From: Lysobacterales bacterium
GTDB lineage: Bacteria; Pseudomonadota; Gammaproteobacteria; Xanthomonadales; SZUA-5
Assembly (NCBI GenBank): GCA_022844165.1
Contig: JALHMH010000028.1
Location: forward strand, 1 to 60,032
Length of the DNA: 60,032 bases
Direction: 5' to 3'
A program made the position numbers and the translations under genes. A model generated the notes under the pieces. The model did not search any database and had not been told where the DNA came from. It was given only the letters and a program-made list of their open reading frames with translations. Positions 1 to 60,032 of this stretch are shown piece after piece. Positions within the stretch are counted from its first letter, which is position 1. Every line of letters begins with the position of its first letter.

Positions 1-117
1 CACAAAGTGGCTCGATTGAAGCGATCACCAAATGGCTCGATTCAGCCGATCACGCCGTCATCAAGGTGGCTCTATTCACCCGATCACGAAATGGCTCTAT
101 TGAGGGTGTCAGTGACA
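1..117. mobile_element. Terminal end of an IS21-family-like insertion sequence (body lies outside the window)
   Basis: Four related repeats TGGCTC(G/T)ATT at 8, 33, 67 and 92, ending in ...GTGTCAGTGACA at 117; reverse complement begins TGTCACTGAC. Multiple internal repeats and a TG...CA terminus are typical of IS21 ends. RAYT-like coding sequence starts at 118. Confidence 0.7.
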
Positions 118-699
118 GCGCGGCGAGCGAATGCCGAGGACGATGTGACCGGGCGATTCTGGGAGGGACGATTCAAGAGTCAGCTGCTCGACGATGAGTG
201 TGCGCTGGCCGCTGCTATGGCGTACGTCGATCTCAATCCCGTGCGCGCCGGCATTGCTGAGAGTGTCGAGGGTTCCGATCACACCAGCGTGCAGGCGCGA
301 GCAACAGAGTTGCGCAAGAATCCGAGCAACGCCAACAAATTGCTGATGCCGATCGCCGGCTTTGGTGTGTTCCTGCCGAGCGGCGACAAGTTCGATGGAG
401 ACGTAAAGCCAATCGGCAGCCGTCTGCCGATGACGAGTGCGCAATACATCGAACTTGTCGACTACACCGGCCGGCAGTTGAAGCCCGGCAAACGCGGTGT
501 GATCGCTTCAAGCGAGCCACCGGCGTTGCGAAAGCTTGGAATCCATGGCGACTATTGGACCGGCCACGTCAAAGGGTTCCGCTCTGCGTACCAGCGATTC
601 GTTGGTGGCGTCGAGGCAATGGCGGAGAAAGCCAGAGCACTCAACCAACAGTGGCTCAAAGGCATCGGCTACGCGCGGAGCCTTGCCGCCAACCGGTGA
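118..699 (+). pseudogene. 3' portion of a large RAYT-type HUH tyrosine transposase, interrupted by the IS end
   Basis: ARRANAEDDVTGRFWEGRFKSQLL...AYVDLNPVRAG nearly matches the intact paralog at 58688-59668; the N-terminal HUH region is missing. Confidence 0.85.
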
Positions 700-737
700 G
701 CAGACCCATCCGCGCATTCTTGACGCCGCCGGCGTCT

Positions 738-1255
738 GGGCGCGTTGCTCGCAAGAAAATCGCAGCCTTTGTCTGACAGCAGTTGCAGACGTCTAAACGT
801 GTAGACGTCTTCTGACCCGAAGAGCGCTAATCAAAATCAGGCTGTCCTCGTTCTTTTAGCGTACCAGCGATTCGTCGGCGGCGTTGAGGCAATGGCTGAG
901 AAAGCCAAAGCGCTCAACCAGCAGTGGCTCAAAGGCATCGGCTACGCGCGGAGCCTTGCCGCCAACCGGTGAGCAAAACTCACCGCGCATTTTTGACGCC
1001 GCTGGCGTCTGGGCGCGTTGCTCGCAAGAAATCCCGAGCGTTCTCCAACCTGATTTGCGGACGTTCAAACGTCTGGACGGCTAAAAAACTCTCTTTCGAA
1101 AAACGAAAAGTGACTGTCCGCTTTCTGTGTCTCTGGGCGCGTTGCTCGCGCGCTTAAAACCACCCAACTTCAACCAGCCAATTCGGACGTCTAAGCTTCT
1201 AGACGTCCAAAACAGTCCGCTTCGAAATCAGAAAGTGCGTGTACTTGTTCTCTTC
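738..1255 (+). repeat. Three stacked ~120-bp RAYT right-end modules
   Basis: GGGCGCGTTGCTCGC at 738, 1011 and 1135; GACGT..GACG palindrome at 788, 1060 and 1186; GGCTGTCC/GACTGTCC/GCGTGTAC at 840, 1112 and 1237. Confidence 0.8.
859..1031 (+). repeat. Diverged duplicate of the RAYT 3' end and downstream flank (copy of 586-758)
   Basis: Direct repeat offset by 273 bp, encoding AYQRFVGGVEAMAEKA..WLKGIGYARSLAANR*. Confidence 0.9.
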
Positions 1256-1314
1256 ACAATCGGGCGATGCGGTGAGGTTAGGATCGTCGCGGCGGCGGGA
1301 ATCCTTGATTCCGA

Positions 1315-1767
1315 CTAAGTCGGCGCATTGACTTCGACAAGATGAAGCTCGACCAAAATGAAATCGTAGCCATCTGCTCTGTCGCGCAACCGACATTTAA
1401 TCCTTGAGAACACGGGCCTACCGCTCTGATCCCAGTCAAAAAGCTCGTCGAAAAACGCCACGCCACTCCCAAGTTGTATCAATGACAGCGTGGCGTCCCA
1501 CGCAATATTCCCAACGTCCGTCGTTCGCCCGAATAGAACAGGAATGGGAACGCCAGGCCATCGCGCGCAAACTTCCATCGTCGTCTCTGGCATGAAAGCG
1601 CGCCGGCCTTTCAGGACAATCAGATCGAGAAGCTCAAGACTCAGTCGAGACCAAGTTTGATACTGCTCATCAGTAAGCCCACCGTGCTTGGTTGCGAGAC
1701 TCCAAAGCAAGGCCTTCGCGACCCGAAAATCATGAACCTCATCGGTAACATTGCGTTCTATGCTCAC
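1315..1767 (-). CDS. Putative RHS immunity protein
   Basis: 150-aa lower-GC ORF whose GTG start overlaps the RHS stop codon (GTGA). Confidence 0.65.
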   Translation of the reverse strand: MSIERNVTDEVHDFRVAKALLWSLATKHGGLTDEQYQTWSRLSLELLDLIVLKGRRAFMPETTMEVCARWPGVPIPVLFGRTTDVGNIAWDATLSLIQLGSGVAFFDELFDWDQSGRPVFSRIKCRLRDRADGYDFILVELHLVEVNAPT

Positions 1768-4700
1768 GGGGCTGGACTACCAACTGGCGGGGGAGAAGTT
1801 CCATCACGTCGGAATGGAAAGCACATGCAACTACTTTGATCTTGATTCCATTCGATCCAGTGGTAGTGAGTTCCGGATGTTGATCCATGAGCATTCCCAG
1901 GTGCCGACCAGTAAGTTGGAGTTGGGCATGGCCGGCATTGCCCGGTGCATTTGTGCCTGCCGGGGAAGTGAGGACGAAATGCAATCGGATCCTGCCCCGC
2001 ACGGTTTCTCGAGGGAGTGACCGGGACAGGCGGAGGCAGGGGCGGGTCGTCTTCACACGGCTCGCATTCGGGCGGCTTGTTCATCGTGTCACAAGCCGAC
2101 GTTGAGCTGGGAGTTAACAGCAAGCCAACTCCGGAAACGACTCGAGTGGCAACAGAGACCAAGGGCTTGACGCACTGATTTATGACCATGTTGTACGTCG
2201 AACCGTCCAGACCCAACGCATCGGTCGCACCCAGCGGGCCGCCGGAGACGTATGAGAACGTGCTCCACCCACCCGCCAACCCAATCGGATCACTCTCAAC
2301 ATACCTCCCCGTACCCGCCTCATAGTCCCGGAAGTAGTTGTAATGCAACCCCACCGCCTCATCCCACTGCTGCCCAGGGAACCGGAGGTCAAACTTGACC
2401 AGCGTCGAATTCCCATCCGGATCCTCGCTTGCGCCCAACGCACCAAACGCATTGCTGCCACTCGCGGTGTGCTGGTTGAGCTTCCAGCGCCAGACGACGG
2501 TGCCGGCCGCCTGTCCGCCTTGCGTTTGTGCGTTCGCGAGTGCGCGTGGGGTGTTCAGGTGGTCGCTGTGGATGGCGTGCACGTCCGTGACGGCGGTGGT
2601 GCTGCTGAGCACGCGGCCGACGGGGGTGTTGTCGATCCAGACGATCTCCTCGAAGCTGAGGCTGGTGCCGCCGCGTAACGTGGCGATGACCTGGCCGCTC
2701 TCATCGTACAGCTGGCCGAAGAGACCGCTGGTGGCCCAATCGCCGCTCGCGCTGGGCAATGCCGGCGCCGGCGTGCCGCTGCTGCCGAGCACACGTTCGC
2801 CGCGGCCGTTGTAGTTCGCGCGCTGTTGCGCGCTGCCGCCGGTGCCGATGGCGGTCAGGCGATTGCGCGCATCGAAGCTGGCGGTGTCGGTTTCGAAGCC
2901 CGGCACGCCGCTCAGTGTGTTGCCGACCGCATCGAAGCTGCGCGCCGCGCTGCCGACTTGGGTCAGACGATGGCTGGTGCCGGGATAGGTGTAGCTGGTC
3001 ACCGTTGGCGTGCTGCCGGCCGGGAACGCGACGCTGTGGCTGAGGCGATTGCCGGTGGCGTCGTAGGTGAACGCTTCGATCAGCGCGGCGTTCTGATCGC
3101 GCACCTCGTTCAACCGATCGAGCCGATCGTAGCCCAGGTTCTGCGTCCCTTCGCTGGCGCTGGCCACTTGTGTGATGTTGCCCACCTCGTTGGTGCTGAA
3201 ATCATAGTCCAGCGCCGTGCCCTGCACCGCATCAGGCCAGTAGTTCTGATCCCAGCTCTTGCTCAGCGTTTGGCTGGGGAAGCTGATCTGCCCGATCGGA
3301 CCGAACGGCAGGTAGCTGACGCCGCTGACGAGCGTGAGCGCGAAGCTGTCGCGGCTCAGGTTGACGCTGGCGATGCGGCCTTGCGTGTCGCGGGTGTAGT
3401 CGACCACGAGACCTGAGGGATAGGTCATCGAGATCAGCCGATCGGCGCTGTTGTAGCGGTATTGCACGGTCAGCACCTGCCCGCCGCTGGTTTGCACTTT
3501 GCGCCGCAAATTGCCGCGGCGGTCGTAACAGAGCTGCGTCTGGCCGCTGGCATCGGTGATCTTGCTTAAGCGCCCGGTGGCCGATTGCTCCTCTGGCGCA
3601 CAGACCGACTCGACGCTGTCGTAAACAAAGCCGACGTTCTTCGCCGTCTCCGACGGATAGCTGATCGCGGTGAGGCGTCCCAGAACATCGTAAGCGTAGT
3701 TGCTGACCACACCGCGTGCGTCGGTTTGGCTCAAACGATTGCCGGCGGCGTCATAGGTGTAGCTCGTGGTGCCGGTGTCGGGGCTGATAAGCTGCGTCTG
3801 ATTATTGAGGCCATCGTAGACGTACTCGGTGGTCAGGTTTTTCGGATCGATGACTTTGCGCAGGTTATCGCGCGCATCGTATTCGTACTTCACCGTGGCC
3901 TGGATTTCGCCCGTGGCGGCTGCGGTGTCCTTGTCCTGAATCGACTGGATCAGCCGATTGAGCGGATCGTAGTCGTTGTCGCCCACGCGGCCGAGCGGAT
4001 CGGTGGCGAGGTCCTGGTTGCTGTTGGCGTCATAGGTGAAGGTGGTCTTCTTGACGCTGGGATCGTCGAGATTGGTGTTGGCCGCGAACGGTGCGTTGAT
4101 CAGGCTGCGCAGTTCGCCGAGCGTGTTGTACTGGCGTGCGAGCAGGCGTTTGGTGGCACCGGTGCTATCGCGCACTTCTTCCTTGGTGCGATTGCCAGCG
4201 GCATCGAGCGTGTAGACGATTGCCTCGCTGCCGGCCGTGGGTGCGCCGTTGCTGCAGCGGCTGGGACTGGACAGCGTGGTTTGCACTACCGCCTTGATGC
4301 GATGCGCGGCGTCGCGGCAGTACTCCATGCCAGACTCATCCGGCTGGATCACGCGCTTGACCTCGCCATAGGGCTCGTACTCGATGCGCGTGATCGCATC
4401 CGACGTATTCGGTGTGCCATCGGCATTGGTGCGCACCGTGCGGCTGAGCAGCCAGCCACGCGGGTGATACATCAGATCCGTGATCACGCCATTGGCGTCT
4501 TTCTGTCGCAGCAGCCGGCCAGCGCCGTCGTAAGCGATGAACTCGGTGCGTTGGCCGAGTGCGTTATCGAGATACCGCAGATCGCCCTTGCGATACGGAC
4601 AGCTCGTCGGTTGCGTCGCGCAGCTTGTGTGCTCGGCGCCGAAGTAGGTGCGCGTGGTGATGTCCGCCACATCGGTGCGCGGGCCGTCGACGGTCTTGAC

Positions 4701-6716
4701 GTAACCCTCGAACGGACACGTCGCCGAGTTGAAGTCCGCATCGGTGGTATCGCAGAAATCCGTCACCGTCTGGCGTACGCCAGTGGGCGCGTTGGTTGCG
4801 CTGCCGCAGGTGTAGGCCATCGCAGTGGGGTTAGCGGGATCGATCTGGCACACCGCCGTGATCTGGCCGCGGGCGTTCACGGCGTGGCGAGTGAGCGATT
4901 CCAGCGTCCAGCGTGTGTTTGAGGCCGTCGAGCAGGCTTGCGAGGACGTGCTTGGTGCAGCGCAGAAGAATGTCCGGCGTTCGGTGGGGACGCGCCAGTT
5001 CGGATGCCAGGTGGTTTCGGTTTTGCGCTCGTTGGTTTTCGACGAACTGGGCTGCGTATCCTGGCCGCGGGCTTCGATTTCAGACGTCGGCAGTTGTCGC
5101 GCCTCGTCGTACGCGAACGCTTTCACGGTGTTGCGGAAATCGGTCTCAGTCTCGACCAGGCCAGACGCTGTGAACGTCGTCGATTTCTTTGTTGAACCGC
5201 AAGTGGTGCAAGGTAGCGACGAGCCCCAGAACTGGTTGACCCCGTTGGCGGGCGTAAACCAGAACGTGCGCGTCTGTCCTAACGGGTCGGTGACATTGGA
5301 TCCAGAGAATGTGTACCGACCGATGTTCGGCTGCACTTCCGATTGTTGCATCAGCCCAACGCTATCGTAGGTGTAGTGGCCGATGCGCTGACCGTCCCAA
5401 TCATCGATACCGGTAATCAGCGGCGCGTGCGGCGCAGAGTTTTGCTGGCTATATCCCGGTTCGTTGTAGCGGTAGGTTTTGCTACCCAGCGATGGCCGGG
5501 AGATTGTGGTCAGGCGCTCTTTGCTATCGAGTGTATAGGTAACGGTTTCGCCCGAAGAACTCAGCGCAGAAGTGAGACGGCCTTGACCGTCGAGGTTCAA
5601 CGAAAACCCCCGGCCCTGCTCATTGACGATTTGCTGAAGGCGACCATTGACATCGCGAATGAAGTTGACGCTGTGTCCCGACGGCTTTCGGAAACTCAGG
5701 AGCCGACCGTTGCTATCGAAGCGCTGAATATTGTTGTTCGCCGCGGTGAGCTCACGGTAAGTCACGCCGCCTTCGGTGACGTCGGCGAGACGATAGCCAT
5801 GAGCAATCGGGCCGACGCCGACGTAGTTTCCACTCACCGTTCGGAACATCAACTCCTGACCCCAAGGCTGGCGTATGCGTACGTTCCCCGTACCCGCGTG
5901 AAGAACCAATTCAGTCTCGAAATTGTGCCGCCAATGGGTGCCCAGCGCAGCCGTGTTGGACACCGGGAGCGTGAATCCTGAGCTGCGATAGCTGCGGTGG
6001 AAACTCAGAGAACCGGACGGGGATTGGATGGCCAGATCGGTCTCGCTCAACAGTCGTTCGCGCGTGTAGAACTCCACCGGGTTGGGTGACATAGGGCCAC
6101 CAGCACCGAAGGAGGTTCCCATATTGTTGGGATCTGTGGGGCAGATTTTCGGTGGAAGCCAACGGGCACAGGCCCATTGTCCGGTTTGGATGTCAGGTGC
6201 CGATGTCACCGCCATAATCGTCATACCAGGTGGACAGTACGGATTTCGAGCGCCATTCAATTGCAAATGCGGGACGAATAGTTGACAGATCCCGTTGCTG
6301 TTTCTCCAGCTGTCAAGTCGCCAGTCGCCTTCGAAACCGAGGTAGGTCGGTACGCCGTTCGGAATCGACATGTAGGTTCCGGTGACGTACGGCGTTCCGA
6401 TGGTGTATGTGCAGTTGCACCCACCGAATGGAGCACTTGCCAAGCCAATGGCACAGGACGCGTCAGCTGCGCCCTGGGGCGTGAGGTACGTGACACCACT
6501 GACATTAAGAGCCCAGTAACGCCAGTCGTCAAACAGGATTTTCGAGCACTGGACGTCAACCCCGCACTCGCGCCCGAAAGCGGTCGCAGAACACGCAAGT
6601 ACCGCGCTGCCAAAGAGAATTGCGCGAGCGCTACTCGTTATGTGGAGAACTCCAATTCGATGGGCTTTGTTGTTTGCGCAACAACCTACTAACGGCGCGC
6701 CTGTCTTTGCTTTCAT
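1764..6716 (-). CDS. RHS repeat polymorphic toxin (DUF6531-like region, YD repeats, RHS core, variable C-terminus)
   Basis: Many YD repeats; core signature LRFPGQQWD..GLHYNYFRDYE..GRYVESDPIGLAGG followed by TDALGL (DPxGL-like); Cys/His-rich C-terminal extension. Confidence 0.95.
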   Translation of the reverse strand: MKAKTGAPLVGCCANNKAHRIGVLHITSSARAILFGSAVLACSATAFGRECGVDVQCSKILFDDWRYWALNVSGVTYLTPQGAADASCAIGLASAPFGGCNCTYTIGTPYVTGTYMSIPNGVPTYLGFEGDWRLDSWRNSNGICQLFVPHLQLNGARNPYCPPGMTIMAVTSAPDIQTGQWACARWLPPKICPTDPNNMGTSFGAGGPMSPNPVEFYTRERLLSETDLAIQSPSGSLSFHRSYRSSGFTLPVSNTAALGTHWRHNFETELVLHAGTGNVRIRQPWGQELMFRTVSGNYVGVGPIAHGYRLADVTEGGVTYRELTAANNNIQRFDSNGRLLSFRKPSGHSVNFIRDVNGRLQQIVNEQGRGFSLNLDGQGRLTSALSSSGETVTYTLDSKERLTTISRPSLGSKTYRYNEPGYSQQNSAPHAPLITGIDDWDGQRIGHYTYDSVGLMQQSEVQPNIGRYTFSGSNVTDPLGQTRTFWFTPANGVNQFWGSSLPCTTCGSTKKSTTFTASGLVETETDFRNTVKAFAYDEARQLPTSEIEARGQDTQPSSSKTNERKTETTWHPNWRVPTERRTFFCAAPSTSSQACSTASNTRWTLESLTRHAVNARGQITAVCQIDPANPTAMAYTCGSATNAPTGVRQTVTDFCDTTDADFNSATCPFEGYVKTVDGPRTDVADITTRTYFGAEHTSCATQPTSCPYRKGDLRYLDNALGQRTEFIAYDGAGRLLRQKDANGVITDLMYHPRGWLLSRTVRTNADGTPNTSDAITRIEYEPYGEVKRVIQPDESGMEYCRDAAHRIKAVVQTTLSSPSRCSNGAPTAGSEAIVYTLDAAGNRTKEEVRDSTGATKRLLARQYNTLGELRSLINAPFAANTNLDDPSVKKTTFTYDANSNQDLATDPLGRVGDNDYDPLNRLIQSIQDKDTAAATGEIQATVKYEYDARDNLRKVIDPKNLTTEYVYDGLNNQTQLISPDTGTTSYTYDAAGNRLSQTDARGVVSNYAYDVLGRLTAISYPSETAKNVGFVYDSVESVCAPEEQSATGRLSKITDASGQTQLCYDRRGNLRRKVQTSGGQVLTVQYRYNSADRLISMTYPSGLVVDYTRDTQGRIASVNLSRDSFALTLVSGVSYLPFGPIGQISFPSQTLSKSWDQNYWPDAVQGTALDYDFSTNEVGNITQVASASEGTQNLGYDRLDRLNEVRDQNAALIEAFTYDATGNRLSHSVAFPAGSTPTVTSYTYPGTSHRLTQVGSAARSFDAVGNTLSGVPGFETDTASFDARNRLTAIGTGGSAQQRANYNGRGERVLGSSGTPAPALPSASGDWATSGLFGQLYDESGQVIATLRGGTSLSFEEIVWIDNTPVGRVLSSTTAVTDVHAIHSDHLNTPRALANAQTQGGQAAGTVVWRWKLNQHTASGSNAFGALGASEDPDGNSTLVKFDLRFPGQQWDEAVGLHYNYFRDYEAGTGRYVESDPIGLAGGWSTFSYVSGGPLGATDALGLDGSTYNMVINQCVKPLVSVATRVVSGVGLLLTPSSTSACDTMNKPPECEPCEDDPPLPPPVPVTPSRNRAGQDPIAFRPHFPGRHKCTGQCRPCPTPTYWSAPGNAHGSTSGTHYHWIEWNQDQSSCMCFPFRRDGTSPPPVGSPAP

Positions 6717-7133
6717 ACCAAAGTCCTTAGGATTGACTCAGAACGACGACCGGTTCGCAATGCGATTTGCGGACCCGAATTGACCATGAAGAGTTGGCCT
6801 GGATCCGATACGCGCAAAGTCGTTTCATTCGGCTCATCATGATTCGACAGCGCCGAGCGACGCCCAGACGCTAGCAGCAACCACACAGTCCATTGTTAAT
6901 AAACTAGAATTTACGCGAGCGAAGTTGCTAAAGTGTGACCTCGGTACGGCTATTCTGAGAGCGACGACTTGGCAGTCGGCGCGGTTGATCCGGCCATCAA
7001 CCATGCCGCGAACTTGCCAGCTATCGCCCGCTACGGCATCGACTCATCAAGTTTGGCGGGGCCAGAATGCGCCACGATGCCATCGGCGCACAGAATCCTT
7101 GTGCATTGACGGCGCATTTGCCCTTCTGAGCCT

Positions 7134-8045
7134 TCAGGCTTTGCCACGCCACCACGCAAACAACCGCCGCTTCCAGCGCACCAGACGTGTCGCGCCCCAG
7201 CGTGCCTGCCAGTCGGCAAGACTGGTTTCCAGGCGCTGCGCATCGGCGTACAAACGCTGGATGTGCTGGTCACGCCGCGCGATGGCGATGGCCAACGTGC
7301 GTTCGTCTTCTTCTGTCAGCGTATGGCCGGCGCGAAGGTGCGGCGGCAAGGGTCGGTCGACATAGACAGTGGAATGAGGATCGGCCTGCTCCTCGGCCGG
7401 GCGTGTGGTGGTGTAGAAGTACAAGGCGATGGAACGCCGGCTCAATTCCGCCCGATCGGGCGGCGCGACGATGGGCTTAAAGCCGTGCCAGCTGTACTCA
7501 GTGGTTTCGAAGATGACGCAGCGATTGGCGGTGGGCAGGATCGTCACGATCCGGCCAGGTCCGCGCGGGTTCTCGTGCAAATCCAGGGCGCCGCCCCACG
7601 ATGGATCCCAGTGATCGTTCAAGTAGACAATCAGGTTGAGCCGGCGATGCCAGCCGCTGATCGGGTGGCGATTAAAATCGATGTGCGGATCGAGTTCCTG
7701 GCCGCTCAGGTTCTCGTGCGTGCCGCCGCCGAAGTAATATGGGTCGTACAGAAGATCCTGAATGCCCGTGATGGCGCCGATGGTGTCCAGGAACGCACGC
7801 GTTTGCACCAGGGCATCGAGCTGTGAGTAGATGCCGCCCAAGGTCGTGATGCGCTCGACGACGCTTTTGCGGCCCAGAAGACCTGCCTCATTTCGCGCCG
7901 ACCCCATCTCGAACGGCGGAAACTGCGCGATCAGGCTGGCCAACGCGACGGGATCGAAGAAGTCCTCGATCAGCACATGCCTAAAGGGCTTCGCGTGGGC
8001 GAAACGCTCAGTGGCAGCGGCAATGTCGATGTTCGAGTTCAGCAT
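7134..8045 (-). CDS. 2OG-Fe(II) oxygenase family protein
   Basis: HID motif, [29 protein letters not shown]. Confidence 0.85.
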
Positions 8046-8124
8046 GCCGCGATTGTACGGAATTCGCCGATTCGATTCGCCCCGGCTATGGCAGACTGCA
8101 AGTCACCGAGATGGAGGAACCGCC

Positions 8125-8382
8125 ATGACACTGCAAGCCATCATCATCCTTGTGCTCGTGGGTGCCATCGCCGGCTGGCTGGCGGGCATCGTGATGCGCG
8201 GCCGCGGCCTGGGCATCGTTGGCAACATCGTGATCGGCATCCTCGGCGCGTTTGTAGGCTCATGGCTGCTCGGCAGTGTGCTGGGCGTGGTCATCGGCGG
8301 CGGGATTGTGGGTTCGATCATCAACGCTTTTGTCGGGGCTGTGGTGGTGCTGGCGGTCATCGGGGCGATCAAGCGCGCGTAG
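8125..8382 (+). CDS. GlsB/YeaQ/YmgE-family membrane protein
   Basis: GGAGG RBS; [26 protein letters not shown] pattern. Confidence 0.9.
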
Positions 8383-8384
8383 TC

Positions 8385-9458
8385 TCAACCTGCTCGACGC
8401 AACCGCCACAACGCCCAGGACACCAGCAATAGCGGCGGCAGCACGTTCACCAGAATCAACCCCTGGCGCTCGGTCTCGGCCAGATTGATCAGCGTGCGGT
8501 GCATAAAAAAGAAGGTCACGCCAAAGAGAATCCCGATCAGCAGCCGTTTGCCAGCGCCGCCGCTGCGCTGTTGTGCGAAGGCGAAGGTCGCCACGGCGAA
8601 GCACAGGCTCAGGGCGATCAGCGGATAGAACACTCGGTACCAAAACGCGCTTTCGAAGGCGAGGGCGTCGAGGCCATTGATTCGCGCGTAGCGCAGCGTT
8701 TCGTAGAGATCGGTGGTGCCCTGCTGACGCGGGCGCACCGTGTGGGCTTGCACGATGCCCGGATCGAGCCGGGTGGCTAAGCGGATCGATTCCTCGCGCT
8801 CGCTGCTGACGCGATCCGTGGTCAAACGGTCGCGCGTTGTTCCGGAGAGCTCGAAGTTTGCGCCTTTGAGACTGGCGCGTTCGGCACGAATGACCTCGTT
8901 CAATCGCGCGTCCGCATCGAACTCGTAGCGCCAGACATCCCAGAGTTCCAGCTGCCCAGGCGCTCCGACCACGATGCTCCTGGCATTCCAAACCGCCTTG
9001 CCATCGCGCAGCCAGAGGCCGGTTCCGGAGAAGGCGATGCCAGCGGTTTTTGCCTGCGCGGTCATATCCGAGGCCATCCGATCGGCGCGTGGACCGATGG
9101 CCTCGCCGAGCAGCAGCGCAAACAACAGCAGCAACGCCGCGGCGAATGTGCCCGATAGCGCGATGCGCGTTCGCGAAACGCCAGAGGCCTGCAGCGCCGT
9201 GAGTTCGCTGCGCGCTGCCAATGCGCCGAGCCCTAACATTGTGCCGACCACTGCGGCGGTTGAGAACATCGCATAAAGACGCCTGGGCACGGTCAGCAGC
9301 GTCACCTGGACGATCCGGGTCAGGTCGTAGTCGCCTTCGCCCAGTTCATCGATTTCGCCGAGCAGTGCCAGGAGCACGTCGAAACTCGTGAATACGATCC
9401 AGGTCAGCAAGATGGCCGGTACAACCGCTTTGACGATCAACCAGTCCAGGCGCTTCAT
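8385..9458 (-). CDS. lptG: LPS export ABC transporter permease LptG
   Basis: SELTALQASGVS and GLWLRDG motifs; start overlaps the lptF stop. Confidence 0.9.
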   Translation of the reverse strand: MKRLDWLIVKAVVPAILLTWIVFTSFDVLLALLGEIDELGEGDYDLTRIVQVTLLTVPRRLYAMFSTAAVVGTMLGLGALAARSELTALQASGVSRTRIALSGTFAAALLLLFALLLGEAIGPRADRMASDMTAQAKTAGIAFSGTGLWLRDGKAVWNARSIVVGAPGQLELWDVWRYEFDADARLNEVIRAERASLKGANFELSGTTRDRLTTDRVSSEREESIRLATRLDPGIVQAHTVRPRQQGTTDLYETLRYARINGLDALAFESAFWYRVFYPLIALSLCFAVATFAFAQQRSGGAGKRLLIGILFGVTFFFMHRTLINLAETERQGLILVNVLPPLLLVSWALWRLRRAG

Positions 9459-10561
9459 GGTTGCGCTTCCACTTGTCGCAACAACAGGCGGCCACGGTGC
9501 CAGGCCAGCAACTCGCGGCCCCAGGCGATGATCACCACTGCGGCAAACACGGCATGCACCCACCAGGTGCCGAGCAGCGCTGGGATTTTCCCGGCCACGG
9601 CCCAGATCCGCGCCAGTTCGACCAGATTCGCGTAGGTCACGTAGAGCAGGATGGCGACGACCAGTTTGTCGTAGCGCGGTTGCCGCGGCGCACCCTGCGC
9701 CATGATCGGCGCCAGCAGCAGCAACATCGCCAACACGATGGGCTGCGCCAAACGCCGTGTCAGTTCCGAACTTGCTTCGATGCTGTCCGCGTTGAGCAAG
9801 TCGCGTGTCGATTGCGACTGAATCGGATCGTCGCCCGTGTCCAGCGGTTGTTTCGGGATGGCAATATCCGCCGTCTCGAATCGGATTCGCCGGTACCCCG
9901 GTTCGCCGGGCCGGCCATCGACACGCTCGCCCGCTTCCAGGCGCAGCAGTATGTCCTCGGTGATCGGATTGACCTCGATCACTCCGCGGCGCGCGGTGAG
10001 CACCAGACGCCCGGCATCGCGCTCGCGGACCAGCATCAACTCCTCGACTTCACGCATATCGGTACTGACTCTGGCGACATACAGCACACCGGCGCCGCCG
10101 GGCAGCTCGACGAACCGGCCCGAGGTCAAACCGGCGACGGCAACCGAGCGTTGCATCGACTCGACCATGTCATGGGCGATCGCCCGGCCTGCGGGCGCGA
10201 TGAAAAATGCCAGCCCGATTTGCACCGCCACGAGCACCATGCCCATGCGCAACAGCGGGCGCAGCGTCCTCAGCGAGCTGTATCCGGCCGCCGCCAGCAC
10301 GCTCATTTCGCTGTCGCGATACAGGCGCCCGTAGGCGAGCAGCACGCCCAACAAGCTCGCCAAAGGCAGCAACAGCGTGAGCGCATCCGGAATGCGCAGC
10401 CCGATCTGACTGAACAGCAATGGCGCCGGTATTTTCCCGCGCGCAATTTTGTTGAGTACGTCGGTGAGCAAGCCGCCAAACACGACGATCAACATCACCA
10501 GCAGCACGCCGGACAGCGCTGCGATGACTTCACGTTCGAGGTAGCGATCGGCGCGCGACAT
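9455..10561 (-). CDS. lptF: LPS export ABC transporter permease LptF
   Basis: GRLYRDSEMSVLAAAG motif; divergent from pepA as usual. Confidence 0.92.
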   Translation of the reverse strand: MSRADRYLEREVIAALSGVLLVMLIVVFGGLLTDVLNKIARGKIPAPLLFSQIGLRIPDALTLLLPLASLLGVLLAYGRLYRDSEMSVLAAAGYSSLRTLRPLLRMGMVLVAVQIGLAFFIAPAGRAIAHDMVESMQRSVAVAGLTSGRFVELPGGAGVLYVARVSTDMREVEELMLVRERDAGRLVLTARRGVIEVNPITEDILLRLEAGERVDGRPGEPGYRRIRFETADIAIPKQPLDTGDDPIQSQSTRDLLNADSIEASSELTRRLAQPIVLAMLLLLAPIMAQGAPRQPRYDKLVVAILLYVTYANLVELARIWAVAGKIPALLGTWWVHAVFAAVVIIAWGRELLAWHRGRLLLRQVEAQP

Positions 10562-10597
10562 GAGAAGGCCTTGGTGGGGCTGCGGGTGGCGAAGATA

Positions 10598-10630
10598 GTG
10601 AATCGTGAACGCCGAATCGTGAATAGAAGC
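10598..10630. repeat. Degenerate GTGAATC heptamer repeats in the lptF-pepA intergenic region
   Basis: GTGAATCGTGAACGCCGAATCGTGAATAGAAGC. Confidence 0.55.
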
Positions 10631-10778
10631 GCTTGTTGGCGATTGTGGTCCCACGAATGCGGGCGATTCATTAGACTTGGCGGTTCATTGGCAATCTTAC
10701 AACGGGCACGCGAGCGGCCTGTCTGCCGCGCATCCCGATTCTATTCACGACGCATCGTCCCGACGCTCTGGAGACACC

Positions 10779-12242
10779 ATGTTGGAATTCAAACGCATCA
10801 CCCAGCGACCCAACGAAGTGGCCGCATCGCTGGTCATCGTCGGCGTGTTCGAAGAGCGGATGCTGACCAGTGCCGCAGCCGAGTTGGATGCTGCGAGCGG
10901 CGGCGTGCTGAAGCGTTTGATGGAGAGCGGCGATGTCAGCGGCCGGGTTGGATCCACGGCGCTGCTGCATCACATTTCGGGGCTGAGCGCACCGCGGGTG
11001 TTGGTCGTTGGCTTGGGCGAGCAGCGCCGTTTCGATGCGCCACGGTTCCTGCGCGCAACGCGCGACGCCCATAAAGCACTCAAAGGTCTGCCCATCGAAA
11101 CAGCGTCGTCCTATCTGACCGAAGTCGAAGTTCCGAAGAAAGACCTCGATTGGAAATTGCTGCAATCGGCGCTCGCAGCGGACTACGCGGCATATAAATA
11201 CACCGCCACGTTGAAAGCCAAACCAGAGAGGATCGAGCTGAAGTCGGTGGCGTTCAGCGCGGCGGGCGATGGCCCGATTCTGGAACGCGCAAGCGCAGTG
11301 GCCACTGGCGTACGACTGGCGCGCGAACTGGGCAATTTGCCACCGAATATCTGCAATCCTGCGTATTTGGCGGAGCAGGCGCATGCGCTGGCACGACGCC
11401 ATCCGGAAGTCGCTGTGACCATCGTCGAACGCGACGAGATGCAAACGCTCGGCATGGGCGCGCTGCTCGCGGTCGCGCAGGGATCGGAGAACCCGCCCAA
11501 GCTGGTGGTCATGGATTACAAGGGCGCTGCCGGCAAACCCGTGGTGCTGGTCGGCAAGGGCATCACATTCGATACCGGCGGCATCGATATCAAGCCCGCT
11601 GCCGGGATGGAGGAAATGAAGTTCGACATGTGCGGCGCAGCCGCGGTGTTCGGGGTCATCGAAGCGGCGGCGGCGCTCAAGCTTCCGTTGCATATCGTAG
11701 GCATCACGCCGGCTGCGGAGAACATGCCCGACGGGCGCAGCTATCGCCCTTCGGATGTCATCACCACGATGGCCGGTCACCAGGTGGAGATCCTCAATAC
11801 GGATGCAGAAGGTCGGCTCATCCTGTGCGATGCCCTGACCTACGCACAACGTTTTGAGCCCACAACGTTGATCGATATTGCAACGCTGACCGGCGCTTGC
11901 GTGGTTGCGCTCGGCTCGCATGCCAGCGGGCTGATGTCGCGCGACGACGATCTGGCGAACGAACTGCTCGCCGCAGGCGAACAAAGCCACGACCGCGCAT
12001 GGCGACTGCCGCTGTGGGAGGACTACCAGAGCCAACTCGACACCGGTTTTGCCGACTTCGCGAATATCGGCGGTAAATACGCCGGTGCGATCACCGCCGG
12101 TTGTTTCTTGAGCCGCTTTACCGATGGCCAGCGCTGGGCGCATCTGGACATCGCCGGCAGCGCCTGGGATTCGGGCCGCAAAGGCACCGCGACCGGCCGC
12201 CCGGTCGCGATGCTGATGCAGTGGTTATGCGCGATGGTGTAA
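10779..12242 (+). CDS. pepA: Leucyl aminopeptidase (M17)
   Basis: GKGITFDTGG, MKFDMCG and NTDAEGRL motifs. Confidence 0.97.
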   Translation: MLEFKRITQRPNEVAASLVIVGVFEERMLTSAAAELDAASGGVLKRLMESGDVSGRVGSTALLHHISGLSAPRVLVVGLGEQRRFDAPRFLRATRDAHKALKGLPIETASSYLTEVEVPKKDLDWKLLQSALAADYAAYKYTATLKAKPERIELKSVAFSAAGDGPILERASAVATGVRLARELGNLPPNICNPAYLAEQAHALARRHPEVAVTIVERDEMQTLGMGALLAVAQGSENPPKLVVMDYKGAAGKPVVLVGKGITFDTGGIDIKPAAGMEEMKFDMCGAAAVFGVIEAAAALKLPLHIVGITPAAENMPDGRSYRPSDVITTMAGHQVEILNTDAEGRLILCDALTYAQRFEPTTLIDIATLTGACVVALGSHASGLMSRDDDLANELLAAGEQSHDRAWRLPLWEDYQSQLDTGFADFANIGGKYAGAITAGCFLSRFTDGQRWAHLDIAGSAWDSGRKGTATGRPVAMLMQWLCAMV

Positions 12243-12243
12243 G

Positions 12244-12304
12244 AGCGTCACAGGGCTGACGCTTCGGAGACGACATTCGCGCGCGGCGCTCGAGCGCCGC
12301 GCGC
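12244..12304. terminator. Hairpins between convergent genes; possible bidirectional terminator
   Basis: AGCGTCA-N6-TGACGCT at 12244-12263 and a perfect 26-bp palindrome at 12279-12304; no clear U-tract. Confidence 0.4.
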
Positions 12305-12315
12305 TGCCGATTCAA

Positions 12316-14610
12316 CTATGGGCAGACGTTCTGATACAGGCACGCCACCCACTCGGGGCGATCAACAAACGGGTTGCGATTGCCCTGATAGTTGAAGATC
12401 ACTTCATTGCGCAGGCGTTCGCGGTCGTCGACCGGATCCTCCTGATGCCACTGAATCAGGGTAGCGAGCAATCCCATGTAAGCGACTGACGCGTTGCCGC
12501 TGCTCTGGGTAATCAGCGAGGCATTGTCGGTCAGTCGCAGATCGGGTTCAGACACGCCGGTGCCGCTGTGCGTGCCGCCCTCGTAGCGGACATCCATGTA
12601 GAACATCGCGCGCGCCACATTGCCCTTGAGTCTGGTCCAGACTTGCCAGTAATTCCCACAACGGAAATTGCTTTGCCCCGCGCCGCCCTGGCCAAAATAC
12701 ACGTTCGTTGCGAACTGCTCTGATCCCGAAGGACAGTTGTTGAACACCAGATTGCCGCGCGCCGAGTTGTGACTGATGTCCGAGAGCATCAGCATATGTG
12801 TGTCGCTGTAAGGGTAATTGGTCGATCCATCGTTCGGGAAACCCAGCGACTTCGGCCAGGTGTGTTCGCGGTTGTAGCTGGAATTGCCACCACCGACCTT
12901 GGCATAGCTGGCGTTCTTGTAGATATCCAGAATGCGCGACGCGTTGAGCGGATCCTGATCGGCACGCTCCAGCACAAACCAGGTGTCGGTGCCACCGCCC
13001 GAATAGGGAATCTTGACATGGTCATCGATCACGGGGTGCAAGGTCGCACGCAGATTGGCTGCACTGGACGAATTCACGGATGCGTAATAGCCGCTGCTCG
13101 TTCCTGCTGCGCCGAAACTCATCGAGTAGTTCGCTGCCATCGGCGTCGGCGTACCATCGATGTCGCGGACATTCGCCGCGACGATCGTCAGCGTGCAACT
13201 TTCGTTCGCGGTGAAATCGACGTTCGGGTTGATCGTGTAGCTGCTGCCGGAGCCGCTCACAACCGTTGCCTTGGTGCCGGACGCAGTGCACACCAGCGTA
13301 TGCCAGCTGCCGGACAACGTCACGGCTTCCGAGAAGTTCACGACCACATTGCCATTGGTGGGGTGATTGCTGGTGCCGTTGCTCGGTGACGTGCTGCTGA
13401 CCGTGGGCGCAGTATCGCTGGTGGTCGCGTAGCTGCCGGTCAAACCGACGCCCGACACGGTGTTGTACATGCGCACCATCACATGCCAGGTGCCGGCGGC
13501 TGGGCTGGCGAAGGCACACGACTCGGCATTGCCGTTGAGATACGGGCGGCAGTCGTAACTGCTGGTCGTCGGCGCGCTGGCAAAGCGCACATACAGATCG
13601 GCATCGCCGGTGCCTCCGCTGGTAACGAAGGACAGGTTCGAAGCGCCTGCAGGCACGGACATCGTGTAGCGCCGCTCTGTGTTTGCGCTGCCGCCGATGC
13701 CGGTCACGGCAACGCCGTTCTGCAATACGCTGCTGCCTGCCGCTGCGGTGGTGAAGCTTACAGTGGCGTTGCTGACCATCGGCGCATTCGCGCTATCGCG
13801 CACATTGGCGGCATTGATCGTCAATGTGCAGGTCTCGCCAGCCGCAAAATCGGCGGTCGGATCGAGCGTTCGGCTGGCGCCGCTGCCGGTCACCGTTGCC
13901 GTGCGCGATCCGCTCGGACACGACAAGGTGTACCAGCCGCTCGACACCGTGACCGCTTCGCTGAAAGTCACGCTGAGGTTGCTGCTCGCGGCAACGCCCG
14001 TTGCACCGTTGCCCGGCGAGGAGGATTGCAGCGAAGGCGGCGTATTGGCGGTACCGCCCGTCAGCGTCTGGCCGCTGTTGCATGCGCCAAAGGAACTGGC
14101 TGACGGTGCGGCCCAGGTAAACTGGCTGTAAGCGGTGCCCGAACCGCGCAGCTGCAAAGATTGTGTTGCGAGTGTTGAGGATGACTCAGTCACACCGATG
14201 TTGCTGCTGGTGCGACCTGAAGCAAGCCCGTCGATGGCGGTGAACGTACCGCCGTAGCTCAGAAATTGCACGACGGCGTTGCTGGCGTTGATCAGCGCAA
14301 TACCATCCGGATTGCCGTTCTGAATTCCCGTGACGTTGAACGCCAGCGTGCCGTGATTGCCACATTGGTTCGGCAGCGTGCCGGAGAGATTGACCGTGCT
14401 GTACGCGCGGCCATCGCCACCGTTGTACAACACCACTTTCCAGCCACTCAAGTTGGTCCCGGCATCACCGAGAATTTCGACGCGCTCGTTAGCGTCGGTG
14501 CCGCTGTTGTCGTAGTGCAATTCGTTGATAAAAACATCGGCGTTCGCTGCCGCTGCACAAAACAGTAGCGCGCAGAAGACTGCGCGCCCGATCCAAGCAC
14601 GTCCGCTCAT
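12316..14610 (-). CDS. Secreted endonuclease I-family nuclease with lamin-tail, Ig-like and PPC domains
   Basis: Signal peptide; VFINELHYDN (LTD); two FSEAVT Ig-like repeats; GGTGDADLYV (PPC); NREHTWPKS, KGNVARAMFYMDVRY and QGNRNPFVD. Confidence 0.9.
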   Translation of the reverse strand: MSGRAWIGRAVFCALLFCAAAANADVFINELHYDNSGTDANERVEILGDAGTNLSGWKVVLYNGGDGRAYSTVNLSGTLPNQCGNHGTLAFNVTGIQNGNPDGIALINASNAVVQFLSYGGTFTAIDGLASGRTSSNIGVTESSSTLATQSLQLRGSGTAYSQFTWAAPSASSFGACNSGQTLTGGTANTPPSLQSSSPGNGATGVAASSNLSVTFSEAVTVSSGWYTLSCPSGSRTATVTGSGASRTLDPTADFAAGETCTLTINAANVRDSANAPMVSNATVSFTTAAAGSSVLQNGVAVTGIGGSANTERRYTMSVPAGASNLSFVTSGGTGDADLYVRFASAPTTSSYDCRPYLNGNAESCAFASPAAGTWHVMVRMYNTVSGVGLTGSYATTSDTAPTVSSTSPSNGTSNHPTNGNVVVNFSEAVTLSGSWHTLVCTASGTKATVVSGSGSSYTINPNVDFTANESCTLTIVAANVRDIDGTPTPMAANYSMSFGAAGTSSGYYASVNSSSAANLRATLHPVIDDHVKIPYSGGGTDTWFVLERADQDPLNASRILDIYKNASYAKVGGGNSSYNREHTWPKSLGFPNDGSTNYPYSDTHMLMLSDISHNSARGNLVFNNCPSGSEQFATNVYFGQGGAGQSNFRCGNYWQVWTRLKGNVARAMFYMDVRYEGGTHSGTGVSEPDLRLTDNASLITQSSGNASVAYMGLLATLIQWHQEDPVDDRERLRNEVIFNYQGNRNPFVDRPEWVACLYQNVCP

Positions 14611-14801
14611 CTCAAGTTCCCCAACCCGAAAAAAGGTCGCGCACTGTGCCGTTGCGGCACCCGACAGTCAATGGACGAAATTTGAAGAATTGGTTGCAGT
14701 GGCATCGACAAGAATTTTGTAGCAGTGTGCTCGGAGTCCTTTGCTGTTCCATGCCATCATGCCGTTTTAGCGCACTCGCGCAGGCGACGGAGAAGCAGAA
14801 G

Positions 14802-15512
14802 ATGAGCGTACTCGAACAATTGCTGGGTCAGCTGGATGCCGGCACCATTCAACGCATGGCCGGGCAACTCGGCGTGTCGCCACAACAGGCACAGAGCGGC
14901 ATCCAGGCCGCGCTACCGTTGCTGATGGGTGCCATGCAACGGAACGCGAGTACGCCGCAAGGCGCCGCATCGCTGCATCGCGCTGTGGTCAAGGATCATC
15001 AGGAAGTCGATTTGGGCGGGTTGTTGGGTGGCCTGCTGGGCGGCGGCGCTTCGGCTGGTGGTGGCGCCAGCGGCAGCTTCGGCGGTAACGCAATGGGCGG
15101 CCTGATGGGCGCAGTGATGGGGGCGATGGGCGGTAGCCAACCGGCGCAACGCTCGCCTATGGAAAACGGCATGGCGATTCTCGGCCACGTGTTCGGTGGC
15201 AGCCAGCCGCGCGCGGCGACGGGTGTGGCGCGCGCATCGGGCATGGACACAGGTAACGCCGCGCAGCTGATGGCGATGCTCGCCCCGCTGCTGATGGGTG
15301 CGCTGGGCAAACAGGCCAAACAAGGTGGCTTGGATGCTGGCGGCCTGGCCGGAATTCTCGGCCAGGACGTGTCGCGTATGTCGGGTGGTCAGGCCAGCCC
15401 CATGCAGTCGATGTTGGGCAACGTGCTCGACAAAGACGGCGATGGCGATGTCGATGCTGCCGACCTGCTGGCCCATGGCGCCAGTATGCTCGGCATGTTT
15501 GGTCGCCGCTAA
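14802..15512 (+). CDS. DUF937-family protein with C-terminal EF-hand-like motif
   Basis: ALPLLMGAMQRNA..GA..L, ILGHVFG, DKDGDGDVD. Confidence 0.8.
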   Translation: MSVLEQLLGQLDAGTIQRMAGQLGVSPQQAQSGIQAALPLLMGAMQRNASTPQGAASLHRAVVKDHQEVDLGGLLGGLLGGGASAGGGASGSFGGNAMGGLMGAVMGAMGGSQPAQRSPMENGMAILGHVFGGSQPRAATGVARASGMDTGNAAQLMAMLAPLLMGALGKQAKQGGLDAGGLAGILGQDVSRMSGGQASPMQSMLGNVLDKDGDGDVDAADLLAHGASMLGMFGRR

Positions 15513-15593
15513 GTCGCATCGACGTGGCGCCATTGCAATCCTGGCGCCGCGTCCCCACCTTGCCTCGCTGATGACGATCTGGAAGCCGCTGAC

Positions 15594-16457
15594 GTGTCGG
15601 ACAATCCCAATATCTTTCATGCCACTCAGGACAATTTCGAAGCCGATGTGCTCGAGGCTTCGTTCCAAACACCGGTGCTCGTCGATTTTTGGGCACCCTG
15701 GTGCGGCCCCTGCAAACAATTGATGCCGATGTTGGATAAGGTCGTCCGTGAGGCGAACGGCGCGGTGAAGTTGGCGAAGGTCAATACCGACGAAGAAATG
15801 GCGATCGCCGGCAGTTTCGGCATCCGCAGCTTGCCGACGGTAGTGTTGATCAAAGACGGTCGCCCGGTGGATGGTTTTATGGGCGCGCAGCCGGAAAGTG
15901 TGGTGCGGGCGTTGCTGGCAAAACACGTTGTCGCAAAGGCCCCTGAAGCCGAGCCAGAGCCCGAGCCGATGGTGGAGAGCGATGTCGATCTCGAGGCCGC
16001 GATTGAGGCACTGCGGGTGAAGGTGAAAGCCGAGCCCAAGAAGCACGAATTGCAGGCGGAACTGGCCGACTTGCTGTTGCGCGCGGGTGGCCTCGAAGAA
16101 GCCACAGCACTGCTCGACAAGTTGCCGGGCGATGCGCAGTCGAGCGATGTCGCGAAGCGCGCCATGGCGCGGCTGAATTTCATGCAGGCGATCGACGGCG
16201 CGCCGGGTGAGGCTGAACTGCAGGCGGCGATCGCGCGCGATGGCGCCAATCTGTTGGCCCGCTATCACCTGGGCGTGCGTTTTTTGTTGGCTGGCGAGGC
16301 AGCCGCAGGTATGGACCAGTTTCTGGTGCTGCTGCGAACCGATCGAAAGTTCAATGAAGATCAAGGACGCCGCGCGTTGATCGATGCTTTCAAACTGGTC
16401 GACGACCCTGATCTCGTCGGCGAGTACCGGCGCAAGATGACCAGCCTTTTGTTCTAG
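15594..16457 (+). CDS. cnoX: Thioredoxin-TPR chaperedoxin (CnoX/YbbN family)
   Basis: WAPWCGPC thioredoxin domain; C-terminal YRRKMTSLLF. Confidence 0.9.
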   Translation: MSDNPNIFHATQDNFEADVLEASFQTPVLVDFWAPWCGPCKQLMPMLDKVVREANGAVKLAKVNTDEEMAIAGSFGIRSLPTVVLIKDGRPVDGFMGAQPESVVRALLAKHVVAKAPEAEPEPEPMVESDVDLEAAIEALRVKVKAEPKKHELQAELADLLLRAGGLEEATALLDKLPGDAQSSDVAKRAMARLNFMQAIDGAPGEAELQAAIARDGANLLARYHLGVRFLLAGEAAAGMDQFLVLLRTDRKFNEDQGRRALIDAFKLVDDPDLVGEYRRKMTSLLF

Positions 16458-16462
16458 CTGCG

Positions 16463-16915
16463 ATGACCGCCAAGGGACTGAAGCGCCTGCTGCGCTTTTG
16501 GCCGCCTTTTTGGATGAGCGGCATTCGCCTCGTCGAAATCAGCGACGATTGGCGCCGGGCGAGCGTGCGCCTGCGCCAGCATTGGTTCAATCGCAACTAC
16601 GTCGGTACGCACTTTGGCGGCTCGCTGTTTGCGATGACCGATCCGTTCTGGATGATCATGGTCATGGAACGGCTGGGTCGAGACTATCTGGTCTGGGACA
16701 AAGCGGCCGAGATCGAGTTTGTGGCGCCCGGCCGAGGCGATGTATTCGCAAACTTTGTGCTCGACGATGCGGTCATCGACGAGCTGCGCGCGGAGGCTGC
16801 AGGTGGCGCCAAAGTGCTGCGTTGGTTTCCGGTGGATGTGATTAACAGCAGCGGCGAAATCGTCGCCCGCGTGCGCAAACAACTGTATGTGCGCTTGAAA
16901 GAGCGTATGCGATGA
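16463..16915 (+). CDS. DUF4442-family hotdog-fold protein
   Basis: NRNYVGTHFGGSLFAMTDPF and VWDKAA motifs. Confidence 0.85.
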   Translation: MTAKGLKRLLRFWPPFWMSGIRLVEISDDWRRASVRLRQHWFNRNYVGTHFGGSLFAMTDPFWMIMVMERLGRDYLVWDKAAEIEFVAPGRGDVFANFVLDDAVIDELRAEAAGGAKVLRWFPVDVINSSGEIVARVRKQLYVRLKERMR

Positions 16916-17280
16916 CACCAAAGGAACTGGTCTTGGAATGGGTGCGCCGCTTCAATGCGGGCGACGTCGAGGGTCTCGCCAGGCTGTATGCGGCGGATGC
17001 CGTGAATCATCAGGTCGTGATGGAGCCGCTCGTTGGCCGGGACGCGATTCGGCACATGTTCGCTGTCGAGTTCGGGCGTGCTTCGATGACCTGCGTGGTT
17101 GAGGCGCTCTACGAAAGCGGCGATTGGGCAATCCTGGAATGGAGCGATCCTAACGGGTTGCGCGGCTGCGGGTTTTTCCAGATTCACAATGACTACATCG
17201 TCCGACAACGCGGCTATTTCGATCAGTTATCGTTCTTCCGCAAACAGGGCTTGCCGGTGCCGGCCAGTTATCTGGCCTGA
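16912..17280 (+). CDS. SnoaL-like/NTF2-family protein
   Basis: WAILEWSDP.GLRGCGFF..QRGYFD. Confidence 0.85.
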   Translation: MTPKELVLEWVRRFNAGDVEGLARLYAADAVNHQVVMEPLVGRDAIRHMFAVEFGRASMTCVVEALYESGDWAILEWSDPNGLRGCGFFQIHNDYIVRQRGYFDQLSFFRKQGLPVPASYLA

Positions 17281-17358
17281 ACTGGCGCAACGCCCGACTT
17301 GTCGGCGCAGCCAAACCGGCTCAGTCTATGTGCTCCGCTGTTTACCCCCGAGCCCGAT

Positions 17359-17817
17359 ATGCGACTGACGATCAACGGCAAATCCACAGAAATCGAAGCG
17401 CCTGAAGACATGCCGCTGTTGTGGGCGTTGCGCGACGTGCTCGGGATGACTGGCACCAAGTACGGCTGCGGTATGGCGATTTGCGGCGCGTGTACCGTGC
17501 ATATCGACGGCGCGCCAACACGTTCCTGCCTGTTGCCGCTGAGCGCCGTTGCGGGAAAATCGATCACGACGATCGAAGGCCTCGCAAGCGGCGAGACCTT
17601 GCACAAAGTGCAGCAAGCCTGGCTCGATCACGAAGTCGCCCAATGTGGTTATTGCCAATCGGGGCAGATCATGAGCGCCGTGGCCCTGCTGCAATCCAAT
17701 TCCACGCCGAGTGACGATGAGATCGATGCGGCGATGGCCGGCAATTTGTGCCGTTGCGCCACGTACCCGCGCATCCGAGCGGCGATCCGCGCCGCCGCTG
17801 GGGAGGAAAAAGCATGA
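17359..17817 (+). CDS. (2Fe-2S)-binding subunit, IorA-like
   Basis: [22 protein letters not shown] and NLCRC motifs. Confidence 0.93.
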
Positions 17818-19946
17818 GCACGACGCGCAGACAGGTCTTGCAGGTGGGACTGTTGGCCGGCGGCGGACTCCTCATCGGCGCGCCGCTGATCGCCAAAGAG
17901 GCAGGACAAGCGAAGGCATCGGTGGCGCTGAATCCGTTTATCAGCATTGCTCGCGATGGCACGATCACGGTCTTTAGCAAACACTCGGAAATGGGTCAGG
18001 GTGTGCTCACCTCAATTGCGATGACGGTGATGGAAGAGCTCGACGGCGATTGGTCGAAAGTCGTCGCTGTGCCTGGCGACGCACGCGCCGAGTACCGACA
18101 TAGCTTATGGGGCGTGCAGGCCACGGGCGGCAGCACCACGACACACTCGTCGTTCGACCAGATGCGACAGGCTGGCGCCACGGCTCGCGCGATGTTGCTC
18201 GCAGCGGCCGCTGCCGAGTGGAAAGAACCGGTCGACAAGCTGCGCACTGAGCAGAGTTTTGTCATCGGCCGCAAGGCCGGACAGCGGCTGTCCTATGGCG
18301 AGCTCGCCGCGGCGGCCGCCGCCATGCCGGTGCCGACGCAGATCAAGCTCAAGAACAAAGACGACTTCAAGTTGATCGGCAAGTCCAAGGCGCGACTCGA
18401 CGGTCGCGCCAAAGTCACCGGCAAAGCGAACTTCGGAATCGATGTGCAAATGCCGGGGCTGCTGACGGCGCTGATCGCCCGCCCGCCAGTATTCGGCGGC
18501 AAGCCCAAAGTGATCGATAAGTCCGGGGCCAAAGCGGTTCATGGCGTGCGCCACGTGGTCGAAGTTTCAGCGGGAGTTGCCGTTGTCGGCGAGAACTTCT
18601 GGGCAGCGAAACAGGGCCTGGACGCGCTCAAGGTCGAATGGGATCTTGGCGAACACAAGAGCTTCTCGACCACCGCGCAGCGCGAGTCCTTTGATGCCTT
18701 GCTCGCGGGCGATGGCGTCGACGCCAAAGTCATCGGCGATGCGCGCGCGCTGCTCGATGGCAGCGATGCGCGTATCGAATTTGAATTCGATTTTCCGTAT
18801 TTGGCGCATGCCACGATGGAGCCGATGAACGCCACGGCGCATGTGCATGCCGATGGCGTGACGGTGTGGGCGCCGACGCAATTCCAGACCATCGATCAAA
18901 TGGCGGCCGCGGAGGTTGCCGGCGTCACAGTCGACAAGGTGGTGCTGCACACGACCTTGCTTGGTGGCGGCTTTGGCCGACGCGCCAATCCGAAGGCAGA
19001 TTTTGTACGCGAGGCGGTGGAAGTCAGTAAAGCGGTGTCCAGCCCGGTCAAAGTGATCTGGCTGCGCGAGCACGATATGCAGGGTGGTTACTACCGACCG
19101 CGGACGCGCGTTTGCGCCGTCATGTCTCTGGACGAAAAGCAGCGTCCGGCCGCGCTCGAGATCGGTGTCGCAAGCCAGTCGATCCTCGCCGGCACGCCTT
19201 TTGGTGCCGATGTCGAAAAAACCGGGCTCGATGCCAGTCAGGTCGAGGGTCTGGCCGATTGGGCCTATGCGACGCCCAACCTGCGGGTGCGTTACCACCT
19301 TGCGAAGGGTGCGGTGCCGGTGTTGTGGTGGCGCAGCGTTGGCCACAGCTTTAGCGCGTACGTCAAAGAAACGCTGATCGACGAAGCCGCCGCGCGCGCC
19401 AAGGTCGATCCGATCGATTACCGTATCGAGTTGCTGGCGGCGCATCCGCGGCAAATCGCGGTTCTCAAGAAAGTTCGCGAAGCGGCGCATTGGGGCAAAG
19501 CGCCCGAAGGCCATTTTCAGGGTGTTGCGATCCACGAAAGCTTTGGTTCGATCGTCGCTCAGGTGGCACAAGTGTCGCTGGTCGAGGGTCGCATCAAAGT
19601 CCACAAGATCACCGCCGCCATCGACTGCGGACAAGTGGTGAATCCCGACACGGTCAAAGCACAAATCATGGGCGGTGCGTTAATGGGATTGTCTGCCGCG
19701 CTGGGCGAGGCGATCACCTTCGCCGAGGGTCGGCCCGAGCAGAGCAACTTTCACAACTATCCGATTCTGCGCTTGCCCGATGCGCCCGACGTGGACGTGC
19801 ATATCGTCGCCAGCGATGGACCGATGGGTGGTGCGGGCGAGCCGGGTACGCCGCCTGTCGCACCGGCGTTAGGCAACGCGCTCGCCAAGGCGCTGGGCAG
19901 ACGCTTTGTTGAGTTGCCGTTGCCAAGATCCGTCGCGACATCATGA
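17814..19946 (+). CDS. Molybdopterin-binding subunit of the xanthine dehydrogenase family, IorB-like
   Basis: Twin-arginine-like leader (TTRRQVL); [18 protein letters not shown] and GGAGEPG motifs. Confidence 0.92.
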
Positions 19947-19962
19947 GACTCCGGGCTAAGGC

Positions 19963-20826
19963 GTGAGTGCCGATCTAGACTTCAAACAACTGCGGCGGCG
20001 GTTGGCCACCTATGGCTTCGAGTCGAACGATGACTACGAATTTGCGCTGCGCGTCCTGTTTGAATGCAAGCCCGCAGGCGTGCGCTGCCTGAACATTGTT
20101 GGCGACAGCGGCCGGCGCAAGAGTGCGTTGGCGCATGCGCTCGGCAATGCACTGGGATTTCCCTACGTGCTGTATCACGATTTCTCGCACAAATCCGAAC
20201 CCAACGCGGATTCCGTCATCATCGATCCTGAATCCGGAACGGCCGAGAGAATCGAGGCCCCGGTGTGTGCGTTCGATCGTACGTTGACCGAAGCCTGCGC
20301 TTACAGCGAAGCAGAACGGGTGATCGTCATTCTCGATCAAATCCAGGCCAGCGACTTTCAGGCACAGGTGCGGCTCTATCAGTTTGCGCAGTCGCGGCAG
20401 TGGCCGTCGAAAACCGGCGTTGTGGCGGCAAATGCAAACACGCTGCTGATGGTGCTGATTTCCGAAGAGCCGCTGTATCACTCGCTGCAGAAACTGTGTT
20501 TCAAGGTCTGGGCCGATCGCGGCACGACGCTGCTCGAGTTCGAACCCAAGGACTTTGGTTTTGGCGACGATGCGCGCGAGCTGTTTGCCGCACTCGCGGC
20601 ACTCTTCAGGCAACTCGAACAGAGCCCCACGCCCAGCGAATTTCAACGGGTCATCGACGATGTCACGCGGCGCGTGCGCAGCGCCGAGCAACTGCGGATT
20701 TGCCTGTACGGCTGGATGGAGAACATCGATCGCGACACCCTGCACGCACCCGCGCTCGGGCCGGCCATCGATCAGGTCATCACCACCCTGCTCGCATGGC
20801 TCGGCGTCGAGTCGATTGAGCTGTAA
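19963..20826 (+). CDS. Hypothetical protein with degenerate P-loop (AAA-like)
   Basis: GDSGRRKS Walker-A-like and VIVILDQ Walker-B-like segments. Confidence 0.6.
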   Translation: MSADLDFKQLRRRLATYGFESNDDYEFALRVLFECKPAGVRCLNIVGDSGRRKSALAHALGNALGFPYVLYHDFSHKSEPNADSVIIDPESGTAERIEAPVCAFDRTLTEACAYSEAERVIVILDQIQASDFQAQVRLYQFAQSRQWPSKTGVVAANANTLLMVLISEEPLYHSLQKLCFKVWADRGTTLLEFEPKDFGFGDDARELFAALAALFRQLEQSPTPSEFQRVIDDVTRRVRSAEQLRICLYGWMENIDRDTLHAPALGPAIDQVITTLLAWLGVESIEL

Positions 20827-20848
20827 CCATCCGGCTTCGAGGTTCAGC

Positions 20849-22273
20849 CTATTCGTTTAGCTCCGTCAGTTTTTCGTCCGATCGGTGGGCGAAATCGCCC
20901 GCCAGCGCTTTGTACAACGCGGCCAACGAGGTCGCTCTGCGCGTGGTGGCCTCGGCGAAACGATCTTCGAAGTCGAGCAGCGAGCGTTGTGCATCGAGCA
21001 GCGCCAGGAAGTCGCTGGCGCCGGCGTCGTACCGCAGTTTCGCCAGCTCGACCGACTTGCTGCTTGCGCTCACCGCCATTTCCAGCGCAAGTGCTGATTC
21101 GTTCGCGGCACGATAGGCGGCGAGCGCGTTTTCGGTCTCCTCCAGAGCGCGCAAAACGACGCCATGGTAAGCGGCGAGTGCACTATCCGCAGTCGCTCGT
21201 TGGCTCAGTACGCGTTGTCGGACGCGGCCGAAATCGAGAAAACTCCAGCTCAGCGACGGACCGAAGCTGAAGCGCTGCGACCGGCTATCGGCCAGATTGC
21301 CGAAGCTCTGCGCGGTGGCGCCGAAGTCGCCGAGTAGCGTGAGTTTTGGGAAGAACTCGGCCGTTTCCACGCCGACGTTCGACACCTCCTCGGCCAGCCG
21401 CATTTCGGCCTCGCGCACATCCGGGCGGCGCTGCACCCACTCTTCCGGCGTACCGATGGCGACCAGTGCGGGAAGCTCAGGCAATGCTCTTTCGCGGGCC
21501 AGTTTTTCACGCAAGGTGGTCACTGGCCAGTTCGTCAGCGTCGCCAGCCGCTGCTCCTGACGGGTCACATCGGCGCGCGTCAACGGTACTTGTGAGGCCA
21601 CCGACAGGCCGAGCGCATTGCTGCGCGAAACGTCGAGTTCAGTACCGCGACCGGCTTCCAGTTGTTTGCGCAAGATCGACAAGTTCTCGCGCAAGTTGTC
21701 GACGTTCTTCTCCTGCACGCGCAACCGTGCCTGTGTGCCGCGCAACGCAAAGTAGCTTTGCGCAGTCTCAGCGACGATCGACAGTTGCACTGCTTGCAGC
21801 GCAGCGGTATCTGCATCGACGCGCCGATAGATCGCTTCAGATTGGCGCCGCAACGATCCGAAAAGATCGATCTCCCAGGTCGCATCGAATCCGGCCCGAT
21901 AGGTATCGGTGCGGCCTTGGTCGCTGGGAATGAACGGATCTTCGCCGCTCGGGTCGCTGCGCTCGGCATCGGTGCTCGCGGTGACCGTTGGAATCCAGCT
22001 GAAGAACGTCAGTCCTGCAAGTGCGCGTGTGCTATCGAGGCGCGCGATCGCTTGGGCGATATCGGTGTTGGCGGCGAGCGCGCGCTCGATGAGCAGGTCA
22101 AGTTCGGGTTCGTCGAATGACGCCCAAAGCGCGGTGCCGACCGGCTTGATCTGGTAGCCCTCGACACCGCCCTCGACGAACGCCTCCGCTTGCGGCGCGT
22201 CCGGGCGCACGTGGTTCGGGCCGACGGTGCAGGCGGCCAGGGTCAGGGCGGCACTGAGAAGTGCGGTCCGCAA
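20849..22273 (-). CDS. RND efflux outer-membrane lipoprotein (NodT/OprN type); start codon uncertain
   Basis: Lipobox LAAC-TVGP; WEIDLFG; RRPDVREAE; LYKALAG. Confidence 0.9.
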   Translation of the reverse strand: MRTALLSAALTLAACTVGPNHVRPDAPQAEAFVEGGVEGYQIKPVGTALWASFDEPELDLLIERALAANTDIAQAIARLDSTRALAGLTFFSWIPTVTASTDAERSDPSGEDPFIPSDQGRTDTYRAGFDATWEIDLFGSLRRQSEAIYRRVDADTAALQAVQLSIVAETAQSYFALRGTQARLRVQEKNVDNLRENLSILRKQLEAGRGTELDVSRSNALGLSVASQVPLTRADVTRQEQRLATLTNWPVTTLREKLARERALPELPALVAIGTPEEWVQRRPDVREAEMRLAEEVSNVGVETAEFFPKLTLLGDFGATAQSFGNLADSRSQRFSFGPSLSWSFLDFGRVRQRVLSQRATADSALAAYHGVVLRALEETENALAAYRAANESALALEMAVSASSKSVELAKLRYDAGASDFLALLDAQRSLLDFEDRFAEATTRRATSLAALYKALAGDFAHRSDEKLTELNE

Positions 22274-22387
22274 TTGAAAAAGCTTGACGCGGCGCACGGG
22301 GCGCGGGGCAAGTACGTCGATCGGGCAGTTCGCCGAAGCTACCGCACCTCTGTACCGGTCGAAGGCAACCCTCGGTGTCCGCAGATG

Positions 22388-22421
22388 CACGTGCCCCGTG
22401 CCGCGTGCCCCGCGCCCCGCT
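22388..22421. repeat. (GTGCCCC)n heptamer repeat
   Basis: GCACGTGCCCCGTGCCGCGTGCCCCGCGCCCCGC. Confidence 0.7.
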
Positions 22422-22433
22422 TCATTCTCGTTG

Positions 22434-25400
22434 TTACCCATGTCCATGCCCTCCCAAAACAACTTCTTCCTCACGCGTAAAGCGCACCGCCAATTTGCGT
22501 AGCAAGACATAGAACACCGGGGTAAAAAACAGGCCAAAGAAGGTCACCCCGAGCATGCCGGCGAATACTGTAACGCCCATCACGTGGCGAACCTCGGCAC
22601 CGGCACCGCTGGCGAAAACCAGCGGCAGCACGCCCATGATGAAGGCGAAACTGGTCATCAGAATCGGGCGCAAACGCAGGCGACAAGCTTCGATGGCCGC
22701 CTCGACGATGCTGCGACCCTGCGCTTCCAGATCGCGCGCGAACTCGACAATCAGAATCGCGTTTTTGCAGGCCAGTCCCATCAACACCACCAGGCCAATC
22801 TGGGTAAAGATGTTGTTGTCGATGAAGTTGGGCGGCACGCTCATGGGCGGTGGCGGTATCCAGCCCCAACCGATCTGCAATCCGAACCACATGCCGTTGA
22901 TGAAATTCAGCAGCCAGATGCCGCCAATCGCGCTCAACAAGCACATCGGAACGATCAAGATCACCGCGAGTGGCAACGTCCAGCTCTCGTAGAGCGCAGC
23001 CAGCACCATGTACACCAGCAGGATGCAGAGCGGGAACACCAGCAGCGCCAGCGAGCCTTGCGTGACTTCCTGATAGGTCAACCCGGTCCATTCGACGGTC
23101 ATTCCCTGCGGCAGGATATTCGGCGCCAGTTCCTGCACCTTGGCGATCGCCTGCTGCGAAGACATCTGCGCCGGATTGGTGCCGCCTTGCAGGTCTGCCG
23201 CCGGAAAGCCGTTGTAGCGGATCACCGGATCCGGCCCGTAACTTGGCGTGATTTCCACCACGCTCGCAATCGGCACCATCTGGCCCGCTTGATTACGGAC
23301 CTTGAGTCGATCGATATCCGAAATCTCGTTGCGGAACTCAGCGTCGGCCTGTGCGTAGACACTATAGGTACGGCCAAAAATATTGAAGTCGTTGACGTAG
23401 GCCGATCCTAAGTACACCTGCAATGCGGCGTAGATATCGGTGAGCGCGAGCCCCTGCTCCTTGGCCTTGACCCGATCGACCTTGGCATCGAGTTGCGGCA
23501 CATTCGATTGGAATGAGCTGAACACACCATAGGGGATGAAACCCGGGGTACCACGCAACACGTTCGCGAAGTTCTGCACCTGATTGTTGAGTTCACCGTA
23601 ACCCTGCGCCGAGCGGTCTTGAATGTACATTTCAACGCCCGCGGTGTTGCCCAGACCCAGCACCGCCGGCGGCTCTGCAGCAAAGGCGAAGCCATCCTGG
23701 ATGGTGCTGAACTTGCCATTCAACATGCCGGCGATTTCGGCAGCGCTGACGTCGCGCGTGTCTGGCGGTGTGATGCCGATGAACATCACGCCGGCATTGC
23801 TGGTCGCAACGAAATGGATGCCGTTCAAGCCAGGGAACTGCACCGCACTTTCGACACCCGGCGTCGCGAGCGCCATTTCGCCCATGCGTCGCATCGTCGC
23901 TTCTGTGCGTTGCAACGTCGAGCCCTCCGGCAACTGCAACACGCCGAACAGGTACTGCTTATCCTGCGTCGGGATGAACCCGGCCGGCACATTCATGAAG
24001 CCGAGCACCGTGACGCCGAGCAGCAGCACATAAATCGCCATCAGCCGCGGTGCACGCGCGATGGTGCCGCCGATGCCACTGGAGTAGGTATTGCTGGCAC
24101 GCTTGAACCTGGTGTTGAACCAGTTGAAGAAGCCACCGAAGATCTTCTCGATGCCGCGGCCGAGCACATCTTTCTTTGCACCGTGCGGCTGCAGCAGCAT
24201 GGCCGCCAGCGCCGGCGACATGGTCAGCGAGTTGAACGCCGAGATCAGCACCGAGACCGCGATAGTGACCGCAAATTGTCGATAAAACTCGCCGGTGACG
24301 CCACCCAAAAAAGCCAGCGGCACGAACACACTGGCGAGTACCAACGAAATCGCAACGATGGGCCCGGAGACTTCGCTCATCGCCTTGTGCGCGGCATCGA
24401 TCGGGCGCATACCTTCTTCGATGTGGCGCTCAACGTTTTCGACGACAACAATCGCATCGTCGACGACGATGCCGATGGCCAGCACCAGACCAAACAAGGT
24501 CAGCACATTGATCGAAAACCCGAGCATCCACAGCACGGCAAAGGTGCCGATGATCGACACCGGTACCGCGAGCAGCGGAATGATCGAGGCGCGCCACGTT
24601 TGCAAGAAGACAATGACGACCAGAACCACCAGCGCCACCGCTTCCAGCAGCGTGGTGATCACCGAATCGATCGATTGGCGGACGAACACGGTCGGATCGT
24701 AAACCACAGTCCACTCGACGCCTTCGGGAAAGCCCTTTGCCAGTTCGGCCATCTTGGCGCGCACCGCATCGGAAAGCGCGATCGAATTTGCGCCGGGTGC
24801 TTCAAAGATCACGATCGCTGCTGCGTCCTGGTTGTTGAGCAACGACGCCAGCGCGTAGTTGTTGGAGCCAAGTTCGACGCGCGCAACATCCTTGAGCCGG
24901 GTGATTTCGCCACCCGCGCCGGTCTTGAGCACGACCTCCGCGAATTCCTCCGGCGAATTGAGGCGGCCTTGCGCGTTGATTGCGTACTGCACTGACGCGC
25001 CTGCGGGTTGCGGTGGCCCGCCGATGGCGCCGGCTGACACCTCGACGTTCTGCTCGCGCAGGGCACCGAGAATGTCGTTGGCCGTCAGATCGCGCGATGC
25101 GGCCTTGTCGGGATCGATCCAGATACGCATCGCGTACTCGCCCGCACCGAAGGCCAGCGCCTGACCCACACCGGGCAGACGCGCCAATTCGTCCTGTACG
25201 CGCAGGTTGGCGAAGTTCGACAGGTACAAACCGTCGTAACGGTTGTCCGGCGACTGGATATGCACCACCATCGTCAAGTTCGGCGACGCCTTTACCGTCG
25301 TTACACCGAGTTGTCGCACCGCTTCAGGCAAGCGCGGCGACGCTTGCGCGACGCGGTTCTGCACCTGCACCGCGGCCAGATCGATATTCGTGCCACCTTT

Positions 25401-25697
25401 GAACGTCACCGTCAGCAGCATCGTGCCATCGGCGCCACTGGTGGACTTCATATAGATCATGTTTTCGACGCCGTTGATCGCTTCTTCAATCGGCGCGGCC
25501 ACGGTATCGGCGATGGTTTTGGGGTTGGCGCCGGGATAAATCGCGGTGACCTGGACCGACGGCGGCACCACATTCGGGTACTCGCTGATCGGCAAGTTAG
25601 GAATCGCGATCAGGCCGGCGATGAACACCAGCAGCGACAGCACGGCCGCAAGAATCGGGCGGTCGACGAAGACCGCAGAAATATCGGTGCGGGCCAT
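22434..25697 (-). CDS. RND efflux permease (MexF/OqxB-like)
   Basis: GIVVDDAIVVVENVER, KNAILIVEFA and RLRPILMTS motifs. Confidence 0.96.
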   Translation of the reverse strand: MARTDISAVFVDRPILAAVLSLLVFIAGLIAIPNLPISEYPNVVPPSVQVTAIYPGANPKTIADTVAAPIEEAINGVENMIYMKSTSGADGTMLLTVTFKGGTNIDLAAVQVQNRVAQASPRLPEAVRQLGVTTVKASPNLTMVVHIQSPDNRYDGLYLSNFANLRVQDELARLPGVGQALAFGAGEYAMRIWIDPDKAASRDLTANDILGALREQNVEVSAGAIGGPPQPAGASVQYAINAQGRLNSPEEFAEVVLKTGAGGEITRLKDVARVELGSNNYALASLLNNQDAAAIVIFEAPGANSIALSDAVRAKMAELAKGFPEGVEWTVVYDPTVFVRQSIDSVITTLLEAVALVVLVVIVFLQTWRASIIPLLAVPVSIIGTFAVLWMLGFSINVLTLFGLVLAIGIVVDDAIVVVENVERHIEEGMRPIDAAHKAMSEVSGPIVAISLVLASVFVPLAFLGGVTGEFYRQFAVTIAVSVLISAFNSLTMSPALAAMLLQPHGAKKDVLGRGIEKIFGGFFNWFNTRFKRASNTYSSGIGGTIARAPRLMAIYVLLLGVTVLGFMNVPAGFIPTQDKQYLFGVLQLPEGSTLQRTEATMRRMGEMALATPGVESAVQFPGLNGIHFVATSNAGVMFIGITPPDTRDVSAAEIAGMLNGKFSTIQDGFAFAAEPPAVLGLGNTAGVEMYIQDRSAQGYGELNNQVQNFANVLRGTPGFIPYGVFSSFQSNVPQLDAKVDRVKAKEQGLALTDIYAALQVYLGSAYVNDFNIFGRTYSVYAQADAEFRNEISDIDRLKVRNQAGQMVPIASVVEITPSYGPDPVIRYNGFPAADLQGGTNPAQMSSQQAIAKVQELAPNILPQGMTVEWTGLTYQEVTQGSLALLVFPLCILLVYMVLAALYESWTLPLAVILIVPMCLLSAIGGIWLLNFINGMWFGLQIGWGWIPPPPMSVPPNFIDNNIFTQIGLVVLMGLACKNAILIVEFARDLEAQGRSIVEAAIEACRLRLRPILMTSFAFIMGVLPLVFASGAGAEVRHVMGVTVFAGMLGVTFFGLFFTPVFYVLLRKLAVRFTREEEVVLGGHGHG

Positions 25698-25739
25698 GGC
25701 TTAGCTTCCTTGGACTCGAGGGTTCGCGCGCTCCGTGCG

Positions 25740-25882
25740 AGCGGGGCACGGGGCACGGGGCACGGGGTACGGGACTGCGTTCGTGCCCTCGTTGGTGGGG
25801 GCGAGGGAACGGTGGATCGACACCCAAAACTTCGGGCGACGGTCATCCCACGTGCCCCGTGCCCCGTGCCCCATGCCCCGCT
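25740..25882. repeat. Inverted pair of (GGGGCAC)n / (GTGCCCC)n heptamer arrays around an ~80-bp spacer
   Basis: GCGGGGCACGGGCACGGGGCACGGGG at about 25741-25767; GTGCCCCGTGCCCCGTGCCCCATGCCCCGC at about 25852-25881. Confidence 0.8.
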
Positions 25883-25897
25883 TCAAGGCGCCCCCGC

Positions 25898-27085
25898 TCA
25901 CAGCCCACCCCCCGTCACGGCCGTTCCTTCTGCCGCTGCGACCACCGTATTCGGCGCATCCATCGGCACGTCAATGGGGTTCAGCGGTGCGCCTGGGAAG
26001 AAGATCTTGCGCATACCGTTGACCACCACTTTGTCGCTGGCGTCCAGACCTGAGGTGATGATGCGCAGGCCATCGACGCTGTTGCCGGGCTGCACATCCT
26101 TACGTTGCGCGGTATTGCCCGGGCCGACCACATACACATATTTGCGGTCCTGGTCGGTGAGGATGGCTTGATCGTGGATCAGTATCGCCGGATGTTTGGC
26201 GCTGCCGATCAGCTGTACCCTCGCGAACAGACCTGGCGTAAACAAGCGCTGGTCGTTTTCGAGCACCGCGCGCGCGCGGATGGTGCCAGTCGCCGGATCG
26301 AGCTGGTTATCGACGAAGTCCATTTCGCCGACGTGCGGGAATCCCTGTTCGTCGGCAAGGCCAACGCGCACCGGGTTGCGCGCGTCGCGCGAGCTCGGGC
26401 GATCGCCGCTGCGCGCCAGTCCCTGATAACGCAAGTAGGTGCGTTCATCGCCCTCGAACTCCACATAGATCGGATCGAGAGAGACCAGCGTCGTCAGCAC
26501 CGAGCCAGGGTCGACCAGGTTGCCGGCTGTGATCAGTGCGCGGCCGACGCGGCCGTCGATGGGCGCGGCGATTCTGGCGAACTCGACATTCAATCTGGCC
26601 TGCGCTGAGGCGGCGACCATGGCATTGACGTCGGCCTTGGCCTGCTCCAATTCTGAGGACTTCTGATCCCACTCCTCGCGCGACATCGCTCTGGCTTCGA
26701 CCAACTTACGTCCGCGCTCAACGTCGCGTTCGGCCAGCGTCACTCGGGTTCGGGCCCGGCTGATTTCCGCCTCCGAGCGCGCCAAAGCCGCGCGGTACTC
26801 GCGTTCGTCGATCTCGAACAGCAGATCACCTTTCTTGACCTCCGAGCCCTCTTCGAATGCGATGCGCGTCAAATAGCCCTGCACGCGCGGCCGGATTTGC
26901 ACGGCATCGACGGCTGCGAAGCGGCCGTTGAATTCATCCCATTCGGTGATTTCGCGGCTGACGACTTGTGCGACGTTGACTTCCGTCGGTGGCATCTGCG
27001 GCTGTTCACCCGGCGGGCCACCGTCGCTGCCACACGCCACAACGGCGAGCGCCAAAGGGAGCCATATCAACTTGCGGGTGTTCAT
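25898..27085 (-). CDS. RND efflux periplasmic adaptor (MexE-like)
   Basis: Lipobox VVAC; RPRVQG, GDLLFEID, APIDGR and TGTIRARA motifs. Confidence 0.95.
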   Translation of the reverse strand: MNTRKLIWLPLALAVVACGSDGGPPGEQPQMPPTEVNVAQVVSREITEWDEFNGRFAAVDAVQIRPRVQGYLTRIAFEEGSEVKKGDLLFEIDEREYRAALARSEAEISRARTRVTLAERDVERGRKLVEARAMSREEWDQKSSELEQAKADVNAMVAASAQARLNVEFARIAAPIDGRVGRALITAGNLVDPGSVLTTLVSLDPIYVEFEGDERTYLRYQGLARSGDRPSSRDARNPVRVGLADEQGFPHVGEMDFVDNQLDPATGTIRARAVLENDQRLFTPGLFARVQLIGSAKHPAILIHDQAILTDQDRKYVYVVGPGNTAQRKDVQPGNSVDGLRIITSGLDASDKVVVNGMRKIFFPGAPLNPIDVPMDAPNTVVAAAEGTAVTGGGL

Positions 27086-27690
27086 TTGGGCCTCGTCTTT
27101 TTCGTCTTTTTTGATTTGATCATTGGGGTCGGCAGCGCTGCCGTCGGCGTGCTCCAGTCGCGCGCGAGGCGCTCAAGCTCGGCGACCACGCGCGGGCGCT
27201 GATCGTCCGGAACCTCGTTGCAGCCAAAGTACTCGCTCCAGAACAATCCTTCTGCCGCCAGACGAATCACGCTGCGGCGAATTTCGTCGTCGTCCCATCG
27301 CGTGTCCTGGTGCATGCATCGATGATGTTCGCGCACCGGTTCCAGCAAGCTCGGATCGTGCGCCACGGCGCTCAGCATGCCGGCGATGAACTGTCGCCGC
27401 TCACTGTCTGGCGCGCACCAGGTTCGAATCAGCGCAATCAAGTCAGCGCCAGGTTCGTCCGTCAGCTGTTCTGAGTGTTGGCGCTCGGCTTCGATGCCCT
27501 GCGCCAGATCGTGCGCGATCAACGCACGCAGCAGATCTTCTTTCGTGGCAAAGTGATAGGTGATGCCGCCACGCGAGATACCACTTTCCAGTACCAGCTC
27601 CTCAAAGGTCAGGTTCGCCGCGCCGCGTACCTTCACGATGCGGGCGGCGGCGGCGAGGATCTCCAGTCGAGCTTTAGGTGGGCGCGGCAT
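27082..27690 (-). CDS. TetR-family regulator
   Basis: N-terminal HTH GISRGGITYHFATKEDL; first gene of the efflux operon. Confidence 0.9.
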   Translation of the reverse strand: MPRPPKARLEILAAAARIVKVRGAANLTFEELVLESGISRGGITYHFATKEDLLRALIAHDLAQGIEAERQHSEQLTDEPGADLIALIRTWCAPDSERRQFIAGMLSAVAHDPSLLEPVREHHRCMHQDTRWDDDEIRRSVIRLAAEGLFWSEYFGCNEVPDDQRPRVVAELERLARDWSTPTAALPTPMIKSKKTKKTRPK

Positions 27691-27702
27691 GACGGTTTCT
27701 TT

Positions 27703-27716
27703 ACAGAACGTTCTGT
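27703..27716. promoter_or_regulatory. Putative TetR operator
   Basis: Perfect palindrome ACAGAACGTTCTGT just upstream of the tetR start codon. Confidence 0.6.
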
Positions 27717-27893
27717 GTAGTAATCCATCATGCCGCTGCGGACGGTTCGAGACAAGTAGGTCGAACGTCATCTGCATTCGTATGCATCGTGCCGCTCGCC
27801 GAAGGTGGCGGAATCGCGCAGGGCGCAAGTTCATCGTGACCGCAACGCGCAAGCCGGATATCGTTCGCCCTCCACTCTGTGCAGGATCGAACG

Positions 27894-30887
27894 ATGACGC
27901 GCCTGGTTCTTTGTGTTGCCTTGCTGGCTGCGATGCCGGCCGCGGTCGCAAACACGCGCACCGCCCCCGATGATCGTTGGGCAGCGTGGGACCGACATCG
28001 TGCCCTGGAGCAATCGAGTCCGCTGAAGGGCCTGACCTGGCGCTCGATCGGGCCTACTGTACAAGGTGGACGTATCGTCGATATCGAGGTGCATCCGAAC
28101 GATCCGTATACGTTTTATGTGGCGTATGCGTCGGGCGGCGTCTGGAAAACGACCAACAACGGCGTCAGTTTTGTGCCCCTGTCGGATGCGCTGCCGACGA
28201 CGATTTCCGGCGATATCGCGATCGATCCGAACGATCCGCAGGTATTGTGGATCGGCACTGGGGAGCCGAACTCGTCGCGTTCTTCCTATGCCGGCCTGGG
28301 TGTGCTGGTCAGTCGCGACGGTGGCGCCACGTTCACGCCGAGCGGTCTGGATGACGCCGATCGCATTGCGCGGGTGCGCGTCGATCCAACCAACAGCGAG
28401 CGCATCTTTGTCGCCGTTCAAGGCGCGCTGTATACCCCGGGCGGTCGACGCGGCATGTTCCGCAGCGATGATGGTGGCAAAACGTGGAAGCATGTGTTGA
28501 AGGACAAAGGCGAATGGACAGGCGCCATCGATTTTGTCTTCGATCCGCGAAATTCGAACGTGGTGTATGCCGCGATGTGGGAAAGATCGCGCAGCGCCTT
28601 CAATTTTGTCGAAGGCGGCAAGGGTTCCGGCGTCTACAAGAGTACCGATGGTGGCGATACCTGGGCACGGTTGCCAGGATTTCCGATGGGCGAACACATC
28701 GGGCGTATCGGCTTGGCGATTTCGCCGGCCGCGCCTGATCGGCTCTACGCCAGCATCGACAATCAGGAGCCACTGCCCACTGCGCTGATGGACGCTGGCG
28801 ATCGGCCGCTCTCGCCGGCGCGCCTGAAAACCATGAGCAAAGAGGAATTTTTGCGCCAGGATCCCGATGAAATCGAGATCTTCATTCGCGGCGCCGACTT
28901 CGATCCGAGTATCGATGCAGCCGCGCTCGTGGCGAAGATCGAGTCGGGCGAGTTGACAATGGAAAAGCTGAAGGCCAAGTTGGTCGACGGCAACGCCGCG
29001 CTGTTCAATACCGATATCCGCGGGATCGATATCTGGCGCAGCGATAACGGCGGCGATTCGTGGTCGCGCGCCAACGACAAACCGATTCGCGATTTCACCT
29101 TCACTTACGGCTACTACTTCGGCGAAATTCGCGTCGCGCCCGATAACGCCGATCGGGTCTACATACTTGGCGTGCCGACGGCCATCAGCGAAGACGGCGG
29201 CAAGACCTTCAGCGGCCGCATCAATCAGCCGGATGTTCACGTCGACCATCACGCTTTTGAGTTCGATCCGGCAAACCCCAGGCGTATCTTGAATGGCAAC
29301 GATGGTGGACTGGATGTGAGTTATGACGGTGGCGCGACCTGGCTCAAGCTGGATCGCCAGTCGGTCGGTCAAAGTTATGCACTGACCGTGGACATGGAGA
29401 CGCCCTACAACGTCTACACCGGCATGCAAGACAACGGCACTTGGAAAGGATCGAGCATGCTCGATCCGTCACGACCCGGCGGGTTCTGGGACGGCGGTGG
29501 CGATGGCTGGACGTTCTTGAACGGCGGCGATGGTATGCAAATCCAGGTCGATCCGCGCGATAGCAGTGTGGTTTACACCGGCTACCAATTCGGCTGGTAT
29601 CAGCGCAGCGGCAAGGACGGCGGCGAAGTGCGACCGCGGCCGGCGCTCACCGATCCGGCGCTGCGCTACAACTGGAACACGCCCATCGTGCTCAGCGAGC
29701 ACAGTCCGAACACGCTGTACTTCGGCGCCAACAAACTGTTCCGCTCGCTCGATCAGGGCAAGACCTGGCGTGCCATTTCTGGCGATCTGACGCGTGACGA
29801 GCGCCGCGGCGATGTGCCCTATGCCACGATTACAACGATCAGCGAATCGCCGCGCGAGTTTGGCCTGCTCGCGGCCGGTACCGACGATGGTCTGGTATGG
29901 GTCAGCGAAGACGGCGGCGTGCAGTGGCGCGAGATCACCCGTGGTTTGGCGAAAGGCCGATGGATCAGTCGCGTCGTGCTGTCGGCGCATCAGCGCAATC
30001 GTTTGTATGTAACGCAGACAGGATATCGGCTCGACGATCAAACCGCCTATGTCTGGGTCAGCGAAGACCTCGGGCGTTCCTGGCGTTCGCTGGCCACGGG
30101 TTTACCGAACGAACCGGTGAACGTGATCGAAGAGGATCCGGTCAATAACGACCTGGTTTACGTTGGAACCGGTCGTGGCGTGTATGCGAGCTGGGATCGT
30201 GGCCAGGGCTGGATGGCCCTGCAACAGGGTCTGCCGAACGTACCGGTGCACGATCTTGTGGTTCACCCGCGCGATCGCGAGCTGGTCGCGGGCACGCACG
30301 GACGCAGCGTCTGGATCACCGATGTATTGCCGCTACAAGACCTGACCGGTGAAGTTCGCGCCAAACCGTTGCACGTGTTTTATGTGCCCGAAGTGACCGC
30401 CTCGCGCGGCTGGCGCAGCACCAGCAACCCGTGGTTCGCACACACCGACAAACCTGACACCGCCGTCTTTCACTATTGGGCTAAAGAGTCCGGTCCAGTG
30501 ACGATGACGGTTGCGGATGCGGACAAACAAGCCGTGCGCAAGATCGAAATGCAGGCCATCGCTGGTATCAATCGTTTCGAATACGATCTGAAAGTCGATG
30601 GTGATTTGGCGATTCCCGCGGAAGCTGCGCGCGTCAAGAAGGCCGCCGAAAAAGCGACAGAAAGCGCCAAAGAAACCGCAACCGGAACCGCAAGCGCCAA
30701 AGGCGAGCTGGCGAAGTTTCCGCTCGCCGAAAGCCAGCGGCTGGGGCACCCGCTGTACATTACGGCCGGCGATTACACGATCACTTTGAGCCAGGGAACG
30801 GTCAACGCGGAAGCGAAACTCAAGGTCAATGCCGCCAAGGCTTTCGAGCCGCGACAAAAACCCAAGTACAAGCTGCGCGGGCGATAA
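27894..30887 (+). CDS. Secreted BNR/Asp-box beta-propeller protein (VPS10/glycosyl-hydrolase-like)
   Basis: Signal peptide; WRSIGP..GGRI; many SxDGGxTW Asp-boxes; RYNWNTPI; GTHGRS. Confidence 0.85.
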   Translation: MTRLVLCVALLAAMPAAVANTRTAPDDRWAAWDRHRALEQSSPLKGLTWRSIGPTVQGGRIVDIEVHPNDPYTFYVAYASGGVWKTTNNGVSFVPLSDALPTTISGDIAIDPNDPQVLWIGTGEPNSSRSSYAGLGVLVSRDGGATFTPSGLDDADRIARVRVDPTNSERIFVAVQGALYTPGGRRGMFRSDDGGKTWKHVLKDKGEWTGAIDFVFDPRNSNVVYAAMWERSRSAFNFVEGGKGSGVYKSTDGGDTWARLPGFPMGEHIGRIGLAISPAAPDRLYASIDNQEPLPTALMDAGDRPLSPARLKTMSKEEFLRQDPDEIEIFIRGADFDPSIDAAALVAKIESGELTMEKLKAKLVDGNAALFNTDIRGIDIWRSDNGGDSWSRANDKPIRDFTFTYGYYFGEIRVAPDNADRVYILGVPTAISEDGGKTFSGRINQPDVHVDHHAFEFDPANPRRILNGNDGGLDVSYDGGATWLKLDRQSVGQSYALTVDMETPYNVYTGMQDNGTWKGSSMLDPSRPGGFWDGGGDGWTFLNGGDGMQIQVDPRDSSVVYTGYQFGWYQRSGKDGGEVRPRPALTDPALRYNWNTPIVLSEHSPNTLYFGANKLFRSLDQGKTWRAISGDLTRDERRGDVPYATITTISESPREFGLLAAGTDDGLVWVSEDGGVQWREITRGLAKGRWISRVVLSAHQRNRLYVTQTGYRLDDQTAYVWVSEDLGRSWRSLATGLPNEPVNVIEEDPVNNDLVYVGTGRGVYASWDRGQGWMALQQGLPNVPVHDLVVHPRDRELVAGTHGRSVWITDVLPLQDLTGEVRAKPLHVFYVPEVTASRGWRSTSNPWFAHTDKPDTAVFHYWAKESGPVTMTVADADKQAVRKIEMQAIAGINRFEYDLKVDGDLAIPAEAARVKKAAEKATESAKETATGTASAKGELAKFPLAESQRLGHPLYITAGDYTITLSQGTVNAEAKLKVNAAKAFEPRQKPKYKLRGR

Positions 30888-30892
30888 AAACC

Positions 30893-31462
30893 ATGGATCA
30901 CCTGCTGACCGAAGTACGAAGCTTGTTTGGCTCCGGCCATTTGCCAAACGCGGATACCTTGGTGAAGTGGGATGGCTTCGACCAGCTCGAGAAGGGGACT
31001 GCCGTCCGGTTCTACTCTGGAAAGACCTGGGAAGATATCCTGCTCCACCATCAGCGTGGTGGGACTCGCGAGCTAGAGGCGTGGTCAGTGCTCCGTGAGC
31101 CGTCGCTTTCGTACTACGGTCGTGCTCATCTAGAGTATGTCTTTGGCACAGTTGACAGCGCCAATCCGGACGACGGCTTCGTCTCAAATCTGTTCCATCA
31201 GCTCTACCAATTGGTTTACATGCACAAGGGCAGCCCTTTCACCCCCGCGAAGACTGATCTACTCGTGAGGATCGCCAAGGCCATTCCCATGGCTGCGGTC
31301 GAACGAGGGGTAGAGTGTCTCGTCGACGACTATGTCATGCACAACATTGAGCTCTTCTTGGAGGAATTGGCATGTTGCAGCAAACTCTTTATCAGTGGAC
31401 TCACCCGAGTCAATCGTTTGGACACTGACAAAACTGGAGGGGCTGGTTCAGTGCGGCCCTGA
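30893..31462 (+). CDS. Hypothetical protein
   Basis: 189-aa ORF 5 bp after the previous stop; visibly lower GC than its neighbours. Confidence 0.55.
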   Translation: MDHLLTEVRSLFGSGHLPNADTLVKWDGFDQLEKGTAVRFYSGKTWEDILLHHQRGGTRELEAWSVLREPSLSYYGRAHLEYVFGTVDSANPDDGFVSNLFHQLYQLVYMHKGSPFTPAKTDLLVRIAKAIPMAAVERGVECLVDDYVMHNIELFLEELACCSKLFISGLTRVNRLDTDKTGGAGSVRP

Positions 31463-31639
31463 GCCTTTAGGGCGAGTGGCCTTGGTGGAGATGCACCTAA
31501 CTCCAGCCAAACGGTTAGCGGGGAGAAGCACCCTGTTTCCCAATACTTCATGTTGCCGCTCTCGCATACCCACGATTCGAATTCACCGGACCTGTGGTTA
31601 GAAGGTCCGTGCATACTGGTTCTGCGCCGCGTGAGATCT

Positions 31640-32518
31640 TTACTCCGTCAGCATCTTCGGCGCCGCCAGGTCCGGCCCGGACAAACCCGTGATCGCGTTC
31701 AGATCGCGAATCGCAAGCTCGGCATGGGTCATGCTCTCGGCCACCGAGTCGACTTGCGTGCTGATGAAGTCCGGATTCTGGTTGTTCACGCTCATCTCGC
31801 TCAATGCCAGGATCTTGGCTTCGATGCGCTCAAGCTCAAGACTCACAAACTCGCTGTTGGACTCCGCGCTCTTGAGGTTGTCCAGGCGCATCGTGGTCGT
31901 CGCGATAGCGTCGGTCAATGAACGGATGATGCGTTCATCGGTCCCTTCTGCCATTGCCGTTCGGCGTGCTTCCAGATCTTTGAGCTGCTTCTCCAGCGCC
32001 GCGCGGTCGGTGTGATCAAGAAACTTCCATAGGCTCTGTTGCGCGTACAACAAACGCAAGAACACCCAAAGCAACTTGTCGAGCCCGCCGCCGCGCAGGT
32101 CGTCGGCCTCCGGCGCTTCGGTCTGACCGGCAGCCGCGCCGCGCGCGATGCGCCGCAGGTTCAGGCAACGCTGCCGCAATTGCATGAAGCGTTCGCGCGG
32201 CCCAGGAGCCAGCTCAGACAATATCTTCGTCAAAAGGCTCTGCGGATCCTCTTCGCGCTGGGTCCACTCCGGACTGACGCCGATCATCTTGCGATCGACA
32301 TAACTGCGGAATTTGGGAATGGAAATCAGGCCGCCGAGGTATGCCAACTCCGCCGCCACAACGAGCGGCATCAGTGCCCCAGGGTTCGGCGACAGCATCG
32401 CAAAAACCGTGCCGGCACCGAGCGCCAGCAGATTCCAGCGCCAGCGAAATGCCTCGCGCAAGTAGTCGCCAAGTCCCGGCGCCCTTTTGTTGGGCAAGGG
32501 AGGTGGTGTGGGTCGCAT
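31640..32518 (-). CDS. Hypothetical protein with N-terminal TM segments and C-terminal coiled coil
   Basis: Two hydrophobic segments followed by a helical charged region; host-like codon usage. Confidence 0.7.
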   Translation of the reverse strand: MRPTPPPLPNKRAPGLGDYLREAFRWRWNLLALGAGTVFAMLSPNPGALMPLVVAAELAYLGGLISIPKFRSYVDRKMIGVSPEWTQREEDPQSLLTKILSELAPGPRERFMQLRQRCLNLRRIARGAAAGQTEAPEADDLRGGGLDKLLWVFLRLLYAQQSLWKFLDHTDRAALEKQLKDLEARRTAMAEGTDERIIRSLTDAIATTTMRLDNLKSAESNSEFVSLELERIEAKILALSEMSVNNQNPDFISTQVDSVAESMTHAELAIRDLNAITGLSGPDLAAPKMLTE

Positions 32519-32665
32519 ACGTTCAGCCCGAATTTTGCAAGGGTTCGAGGAAAGGCCATATTTGAGGCTTGATCCGAAGTATGCACGCTCGCGCTTCTTG
32601 CGGGTCGGTCGGATACCAACGATCAGCCTATTGCTACGGCTGGCCAATACCGGCAGCCTGTAGCG

Positions 32666-33586
32666 ATGGACGACGTACTCATTACGAATAGTTTGGTCAA
32701 GCAGTACGCTACCGTGCGTGCGGTAGATGGCGTTGGCTTTGCGATTCGGCGCGGCGAGATCTTTGCGCTGTTGGGGCCCAATGGCGCCGGCAAGACCAGC
32801 ACCGTGCGCATGCTGATCGGCCAGACGCAGCCCGATGCCGGCGAAATCCGCTATCTGGGTGCGCAGGGCACAAGCGCCTCTGTACCGCCTCGCGAGCTCG
32901 GTTATCTGCCCGAAGAACGCGGTTTGTATCTCGATCAGAGCGTGCTGCGCACCTTGTCATACCTCGGACAGCTGCGTGGCATGGCGCCCAAAACTGCCGG
33001 CGAGAAGGCCATGGCGTGGCTGGAACGCTTATCGCTAGCCGATCGCGCGAAAGAGAAAATTTCGGCGTTATCCAAAGGCAATCAGCAGAAGGTGCAACTG
33101 ATTGCCGCCGTGTTGCACGAACCGCGATTTGCGATCCTCGACGAACCGTTCAGCGGATTCGATCCGATCAACCAGGAGTTGGCGCTGAATCTGATCCGCG
33201 AATTGCGCGATGGCGGCATGACCGTGCTGTTGTCGGCCCATCAGATGCAGTTGGTCGAACGGCTCGCCGATCGCATTTTGTTGTTGAACCAAGGACGCCC
33301 GGTGCTCAGCGGCACCCTCGCGCAGTTGCGGCGCGATGCCGGATTGTCGCAACGCCTGACGCTCTCTTTCGATCGCGATGCGGACCACGACACGCTCGCT
33401 GCGATTCCGGGTGTGGTGGCCGTTGAGCGACTCAACGATCGGCAGGCGGCGCTGCTGTTGAAGGACGACGCGAATCTGAATCAGGTGTTGAGTGCGCTCG
33501 GTGGCGGCGCGATGCTCAGCAATGTGCAGTCCGATGCCGTGGGCCTGCACGAGATTTATTTACGCGCTGTGGGACCGGGAGCATGA
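32666..33586 (+). CDS. ABC-2 transporter ATP-binding protein (YhaQ/NatA-like)
   Basis: GPNGAGKT, GYLPEERGLY, LSKGNQQK and ILDEPFSG motifs. Confidence 0.95.
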   Translation: MDDVLITNSLVKQYATVRAVDGVGFAIRRGEIFALLGPNGAGKTSTVRMLIGQTQPDAGEIRYLGAQGTSASVPPRELGYLPEERGLYLDQSVLRTLSYLGQLRGMAPKTAGEKAMAWLERLSLADRAKEKISALSKGNQQKVQLIAAVLHEPRFAILDEPFSGFDPINQELALNLIRELRDGGMTVLLSAHQMQLVERLADRILLLNQGRPVLSGTLAQLRRDAGLSQRLTLSFDRDADHDTLAAIPGVVAVERLNDRQAALLLKDDANLNQVLSALGGGAMLSNVQSDAVGLHEIYLRAVGPGA

Positions 33587-34773
33587 ACATGCGGTGGGTG
33601 GTCGCGAAGTGGGAGTTCATGCGCTACTTCAAGTGGAAAGAAGAGCTGATGGGCATCGCCGTGATGCTCGGAATCGGTTTAGTGATGACCCTTGGCAGCG
33701 CCGCTTTTGAGTGGAGCAAATCGTCGCAACGTTACAGCGTGGCAGTGCTCGATTCTGTGGGTCTCGAATTCAAACTTCCGGAACGCTCGCAGATCAGCAT
33801 CGAGCGAATCGCGGCCAGTGATTTGACCTGGAAAACCGAGCAGGTTGGACTGGGCCAGATCGATGCGCTCGTGACCATCGAATCGCTGGATTCTGCAGAG
33901 GTACTGCTGCACAAAGAACCAGCATTCAAGTCGGCGTTGCAGTCGTTGCTCGACAACGCCAGGCGCGACGTGGCGCTGCGCGGCGCCGGGATTGAGGCCG
34001 AGCGCTTCGAGAGCTGGACGCAACCGATGGCGATGAATCTGAGATATCACGAGAGCGGCGAGGCACCCGCATCACAGGGCGACCGTCTGATCGTGATCGG
34101 CTTTTTGCTCTTGTTGCTGAGCGGCGTGTTCACGTGTTTTGCGTACTTCTTTACCAGCATCACCAGCGAAAAACAGGCGCGCGTGACCGAGCAGATCATC
34201 TCCGCGATCCCGGTGCAAACCTGGATCGACGGCAAGCTGATCGGCATCTCCTTGCTCGGCATCAAGAGCATGGCCACGCTGACGTTGTGGGCCGGTCTGG
34301 TCGCATTTGGCGTTGCTCAGTTCGCACCGGAGTTATACGCGAAACTGGGTCGCGTTGGCGCCGACAAAGTGCTCGTCGGCCTGCTGTTCATTCTGCTTGG
34401 ATTGGCCTTCTGGAACAGCTTCCTGGCCGGAATTGCAGCCACTATCGACGATCCCAACAACTCGACGCGTTCCGCGCTGATGCTCGTGCCCTCGATTCCA
34501 ACCATGCTCGCGTTCCCGATGCTTAGTCATCCGGACAATTTGGCCGTGGTCATCATGAGCTGGATTCCGCTGACATCGATGGCCGTCATGCCGGTACGTT
34601 ATGCGCTCACCGACGTGCCCTGGTGGGAAGTTCCATGCGCCGCGGCATTGTTGGCCTGTTGCGTCTTCTGGATGCGCAAGTACGCCAGCCGAATTTTCCG
34701 CGCCGGCATGTTCCTCTACGGCAAAGAACCGAGCTTCCGAGAGATGTGGGCCTTTGTGCGGCACGGTGGTTAG
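33583..34773 (+). CDS. ABC-2 transporter permease (YhaP/NatB-like)
   Basis: ITSEKQARVTE, GKLIG, multiple TM helices, RIFRAGMFLYGK. Confidence 0.9.
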   Translation: MNMRWVVAKWEFMRYFKWKEELMGIAVMLGIGLVMTLGSAAFEWSKSSQRYSVAVLDSVGLEFKLPERSQISIERIAASDLTWKTEQVGLGQIDALVTIESLDSAEVLLHKEPAFKSALQSLLDNARRDVALRGAGIEAERFESWTQPMAMNLRYHESGEAPASQGDRLIVIGFLLLLLSGVFTCFAYFFTSITSEKQARVTEQIISAIPVQTWIDGKLIGISLLGIKSMATLTLWAGLVAFGVAQFAPELYAKLGRVGADKVLVGLLFILLGLAFWNSFLAGIAATIDDPNNSTRSALMLVPSIPTMLAFPMLSHPDNLAVVIMSWIPLTSMAVMPVRYALTDVPWWEVPCAAALLACCVFWMRKYASRIFRAGMFLYGKEPSFREMWAFVRHGG

Positions 34774-34889
34774 CCGGCATAATTCATGAGGTCGCGATGA
34801 CATGGACTCGCGTGTCGATCGGCGACGCGCACGCGCGAATCTCGCGCTCGGAACGGTCGATCGTGATGTGGTTCTGCAGGTGGTTGAAC

Positions 34890-35132
34890 CAAGAGTCCTT
34901 GACGGAGCCGGATCTGTACAGTTGAATCAAATTTTCTGCGCAGCGCGCTTTGGCTTTTGCAGCCCCTCAAGTTAAGGGGGTGAGACTCGGCGCTGACACG
35001 CCGCAGGCGTGTGCCGAGTCGAACGCCCGGCGGCTGCGCCGCTGGGCCGGAAATGCGAAGCGCAGGGTTGTGGCGAGTACGCTGTCGGACGAAGCCAGCA
35101 ATGCTCGGCGGTCTGAGGCGGAGCCTCGCTAC
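34890..35132 (+). mobile_element. ~240-bp structured dispersed repeat, copy A
   Basis: AGAGTCCTTGACGGAGC...GGTCTGAGGCGGAGCCTCGCTAC; homologous to copies at 36332, 49117 and 52202. Confidence 0.8.
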
Positions 35133-35187
35133 CGTGGTGGTTCGCAAATTCCGAACCGCATTTTCGCGTCTTTCGGTGCCGCCGTCT

Positions 35188-35655
35188 GTGAGGTTATGGG
35201 TGCTGAATTCAGTTTTGGGTGTCATTGCCGCCGTACTTGCCGCCTCGGCCATGGGCGCAATCTGGTCGCTCGCTGCGTTGTGGACCACCAGCCGGACACC
35301 TTGGATGGCGCTGGTGGCTGCGTTTGCGCTGGTTGCTCTGCTGCGCTTCAATGGACATTCGGCGTCGATGGCTCGCGGCCTGTCCGCAATGTTGCTGACC
35401 GGCCTCTCGATCGCGCACGCCAACTATTTGATGGCAGCCGGATTCATCGGTGCTCAAATGAGCATGCCTTTCGTGGACTTACTGCTGCGCATGGGGGCTG
35501 AAATGGCGATTGCCGTCAGTCGCGCCCATGCCGCGCCCTTCGAGGGGCTGTTCTACATTCTTGCATTGGTGGCCGCCGGACTGCTCGGTTGGCGGATGCC
35601 TGGGGAAGTTCTGCACAAAGCTACGCAGCGGCGCAGGCGGGCGGGCAGCACTTAA
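35188..35655 (+). CDS. Hypothetical membrane protein; start uncertain
   Basis: About four hydrophobic helices; the upstream part of the listed ORF lies within repeat copy A. Confidence 0.7.
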   Translation: MRLWVLNSVLGVIAAVLAASAMGAIWSLAALWTTSRTPWMALVAAFALVALLRFNGHSASMARGLSAMLLTGLSIAHANYLMAAGFIGAQMSMPFVDLLLRMGAEMAIAVSRAHAAPFEGLFYILALVAAGLLGWRMPGEVLHKATQRRRRAGST

Positions 35656-35663
35656 GCGGCGCT

Positions 35664-36146
35664 TTACCAGCAGCCGAATGGTCCGCAAAACGGCCAACCG
35701 AAAAACGGGCCACGATGTACGACCGGCGGCGGTTCTCGCTCCGGCCACAGCAGCAGCTGATCGACCTCAACCTGTGGCAGGCGGAGTTCGGCGTCGCCGA
35801 TGCGCCGTTCGACATGAGCAACGACTTTGCCCGTGAGCGTGACTTCGCGACCGCGCGCAAAGATTTCAGGATCGAGGAAACTACTTGCCTTGCATGCGAC
35901 GAAGCGACCATCGCTTAGATCGACATCGCGAGGCCGCGTGTTCGACTGCAGAGGCTTCGCCAGCACCTCAAGGCAAGTACCGTTCGCGTTTGGTGTGGTG
36001 CGGATCACTGTACCGCCTCAGCGCACCTGCGCCCCGGCCGCAGCTTCACGCGGCGCCGGCGTCGCATAATTGCCCCGCAAGGGCGGCGGCACGCTTGCGC
36101 ACGCCGCCATCGCCAACGAGATCACGCTGATCGACACCCAACGCAT
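35664..36146 (-). pseudogene. slp: Slp-family outer-membrane lipoprotein with in-frame TGA at codon 43
   Basis: AGGAG RBS; lipobox MAAC; VR*GG in place of the conserved VRWGG; GRFVAC..FLDPEIFARGREVTLTG. Confidence 0.8.
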
Positions 36147-36331
36147 AGCCATCTCCTGGTTCGCTGCCCGAATGCAAGCTTAGCGCGTCGCAACAACAAT
36201 CTCGCTGACTGAGGTCGCAGGATGGCGATGAGGCGTCGTCTCGCCAGTTGCCGCTCCGAAGGAACTCAACTCAAATGGCAAGATCCAGCTCCAACAAGGA
36301 CTGTAGCCACGACGCGATGCGTCCCGAACTT

Positions 36332-36568
36332 TTAGCGAGGCTTCGCCTCAGACCGCCGAGCATTGTTGGCTTCGCCAGACACCGTACTTGCCAAAACCCC
36401 GCGCTCCGCATTTCCGGCCCAGCGGCGCAGCCGCCGGGCGTTCGACTCGGCACACGCCTGCGGCGTGCGCTCGATCGCCCCCTTAGTTTAAGGGGGCTGC
36501 CAAAGCCAAAGCCGCTCCTAAGAAAATTTGACTCAAATGACAAGATCCAGCTTCATCAAGGACTCTAG
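36332..36568 (-). mobile_element. ~240-bp structured dispersed repeat, copy B
   Basis: Reverse-complement homolog of copy A; its terminal CTAG overlaps the tgpA stop codon. Confidence 0.8.
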
Positions 36569-38550
36569 CTGCGCGGCGTTCTTGCCAGTCCGGCAAATCT
36601 TCGCAGCGCCTCGTCCAGCGATACCAGTGCCGCGGCGTCGTCCGCATAACGCGCCGCTGCGTAGCTGCGGCTCACGTCGAGTATGGCGTCGCGCAACGAT
36701 GGCAGCTGTTGCGCCGCCCGTTCCGCATAGTCGAGCGGCCCCTCGGAGGGTCTGGCGGCAACGCCGAGTTTAGCCAAACGTCGCTGAAACGATCGATAGC
36801 GAGCCAGCGCCGGATCGATCGGCATACGACGCCGGGCGAACATCCAAATGCTCATGGCCAAGCCAAACACGGCGATACCACCCGCCATCCAGAGTCCGAG
36901 CTGACGCCAATCGCTCGAATCGATACCCAGATCGGAAAAGAATTCACGCTGGCGCATGGTATCGAAGCGCACCACCATGGCGTTGAACCAATGCTGCAGT
37001 GCATCGGTGCGCATGCGAATCGCCTGCCACCAGGGATCGCGCGCAAAAAAGGAGTCGTCGTCGTAACGGCCACTGCCTAAAGAGATGCGATCCGGCGCCA
37101 CCGCTGCGGTTGGATCGATGCGGGTCCAAAGCCCATCGTCGCTCAGTAACACTTCAGCCCAGGCGTGTGCATCGCGATTGCGCACCAGATAGTAGTCGCT
37201 ACTGCGATTCCGCTCGGCGCCCATATAACCGGTGACCACGCGCGCGGGCACGCCAGCCGCGCGCATCAGCACCACAAACGCTTGCGCGTAGTGTTCGCAG
37301 AACCCGCTGCGCGTTTCGAACAGGAACTCGTCGACGCGATGGCGGCCGACCAGGCGCGGCGGCGTCAGGGTGTAAGAGAAATTCTCGATGCGAAAATGCT
37401 GCAATGCCCGGTCGACGATCTCTCGCCGGTCGACAGCTTCGGCGGCCCAACGCTGGCCTAACGCAATGCTCTGTGGATTGAAGTTTTCTGGCAGCCGCAG
37501 CGTCTCTCTGCGATACATGTACGGCGCCGGTCCTTGCGCCAACGAGGCACCGAGGTCGGACGCAGCGCGGTACACCCAAACGGTGGTTGTTCGCGTAGCG
37601 CGCAGCAGGTGCCCTTCGACTTGTTGTTTAACGTCCGCTGGAAATCCAGTCGCCACGTCGAGTGCAAACACCCAGTTTCGATCGGTCGGCTCGAGCATTA
37701 CTTCATAGGCCAGATCGGATTGCCCGCCGAACTGCGGGCCTGCAATCTCCCCAAGATGCGTCGCGCCGCGCCAGGCGCGTCGGCGCCAGGTTTCGCCATC
37801 GAAATTGACCAACACCGGACCGCGCCAGTACATCTCCGATGTCGCTGGCGGCGCGCTGTCGAAGGTGACGCGCATGACCGGCGAGTCGTCGGCGAGCAAC
37901 TCCGTGATCGACCCCGGACGCATTTCGTCGCTCAGTCCGGTTTTGGCCTCCCAGGGGTTATCGCGTGTGCCCCATAGCGGACTCTCGAAACGCGGCACAG
38001 AGAGAAACAGAAAGACCGTGAGCGGCAGAGCGATGGCCAACAACACGACCACTTCCTTGCCAACCCGCATGAACTCGCCAGCAATGCCACCGGACGTTCC
38101 CGGTGGCGCGACCAGCTCGTTCATCGCGACAAAAACCAGGATCGTCGGGATCAGCATGTAGACCGTGACCAGCAGGCTCTGATCGAACAAAAACTGCACG
38201 CTGTTCAAAAACAGGCACACGAGCAAGGCGCGCAATCCATCGCCCTGATTTTCCGACTCGATCAGCTTGAGCACGGTCAACCCGATCAAGGCCGCTGATC
38301 CGGCCTGGCGTGCCAACGGATTGCCAAACTCCGCAACCACAAAGACCAGAACTGCAATCAACAGCGGAAACTTGATCCAACCCGGCCATGCGCGCACGTA
38401 GCGTCGGCGCTGCACATAACGCAACACCAGAATCGACCCGAGCATCAGGCCGTACATCAACGGCAGCCACATCAGATGCGGCGCCAGCGTCGCGCTAAAG
38501 GCGATCAGCAGCCAGTCGAACTGGCGCGGGCTAAGAACCGGCGAGCGCAT
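36565..38550 (-). CDS. tgpA: Transglutaminase-like membrane protein (DUF3488 + TGase + DUF4129)
   Basis: MYWRGPVL, GFCEHYA, PARVVTGY, AHAWAEV and WTRIDPT motifs. Confidence 0.9.
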   Translation of the reverse strand: MRSPVLSPRQFDWLLIAFSATLAPHLMWLPLMYGLMLGSILVLRYVQRRRYVRAWPGWIKFPLLIAVLVFVVAEFGNPLARQAGSAALIGLTVLKLIESENQGDGLRALLVCLFLNSVQFLFDQSLLVTVYMLIPTILVFVAMNELVAPPGTSGGIAGEFMRVGKEVVVLLAIALPLTVFLFLSVPRFESPLWGTRDNPWEAKTGLSDEMRPGSITELLADDSPVMRVTFDSAPPATSEMYWRGPVLVNFDGETWRRRAWRGATHLGEIAGPQFGGQSDLAYEVMLEPTDRNWVFALDVATGFPADVKQQVEGHLLRATRTTTVWVYRAASDLGASLAQGPAPYMYRRETLRLPENFNPQSIALGQRWAAEAVDRREIVDRALQHFRIENFSYTLTPPRLVGRHRVDEFLFETRSGFCEHYAQAFVVLMRAAGVPARVVTGYMGAERNRSSDYYLVRNRDAHAWAEVLLSDDGLWTRIDPTAAVAPDRISLGSGRYDDDSFFARDPWWQAIRMRTDALQHWFNAMVVRFDTMRQREFFSDLGIDSSDWRQLGLWMAGGIAVFGLAMSIWMFARRRMPIDPALARYRSFQRRLAKLGVAARPSEGPLDYAERAAQQLPSLRDAILDVSRSYAAARYADDAAALVSLDEALRRFAGLARTPRS

Positions 38551-39514
38551 ATTGAGCGAGTGCCTTCAGGCAACGTAGTCGATGCGTATGGCCTTGATCA
38601 GGGCCAATTTTTTGGCCCGGCAGGTCCAACCGATAGCGCAACCCCGTTCGGTCGGCATCCAGCACCCAACGTGTCAGGCGCGACAGCTTGCGTTCCAAAT
38701 CGAGGCCGATGATCGCGTCGAAATCGAGAATGGTCTCTTTCGCGCGCGGCACTTCCAACTGCCTCACCAAGAGCTCGCCGGTTCGGGCACTGGCTTTCCA
38801 GGCGATCATGCGCGGCGAGTCGCCGGCGGCGTAATCGCGCAGGCTACGCAAGTCATCGTCTCCCGGATCGGTGCCGCCGAGTTTTCCCGCATCCGGCACT
38901 GCCGGCAGCGGCGCTGCGGGCGACTCTGGCCGCGGGTAAACCAAAGTTCGCGCCTGGGAATGCAAATAGCTCCAGGCAAAAAATAGCCCGAATGGCCACA
39001 CGGTGGAGATCCGGAGCGGCGCCGGACTCAACCAGCCGCGCGCGAGGGCCGGCACCGGCACGTCCAGGCGGCGGGTCTCGCCACTGCGTACGTCGATGTG
39101 TCGGTATGTGTCGAGATAACGCCCGGTAATGCCAAAACGTGTGCGACCATCCGCCGCGTTGAAGTGAAATGAGAACAGCGCACTTTCGCCACAGAACACC
39201 GGATCGGCGTGCACTTGCACGAGTTGCAGCTGATTCAAGTTGCGGAAGGTCTGGTGCATCGAAACCACGGCAAGGCTCACGGGCAACAGACCAAACAACA
39301 AGGCACCGTTGTTGTTGTAGTTGAGCGCACCGGCAAGGATCGCAAATAGCATGACGGCAAACATCAGTCCGAATCCGCTCGGTACGATGTAGATGCGCCG
39401 CTGGTTAAGCGCGATCGGCAGCGCTTCGAAGCGATGGCGGCGCGTCAGGTTCGGTAAGCGCCGATCGACTTGCTGCCAGAACGCCGCCCGGGCGCGTCGC
39501 AACGCCGCGCTCAT
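38531..39514 (-). CDS. DUF58-domain protein
   Basis: PFGLF, LVYPRP and LRDYAAGDSPRMIAWKASAR motifs. Confidence 0.9.
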   Translation of the reverse strand: MSAALRRARAAFWQQVDRRLPNLTRRHRFEALPIALNQRRIYIVPSGFGLMFAVMLFAILAGALNYNNNGALLFGLLPVSLAVVSMHQTFRNLNQLQLVQVHADPVFCGESALFSFHFNAADGRTRFGITGRYLDTYRHIDVRSGETRRLDVPVPALARGWLSPAPLRISTVWPFGLFFAWSYLHSQARTLVYPRPESPAAPLPAVPDAGKLGGTDPGDDDLRSLRDYAAGDSPRMIAWKASARTGELLVRQLEVPRAKETILDFDAIIGLDLERKLSRLTRWVLDADRTGLRYRLDLPGQKIGPDQGHTHRLRCLKALAQYALAGS

Positions 39515-40440
39515 GGAATCGGCACGTGCGCCAACAGATCGCGCGAGATGCTCGCACCATCGCCGCTGGCGTCGGCGGCAAGCACGAGCCGATGTCGAGC
39601 AACGGCCACGAACACCGCTTGCAGATCTTCGGGCAGAACGTGCGTACGCGCTGCGAGCAGCGCATGCGCCTTGGCGGCGCGCAGCAAACCGATGCCAGCG
39701 CGCGGCGACAACCCGATGCGCACACGCTTGTCGCTGCGCGTGCTGCTGATCAGCGCGTAGGCGTATTCGATCGCGGCGGCGCTGGCGTGCAAATTTTCGG
39801 CCTTGCCACGCAGCGCCATGAGTTGTTCGGCCGAGAGTTTGGGTTTCAACTCGGCGATCGCCTGGCGTCGCTCGCGCGCGCCCAACAGCATCTTTTCCGC
39901 CGTCGCATCTGGATAACCCAGACTCATGGACAACAAGAAGCGATCGAGTTGCGACTCGGGCAACGCAAACGTACCACTCTGCTCAATCGGGTTCTGCGTG
40001 GCGATCACGATGAACGGCTTGGGCAGCGTATGGCTGACACCATCGACAGTCACCTGGCCTTCGGCCATCGCTTCCAGGAGCGCAGACTGTAGTTTCGGCG
40101 TGCCGCGATTGATTTCGTCGGCCAACAGCAGTTGTGTGAAGATCGGCCCGCTGTGAAAATCGAAGCGCCGTGCATTGGGGTCGAACACCGACACACCGAC
40201 CAGATCTGCCGGCAGCAGATCACTGGTAAATTGCACGCGCCCGAAGCCCAGATCCAGCGAAGCGGCCAAAGCGTGCGCCAAGGTGGTTTTGCCGACGCCG
40301 GGCAAATCCTCCAGCAACAGATGCCCGCCGGCCAGAACCGACACTAACGACAGATGCACTTCAGCAAGTTTGCCGACCAGGATCTCATTGATCTGATCGC
40401 GTGCCGCAAGCAGCGGCTTCAGGTCATCGGCTGCAGACAT
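39511..40440 (-). CDS. MoxR-family AAA+ ATPase
   Basis: EDLPGVGKT, QFTSDLLPAD, ADEINR, ATQNP and LPESQLDRF motifs. Confidence 0.95.
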   Translation of the reverse strand: MSAADDLKPLLAARDQINEILVGKLAEVHLSLVSVLAGGHLLLEDLPGVGKTTLAHALAASLDLGFGRVQFTSDLLPADLVGVSVFDPNARRFDFHSGPIFTQLLLADEINRGTPKLQSALLEAMAEGQVTVDGVSHTLPKPFIVIATQNPIEQSGTFALPESQLDRFLLSMSLGYPDATAEKMLLGARERRQAIAELKPKLSAEQLMALRGKAENLHASAAAIEYAYALISSTRSDKRVRIGLSPRAGIGLLRAAKAHALLAARTHVLPEDLQAVFVAVARHRLVLAADASGDGASISRDLLAHVPIP

Positions 40441-40573
40441 AAGGCTCTTTGTTTGCCCAGGTAGTGAATGGTGAATAGGGAAACGTGAATCCGATGGCAA
40501 GCGCTGTTTTTGTCGCGATGCGCAATCGAAGGTGGCCACGATAGTATTGATCAGCCGCATTGGAGCCGAAGAC

Positions 40574-41338
40574 ATGAAGCGCAGCCAATACAAGTGGACC
40601 TTGCCCAGCGAGATCTCGGCCCGTCTTGGCAGCGAGAGCTGGGGCGCGCAGCGCGCCATCTTCGAAGCCGGACACCTGCTGTTGATCTTGCACTTACCAC
40701 CCAAGCCCGACGGCAATGCTCGCGAACATGAGGTTTTTCTCCGGCAGCCAGATGGAAAGTGGCTGTACAAAGGTGTCGATCGTGGCGAGCACGCGCTGAG
40801 CGGGTTTCTCGACAATTATCGAGCGCTATTTGAGCAAATGGAGTCGCGCTTCGAGAAGGCGACCAGTATCGACGCGCTATTCGCCGTCATCGACAACCTG
40901 ATTCCGATCACGCGATCGTCGGGCAACATGAAGTTGGCCCTGCAGGCAGCTCGCGAGGCGATCGGTAACGACGCCTTCATCATCGACATGCGCGACCGCG
41001 CGGTCGAGATTGCGCGTGGGTTCGAGCTACTGCTGGCCGATGCGCGCCTGGCACTCGAGTTCCGCGTAGCGCGCAGTGCCGAAGAGCAAACGCGCGCCGC
41101 GGAAATCGGCAACCGGGCGCAACACAAACTCAACCTGCTCGCTGCCATTGCATTTCCGCTCATGAGCGTGTCCGCCGTGTTCGGCATGAACCTGCGCAGT
41201 GGCCTGGAAGATCTGCATATCATCACGTTCTGGTTGGTGTTCTTAGGCGGCGTTGGCCTGGGCCTATACGTCAAGGGCTGGGTGGCGCCACCACCGCCAG
41301 CCAAAGGCGGCAAACAACCGCCGGGCAAGAAGCCCTGA
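40574..41338 (+). CDS. Hypothetical protein with CorA-like C-terminus
   Basis: KLNLLAAIAFPL..VFGMNL followed by a second TM helix. Confidence 0.7.
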   Translation: MKRSQYKWTLPSEISARLGSESWGAQRAIFEAGHLLLILHLPPKPDGNAREHEVFLRQPDGKWLYKGVDRGEHALSGFLDNYRALFEQMESRFEKATSIDALFAVIDNLIPITRSSGNMKLALQAAREAIGNDAFIIDMRDRAVEIARGFELLLADARLALEFRVARSAEEQTRAAEIGNRAQHKLNLLAAIAFPLMSVSAVFGMNLRSGLEDLHIITFWLVFLGGVGLGLYVKGWVAPPPPAKGGKQPPGKKP

Positions 41339-41350
41339 CCAAGGATTGCC

Positions 41351-42694
41351 TCAAAGACTCAACGCCGATTCGATGACCTGCCCCAACTCGATCAACGCCA
41401 GATCGCTGCCGGGCGCGCCGATTAACTGCATGCCCGCAGGCAGACCATCGACAAAGCCCATCGGCAGGCTCAGCGCGGGCAGGCCGGCGAAGTTTGCGAA
41501 CGAGGTGAGATCGGCCTGATTGACGGGCGTCGCCGTCGAGAAGGGAAACGCAACCTGGGGCGTCGTCGGCGTGATCAGCACATCGACTTGTTGGAAGATC
41601 GACCGCGCGCGTAGCACTGCGGTATCCAACAACCGATCGGCGGCGAGCAGATCGACCGCTGAGCGGCTGCGCGCGAATGCGAGCATCTCGCGCAAGCCCG
41701 GCGAAAATCGTTCGGGCTGTTGCGCCAATGCTTGCGCGTGGACCACGTTCATTTCCGCCTCCGCCAGTAGCAGTCCGGCACGGCGCAGGCGACCAAAATC
41801 GAGGCCGTCGAATCGTATATCGACGCAGCTTGGGAAGCAGTCTGCCAACAACGTCAGTGCTTGCTCGAAGGCAACGGCGACGCCCGTATCGACACCGTGC
41901 GATTCGAGATCGACCATAATGCCGACACGCAACGCGGTGCCCGGCGTCAAGTGCCCGAGCGGCACCGAACGCGATTGAGGATCTTGCACATCGAGACTCG
42001 AAAGTTGCTGATAGATCAACCCAAGATCCCGCACGCAACGGGCCATCGGGCCGACGTGGTCCAGCCGTCGAGAGACCGTGTCCAGGCCGCGCTGCGAGAT
42101 CCGTCCCGGGCTCGGTTTCAGGCCGACCACGCCGCAATAGGCTGCAGGGATGCGTACCGAACCCATAGTGTCGGTACCAAGCGTGAGCGTCGCCATGCAC
42201 GCGGCAAGCGCCGCGGCCGAGCCGCCACTCGAACCGCCCGGCGAAAATCCGTGCCGATGTGGGTTGTGACACGGACCATAGTGCGGATTGTCGCTGCTGG
42301 CACCCAGCGCTGCTTCGTGCAAATGCAGTTTGCCTAGAATGACGGCGCCGGATTTTTTGAGCCGAGTGACACAATGAGCGTCGGACCCGGCGACTCGCTC
42401 AGCGTAAGCGGCCATGCCGGCGGTCCACGGCAAACCTGCCACCGCGATGTTGTCTTTGATCGCGACCGGGATGCCATCCAGCGGATGAAATGCGTGGCCT
42501 CCAGCGCGCCGGGCGTCGCTGGCGCGCGCATCCGCGATCGCCGATTCGCGGGCGACATGAAGATAAGCATTGATGCGTGGATTGACCGACTCGATGCGTG
42601 CCAACGTTGCGCGCGTCAACTCCTCACTGGAAAAGTCGCCGCGCAGCAAACCTTCGGCGGCGGCATGTGCGCAAAGTTCGGTCAGATCATTCAC
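41351..42694 (-). CDS. Amidase signature family protein
   Basis: GIPVAIKDN, PGGSSGGS and GTDTMGSVRIPA motifs. Confidence 0.93.
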   Translation of the reverse strand: MNDLTELCAHAAAEGLLRGDFSSEELTRATLARIESVNPRINAYLHVARESAIADARASDARRAGGHAFHPLDGIPVAIKDNIAVAGLPWTAGMAAYAERVAGSDAHCVTRLKKSGAVILGKLHLHEAALGASSDNPHYGPCHNPHRHGFSPGGSSGGSAAALAACMATLTLGTDTMGSVRIPAAYCGVVGLKPSPGRISQRGLDTVSRRLDHVGPMARCVRDLGLIYQQLSSLDVQDPQSRSVPLGHLTPGTALRVGIMVDLESHGVDTGVAVAFEQALTLLADCFPSCVDIRFDGLDFGRLRRAGLLLAEAEMNVVHAQALAQQPERFSPGLREMLAFARSRSAVDLLAADRLLDTAVLRARSIFQQVDVLITPTTPQVAFPFSTATPVNQADLTSFANFAGLPALSLPMGFVDGLPAGMQLIGAPGSDLALIELGQVIESALSL

Positions 42695-44661
42695 GGCTGC
42701 AGCAACAGATGCTCGTCGAAGAACTGAATGACCGCTTCACCCATGCGGTCGCGATTGGCCTTTTTCTTGAAACCGTGCCCTTCATCGAGCGCCAGCAAAT
42801 ACCAGGCTTTCGTGCCGTTTTCGCGCACGGCTTTGAGGATTTGTTCGGACTCCGATTGTGGAACGCGAGGGTCGTTGGCACCTTGAATGACAAATAACGG
42901 GGAGCGGATTTCACCGGCGCGAGCGAGCGGCGAAATGTCTTCCAGGAACCTCGCCATGTCCGGATCGCGTTCATCGCCGTACTCGGGCCGACGCTGATCG
43001 ACGCGATAGGGATTGGTGTTTTTCAGGAAGGTCACAAAGTTGCTGATGCCAACAATGCTGACGCCAGCACGTATCTGATCGGCGAAATGCACCATCGAGG
43101 CAAGCACCATGTAACCGCCATAACTGCCGCCGTATACCGAGATTCGATTCGCATCGAACTCAGGTTTGGTCTTGATCCAACCGATCAGCGAGCCGATGTC
43201 TTTGACCGAGTCCTCTCGCAACTTGCCGTTGTCCAGCGCCAGGTAGGTTTTGCCATATCCCGACGAACCGCGCACATTCGGCACCATCACGGCAATGTTT
43301 CGCTCGCGTACCAGGAACTGAATGAACTCGCTGAACTCGGGGCGGCTTTGGCCCTCCGGCCCGCCGTGGATGATGATGACCACGGGATGCGGGCCCGGTG
43401 CCGTTGGGCGATACACGTAAAACGGAATCTGCCGCGGCAGGCCGAACATCGCCGGGTCCACATCGTGCGCGCCAAAGCGCTGCAACTCCGGCATTGCAAA
43501 AGTAGCAGGGTCGATGCCACCCGTCTCGCCTCGCGTCCAACGTGTCAACGTACCTGAATTGACGCGCCTGGAAAACACGTCGCCGGGCACCTGCGGGCCC
43601 GCCATTGTCAGACCGATTTCTGTACCGGCCCAGTTGAAATGGACTCCGCGCATCACACCGTAGTCGAGCTCCATTTCGCTGACGACGGTGTCGTTTGCCT
43701 GGCGATCGTAGATCTTCAACCTGCTACTGCCATCGACATTGCGCGCTATCGCCAGGAATCGTCCGTCGGCGCTCAAATCGTACTCGTCGACATCCCATTT
43801 TTCGCCGGCAAAAAGCGGTACCACGACGCCGTCCGCCATTGCCACGCGCACCAGTGAGACGTATTCGCCGAGCACATCGGTGAGTGCATAAATGTGATTG
43901 CCGTCGACATCGAAACGCGCCGACGTGTCGGCACTGCCGCCCCGGCCCAGCTCGATACGGTTGATGGCACCGGAGCCGATATCGAGCACGAACAATCGCG
44001 AGTCGCTGATGGAGATCCACTGCATGACCAGCAGTTTTTGGCCATCCGGCGAAAAGTCGAGCGGGTACCAGGTACCGCCTTGCTGCAGCACAAGTCGATG
44101 CGCCTCATCGCTTGCGACATCGCCCACATAGATGTCGAAATCGCGACCCGTCCGGCGCGTGCTTGAATAGGCGAACCGCCGACCATCGCGCGCGAAAACG
44201 GGCCGCTCGTTTCGCGAACTGCCATCGGTCAAAAGGCGCGAGCTGCCGTCGGCGAAACTCAAGAAATGGAGTTGAAAGTACTCGTCGCCGCCGCGGTCTT
44301 TGCTGAAGATCGCGCCGTCGATCGCGGGATCGGGACTGACGACGGCATTCGCAATCGGCTCATCGAAAAATGTCAGTTGCGAACGCATGCCCTCTGGCGC
44401 GGTGATCGCCGCCAATTGCGCAACATCGCCAAAACGAACACTCGCCAGAACGCCGCGGTCGCCCGGCAGCCAACCTAAAAACTGGGCAGGCCGCGTGTTT
44501 TGGTAGCGGCGTAGTACCGCGCCCAGTGCCGGGTCTGCTGTCGGCACCGCATCGAGTCTCAGATTGCCTACGGCTTCGATGCCGGGCGACGGCTCGCGTG
44601 CCACAGGCCGCGTCGCACAGGCAGATAAAAACGCCAGAACACATAGCAGCAGGAGTCGCAT
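42691..44661 (-). CDS. S9 family peptidase (lipoprotein)
   Basis: Lipobox LSAC; [22 protein letters not shown] and DEGHGF motifs. Confidence 0.93.
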
Positions 44662-44790
44662 GGGCGGATCATCAGAAGCGATCAGATCCTTGAGTATGCC
44701 GCGATCCACCGGGCCGATGGTCGAAACGTCCGACATCTCGTAGCATCCCTACTCACTCACACGAACTTTTCGCGACTTAAGGAGCTGTCC

Positions 44791-45270
44791 ATGCTGCGCA
44801 AATGGTTGCTGTGCGCGTTACTCGGTTTATCGGTGCTGTCCTTGGCCGCTTGTCAGCAGGAAGCGCCGAAAACCGAAAGCCTGATTGTGATGCCAACCAA
44901 TCCCGGCGACACCGAAGGCTGGAAGAAGTATGTGTCGGCGGTGGTCAAGTCCTATGTGCCGGCTGGACAGAACGCGCGTTTTTTCGTCACTTTCGCCGAA
45001 GCCAACCAGGATGCTGAGAAAACCGCCCGCCTGGTGGAAAACACGCGGAACTTTCTGCTGCGGGGTGTTGCTGAGGGCACGCTTTTGCCATTCGCCTCGC
45101 CGGACTCGGCGCTGATGGCCGACATCGTGGAAAAGGCCTTTGCCGAACCGCAGGTCGATAAACTCAAGGGCTCGAAGGTTTTGTTCATTGGCAAATCCGA
45201 AGATCAAGAGCGTGTTCGCACGGCCGTGACGGCATGGGGTGCAGAATTCGTGTTTCACGAAGCCAGGTAA
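44791..45270 (+). CDS. Hypothetical lipoprotein
   Basis: AAGGAG RBS; lipobox LAAC. Confidence 0.8.
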   Translation: MLRKWLLCALLGLSVLSLAACQQEAPKTESLIVMPTNPGDTEGWKKYVSAVVKSYVPAGQNARFFVTFAEANQDAEKTARLVENTRNFLLRGVAEGTLLPFASPDSALMADIVEKAFAEPQVDKLKGSKVLFIGKSEDQERVRTAVTAWGAEFVFHEAR

Positions 45271-45349
45271 GCTGGGTGTTTTGCTCACGTCGATTGTCGG
45301 GCCGCCGTCCCGACTGATTTTGCTGGCGCGGAACTTCGGCGTTGACTGA

Positions 45350-47310
<1,961 letters not shown>

Positions 47311-47324
47311 GCGTGCTCAGCCCG

Positions 47325-47963
47325 ATGCCCACCCTACGCTTGATCATCGCCGACGACCACCCGTTGTTGCGTGCCGCTGTGCTTCATGCGCTATCAGCGG
47401 CCTTGCCTAAGGCTGAATTCGTCGAAGCGTCCAGCGTAGCAACGCTGGACGCCGCGCTCGCCCGTCACATGGATGTCGATCTGGTCTTGTTGGATCTGAG
47501 CATGCCCGGCGCGCACGGTTTTTCGGCCTTGTTGCATGTGCGTGGCGAACGCCCTGAAGTGCCGGTCATTGTGATCACATCGAACGAACATCCGCGCGTC
47601 GTGCGCCGATCGCAGCAGTTTGGCGCGGCGGGCTTCATTCCAAAATCGGCGCCGCCCGACACGCTGTGCACGGCGGTAAGTACGGTGCTGGATGGCGGCG
47701 TCTGGTTCCCGCCACTGACCGCGGCCCGATCCGATGCAGACGACAAATTGGCCCGCAGGCTGGCGCAGCTCACGCCACAACAGTTTCGCGTGCTGCTATG
47801 CATGGCCGACGGCCTGCTCAACAAACAGATCGCTGATCGCTTAGGGTTAGCCGGCAACACCGTCAAGGTTCATATCACAGCGATCTTGAAGAAGCTCGAG
47901 TGCTACAGCCGAACACAGGCTGCCGTACTGGTCAAAGCCCTGGAGCCAGATCGCGAATCCTGA
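47325..47963 (+). CDS. NarL/LuxR-family response regulator
   Basis: ADDHP and LLDLSMP receiver motifs; LTPQQ..GLLNKQIA..TVKVH HTH. Confidence 0.93.
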   Translation: MPTLRLIIADDHPLLRAAVLHALSAALPKAEFVEASSVATLDAALARHMDVDLVLLDLSMPGAHGFSALLHVRGERPEVPVIVITSNEHPRVVRRSQQFGAAGFIPKSAPPDTLCTAVSTVLDGGVWFPPLTAARSDADDKLARRLAQLTPQQFRVLLCMADGLLNKQIADRLGLAGNTVKVHITAILKKLECYSRTQAAVLVKALEPDRES

Positions 47964-48051
47964 GTGCGCAAACCACGTTCTGCCAAGCCAATAGTCTGCC
48001 CGTATGCGCACGTAGCGCGCCGGAGGATTATGCCGACCGTCGCAAGTGCGA

Positions 48052-48951
48052 TCACATCAGCCAATTGGCCAACACAAACTGGATCGCCCGATACGGCACA
48101 GTATTGATCAGCAGCAATCCGATCATCCAGAGCAGCGCTACGAACACCGCCTCCCACCAGCGTAACGCGAAGATGCGCCAGAAGGCGCGAGACAAGTAAA
48201 TGCACGCCAGAATGGGCATGCCCAGACCAATCGAGGTCTGCACATAGCGCGTGGTGATTTCGAGCTTCAACGCCAGCCCTACCGCAATCATCAGTACCAT
48301 CATGAAAGCCATCAGATGCAGGCTGACCACAAAGTGTTCTGCGTAATAGCGGCGCTGCCGATACAAGACCATCGCCATCGCTGCAGCGAGCAACGGTACG
48401 TGCAGAATGATGAGCAGCTTACTGATGTTTGTCGAACTGGCTTCGTAACGATCGGCGTAATCGCGTACCGTGAACGCAGGATCGTGGGCCTGCAGCGCGG
48501 CGATGCGACGTTCGACCCACGGCGTGGTCCAGGGGCTATGCGCTTGCCCGGAATTGGATGCGATTCGCGCCTTGGCTTCTGCCGACAAATGAGCGGCGTT
48601 CGGGTGCGCCATGGCCGCCAACTCGCCGCCCACTTGATCGATAAACGGCAGATCGAAATCGGTCATTGGCGGGGCGAGAAAGAACAACAAGTTGACCAAC
48701 AAAAACAAGGCGATTGGCGACATGAATGTCTGCCGTCGTCCGCTCAGATGTTCCACCGACAACCAGCCCGGTTGCGTCAGCAGCGCGCGTACGCTGCGCC
48801 AGAAGCGGCTGTCGAGGCTGGTCAGCGCCTCGAAAAACTGGCCAAGCAAGTGCGCAAGTCGACGATCCGCATCGCTAAAGCGCTTTTGCCCACAGCTGTG
48901 GCAATAGACTCCCGCTAGCTCAGTTCCGCACTGTCGGCAGGTTTCCCGCAT
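48052..48951 (-). CDS. DUF3667-domain membrane protein
   Basis: CxxCG..YCHSCGQ zinc ribbon; PG..GRR..P..LFL; HFVVSLH. Confidence 0.85.
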   Translation of the reverse strand: MRETCRQCGTELAGVYCHSCGQKRFSDADRRLAHLLGQFFEALTSLDSRFWRSVRALLTQPGWLSVEHLSGRRQTFMSPIALFLLVNLLFFLAPPMTDFDLPFIDQVGGELAAMAHPNAAHLSAEAKARIASNSGQAHSPWTTPWVERRIAALQAHDPAFTVRDYADRYEASSTNISKLLIILHVPLLAAAMAMVLYRQRRYYAEHFVVSLHLMAFMMVLMIAVGLALKLEITTRYVQTSIGLGMPILACIYLSRAFWRIFALRWWEAVFVALLWMIGLLLINTVPYRAIQFVLANWLM

Positions 48952-49116
48952 GGGTCTGGACGCAAGCCAAATTCGTGATCGCAGAGTGCTCGATTGAACG
49001 TGGTCGAGTCAAATTTTCGTGCGATCGACCGAACGCCCGGCGGCGGCGCCAACGGGCTAAAAGCAACGTAGCATTCGAGTCGAAGGACGCGGACATAATT
49101 CCAATTGTTTCTGGGA

Positions 49117-49362
49117 CAAGAGTCCTTGACGGAGCGGGATCTGGACAAATGAGTCTGTTTCTTCGAAGCGGCTTTGGCACTTCAAGCCCCCTTGATCAAG
49201 GGGGGTGAGGACCGGCGCTTACACGCCGATCGGCGTGTGCCGATCCGAACGACCGGCGGCTTTGCCGCCGGGCCGGAAATGCGCGAAGCGCGCGGGGTTG
49301 CGGCAAGTCCGCTGCCGAGCGAAGCCGAGAATATTCGGCGGTCTGAGGCGAAGCCTCGCTAG
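49117..49362 (+). mobile_element. ~240-bp structured dispersed repeat, copy C
   Basis: CAAGAGTCCTTGACGGAGC...GAGGCGAAGCCTCGCTAG. Confidence 0.8.
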
Positions 49363-49391
49363 AATGCGCGATCCGACCGCAAGAGCCGCCC

Positions 49392-49628
49392 ATGGCACAA
49401 ACTGTCCCCGATCGCCTGTCCAACGATCCGCGCTCCAAGTTCCACGATGCAGCAGCGCTCGCACGCGGCATCGGGATTCGCATTAACGGTCACGAACGGA
49501 ACGATGTCGAGGAGTACTGCATCAGCGAAGGCTGGGTGCTGGTGCCGGCCGGCAGAGCCCTCGACCGTCGCGGACGCCCGATGACGATCAAGCTCAAGGG
49601 CACGGTCGAGGCGAGATTTCTCAGCTGA
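49392..49628 (+). CDS. DUF3297-family protein
   Basis: PDRLSNDPRS..GIR.NG.E..DVEEYCISEGW..KLKGTVE. Confidence 0.85.
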   Translation: MAQTVPDRLSNDPRSKFHDAAALARGIGIRINGHERNDVEEYCISEGWVLVPAGRALDRRGRPMTIKLKGTVEARFLS

Positions 49629-49654
49629 TTCGGCCCAGCCTTCCGGCGCCCTTC

Positions 49655-50512
49655 GTGGCTACCCGACTCTTGCCATTGCTCAGCCTCGAGCGCTTTCAGG
49701 CGCTGCGTGCGGCGTTCGACGGTGGCGCACTGGTTTGGCAGGGCTCGCTCGATCTCGATCGAAGCCAGGATGAGCTGATCCTGGACGCCGACGGCTTCGC
49801 CTGGCGCGGCGAGCACTGGCCCTGGCCCGTGGCAACTCTCAAAGACCGCACCTTGTACCGCTTTGACGGCACCGCGTGGGCACCAGTACAGCGCTTCAAC
49901 ACCTCGCTGATCAAGCTGATCCCGACCGGCTGGGGTCCGCCGACGTTCGAGATCGACGGCATCAAAATGCTGCCAACAGCACAGGTCTCGCCCTGGGACG
50001 ACGCAGCGACCAAGGTCGCATTGGTGCAGCCGCGCGGCCGACGCCTGCTGGACTGCTGCGGCGGCCTTGGCTACTACGCCGCGCACGCGTTGGCGAACGG
50101 CGCGACCCACGTGCATAGCTTCGAGAAGAATCCGGACGTACTGTCGCTACGGCAAATAAACCCGTGGTCGCCGGATGTTGACGATCCGGCGTACGCCGGA
50201 CGATTCACACTGACCGAAGGCGATGTATCGAAGTTCATCGCCGAGTTGCCCTGCGCCCACTTCGACGCGGCCCTGCACGACCCACCGCGCTTCGGCATCG
50301 CCGGCCAGCTTTACTCGCTGGACTTCTACGAGCAGCTTGCCCGCGTACTCAAACCGGGCGCACCGATGTTCCACTACACCGGCAACCCGAACGCAAAGAC
50401 CAGCGGCCGAGATGTGCCGGGTGAAGTCATCAAGCGGTTGGGCAAGGCGGGTTTCCGCGCCGAGCGAAAACTCGACGGCGTATTCGCGACCGCACTTGCC
50501 CGGCGGCGCTGA
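49655..50512 (+). CDS. SAM-dependent methyltransferase
   Basis: PTFEIDGIKM, LDCCGGLGY, HDPPRF and FHYTG motifs. Confidence 0.85.
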   Translation: MATRLLPLLSLERFQALRAAFDGGALVWQGSLDLDRSQDELILDADGFAWRGEHWPWPVATLKDRTLYRFDGTAWAPVQRFNTSLIKLIPTGWGPPTFEIDGIKMLPTAQVSPWDDAATKVALVQPRGRRLLDCCGGLGYYAAHALANGATHVHSFEKNPDVLSLRQINPWSPDVDDPAYAGRFTLTEGDVSKFIAELPCAHFDAALHDPPRFGIAGQLYSLDFYEQLARVLKPGAPMFHYTGNPNAKTSGRDVPGEVIKRLGKAGFRAERKLDGVFATALARRR

Positions 50513-50529
50513 TGCGCTGGCTGGAGGAC

Positions 50530-52047
50530 TCAGGCGGCGCTGAACAGATCCAGCGAGCGGTAGTACTCGTCGCCGTAGTTCAGGAAGTTGCACGCTTCGC
50601 GTTGCAATTGCGGCAGAGCGGCTGACGTTGCCGTGGCGCCGGTGTTGATCTGCAGCACGGCTTGCGCATACGACGCCAGCGCATCTGCGTTGCTTTCTCC
50701 GATCTGCTGCGCGGCGAGGAAGAGCAGGTCGTGATGGGCGATGGCGATTCCTGCTGAATGCGCGGGTGAGACGAGGCCGGAGAGGCGTTCGCCTGCGTGC
50801 AGGCGTTTGAGCAACGCCTTGTTCAAGGCGTGCGCGCGGCTTCGGGTTTCAGTTTGCGGGGCGGTTGCCGGGCCGAGATAGCCCAGGCACAGCATCAGGT
50901 CCAGCGTTTCGCGAATGCTTGCCGGGCTGGTGTTTGCGTGCGCGGGCAGCGCCATCAGTGCAGCGATGCTCTGCGGGCCGTTGGCGAGCGACGCGAGCAA
51001 CGCGTCGACCGTTTCATCGTTCAGACGCAGCGTTTCAATCGGCGTGCGCACACTGCGCGCGCAACTGGCTGGTGGGCGTTGCAAGGCGAGCAGGGTGGCG
51101 TTGTATTCCCGCTCGATGTCGGCGGCGCCCCGTGTGCGCGGGCTGCGCACGAACACATCGCGGCGCAGTGACGTTTGCTGGACGAAATCGCGCAGCAGTT
51201 CGCGCATTCCTAAGTCTTCGGTGGCGTCGATCAGGGCGCGCGAAGCGGAGGGCAGCGACCATCGGGGAAAGTTGGAAAACAACTTGGCCGACGCGGCAAA
51301 CTGCAAATCGGCGCGTGCCATGTCGATGGCGACATCGGTGTGATAGAAGGGTGTCCAGCCGCGCGGTGCGAATTCGTGCAGCAGGTAGGCGTCGCTGGCG
51401 CTGGTGATGTCGCGCAGCGCGGTGCGCGCGCCGGGGTTCGTAGCGAAGTAGGCGGCGCCGGCGGCATCCAGTTGCCCCAGCAGATCGCGTGCGGCGTGGA
51501 AACGTTGCAGCGCACTGCCGTCGGTTTGCCTTTGCGCAGCTTCGCTCATCAGGCGTTGCAACGGTGCCTTGTTGGCCCAGCCGGGCATTGCGTTGTAGGA
51601 CACGTAGACCACGCCACCCGGTTTGAGCAGACGCGCGATGAGGGCGACGATGTGGGCACGGTTGTCCGCATTGACCCAGGTGTAGACGCCGTGCAGGACG
51701 ATGAAATCCATGGGCGGCAGATCGCGGTCTTGCAACTGAGCAAAGCTGTCCTGCATGAGTTGTAGATTGCCTAAGCAGGCTTGGGTTGCAAGGGACTGCG
51801 CGGCGGCCACGTGCGCGGGCATGAAGTCGTTGCCGAAGAATCGCCCTTGCGGGTGCACGGCGGCCAGCATGTTGAGACCGAGGCCCTGACCGAAACCGAG
51901 TTCCAGGTAGGTGAAATCCGCGTCGATCCTGGGCGCGGCCAGCCCGGCCTGCAGCAGTGCCAGGCGCAGATGCGCAGGCGCCATCTCGGGGAAATGGTTG
52001 ACGCTGTAGGGAAGCTCAGTGACGTATCCGTCAGTCCAGTCATCCAT
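50530..52047 (-). CDS. Class I SAM methyltransferase with methyltransferase regulatory domain
   Basis: LELGFGQG, DFIVLHGVYTWV, LKPGGVVYVSYN and YLLHEF motifs. Confidence 0.88.
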   Translation of the reverse strand: MDDWTDGYVTELPYSVNHFPEMAPAHLRLALLQAGLAAPRIDADFTYLELGFGQGLGLNMLAAVHPQGRFFGNDFMPAHVAAAQSLATQACLGNLQLMQDSFAQLQDRDLPPMDFIVLHGVYTWVNADNRAHIVALIARLLKPGGVVYVSYNAMPGWANKAPLQRLMSEAAQRQTDGSALQRFHAARDLLGQLDAAGAAYFATNPGARTALRDITSASDAYLLHEFAPRGWTPFYHTDVAIDMARADLQFAASAKLFSNFPRWSLPSASRALIDATEDLGMRELLRDFVQQTSLRRDVFVRSPRTRGAADIEREYNATLLALQRPPASCARSVRTPIETLRLNDETVDALLASLANGPQSIAALMALPAHANTSPASIRETLDLMLCLGYLGPATAPQTETRSRAHALNKALLKRLHAGERLSGLVSPAHSAGIAIAHHDLLFLAAQQIGESNADALASYAQAVLQINTGATATSAALPQLQREACNFLNYGDEYYRSLDLFSAA

Positions 52048-52201
52048 GGTGTTTGTGGTGATGGCGGCAGGGGGCGGGGCGGCGATCCTGCCGGGTTAGC
52101 TACCGTCAAACAACCTGCAGGGCCGGAAAATGCTCAGGGTTCGTGTCCGAAACTGAGCGGCGAGCTTTCCGCGCTGCGGGATCTGACGCTACGCACGAGC
52201 A

Positions 52202-52446
52202 CTAGCGAGGCTTCGCCTCGGACCACCGAGCACTGTTGGCTTCGCTCGGCAGCGTACTTGCCGAAACCCCGCGCTTGGCGCATTTCCGGCCCGGCAGCAA
52301 AGCCGCCGGTCGTTCGGATCGGCACATGCCTATTGGCGTCTGAGCGCCGGTCCTCGCCCCGCTGACCCATGGGGGCTTCAACAGCCAAAGCCACTTCGAA
52401 AAAATTTGACTCATTTGTCCAGATCCCGCTCTTTCGAGGACTCTAG
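52202..52446 (-). mobile_element. ~240-bp structured dispersed repeat, copy D
   Basis: CTAGCGAGGCTTCGCCTC...GAGGACTCTAG; CTAG at both ends. Confidence 0.8.
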
Positions 52447-52500
52447 AGCCGGGTTCGCCAGCATCGGCGCAATCGCGAGGACAAGACGATCCGATTGGAA

Positions 52501-53466
52501 TCAGTGCCCGGAATCCAATCGTTGCAAGCCACTCACCCGCCTGCCATCGACCACCAGCGACAGCAACTCCGGCCGCGAGTAGTGGCCGAAAGGATCGAAG
52601 GTCTGGCGTTCTTCGCGGACGCGGGCGTGGTCGAGCTGCGCCAGCAGCAGTTCTTCGCGGCCGACGACGGGCTCGATGACGAAACGGCCGTCGGGTCCGG
52701 CGATGCAGGAGCCGCCGTCGGCCATCACCTCGGGCAAATGGTCGCGCAACAGGTTTCCTTCGGGCAGCGCGTCGGGCAAATCGTCGCGGTGCAGCACGGA
52801 ACTCACGGACAACGCGAAGCTGCGGCCTTCGCGGGCGATGAACGGGGTGATGGTTTCAGTGTTGCGGCGACTTCCGGGCCAGGAGGCGATGTGCAGCGAT
52901 TCGCCTTGTGCATACAGGGCGGCGCGAGCCAGCGGCATCCAGTTTTCCCAGCAATTGAGGCTGCCCACGCGGAACTCGCCGAGCGGATGGCAGCGCAGGC
53001 CGTGTGCGTCGCCGGGCGACCAGACGAGGCGTTCTTCGTAGGTCGGCATCAACTTGCGATGTACGCTTCGGATCGCGCCTTCGGCATCAATAGTGACCAT
53101 CGACGCGAACACGCTGAGGCCGCGCGCGACATCGCGCTCGATGACGCCGCAGACGATCCAGATCTGATGGCGCGCTGCGGCGGCGCACAGCGGTGAGAGA
53201 TGGCCGACGTTGATCTGCACGGCCTGATCGCAATAGTGCGCATACAGGCGTTTTTGCAGCGGCGACTCAAAGCGCGCTCCGTCGGTATTTTCCACCCAGA
53301 ACGGATAGCCGGGCAGCAGGCCCTCGCTGAAGGCCACCAGACTCGCGCCTTCGCGCGCGGCGCGCTCCACCCACGAGAGCATCTTCTGCAGCGTGGCCTG
53401 CCGATCCAGCCAGACCGGCGCGATCTGGGCCAGGGCAACGGTCAACGTGTCGGCGCGGATGCTCAT
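52501..53466 (-). CDS. Nitrilase-family carbon-nitrogen hydrolase
   Basis: FSEGLLPGYP, HRKLMPT and NCWENW (E-K-C triad); FDPFGHYSRP. Confidence 0.92.
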   Translation of the reverse strand: MSIRADTLTVALAQIAPVWLDRQATLQKMLSWVERAAREGASLVAFSEGLLPGYPFWVENTDGARFESPLQKRLYAHYCDQAVQINVGHLSPLCAAAARHQIWIVCGVIERDVARGLSVFASMVTIDAEGAIRSVHRKLMPTYEERLVWSPGDAHGLRCHPLGEFRVGSLNCWENWMPLARAALYAQGESLHIASWPGSRRNTETITPFIAREGRSFALSVSSVLHRDDLPDALPEGNLLRDHLPEVMADGGSCIAGPDGRFVIEPVVGREELLLAQLDHARVREERQTFDPFGHYSRPELLSLVVDGRRVSGLQRLDSGH

Positions 53467-53582
53467 CAGCGGGCTCAGGCGAGGCGGGACGAGAAGTATG
53501 ACCGCCCCGGCGCCGTCGCGACGAACGTCGAGAGCAGCACGACTTTCGCGCCCCGACATTCCGCCGTTTTCACCGGCGCACC

Positions 53583-54863
53583 CTACTCAAAGCCATCCCT
53601 GAACAACGCGTCGCGCTGCTGCACGAACACCAGGCCGCGGTCGATGGCGCCGGGTTCGTCCGCGGTGTTGTCGCCCACCAGCACCTGGGCGCCGGCGATG
53701 GCTACGCTGTTGCCGTAACTGCTGACCGATCCAGTGTTGCGATACCAGGACTCCACAGGCGCCCAGGCGCCGTTGCTCTGGCGGCGAAACAGCACTGCCG
53801 CACCTCCGACAGTCGCAGTCGCACTGCCTTGCGGGTCGCCGCCGAGCAGCAGATCGCCCTGCAGGTTGACGCCGGTGCCGAAGCTGCCGCGCGCGCTCAG
53901 CGGTGAATCCACGCGCGCGCTCTGGGTCCAGGTGTTGCCAGTGCGCTCGAACACGAACACCGCGCCGACGATGCTGTTGCCCACGAGTGCGCCAGCCAGC
54001 GGCGCACCGACCGCCAGCCGGGTTCCGGTGCTGTCCAGCGACAAGGTCAGGCCGAACAAGAGCGCCGCATTGGCACCCTGATTTGCGGTCATCCGGAAGC
54101 GTTGGTTCAGCGTCCACACCGCCGAACTGCCGTCGCCCGTGCGCGAAAAGGCATAGGCATTGCCGGTGGCGTTGTTTGGATCAGCGTCGATGGGCGAACC
54201 CACAACCAGTTGATTTCCGCGAAGTCCGAGCGCAAAGCCGAACCGCCCCGCGCCGACGAGATTGGAGACCAGCTTGCTGTGGAACACCCAGTTCTCGGCC
54301 AGGTTATCGAAACGATACATGTACACCGCGCCCGCGCCGGACAGGTCAGGCGCACCGATAGCCAGCCAGCCGGCGTCGACGTCACTGCGCAGTCCGAACC
54401 AGCCATTGAAGGGGACGTCCATCGGCGCGGCAATGCTCTGCAGTAGCTGGAAGCTGCTGCCGTTGTTGCCGTAGATATGCAGAGCACCACGACCGTCGTT
54501 GCCGAATGGAGCGCCGACCAGCAGCGTGTTGGCCACGACGGTCACACTGTAGCCATAGCCATCGCCCAGGGCTGGCGTCGGCGCCTGCAATGCCTGCGCG
54601 TAGTTCCAGTTGCTGCCCGTGCGCCGGAACACGAATGCCGTGCCGGCGACGTTACTGCCTCCGCCCGTGTTGTGCGGCGCACCGATGGCTGCAATATCAC
54701 CACTCACGGACATGTTCTGCGAAAAGAAGCGGATCGGCGTCGGCGCGCCCGCCTGAGCCGGACTGAGCACCTGGATCGGCGCGGGAACCGTGGCCTGCAC
54801 AGCACCGGCGAGGAGCAATAGAAGCGTTGCCGAACAGGCCGGCAGTCGAATCGAGAATCGCAT
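53583..54863 (-). CDS. Secreted FG-GAP repeat protein with C-terminal DALFRDGFE
   Basis: Signal peptide; repeated FG...L(A/V)VGAP..G.V.VF units. Confidence 0.85.
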   Translation of the reverse strand: MRFSIRLPACSATLLLLLAGAVQATVPAPIQVLSPAQAGAPTPIRFFSQNMSVSGDIAAIGAPHNTGGGSNVAGTAFVFRRTGSNWNYAQALQAPTPALGDGYGYSVTVVANTLLVGAPFGNDGRGALHIYGNNGSSFQLLQSIAAPMDVPFNGWFGLRSDVDAGWLAIGAPDLSGAGAVYMYRFDNLAENWVFHSKLVSNLVGAGRFGFALGLRGNQLVVGSPIDADPNNATGNAYAFSRTGDGSSAVWTLNQRFRMTANQGANAALLFGLTLSLDSTGTRLAVGAPLAGALVGNSIVGAVFVFERTGNTWTQSARVDSPLSARGSFGTGVNLQGDLLLGGDPQGSATATVGGAAVLFRRQSNGAWAPVESWYRNTGSVSSYGNSVAIAGAQVLVGDNTADEPGAIDRGLVFVQQRDALFRDGFE

Positions 54864-55121
54864 TGACAATGCACTCCGTATGGACAGCGTGCAGTTTTTC
54901 CGGCCAGACGATGCGGCGAATCCCATATCCATGGGGGCAAACGCGCCGCCATGCTGGTTGCGCGTGTTCCCCGCGCGCGAAGGCGATACCTGTCGTCCGC
55001 AGACCGGTCAGAATTTGCGAGATTTGCGCGGCCGATATCATCTTCCTTTCCTGATAGCCTCGACCCGAGCATGTCAAGTCTTGGCGCGCTCTCAACGATA
55101 CAATCACCAGGGGAACATCAA

Positions 55122-55484
55122 ATGAGTCTCTCGCGAATACAGGCTATATTCAATTTATCTAGCTCTACAGCAACGTTTACCGATCACGAGAATAAAGGAC
55201 CAAGTCCCATCCAATTGTCGCCAGCCAATGCGTCCGGCTACAGCAACACACCGGTGCCCTGGTACAATTCCAAGAACTTCACCAGCCATAACATAGAGAT
55301 TCAGGTTGGCAACAACACTTTCTACGTTTGGCAATACGGTGACAATATCTACTACTCGACATCTGTTATTTCAGGTGATAATCCCATCTCCAATTCAACG
55401 ACACTAATTGGAGCTGCCGGCAGTCCCATTGCGCTTTACATCAATGCCGGTGCCACACCATCGACGATGCCGTGGGCGAACTAG
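55122..55484 (+). CDS. Hypothetical Asn/Ser-rich protein
   Basis: GGGGA RBS; 120 aa; clearly lower GC than the host background. Confidence 0.7.
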   Translation: MSLSRIQAIFNLSSSTATFTDHENKGPSPIQLSPANASGYSNTPVPWYNSKNFTSHNIEIQVGNNTFYVWQYGDNIYYSTSVISGDNPISNSTTLIGAAGSPIALYINAGATPSTMPWAN

Positions 55485-55991
55485 ATTTCGGCTTTCAGAT
55501 TTTCTGCTTGGTAGACGGAAGAATGAACTAGCCGTTTCGCGCAGGTCGAGTTTCTACTCGAGGCGACTCGACTTGCGTTACGGTGGGTGCTGATGAGTTA
55601 CCCCCGAAAATTAAGAAAATCGGCATGGGCAATTCGTGCGCGATTTTTTAAAAGGCCCTTCGCGATTCGCGTCCACGATGCGTAACAACCCTGATCGGGC
55701 ATCGACTGCGCTCGAGATCTTGCAACTGGAGAGAACACACCGCGCAATCCGCGGCCCACCATCGTGACGAGGGCAAGTGGAACTTGTGGCCCGCTAGCTC
55801 GGCATTTCCCGCGTTGTATCAGAGTCGGGCGATTTTCTGGCAACCTCAGGCATTGATTGACCCGCCAGCTGTCTTGTTGGTTCAACAGGAATTGCCCAAT
55901 GATCGCGCCCCGTTTGTGGCCTCGTCAGCGCTTCACCCGTTCACGCTCATTCGACTATGATGGTCGTGATTCAGATGATGCAGACGATGTG

Positions 55992-56231
55992 ATGCGAACC
56001 ACAATTGACTTGCCAGACGCCAAACACCGCCAGCTCAAAGCGATCTCGGAGAAGCGTGCGATCAGTTTGGGGCAGCTGATTTCCGAGCTCACCGATATTG
56101 CGTTGGAAGGAAGGGGGGCGCCCGCGCCTGCGACAACACTCATGGCCAGTCAGCAGACAGGGCTGCTGACGCTGAGCGTCGGCCGACCGATCTCTAGCGA
56201 TGAAGTGTCATCGCTCATGGAAACGATGTGA
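55992..56231 (+). CDS. VapB-like antitoxin (ribbon-helix-helix)
   Basis: MRTTIDLPD N-terminus; overlaps the toxin start (GTGA). Confidence 0.85.
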   Translation: MRTTIDLPDAKHRQLKAISEKRAISLGQLISELTDIALEGRGAPAPATTLMASQQTGLLTLSVGRPISSDEVSSLMETM

Positions 56232-56632
56232 TTTTGTTCGACGTCAATGTACTGATTGCGCTTGGGAGCCGCGATCACGAAGGCCGAACCGCCGCAGAGC
56301 AGTTTTTCTGCGCGTTGACCAGTTCGTTCGCAACTTGTCCAATCACGCAGACGGGTTTTGTTCGTGTCCTGGCACAGATCGATCGAACCCTGGCGCTGAC
56401 CGATGGTGTAGCCGTTCTCGCCAGCATTTGCGCGCACCCGAGGCACCAATTCATCGCGGACGATGTCAACGCTTTGGATCTGCCATGGATGTCGATTCGC
56501 GGTCACCGGCAAGTCACTGACGCTTACCTCGCAGCATTGGCGCGCAAGCACTCTGCGAAACTCGCAACCTTCGATCGTGCGCTGGTAGCGATCCACCCTG
56601 ACGTTGCTGTGCTGGTGCGAGCCTCTGAGTAG
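56228..56632 (+). CDS. vapC: VapC PIN-domain toxin
   Basis: LFDVNVLIAL, TCPITQ.GF.R, QVTDAYLAALA and LATFD motifs. Confidence 0.9.
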   Translation: MILFDVNVLIALGSRDHEGRTAAEQFFCALTSSFATCPITQTGFVRVLAQIDRTLALTDGVAVLASICAHPRHQFIADDVNALDLPWMSIRGHRQVTDAYLAALARKHSAKLATFDRALVAIHPDVAVLVRASE

Positions 56633-56679
56633 GCGCTTTTAACGCCCGGCGTTAGTCGACCGGCAAACGTCAGGCGAGG

Positions 56680-56790
56680 AATGTCATGCGGCCGTATCTT
56701 GAGGCGCTCGAATGAGCAATCGCGCCGAATCGGTACGCGCCCGCTTGCTGAATGTGGCCAAGGTGCAGGGCGTGAATTTCAACCATGTCG
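56680..56790 (+). pseudogene. Remnant of an AbiEi-AbiEii (type IV TA) junction
   Basis: NVMRPYLEALE* overlaps (ATGA) MSNRAESVRARLLNVAKVQGVNFNHV; similarity is lost on both sides. Confidence 0.65.
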
Positions 56791-56990
56791 AAAACACGAA
56801 TCGGTGGCACGGAAGGCGAGTTTGCACGGGCAGCGCAGACTCAAGCTGAGGTCTGGATTTTCGCTAGCACTTAAAGACAGCGCGGCTGTTTCACCGCCCA
56901 TGATCTCTGGCCCACACGTCATGCGTATGCATGGGTGCCGGCGCAAATTGAGCGTCGAGTACCTATCCACTATCGCTACGGACTCTTTCA

Positions 56991-58199
56991 ATGAAAACCT
57001 GGTCTTTGATTTTTTCTTCGCTGCTTGCTGTTGGCGTCAGCGCCGCATCGGCTGCAACTCGCCCGCTTGATTTGCAGCACGTCTTTGGTACGGAACTGGT
57101 GCCCAACAAAGCTCTGATCGGTGCCGAATGGCACCATTTGGGCAAAGCCAAAATGGGGCGAGTTGGCGCCAGCGCCGAAGTCATCGAAACGCAGATACAA
57201 ACGCATCTTCAGGCGCTCGACAAGAAGGATGGTGCGCACTTCTGGATGGCCGTCGATCTCGTGAGCGGCGATGAGTATTTGGTGGAGTTGCCCAAAGACA
57301 TGGCCGGTGGCTTGCGCAGTTTGGCCACCAAGAGCGGCTGGGATATGGGCTTTGAAGGCACGGCGCCCAGTTTCGACGAGGAGTCGGCCGAAAAGGGCTG
57401 GAGCAACGGCACGGATGGACGCACGCGGCGCACCGACAACACCAGCTTCCCAAACCGCGCCTTAGGTCAAATCAACGGCGGGCTGCTGAGTGGTTGCAGC
57501 GGAACGCTCGTAGGAAGGCGCCACGTGCTGACTGCCGCGCACTGCTTGTACGACTTCGGCGATCAAGCATGGACGATCAATATGCGCTTTCGGCCCGGCC
57601 GCGAAGGCAGTTGCAACACGGCGGCCTGCCAGCCGTATGGCGCTCATACTGGGACTTGGTTTTTCACCCCAGTCAAGTGGCGTACCACCGGCAACTTCGC
57701 GTACGACTACGGCATGATTGTCCTGCAAGACACGCCGGGATTGGAAACTGGCTGGCTCGGCTATGCGGCCCTGGCATCAGAGACACTGCGCGACTATTGC
57801 GATGCGTCTCCGGCTGGTTTTTACTTTGGCCGTTGCATGAATCGAGGCTATCCGGCCTGCGGCTTTCCCGAAGCGCCCCTGGAATGCCGACTCAACAACG
57901 CCTGGCAGAACTGGGCCTATCAGGATGGCACCAACTCTTGCGAAATCGGCTCGTTTTACGGCGAAGCAGACGATGGTTGGCACGCGGCTTTCAGTACCAA
58001 TTGCGATATCAGCCGCGGGCATTCTGGCTCGGCGATTTATACCGATCGCTACAACAACGCTGCCCACGCGGTGTTCGGGATCGTCAGTACCCAGAAATGC
58101 AGCACCTGCACCGCAAACGACGACTTTCCGAATGGGATCCGTCGCATCACACCAGAAGTGCTCGACATGATCAGCTACTTCAAGGCTGAGAAACCCTGA
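56991..58199 (+). CDS. Secreted trypsin-like (V8/glutamyl endopeptidase-type) serine protease
   Basis: Signal peptide; CSGTLVG..VLTAAHC; DYG; GHSGS. Confidence 0.9.
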   Translation: MKTWSLIFSSLLAVGVSAASAATRPLDLQHVFGTELVPNKALIGAEWHHLGKAKMGRVGASAEVIETQIQTHLQALDKKDGAHFWMAVDLVSGDEYLVELPKDMAGGLRSLATKSGWDMGFEGTAPSFDEESAEKGWSNGTDGRTRRTDNTSFPNRALGQINGGLLSGCSGTLVGRRHVLTAAHCLYDFGDQAWTINMRFRPGREGSCNTAACQPYGAHTGTWFFTPVKWRTTGNFAYDYGMIVLQDTPGLETGWLGYAALASETLRDYCDASPAGFYFGRCMNRGYPACGFPEAPLECRLNNAWQNWAYQDGTNSCEIGSFYGEADDGWHAAFSTNCDISRGHSGSAIYTDRYNNAAHAVFGIVSTQKCSTCTANDDFPNGIRRITPEVLDMISYFKAEKP

Positions 58200-58225
58200 T
58201 CTGCATGCGTCGCGGTTGATTGGCA

Positions 58226-58252
58226 GGGGTGCCGGGTGACCGGCGCCCTTTG
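58226..58252 (+). terminator. Putative intrinsic terminator
   Basis: GGGTGCCGG-GTGA-CCGGCGCCC stem followed by TTT, downstream of the protease stop. Confidence 0.55.
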
Positions 58253-58384
58253 CGCGTTGATATGAACAGATTTCTGATCGCAAGGCATGCTCCGACCAAT
58301 GCTTGTTCCCGCTTCATTCAGTACTTAACATCGCATCAATGAAGTACGGAGATCGCGAAGGTCAGCACGATGGATATTCCAGTC

Positions 58385-58447
58385 CATGTGAGTCCACGAT
58401 TCCGGAGCATGTGAGTCCACGGTTCCGACGGATGGGAGTCCAGAGTC
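58385..58447 (+). repeat. 23-bp-period tandem repeat CATGTGAGTCCACG(A/G)TTCCG, about 2.5 copies
   Basis: Units start at 58385, 58408 and 58431 (third is degenerate). Confidence 0.8.
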
Positions 58448-58451
58448 TGTC

Positions 58452-58594
58452 GCTCTCTCTCCTCCTCTCCTCTCTGCGCCTCTCTTCCTCTCCTCTCTGC
58501 GCCTCTCTTCCTCTCCTCTCTGCGCCTCTCTTCCTCTCCTCTCTGCGCCTCTCTCCTCTCCTCTCTGCGCCTCTCTCCTCTCTTCCTCTTCTGC
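58452..58594 (+). repeat. Pyrimidine-rich 23-bp tandem array (CTCTGCGCCTCTCTTCCTCTCCT)n
   Basis: TGCG anchors at 58475, 58498, 58521, 58544, 58566 and 58592. Confidence 0.9.
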
Positions 58595-58687
58595 GGACAC
58601 CCTGCAGCCGTCAGAAAATTCTGACACCACTTTCAGCGTAAGCCAAGCCCTACAGACAAGCTCAGCGGTCATCGCAATGATCGCCGC

Positions 58688-59668
58688 ATGACTCAAGCCC
58701 GCCACCTCACTGTCGCCGAAGGCCAGCAAGGCCTCTATCACTGCGTCGCACGATGCGTGCGGCGCGCGTGGCTGTGCGGCATTGATCCGATCACGGGAGT
58801 GGACTACGAGCACCGCAAGCCAATGATCGCCTCGCGCATCCTGCAATTGGCTGGGATTTTTGCGGTCGATGTTTACAGCTACGCCGTGATGAGCAACCAC
58901 TTGCACGTGGTGCTGTCGATTGAACCGGCCGCCGCGCGCGATTGGTCTGATGAGGAAGTTGCCTGGCGCTGGGTGCAATTGTTCCCGGCGCGCGAGGAGG
59001 AACAGAACACGGCGAAAATCATCTCGTTACGCGCAGACAAAGCCGCACTTGAGGTCCGCCGCGGTCGGCTCATGGATCTGTCCTGGTTCATGCGCTGTCT
59101 TGACGAGCACATCGCGCGCAAGGCGAATGCCGAAGATGATGTGACGGGGCGCTTCTGGGAAGGCCGATTCAAATCTCAGTTGCTTGACGATGAAGCCGCG
59201 CTCGCCGCGGCGATGGCGTACGTCGACCTCAATCCGGTTCGAGCAGGGATCGCCGACAGCATCGCGAGCAGCGATCACACCAGTGTGCAGGTGCGTGCCG
59301 AGGAACTGCGCAAAGATCCCAGCAAAGCGGACGAGCCAATCCAACCCATTGCCGGCGTTCGGCTTGGTTTGTTGAAAGACCAAGCCTTCGCCAGACTGGC
59401 GATGAGCAATCGCCAGTACATTGAGTTAGTTGATTTCACCGGCCGCCAGATCAAGCCCGGCAAACGCGGCAAGATCGACGAGCGTGAGCCGACGGCGTTA
59501 AGCAAACTCGGACTCGACACCAACTACTGGACCGCGCACGTCAAAGGCGTCGGCTCTGGATATTGGCGCTTCGTTGCCAGCGTTGAAGCACTCGAAGCCA
59601 AGGCCGCAGAGTGGAAACGGAAGTGGCTCAGAGGTATCGGTTATGCCCGGAGCCTCGTGACCGGCTGA
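58688..59668 (+). CDS. Large RAYT-type HUH tyrosine transposase (Y1 family)
   Basis: YHCVARCVRRAWLCG, YAVMSNHLHVV (HUH), GRFWEGRFKS and AYVDLNPVRAG (catalytic Tyr). Confidence 0.92.
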   Translation: MTQARHLTVAEGQQGLYHCVARCVRRAWLCGIDPITGVDYEHRKPMIASRILQLAGIFAVDVYSYAVMSNHLHVVLSIEPAAARDWSDEEVAWRWVQLFPAREEEQNTAKIISLRADKAALEVRRGRLMDLSWFMRCLDEHIARKANAEDDVTGRFWEGRFKSQLLDDEAALAAAMAYVDLNPVRAGIADSIASSDHTSVQVRAEELRKDPSKADEPIQPIAGVRLGLLKDQAFARLAMSNRQYIELVDFTGRQIKPGKRGKIDEREPTALSKLGLDTNYWTAHVKGVGSGYWRFVASVEALEAKAAEWKRKWLRGIGYARSLVTG

Positions 59669-59844
59669 GATACTCACATGGGATTTTTGGCGCCGCTGGC
59701 GTCTGGAGGCGTTGGTCGCGCGCGCAAGATCACCTACCCTCGAACCACGATTCCCTTGTCGGAACGCCTTTGCGGCGTTCAGAACCGCCTACGCAGTTCG
59801 AAAACTGGGTGTCTTCGTTCTCCGCCCTCTTCGTTCTCCGCCCC

Positions 59845-60032
59845 GAGCAACGCGCCGCGCGCCTGGCAAAACTCGATCAAGCCGAAGCGCTCGGCGAGCG
59901 CTTGGCGAACAAACTGGATGCGCAAGACGAGGGTAAGCCGCAAGCCGGTCGCCGCGCCAGCGACCGCGGCGCGTACGCGCGTTTTGCGCGCGAACTGAAA
60001 GATCGCAAGCTGACGCGATTCTTCAAGATCGA
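59845..60032 (+). pseudogene. Internal fragment of an IS1634-family-like transposase, continuing beyond the window
   Basis: Manual translation EQRAARLAKLDQAEALGERLANKLDAQDEGKPQAGRRASDRGAYARFARELKDRKLTRFFKI; KLDAQD.G...GR..SD.GA..RF recalled as an IS1634 segment. Confidence 0.6.

Follow-up and report, generated by a model that had tools for sequence, protein, structure and literature searches.

The TnpA-Y1 enzymes of subclass 2.3 have been described with a median length of 325 aa, the HUH motif NHYH, the W motif WE, and the Y motif YVDLNP; class 2 as a whole permits L at the middle position of the HUH motif (PMC6006769). In the TIRYT/TIRtron systems, a RAYT-like Y1 gene is flanked by terminal inverted repeats (TIRs) that share GGGGWSAS and occur as "single, dimeric or grouped" copies (PMC3733652), and Quentin et al. 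placed 20 of the 26 TIRYT examples in subclass 2.1 and not in 2.3 (PMC6006769). Subclasses 2.1 and 2.3 are widespread, and the published surveys, in the parts that treat them, report no associated repeats. Here, we present an analysis of a locus in which a gene of this type lies between inverted repeats and tandem arrays. We suggest, with a probability of about 0.5 for both parts taken jointly, that (i) the locus is one copy of an IS-like element of ~1.25-1.4 kb comprising a subclass 2.3 gene between TIRs with the core GGACAC(C/G)C; and (ii) the arrays are scars of abortive nicking, extension, and rejoining at a fixed terminal site, to which sequence comparison points as their most likely cause. 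A preliminary description had proposed an undescribed system; this does not hold for the gene family and the inverted repeats, which are already known (subclass 2.3 and TIRYT-type ends), while the arrays do appear not to have been described.

The locus lies in a window of 60,032 nt (the whole stretch of DNA analyzed) from a Lysobacterales bacterium (GCA_022844165.1, contig JALHMH010000028.1), a short-read metagenome-type contig ending in repeats. Direct reading and TRF recovered the motifs, the palindrome, both 23-bp arrays, and the 16-bp duplication exactly where the preliminary description had placed them. An intact ORF on the + strand (58688..59668) encodes a Y1/HUH tyrosine transposase-like protein of 326 aa and, as had been claimed, lies between short inverted motifs: the left core GGACACCC (58595..58602, + strand) is the inverse of the right motif GGGTGTCT (59807-59814), and the two are complementary at 7 of 8 positions. 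Based on an alignment of own-genome copies, the right core is ACTGGGTGTCT (59804..59814, + strand), and the right ends of all of these copies have ...ACTGG(G/A)TGTC(C/T) in common. A homologous left core is found in the 73 of 148 copies that have a TIR score of at least 8, and also in plasmid copies of Alteromonadales; it reads GGACACCC in the window, GGGGACAG or GGGACACC in relatives, and AGACACCC in the Alteromonadales copies. Compared with GGGGWSAS, the left end in the window, GCGGACAC, fits in the WSAS part, and its G-run is interrupted. A subterminal inverted repeat, GAACGCC-TTTGC-GGCGTTC (59762..59780, + strand), lies in the 3' non-coding part of the element, and the fold of 59750-59814 (-14.2 kcal/mol, z -2.9) differs in structure from that of the left end. 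An Rfam search of 58100-60032 gave no match at E <= 1.

The gene, earlier described as RAYT-type, is multi-copy rather than a lone RAYT of the classical kind. The genome holds 28 matches to it with 43-100% identity, 8 of them intact and 20 partial; the 8 full-length intact copies have 68-94% amino acid identity to the copy in the window, and dN/dS of the window gene against 7 paralogs is 0.11-0.16. The DNA common to the copies extends from 58595/58607 to the conserved right core. Copies are clustered in places, with 7 pieces within 23 kb on C3, five right ends within 800 bp on C1, and copies 2-5 kb apart in many relatives; the genes between clustered copies include no common cargo. The claim that no REPs accompany the gene was borne out, in that we found neither a conserved hairpin nor a dispersed repeat family: a core 9-mer has 74 matches outside element DNA versus 52 in a reversed-genome control, and a degenerate 11-mer from the right end has 55 matches versus ~54 expected by a hand estimate.

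The outer right boundary falls at 59842|59843, since position 59843 is joined to different DNA in metagenome contigs from a near relative. The flank (59843..60032, + strand) is the 3' part of an ORF that starts abruptly at the element boundary, and metagenome records 16, 24, and 32 have 2 differences from it in 190 nt. Loose ends before 59843 are present in the metagenome contigs X2 and X4; their sequence upstream of 59843 was searched for in this assembly and not found. The public data are short Logan contigs from four drinking-water metagenome runs of one study, none of which spans the arrays of the window (gap 58404-58475), and array copy numbers are given as assembled. In a same-genus genome (G001) searched for an empty site, the flanks are not conserved, with only a 66% paralog of the protease gene present, and no empty site was recovered from which to fix the true termini.

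For the 326-aa protein, at least 7,948 homologs were found, mostly 316-328 aa in length. Among 30 aligned sequences, N70 and H73 are invariant and H71 nearly so, the middle residue of the motif being L72 and not Y; W157-E158 and Y178-V-D-L-N-P183 are invariant or nearly so. The protein scores below the cut-offs of two profiles (NCBIfam REP_Tyr_transpos, NF047646, 38.2 bits vs 80; Pfam Y1_Tnp, 18 bits vs 23), and phmmer against PDB sequences gave no match. In an AlphaFold2 model (pLDDT 79.5, pTM 0.82), helices at 80-149 lie between strands 71-78 and 161-165, and ~140 residues follow the Y motif. The best Foldseek match of this model is 4ER8 (TnpA-REP; E 4.2e-4, probability 1.00, TM on target 0.60), followed by 2XM3, 2EC2, and 2A6M (transposases of ISDra2, IS608, and IS200). 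As modeled, the protein is a Y1 HUH endonuclease fold with the HUH and Tyr residues in place, and by motifs and length, rather than by the authors' subclass HMM, it fits TnpA-Y1 subclass 2.3.

Between the left core and the gene lie a 16-bp palindrome, GTCAGAAAATTCTGAC (GTCAGAA-AA-TTCTGAC; 58610..58625, + strand), and, 3' of it, a second conserved box, CCCTACAGAC (58648-58657, + strand). The preliminary description had counted the palindrome, as a hairpin, among the features of the system. As + strand DNA, this hairpin is weak (-4.2 kcal/mol, z -1.0; - strand z -2.7). Among 104 unique left ends, only 9 have a perfect stem of at least 6 bp, and the mean stem is 3.7 bp versus 3.4 bp in shuffled sequences. 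We rejected a family-wide recognition hairpin because the stem is not conserved among these left ends. Palindrome and second box also occur together upstream of unrelated host genes, and we take the palindrome to be a lineage-specific 5'-leader or promoter-region motif.

TRF reports three arrays in the window: 58385-58442 (period 23, 2.5 copies, 85% matches), 58457-58582 (period 23, 5.6 copies, 98% matches), and 59812-59843 (period 16, 2.0 copies, 100% matches). The second of these forms the left terminal array (58455..58594, + strand) of CT-rich 23-mers. Each 23-mer reproduces the outer segment of the left terminus in truncated form and ends in ...CTGCG just before the GACACCC core; the last unit (58570-58595) continues into the element. 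This architecture is repeated in paralogs and in a same-genus copy (L013). At the right end, the perfect 16-bp duplication (59812..59843, + strand) consists of the last 2-3 nt of the core and ~13 nt of the outer segment, and analogous right-core duplications occur at C1, C3, C15, and C42 and in other genera. The units of the array at 58385..58442 (~2.5 units of 23 bp) read GGAATCG-TGGAC on the - strand, like the left termini GGAATCG-CGGACAGCC and GGAATCG-GTGACC of other subfamilies (termini of the copies C48, C3:22215, and C10 were used for the comparison), and blastn of the DNA to its left gave no Y1 homology. This inverted solo array is probably the remnant end of a neighboring, now-missing copy of another subfamily. 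Of the two arrays described as lying just outside the left motif, then, the CT-rich one is inside the terminal region, and the other likely has its origin in a different subfamily. The 23-bp period that both arrays share is a coincidence, and we rejected it as a significant unit size: beside genes of this type, periods of 9 to 99 are found (mode 10-16).

The preliminary description had linked the arrays to the element ends, and the comparison of homolog flanks bears this link out: the arrays recur at the same positions in paralogs and in many genera, which argues against chance. Genome-wide, 10.5% of the 13,757 bases lying no more than 300 bp from element-homologous DNA are in tandem repeats, versus 0.29% of the other 4,650,108 bases, and this 0.3% of the genome contains 21 of 199 repeat loci (including a CRISPR array and two contig-end repeats whose relation is unclear). 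Arrays are present at one or both ends in 60 of 88 copies and in 45 of 60 further copies, from many genera and including complete genomes, with the limit that the copies surveyed come from related genomes and are non-independent and that the loci inspected are the best-scoring ones. The array-less remainder (28/88 and 15/60) is joined by a Shewanella plasmid copy. For the 88 copies, repeat coverage is highest 100-149 nt upstream (20.6%) and 150-299 nt downstream (20-21%), compared with 0.06% within the gene and ~2% at 550-599 nt; the corresponding maxima for the 60 further copies are 28.6% and 20.8%.

At both edges of the element, the arrays amount to a "terminal stutter": tandem copies of its own terminus, nested in one another, that share an outer starting point and stop at varying distances inward. 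Upstream arrays of paralogs consist of truncated copies, 10-53 nt long and with a common start, of the left terminus of the copy in question; left arrays made of own-terminus copies are also found in other genera and complete genomes (Dokdonella sp. MW10, OY969566.1, and Lysobacter BL-A-41-H3). Right arrays mirror this pattern: their units share an outer end point, and their starts lie 2 to 295 nt further in. At both ends, and in mirror orientation, repetition is strongest for the 8-12 nt that directly border the GGACAC core on its outer side. In the 73 TIR-anchored copies, the 7-mers repeated most often have their starts between 12 and 4 nt outside GACA, at the left and right ends alike, and the profile has a sharp outer edge (from 0.11 at -14 to 0.84-1.04 at -8) and a gradual inward decay. 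The fixed outer point lies ~8-12 nt outside the core; at the left end in the window, it lies 26 nt outside. Truncated terminus copies with a fixed boundary would be predicted if one site at the terminus were acted on again and again. In single duplications, the phase cannot be fixed, leaving the exact boundary ambiguous, and the right array of L160 is more easily read as having a fixed start directly after the core and a variable outward extent. Target-site duplications and excision footprints were rejected as the source of the outer segments because, in many lineages, the segments at the two ends have an inverted rather than a direct arrangement; they belong to the inverted repeat in, e.g., L027, L089, L161, and L096. 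The arrays are 98-100% alike, while the paralogs differ by dS values of 0.21-1.75, and closely related left ends bear quite different arrays; together, these observations argue that the arrays are young and turning over.

As controls, we analyzed 30 Y1_Tnp loci taken from other families of gammaproteobacteria. Of these, 11 are of the IS200 type, and all 11 are free of terminus-derived arrays; one of them bears a small 12-mer repeat no more than ~110 nt away. The same stutter is seen around GGGTCAG-type cores at the longer RAYT/TIRYT-like loci (L202, L208, L213, and L215), and it is also present in the Pseudoalteromonas and Saccharobesus plasmid copies.

Based on this geometry, we suggest that the enzyme would nick each strand at a fixed point 5' of the terminus and remain covalently attached to the 5' end of the element. 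The free 3'-OH of the flank could then be extended by a host polymerase for a few to a few dozen nt, sometimes with a template switch, and once the enzyme had joined the extended 3' end back to its attached 5' end, one extra truncated copy would remain. The arrays would, in this manner, be scars of the abortive initiation of a strand-displacement (rolling-circle-like) transposition; the nick with its exact place and strand, the extension, and the rejoining are the parts that we infer from the arrays. A ramp test (K=6, noisy, flagging 91 and 108 of 148 as arrays) gave 59 versus 28 on the left (p 0.001) and 43 versus 56 on the right (p 0.23; Spearman rho > 0 in 66 versus 39) and lends this proposal weak support only. 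A same-strand, IS608-like polarity with coding-strand nicks at both ends would fit the array of L160; the anchored profile and the signs of the ramp test favor the mirror-symmetric model.

A few surplus "tail" letters are present at the junctions of many units; to explain them, either an added template switch or plain slippage is needed. Replication slippage or template switching, in which a protein bound tightly at the terminus, or a local DNA structure there, stalls forks and localizes the slippage and no enzyme nicks the DNA, would also account for the shortness of many units (8-16 nt), the regularity of some arrays (as in the 5.6 copies of the 23-mer in the window), the frequent junctions with 1-4 nt that repeat the preceding letters, and the location of the arrays in purine- or pyrimidine-rich, low-complexity termini. 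However, slippage does not readily explain why the outer boundary is fixed in each array while unit lengths vary over 10-53 nt and reach 295 nt, or why the same geometry is found in lineages with unrelated outer segments and GC contents, and there is no conserved hairpin to stall forks. We consider this explanation fairly unlikely.

Serial insertion of related elements at each other's ends, followed by aberrant excision or deletion that leaves terminal stubs, is distinctly unlikely. It would agree with the clustering of copies (C3, C1, and 2-5 kb apart in many relatives), the long right-end stubs of 48, 205, and 295 nt, and the array at 58385-58442 if that is the inverted stub of another subfamily. 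However, units of 8-20 nt are too short for transposition products, units match the own terminus of the adjacent copy and not that of another subfamily, and each of the deletions would need to stop precisely at the junction.

It is improbable, in our view, that the arrays are multiple binding sites selected for the extra domains of the enzyme, needed for end recognition or regulation in the manner of iterons at rolling-circle plasmid origins. A precedent is described in the case of the HUH Rep proteins of pMV158-type plasmids, which bind tandem direct repeats beside the nick site (PMC10288648), and the protein has large extra domains for which the published account of the family gives no assigned role (PMC6006769). 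Against such selection, the number, length, and completeness of units vary between near-identical ends, many copies are array-less, and many units (the CT-rich units of the window and those of L020 and L101) are without the conserved core. Lastly, an assembly artefact or chance low-complexity DNA, as might be suspected in a short-read metagenome-type contig that ends in repeats and is unspanned by the compared contigs at 58404-58475, is hardly credible given the 36-fold enrichment near element DNA and the same arrays in complete chromosomes and plasmids.

We tentatively speculate that TIR-associated Y1 enzymes of subclasses 2.3 and 2.1 might start nick-primed, strand-displacing copying at their own termini and frequently abort and rejoin. 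In that case, the arrays would be a sequence-level fossil record from which one could read where a whole uncharacterized clade cleaves DNA, with which strand polarity, and by what mode of action (rolling-circle-like and symmetric at both ends), and they would show that templated writing of DNA into a chromosome, coupled to an HUH enzyme, occurs in nature. The arrays predict a fixed site ~10 nt outside the GGACAC core, on opposite strands at the two ends, and in this way make the open question of the role, target DNA, and cut site of subclasses 2.1 and 2.3 testable. Array length could provide a cheap read-out of activity, and the arrays could serve as fast-evolving strain markers and would explain why contigs of such genomes break at these loci.

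The element resembles the published subclass 2.3 in protein length (326 aa compared with the median of 325 aa), in the WE and YVDLNP motifs, in a large insertion between the HUH and W/Y motifs (~55 aa, beta3-alphaC) with a two-part C-terminal tail, both of which we infer here from the model, and in being present several times per genome, in copies of low identity to one another and without REP-like hairpins (PMC6006769). It differs in having NHLH instead of the consensus NHYH and in its host, which belongs to the Lysobacterales, while the published hosts are mainly Chromatiales and Alteromonadales; moreover, the account of subclass 2.3 makes no mention of inverted repeats, and the words "tandem" and "direct repeat" are absent from its main text (PMC6006769). 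With TIRYT/TIRtron, the locus shares a Y1 gene between terminal inverted repeats; for those systems, TIR families and clusters are described, whereas the text of that paper, figures aside, contains neither a mechanism nor any account of truncated copies that are nested in tandem beside the gene and share a fixed outer boundary (PMC3733652).

The REPtrons (E. coli-type RAYT/TnpA-REP with REP/BIME) have the same Y1 fold (4ER8 being the top Foldseek match), an enzyme gene between inverted cognate repeats, and repeats that cluster. In contrast, the element described here is without a GTAG-tagged hairpin and a dispersed high-copy repeat family, and its gene is multi-copy. The IS200/IS605 elements also encode a Y1 HUH transposase and are multi-copy and IS-sized; however, their enzyme is ~150 aa long and carries a Y-x3-Q motif, and the elements have subterminal hairpins, lack inverted repeats, and occur as near-identical copies, while here the Y motif ends in NP, TIRs are present, and copies are 68-94% identical. 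Rolling-circle plasmids, IS91/Helitron-type transposons, and parvoviral terminal resolution rely on nick-primed strand displacement by HUH enzymes. The chemistry proposed here would share with them covalent binding to the 5' end, synthesis primed by the 3'-OH, and rejoining as the terminator; in those systems, however, the reaction normally reaches a defined terminator, whereas the products at this locus would be abortive, short, templated duplications in the chromosome.

The tandem arrays at the edges of the window's Y1 element, a Y1/HUH tyrosine-transposase gene between short terminal inverted repeats with a GGACAC-type core, consist of nested, truncated copies of the element's own ends, a pattern that we refer to as terminal stutter. 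By direct reading of the window, the element has its left core (GGACACCC) at 58595-58602, a palindrome (GTCAGAA-AA-TTCTGAC) at 58610-58625, and its right core (GGGTGTCT) at 59807-59814; ORF translation gives a 326-aa protein from 58688..59668. All features claimed in the preliminary description were thus found in place, and TRF confirmed its three edge arrays at 58385-58442 (period 23, 2.5 copies, 85% matches), 58457-58582 (period 23, 5.6 copies, 98% matches), and 59812-59843 (period 16, 2.0 copies, 100% matches). A PIN-domain gene (56228-56632) and a gene for a 402-aa trypsin-like protease (56991-58199) lie upstream of this copy, and a gene for a secreted metalloprotease adjoins another copy (contig C15).

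When the 330 nt preceding the left end were compared across all copies in the same genome, other copies also proved to have upstream arrays, whose units are truncated copies of their own left terminus. Units of one array begin at a common position and break off after 10 to 53 nt; the last unit runs on into the element. Three subfamilies differ in their terminal sequence (...GAGATCC-GAGACAGCC..., GGCGGAATCG-CGGACAGCC..., and CTCTTC(T/G)GCG-GACACCC...), and in each the core corresponds to the right-end motif in inverse orientation. The CT-rich 23-mers of the window are copies of the outer segment, i.e., the terminal stretch just outside the core, CCTCT...CTGCG, located before GACACCC. The array at 58385-58442 has the form GGAATCG-TGGAC on the minus strand and, judged by its sequence, is an inverted solo array of the terminus of another subfamily. 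The right arrays mirror the left ones: a unit joins 2 to 295 nt of the right end, ending ...GTC(C/T), to an outer segment of about 10-14 nt, as in the window's 16-mer, at C3:150 and C3:14091, and at C1:255155-255934 with five right ends. On contig C3, a further solo array (31507-31551; L191:1008-1060) of three ...CTTCAGGACACCCA... units lacks neighbouring Y1 homology and was probably left behind when a copy was lost. A CRISPR array (C4:214060-214333, locus L008) with a 28-bp repeat and a period of about 61 bp starts immediately after a truncated Y1 copy's right end; its repeat may resemble that of type I-E.

The arrays recur in the flanks of homologs. In the window's own genome, tandem repeats make up 10.5% of the bases within 300 bp of element DNA vs. 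0.29% elsewhere. Among 88 unique full-length copies from this genome and 39 relatives, repeat coverage was 20.6% at 100-149 nt upstream of the start and 20-21% at 150-299 nt downstream of the stop, compared with 0.06% within the gene and about 2% at a distance of 550-599 nt. A scan of species-representative genomes supplied another 60 copies, in which coverage peaked at 28.6% and 20.8%. Arrays were present at one or both ends in 60/88 copies of the first set (both ends in 19) and in 45/60 of the second (both ends in 13), counts that are descriptive and not a test because of the relatedness of the genomes and the choice of loci by score. Nested units around GGACAC cores were found in parsed copies of many genera, including on the complete chromosomes of Dokdonella sp. 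MW10, Lysobacter sp. BL-A-41-H3, and OY969566.1. On the Pseudoalteromonas plasmid p1, AGACACCCA occurs six times upstream and twice downstream, and a Saccharobesus copy has stutter at its right end; the Shewanella pNi1-3 copy has single cores and no arrays in its flanks.

To describe the geometry, 73 copies were anchored on their best inverted repeat, and further-out copies of the 7-mer at each offset were counted, reading from outside to inside with 0 at the G of GACA. Median distances were 89 nt from the left core to the start of the gene and 220 nt from the stop to the right core. The left and right counts were 0.11 and 0.11 at offset −14, 0.51 and 0.96 at −10, 0.84 and 1.04 at −8, 0.32 and 0.44 at 0, and 0.12 and 0.19 at +4. 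This sharp outer edge and gradual inward decay argue for a fixed point that lies, at either end and on opposite strands, about 8-12 nt outward of the core. A coarser ramp test agreed with a fixed outer point at the left end (59 vs. 28, p 0.001) and gave only a tendency at the right end (43 vs. 56, p 0.23; rho >0 in 66 vs. 39); the array at locus L160 is better explained by units that all start immediately behind the core. We rejected the outer segment as a target-site duplication; because it is part of the inverted repeat in several lineages, it belongs to the element. A near relative's metagenome contigs have other DNA joined to window position 59843, so that both 16-bp units fall on the side of the element; this join is not a clean empty site because the DNA preceding 59843 in those contigs is absent from the window's own assembly. 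An ORF fragment at 59843-60032 begins abruptly at this outer boundary, and the gene may be truncated there.

As controls, we used 30 loci of other Y1_Tnp genes drawn from 60 other gammaproteobacterial families. Terminus-derived arrays were found at none of the 11 IS200-type loci, one of which has a small unrelated 12-mer repeat nearby, while four longer loci resembling RAYT or TIRYT (the TIR-flanked Y1 gene type), L202, L208, L213, and L215, have the same stutter at both ends with GGGTCAG or GGGGTCA cores. Terminal stutter therefore seems general to TIR-associated Y1 elements. Two features noted in the preliminary description are not family-wide: a 23-bp period is nothing special as a unit length, and the palindrome is not shared across the family. 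The best perfect stem after the core averaged 3.7 bp over 104 unique left ends vs. 3.4 bp in shuffles, and only nine of these ends have one of at least 6 bp. The 16-bp palindrome also recurs ahead of unrelated host genes in the same genome (C6:122936, C7:5179, C25:48208, C27:48213, C23:35067, C29:25472, C29:58960, and C42:29431), at several of these sites together with its second box, ...CTGACAGAC, which follows it; the downstream genes include pilin-like, coaBC-like, and secreted-protein genes. This recurrent palindrome may be a host operator/promoter motif or may represent solo left-end remnants.

The window is the entire contig C28 of an assembly of 4.68 Mb in 59 contigs, in which tblastn gave 28 matches to the window's protein, many at contig ends. 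Since partial Y1 copies lie at its opposite end (115-687 and 859-1025, the latter matched by tblastn over 859-960; 62-67% aa identity), the contig is bounded by Y1 elements on both sides, and such elements also terminate many other contigs. Based on blastn, DNA shared between copies begins at 58607 (58595 in one copy) and extends to 59722-59752 (59814/59822 in two copies); the right-end motif ...ACTGG(G/A)TGTC(C/T) is present in 9/9 aligned copies. Eight of the 28 matches are full-length, without stops, and 68-94% identical to the window's copy; their dN/dS of 0.07-0.22 indicates purifying selection, and their dS of 0.21-1.75 indicates old copies. The gene is present in 22/22 same-family genomes and 29/39 relatives searched. 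Relatives are recorded under the names Lysobacterales, Rhodanobacteraceae, Lysobacteraceae, Dokdonella, Arenimonas, Tahibacter, Wenzhouxiangella, and one Verrucomicrobiales MAG. In relatives with the gene, several full-length copies 2-5 kb apart are common (G003:C11, G004:C28, G006:C23, G014:C431, G016:C20, G016:C23, and G020:C2); between clustered copies in the window's own genome, we found a mixed accessory set of genes and no common cargo. Homologs with 36-46% identity, annotated "transposase", are located on large plasmids of Pseudoalteromonas, Shewanella, Vibrio, and others.

The arrays are tied to a fixed point at the terminus, mirror each other at the two ends, and occur in only one kind of Y1 element. 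At 98-100% identity they are young, whereas the gene copies are old, and even closely related ends carry different arrays. We suggest, with a probability of roughly 0.5 for the reading overall and less certainty for its details, that the arrays arise when the enzyme acts abortively on the ends of its own element. HUH enzymes generally nick DNA, attach covalently to the 5' end, and rejoin ends. By analogy, the enzyme would nick 5' of the terminus and become covalently attached to the element's 5' end, the 3'-OH of the flank would undergo a short strand-displacing extension, and rejoining by the enzyme would add one truncated copy. Slippage at a protein-bound terminus is an unlikely origin of the arrays, and it is somewhat more doubtful that they are remnants of serial insertions. 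That they are iteron-like binding sites maintained by selection appears improbable, and an artefact is very improbable indeed.

The identity of the 326-aa protein is clearer from its predicted structure and motifs than from the weak sequence profiles (Pfam Y1_Tnp, 18 bits, cut-off 23; NCBIfam REP_Tyr_transpos, 38 bits, cut-off 80); phmmer against PDB sequences gave no match. With a 30-sequence alignment as input, AlphaFold2 gave a model (pLDDT 79.5, pTM 0.82) whose top Foldseek match is 4ER8, the E. coli REP-associated tyrosine transposase (E 4.2e-4), followed by the ISDra2, IS608, and IS200 transposases. N70-H71-x-H73, W157-E158, Y178-VDLNP, and H18/C19/C23/C30 are invariant or nearly so in this alignment. 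The last four residues (window 58739-58777, residues 18-30), kept or nearly so in the 30 homologs, could form a candidate metal-binding cluster within the insertion that follows the first strand and is specific to the subclass. The protein belongs to a large family: of 8,000 scored candidates, 7,948 match it at E ≤0.001, mostly with 316-328 aa, and matching homologs are annotated by JGI as "REP element-mobilizing transposase RayT". A separate Y1_Tnp gene of the window's own genome (C48:21393-21728, 170-aa frame) scores above the Pfam cut-off with 72 bits and has only one small 10-mer repeat in its flanks.

The preliminary description had proposed a candidate undescribed system; its gene family is already known, as are the inverted repeats, and what appears to be new is the terminal stutter together with its interpretation. 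Literature searches on RAYT, REPIN, IS200, TIRYT, REPtron, and Y1/HUH transposases brought up no account of such arrays; "tandem" and "direct repeat" are absent from the text of Quentin et al. 2018 (PMC6006769), and "tandem" is absent from that of Bertels et al. 2017 (PMC5581495), where the 16-mers flanking Group 1 are only modestly frequent. Di Nocera et al. 2013 (PMC3733652) describe TIRs as "single, dimeric or grouped", and the grouped ones may include terminal-stutter arrays. According to the text of Quentin et al. 2018 (PMC6006769), TnpA-Y1 subclass 2.3 proteins have about 325 aa, are without REP, and are multi-copy (mean 3.9 copies per genome), with same-genome copies only 74.8% identical. 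The window's protein matches this subclass in length and in its WE and YVDLNP motifs; its HUH motif is NHLH, while the subclass consensus is NHYH. Unlike a typical active IS, the eight paralogs are old, in agreement with the published description of subclass 2.3 in the same text.
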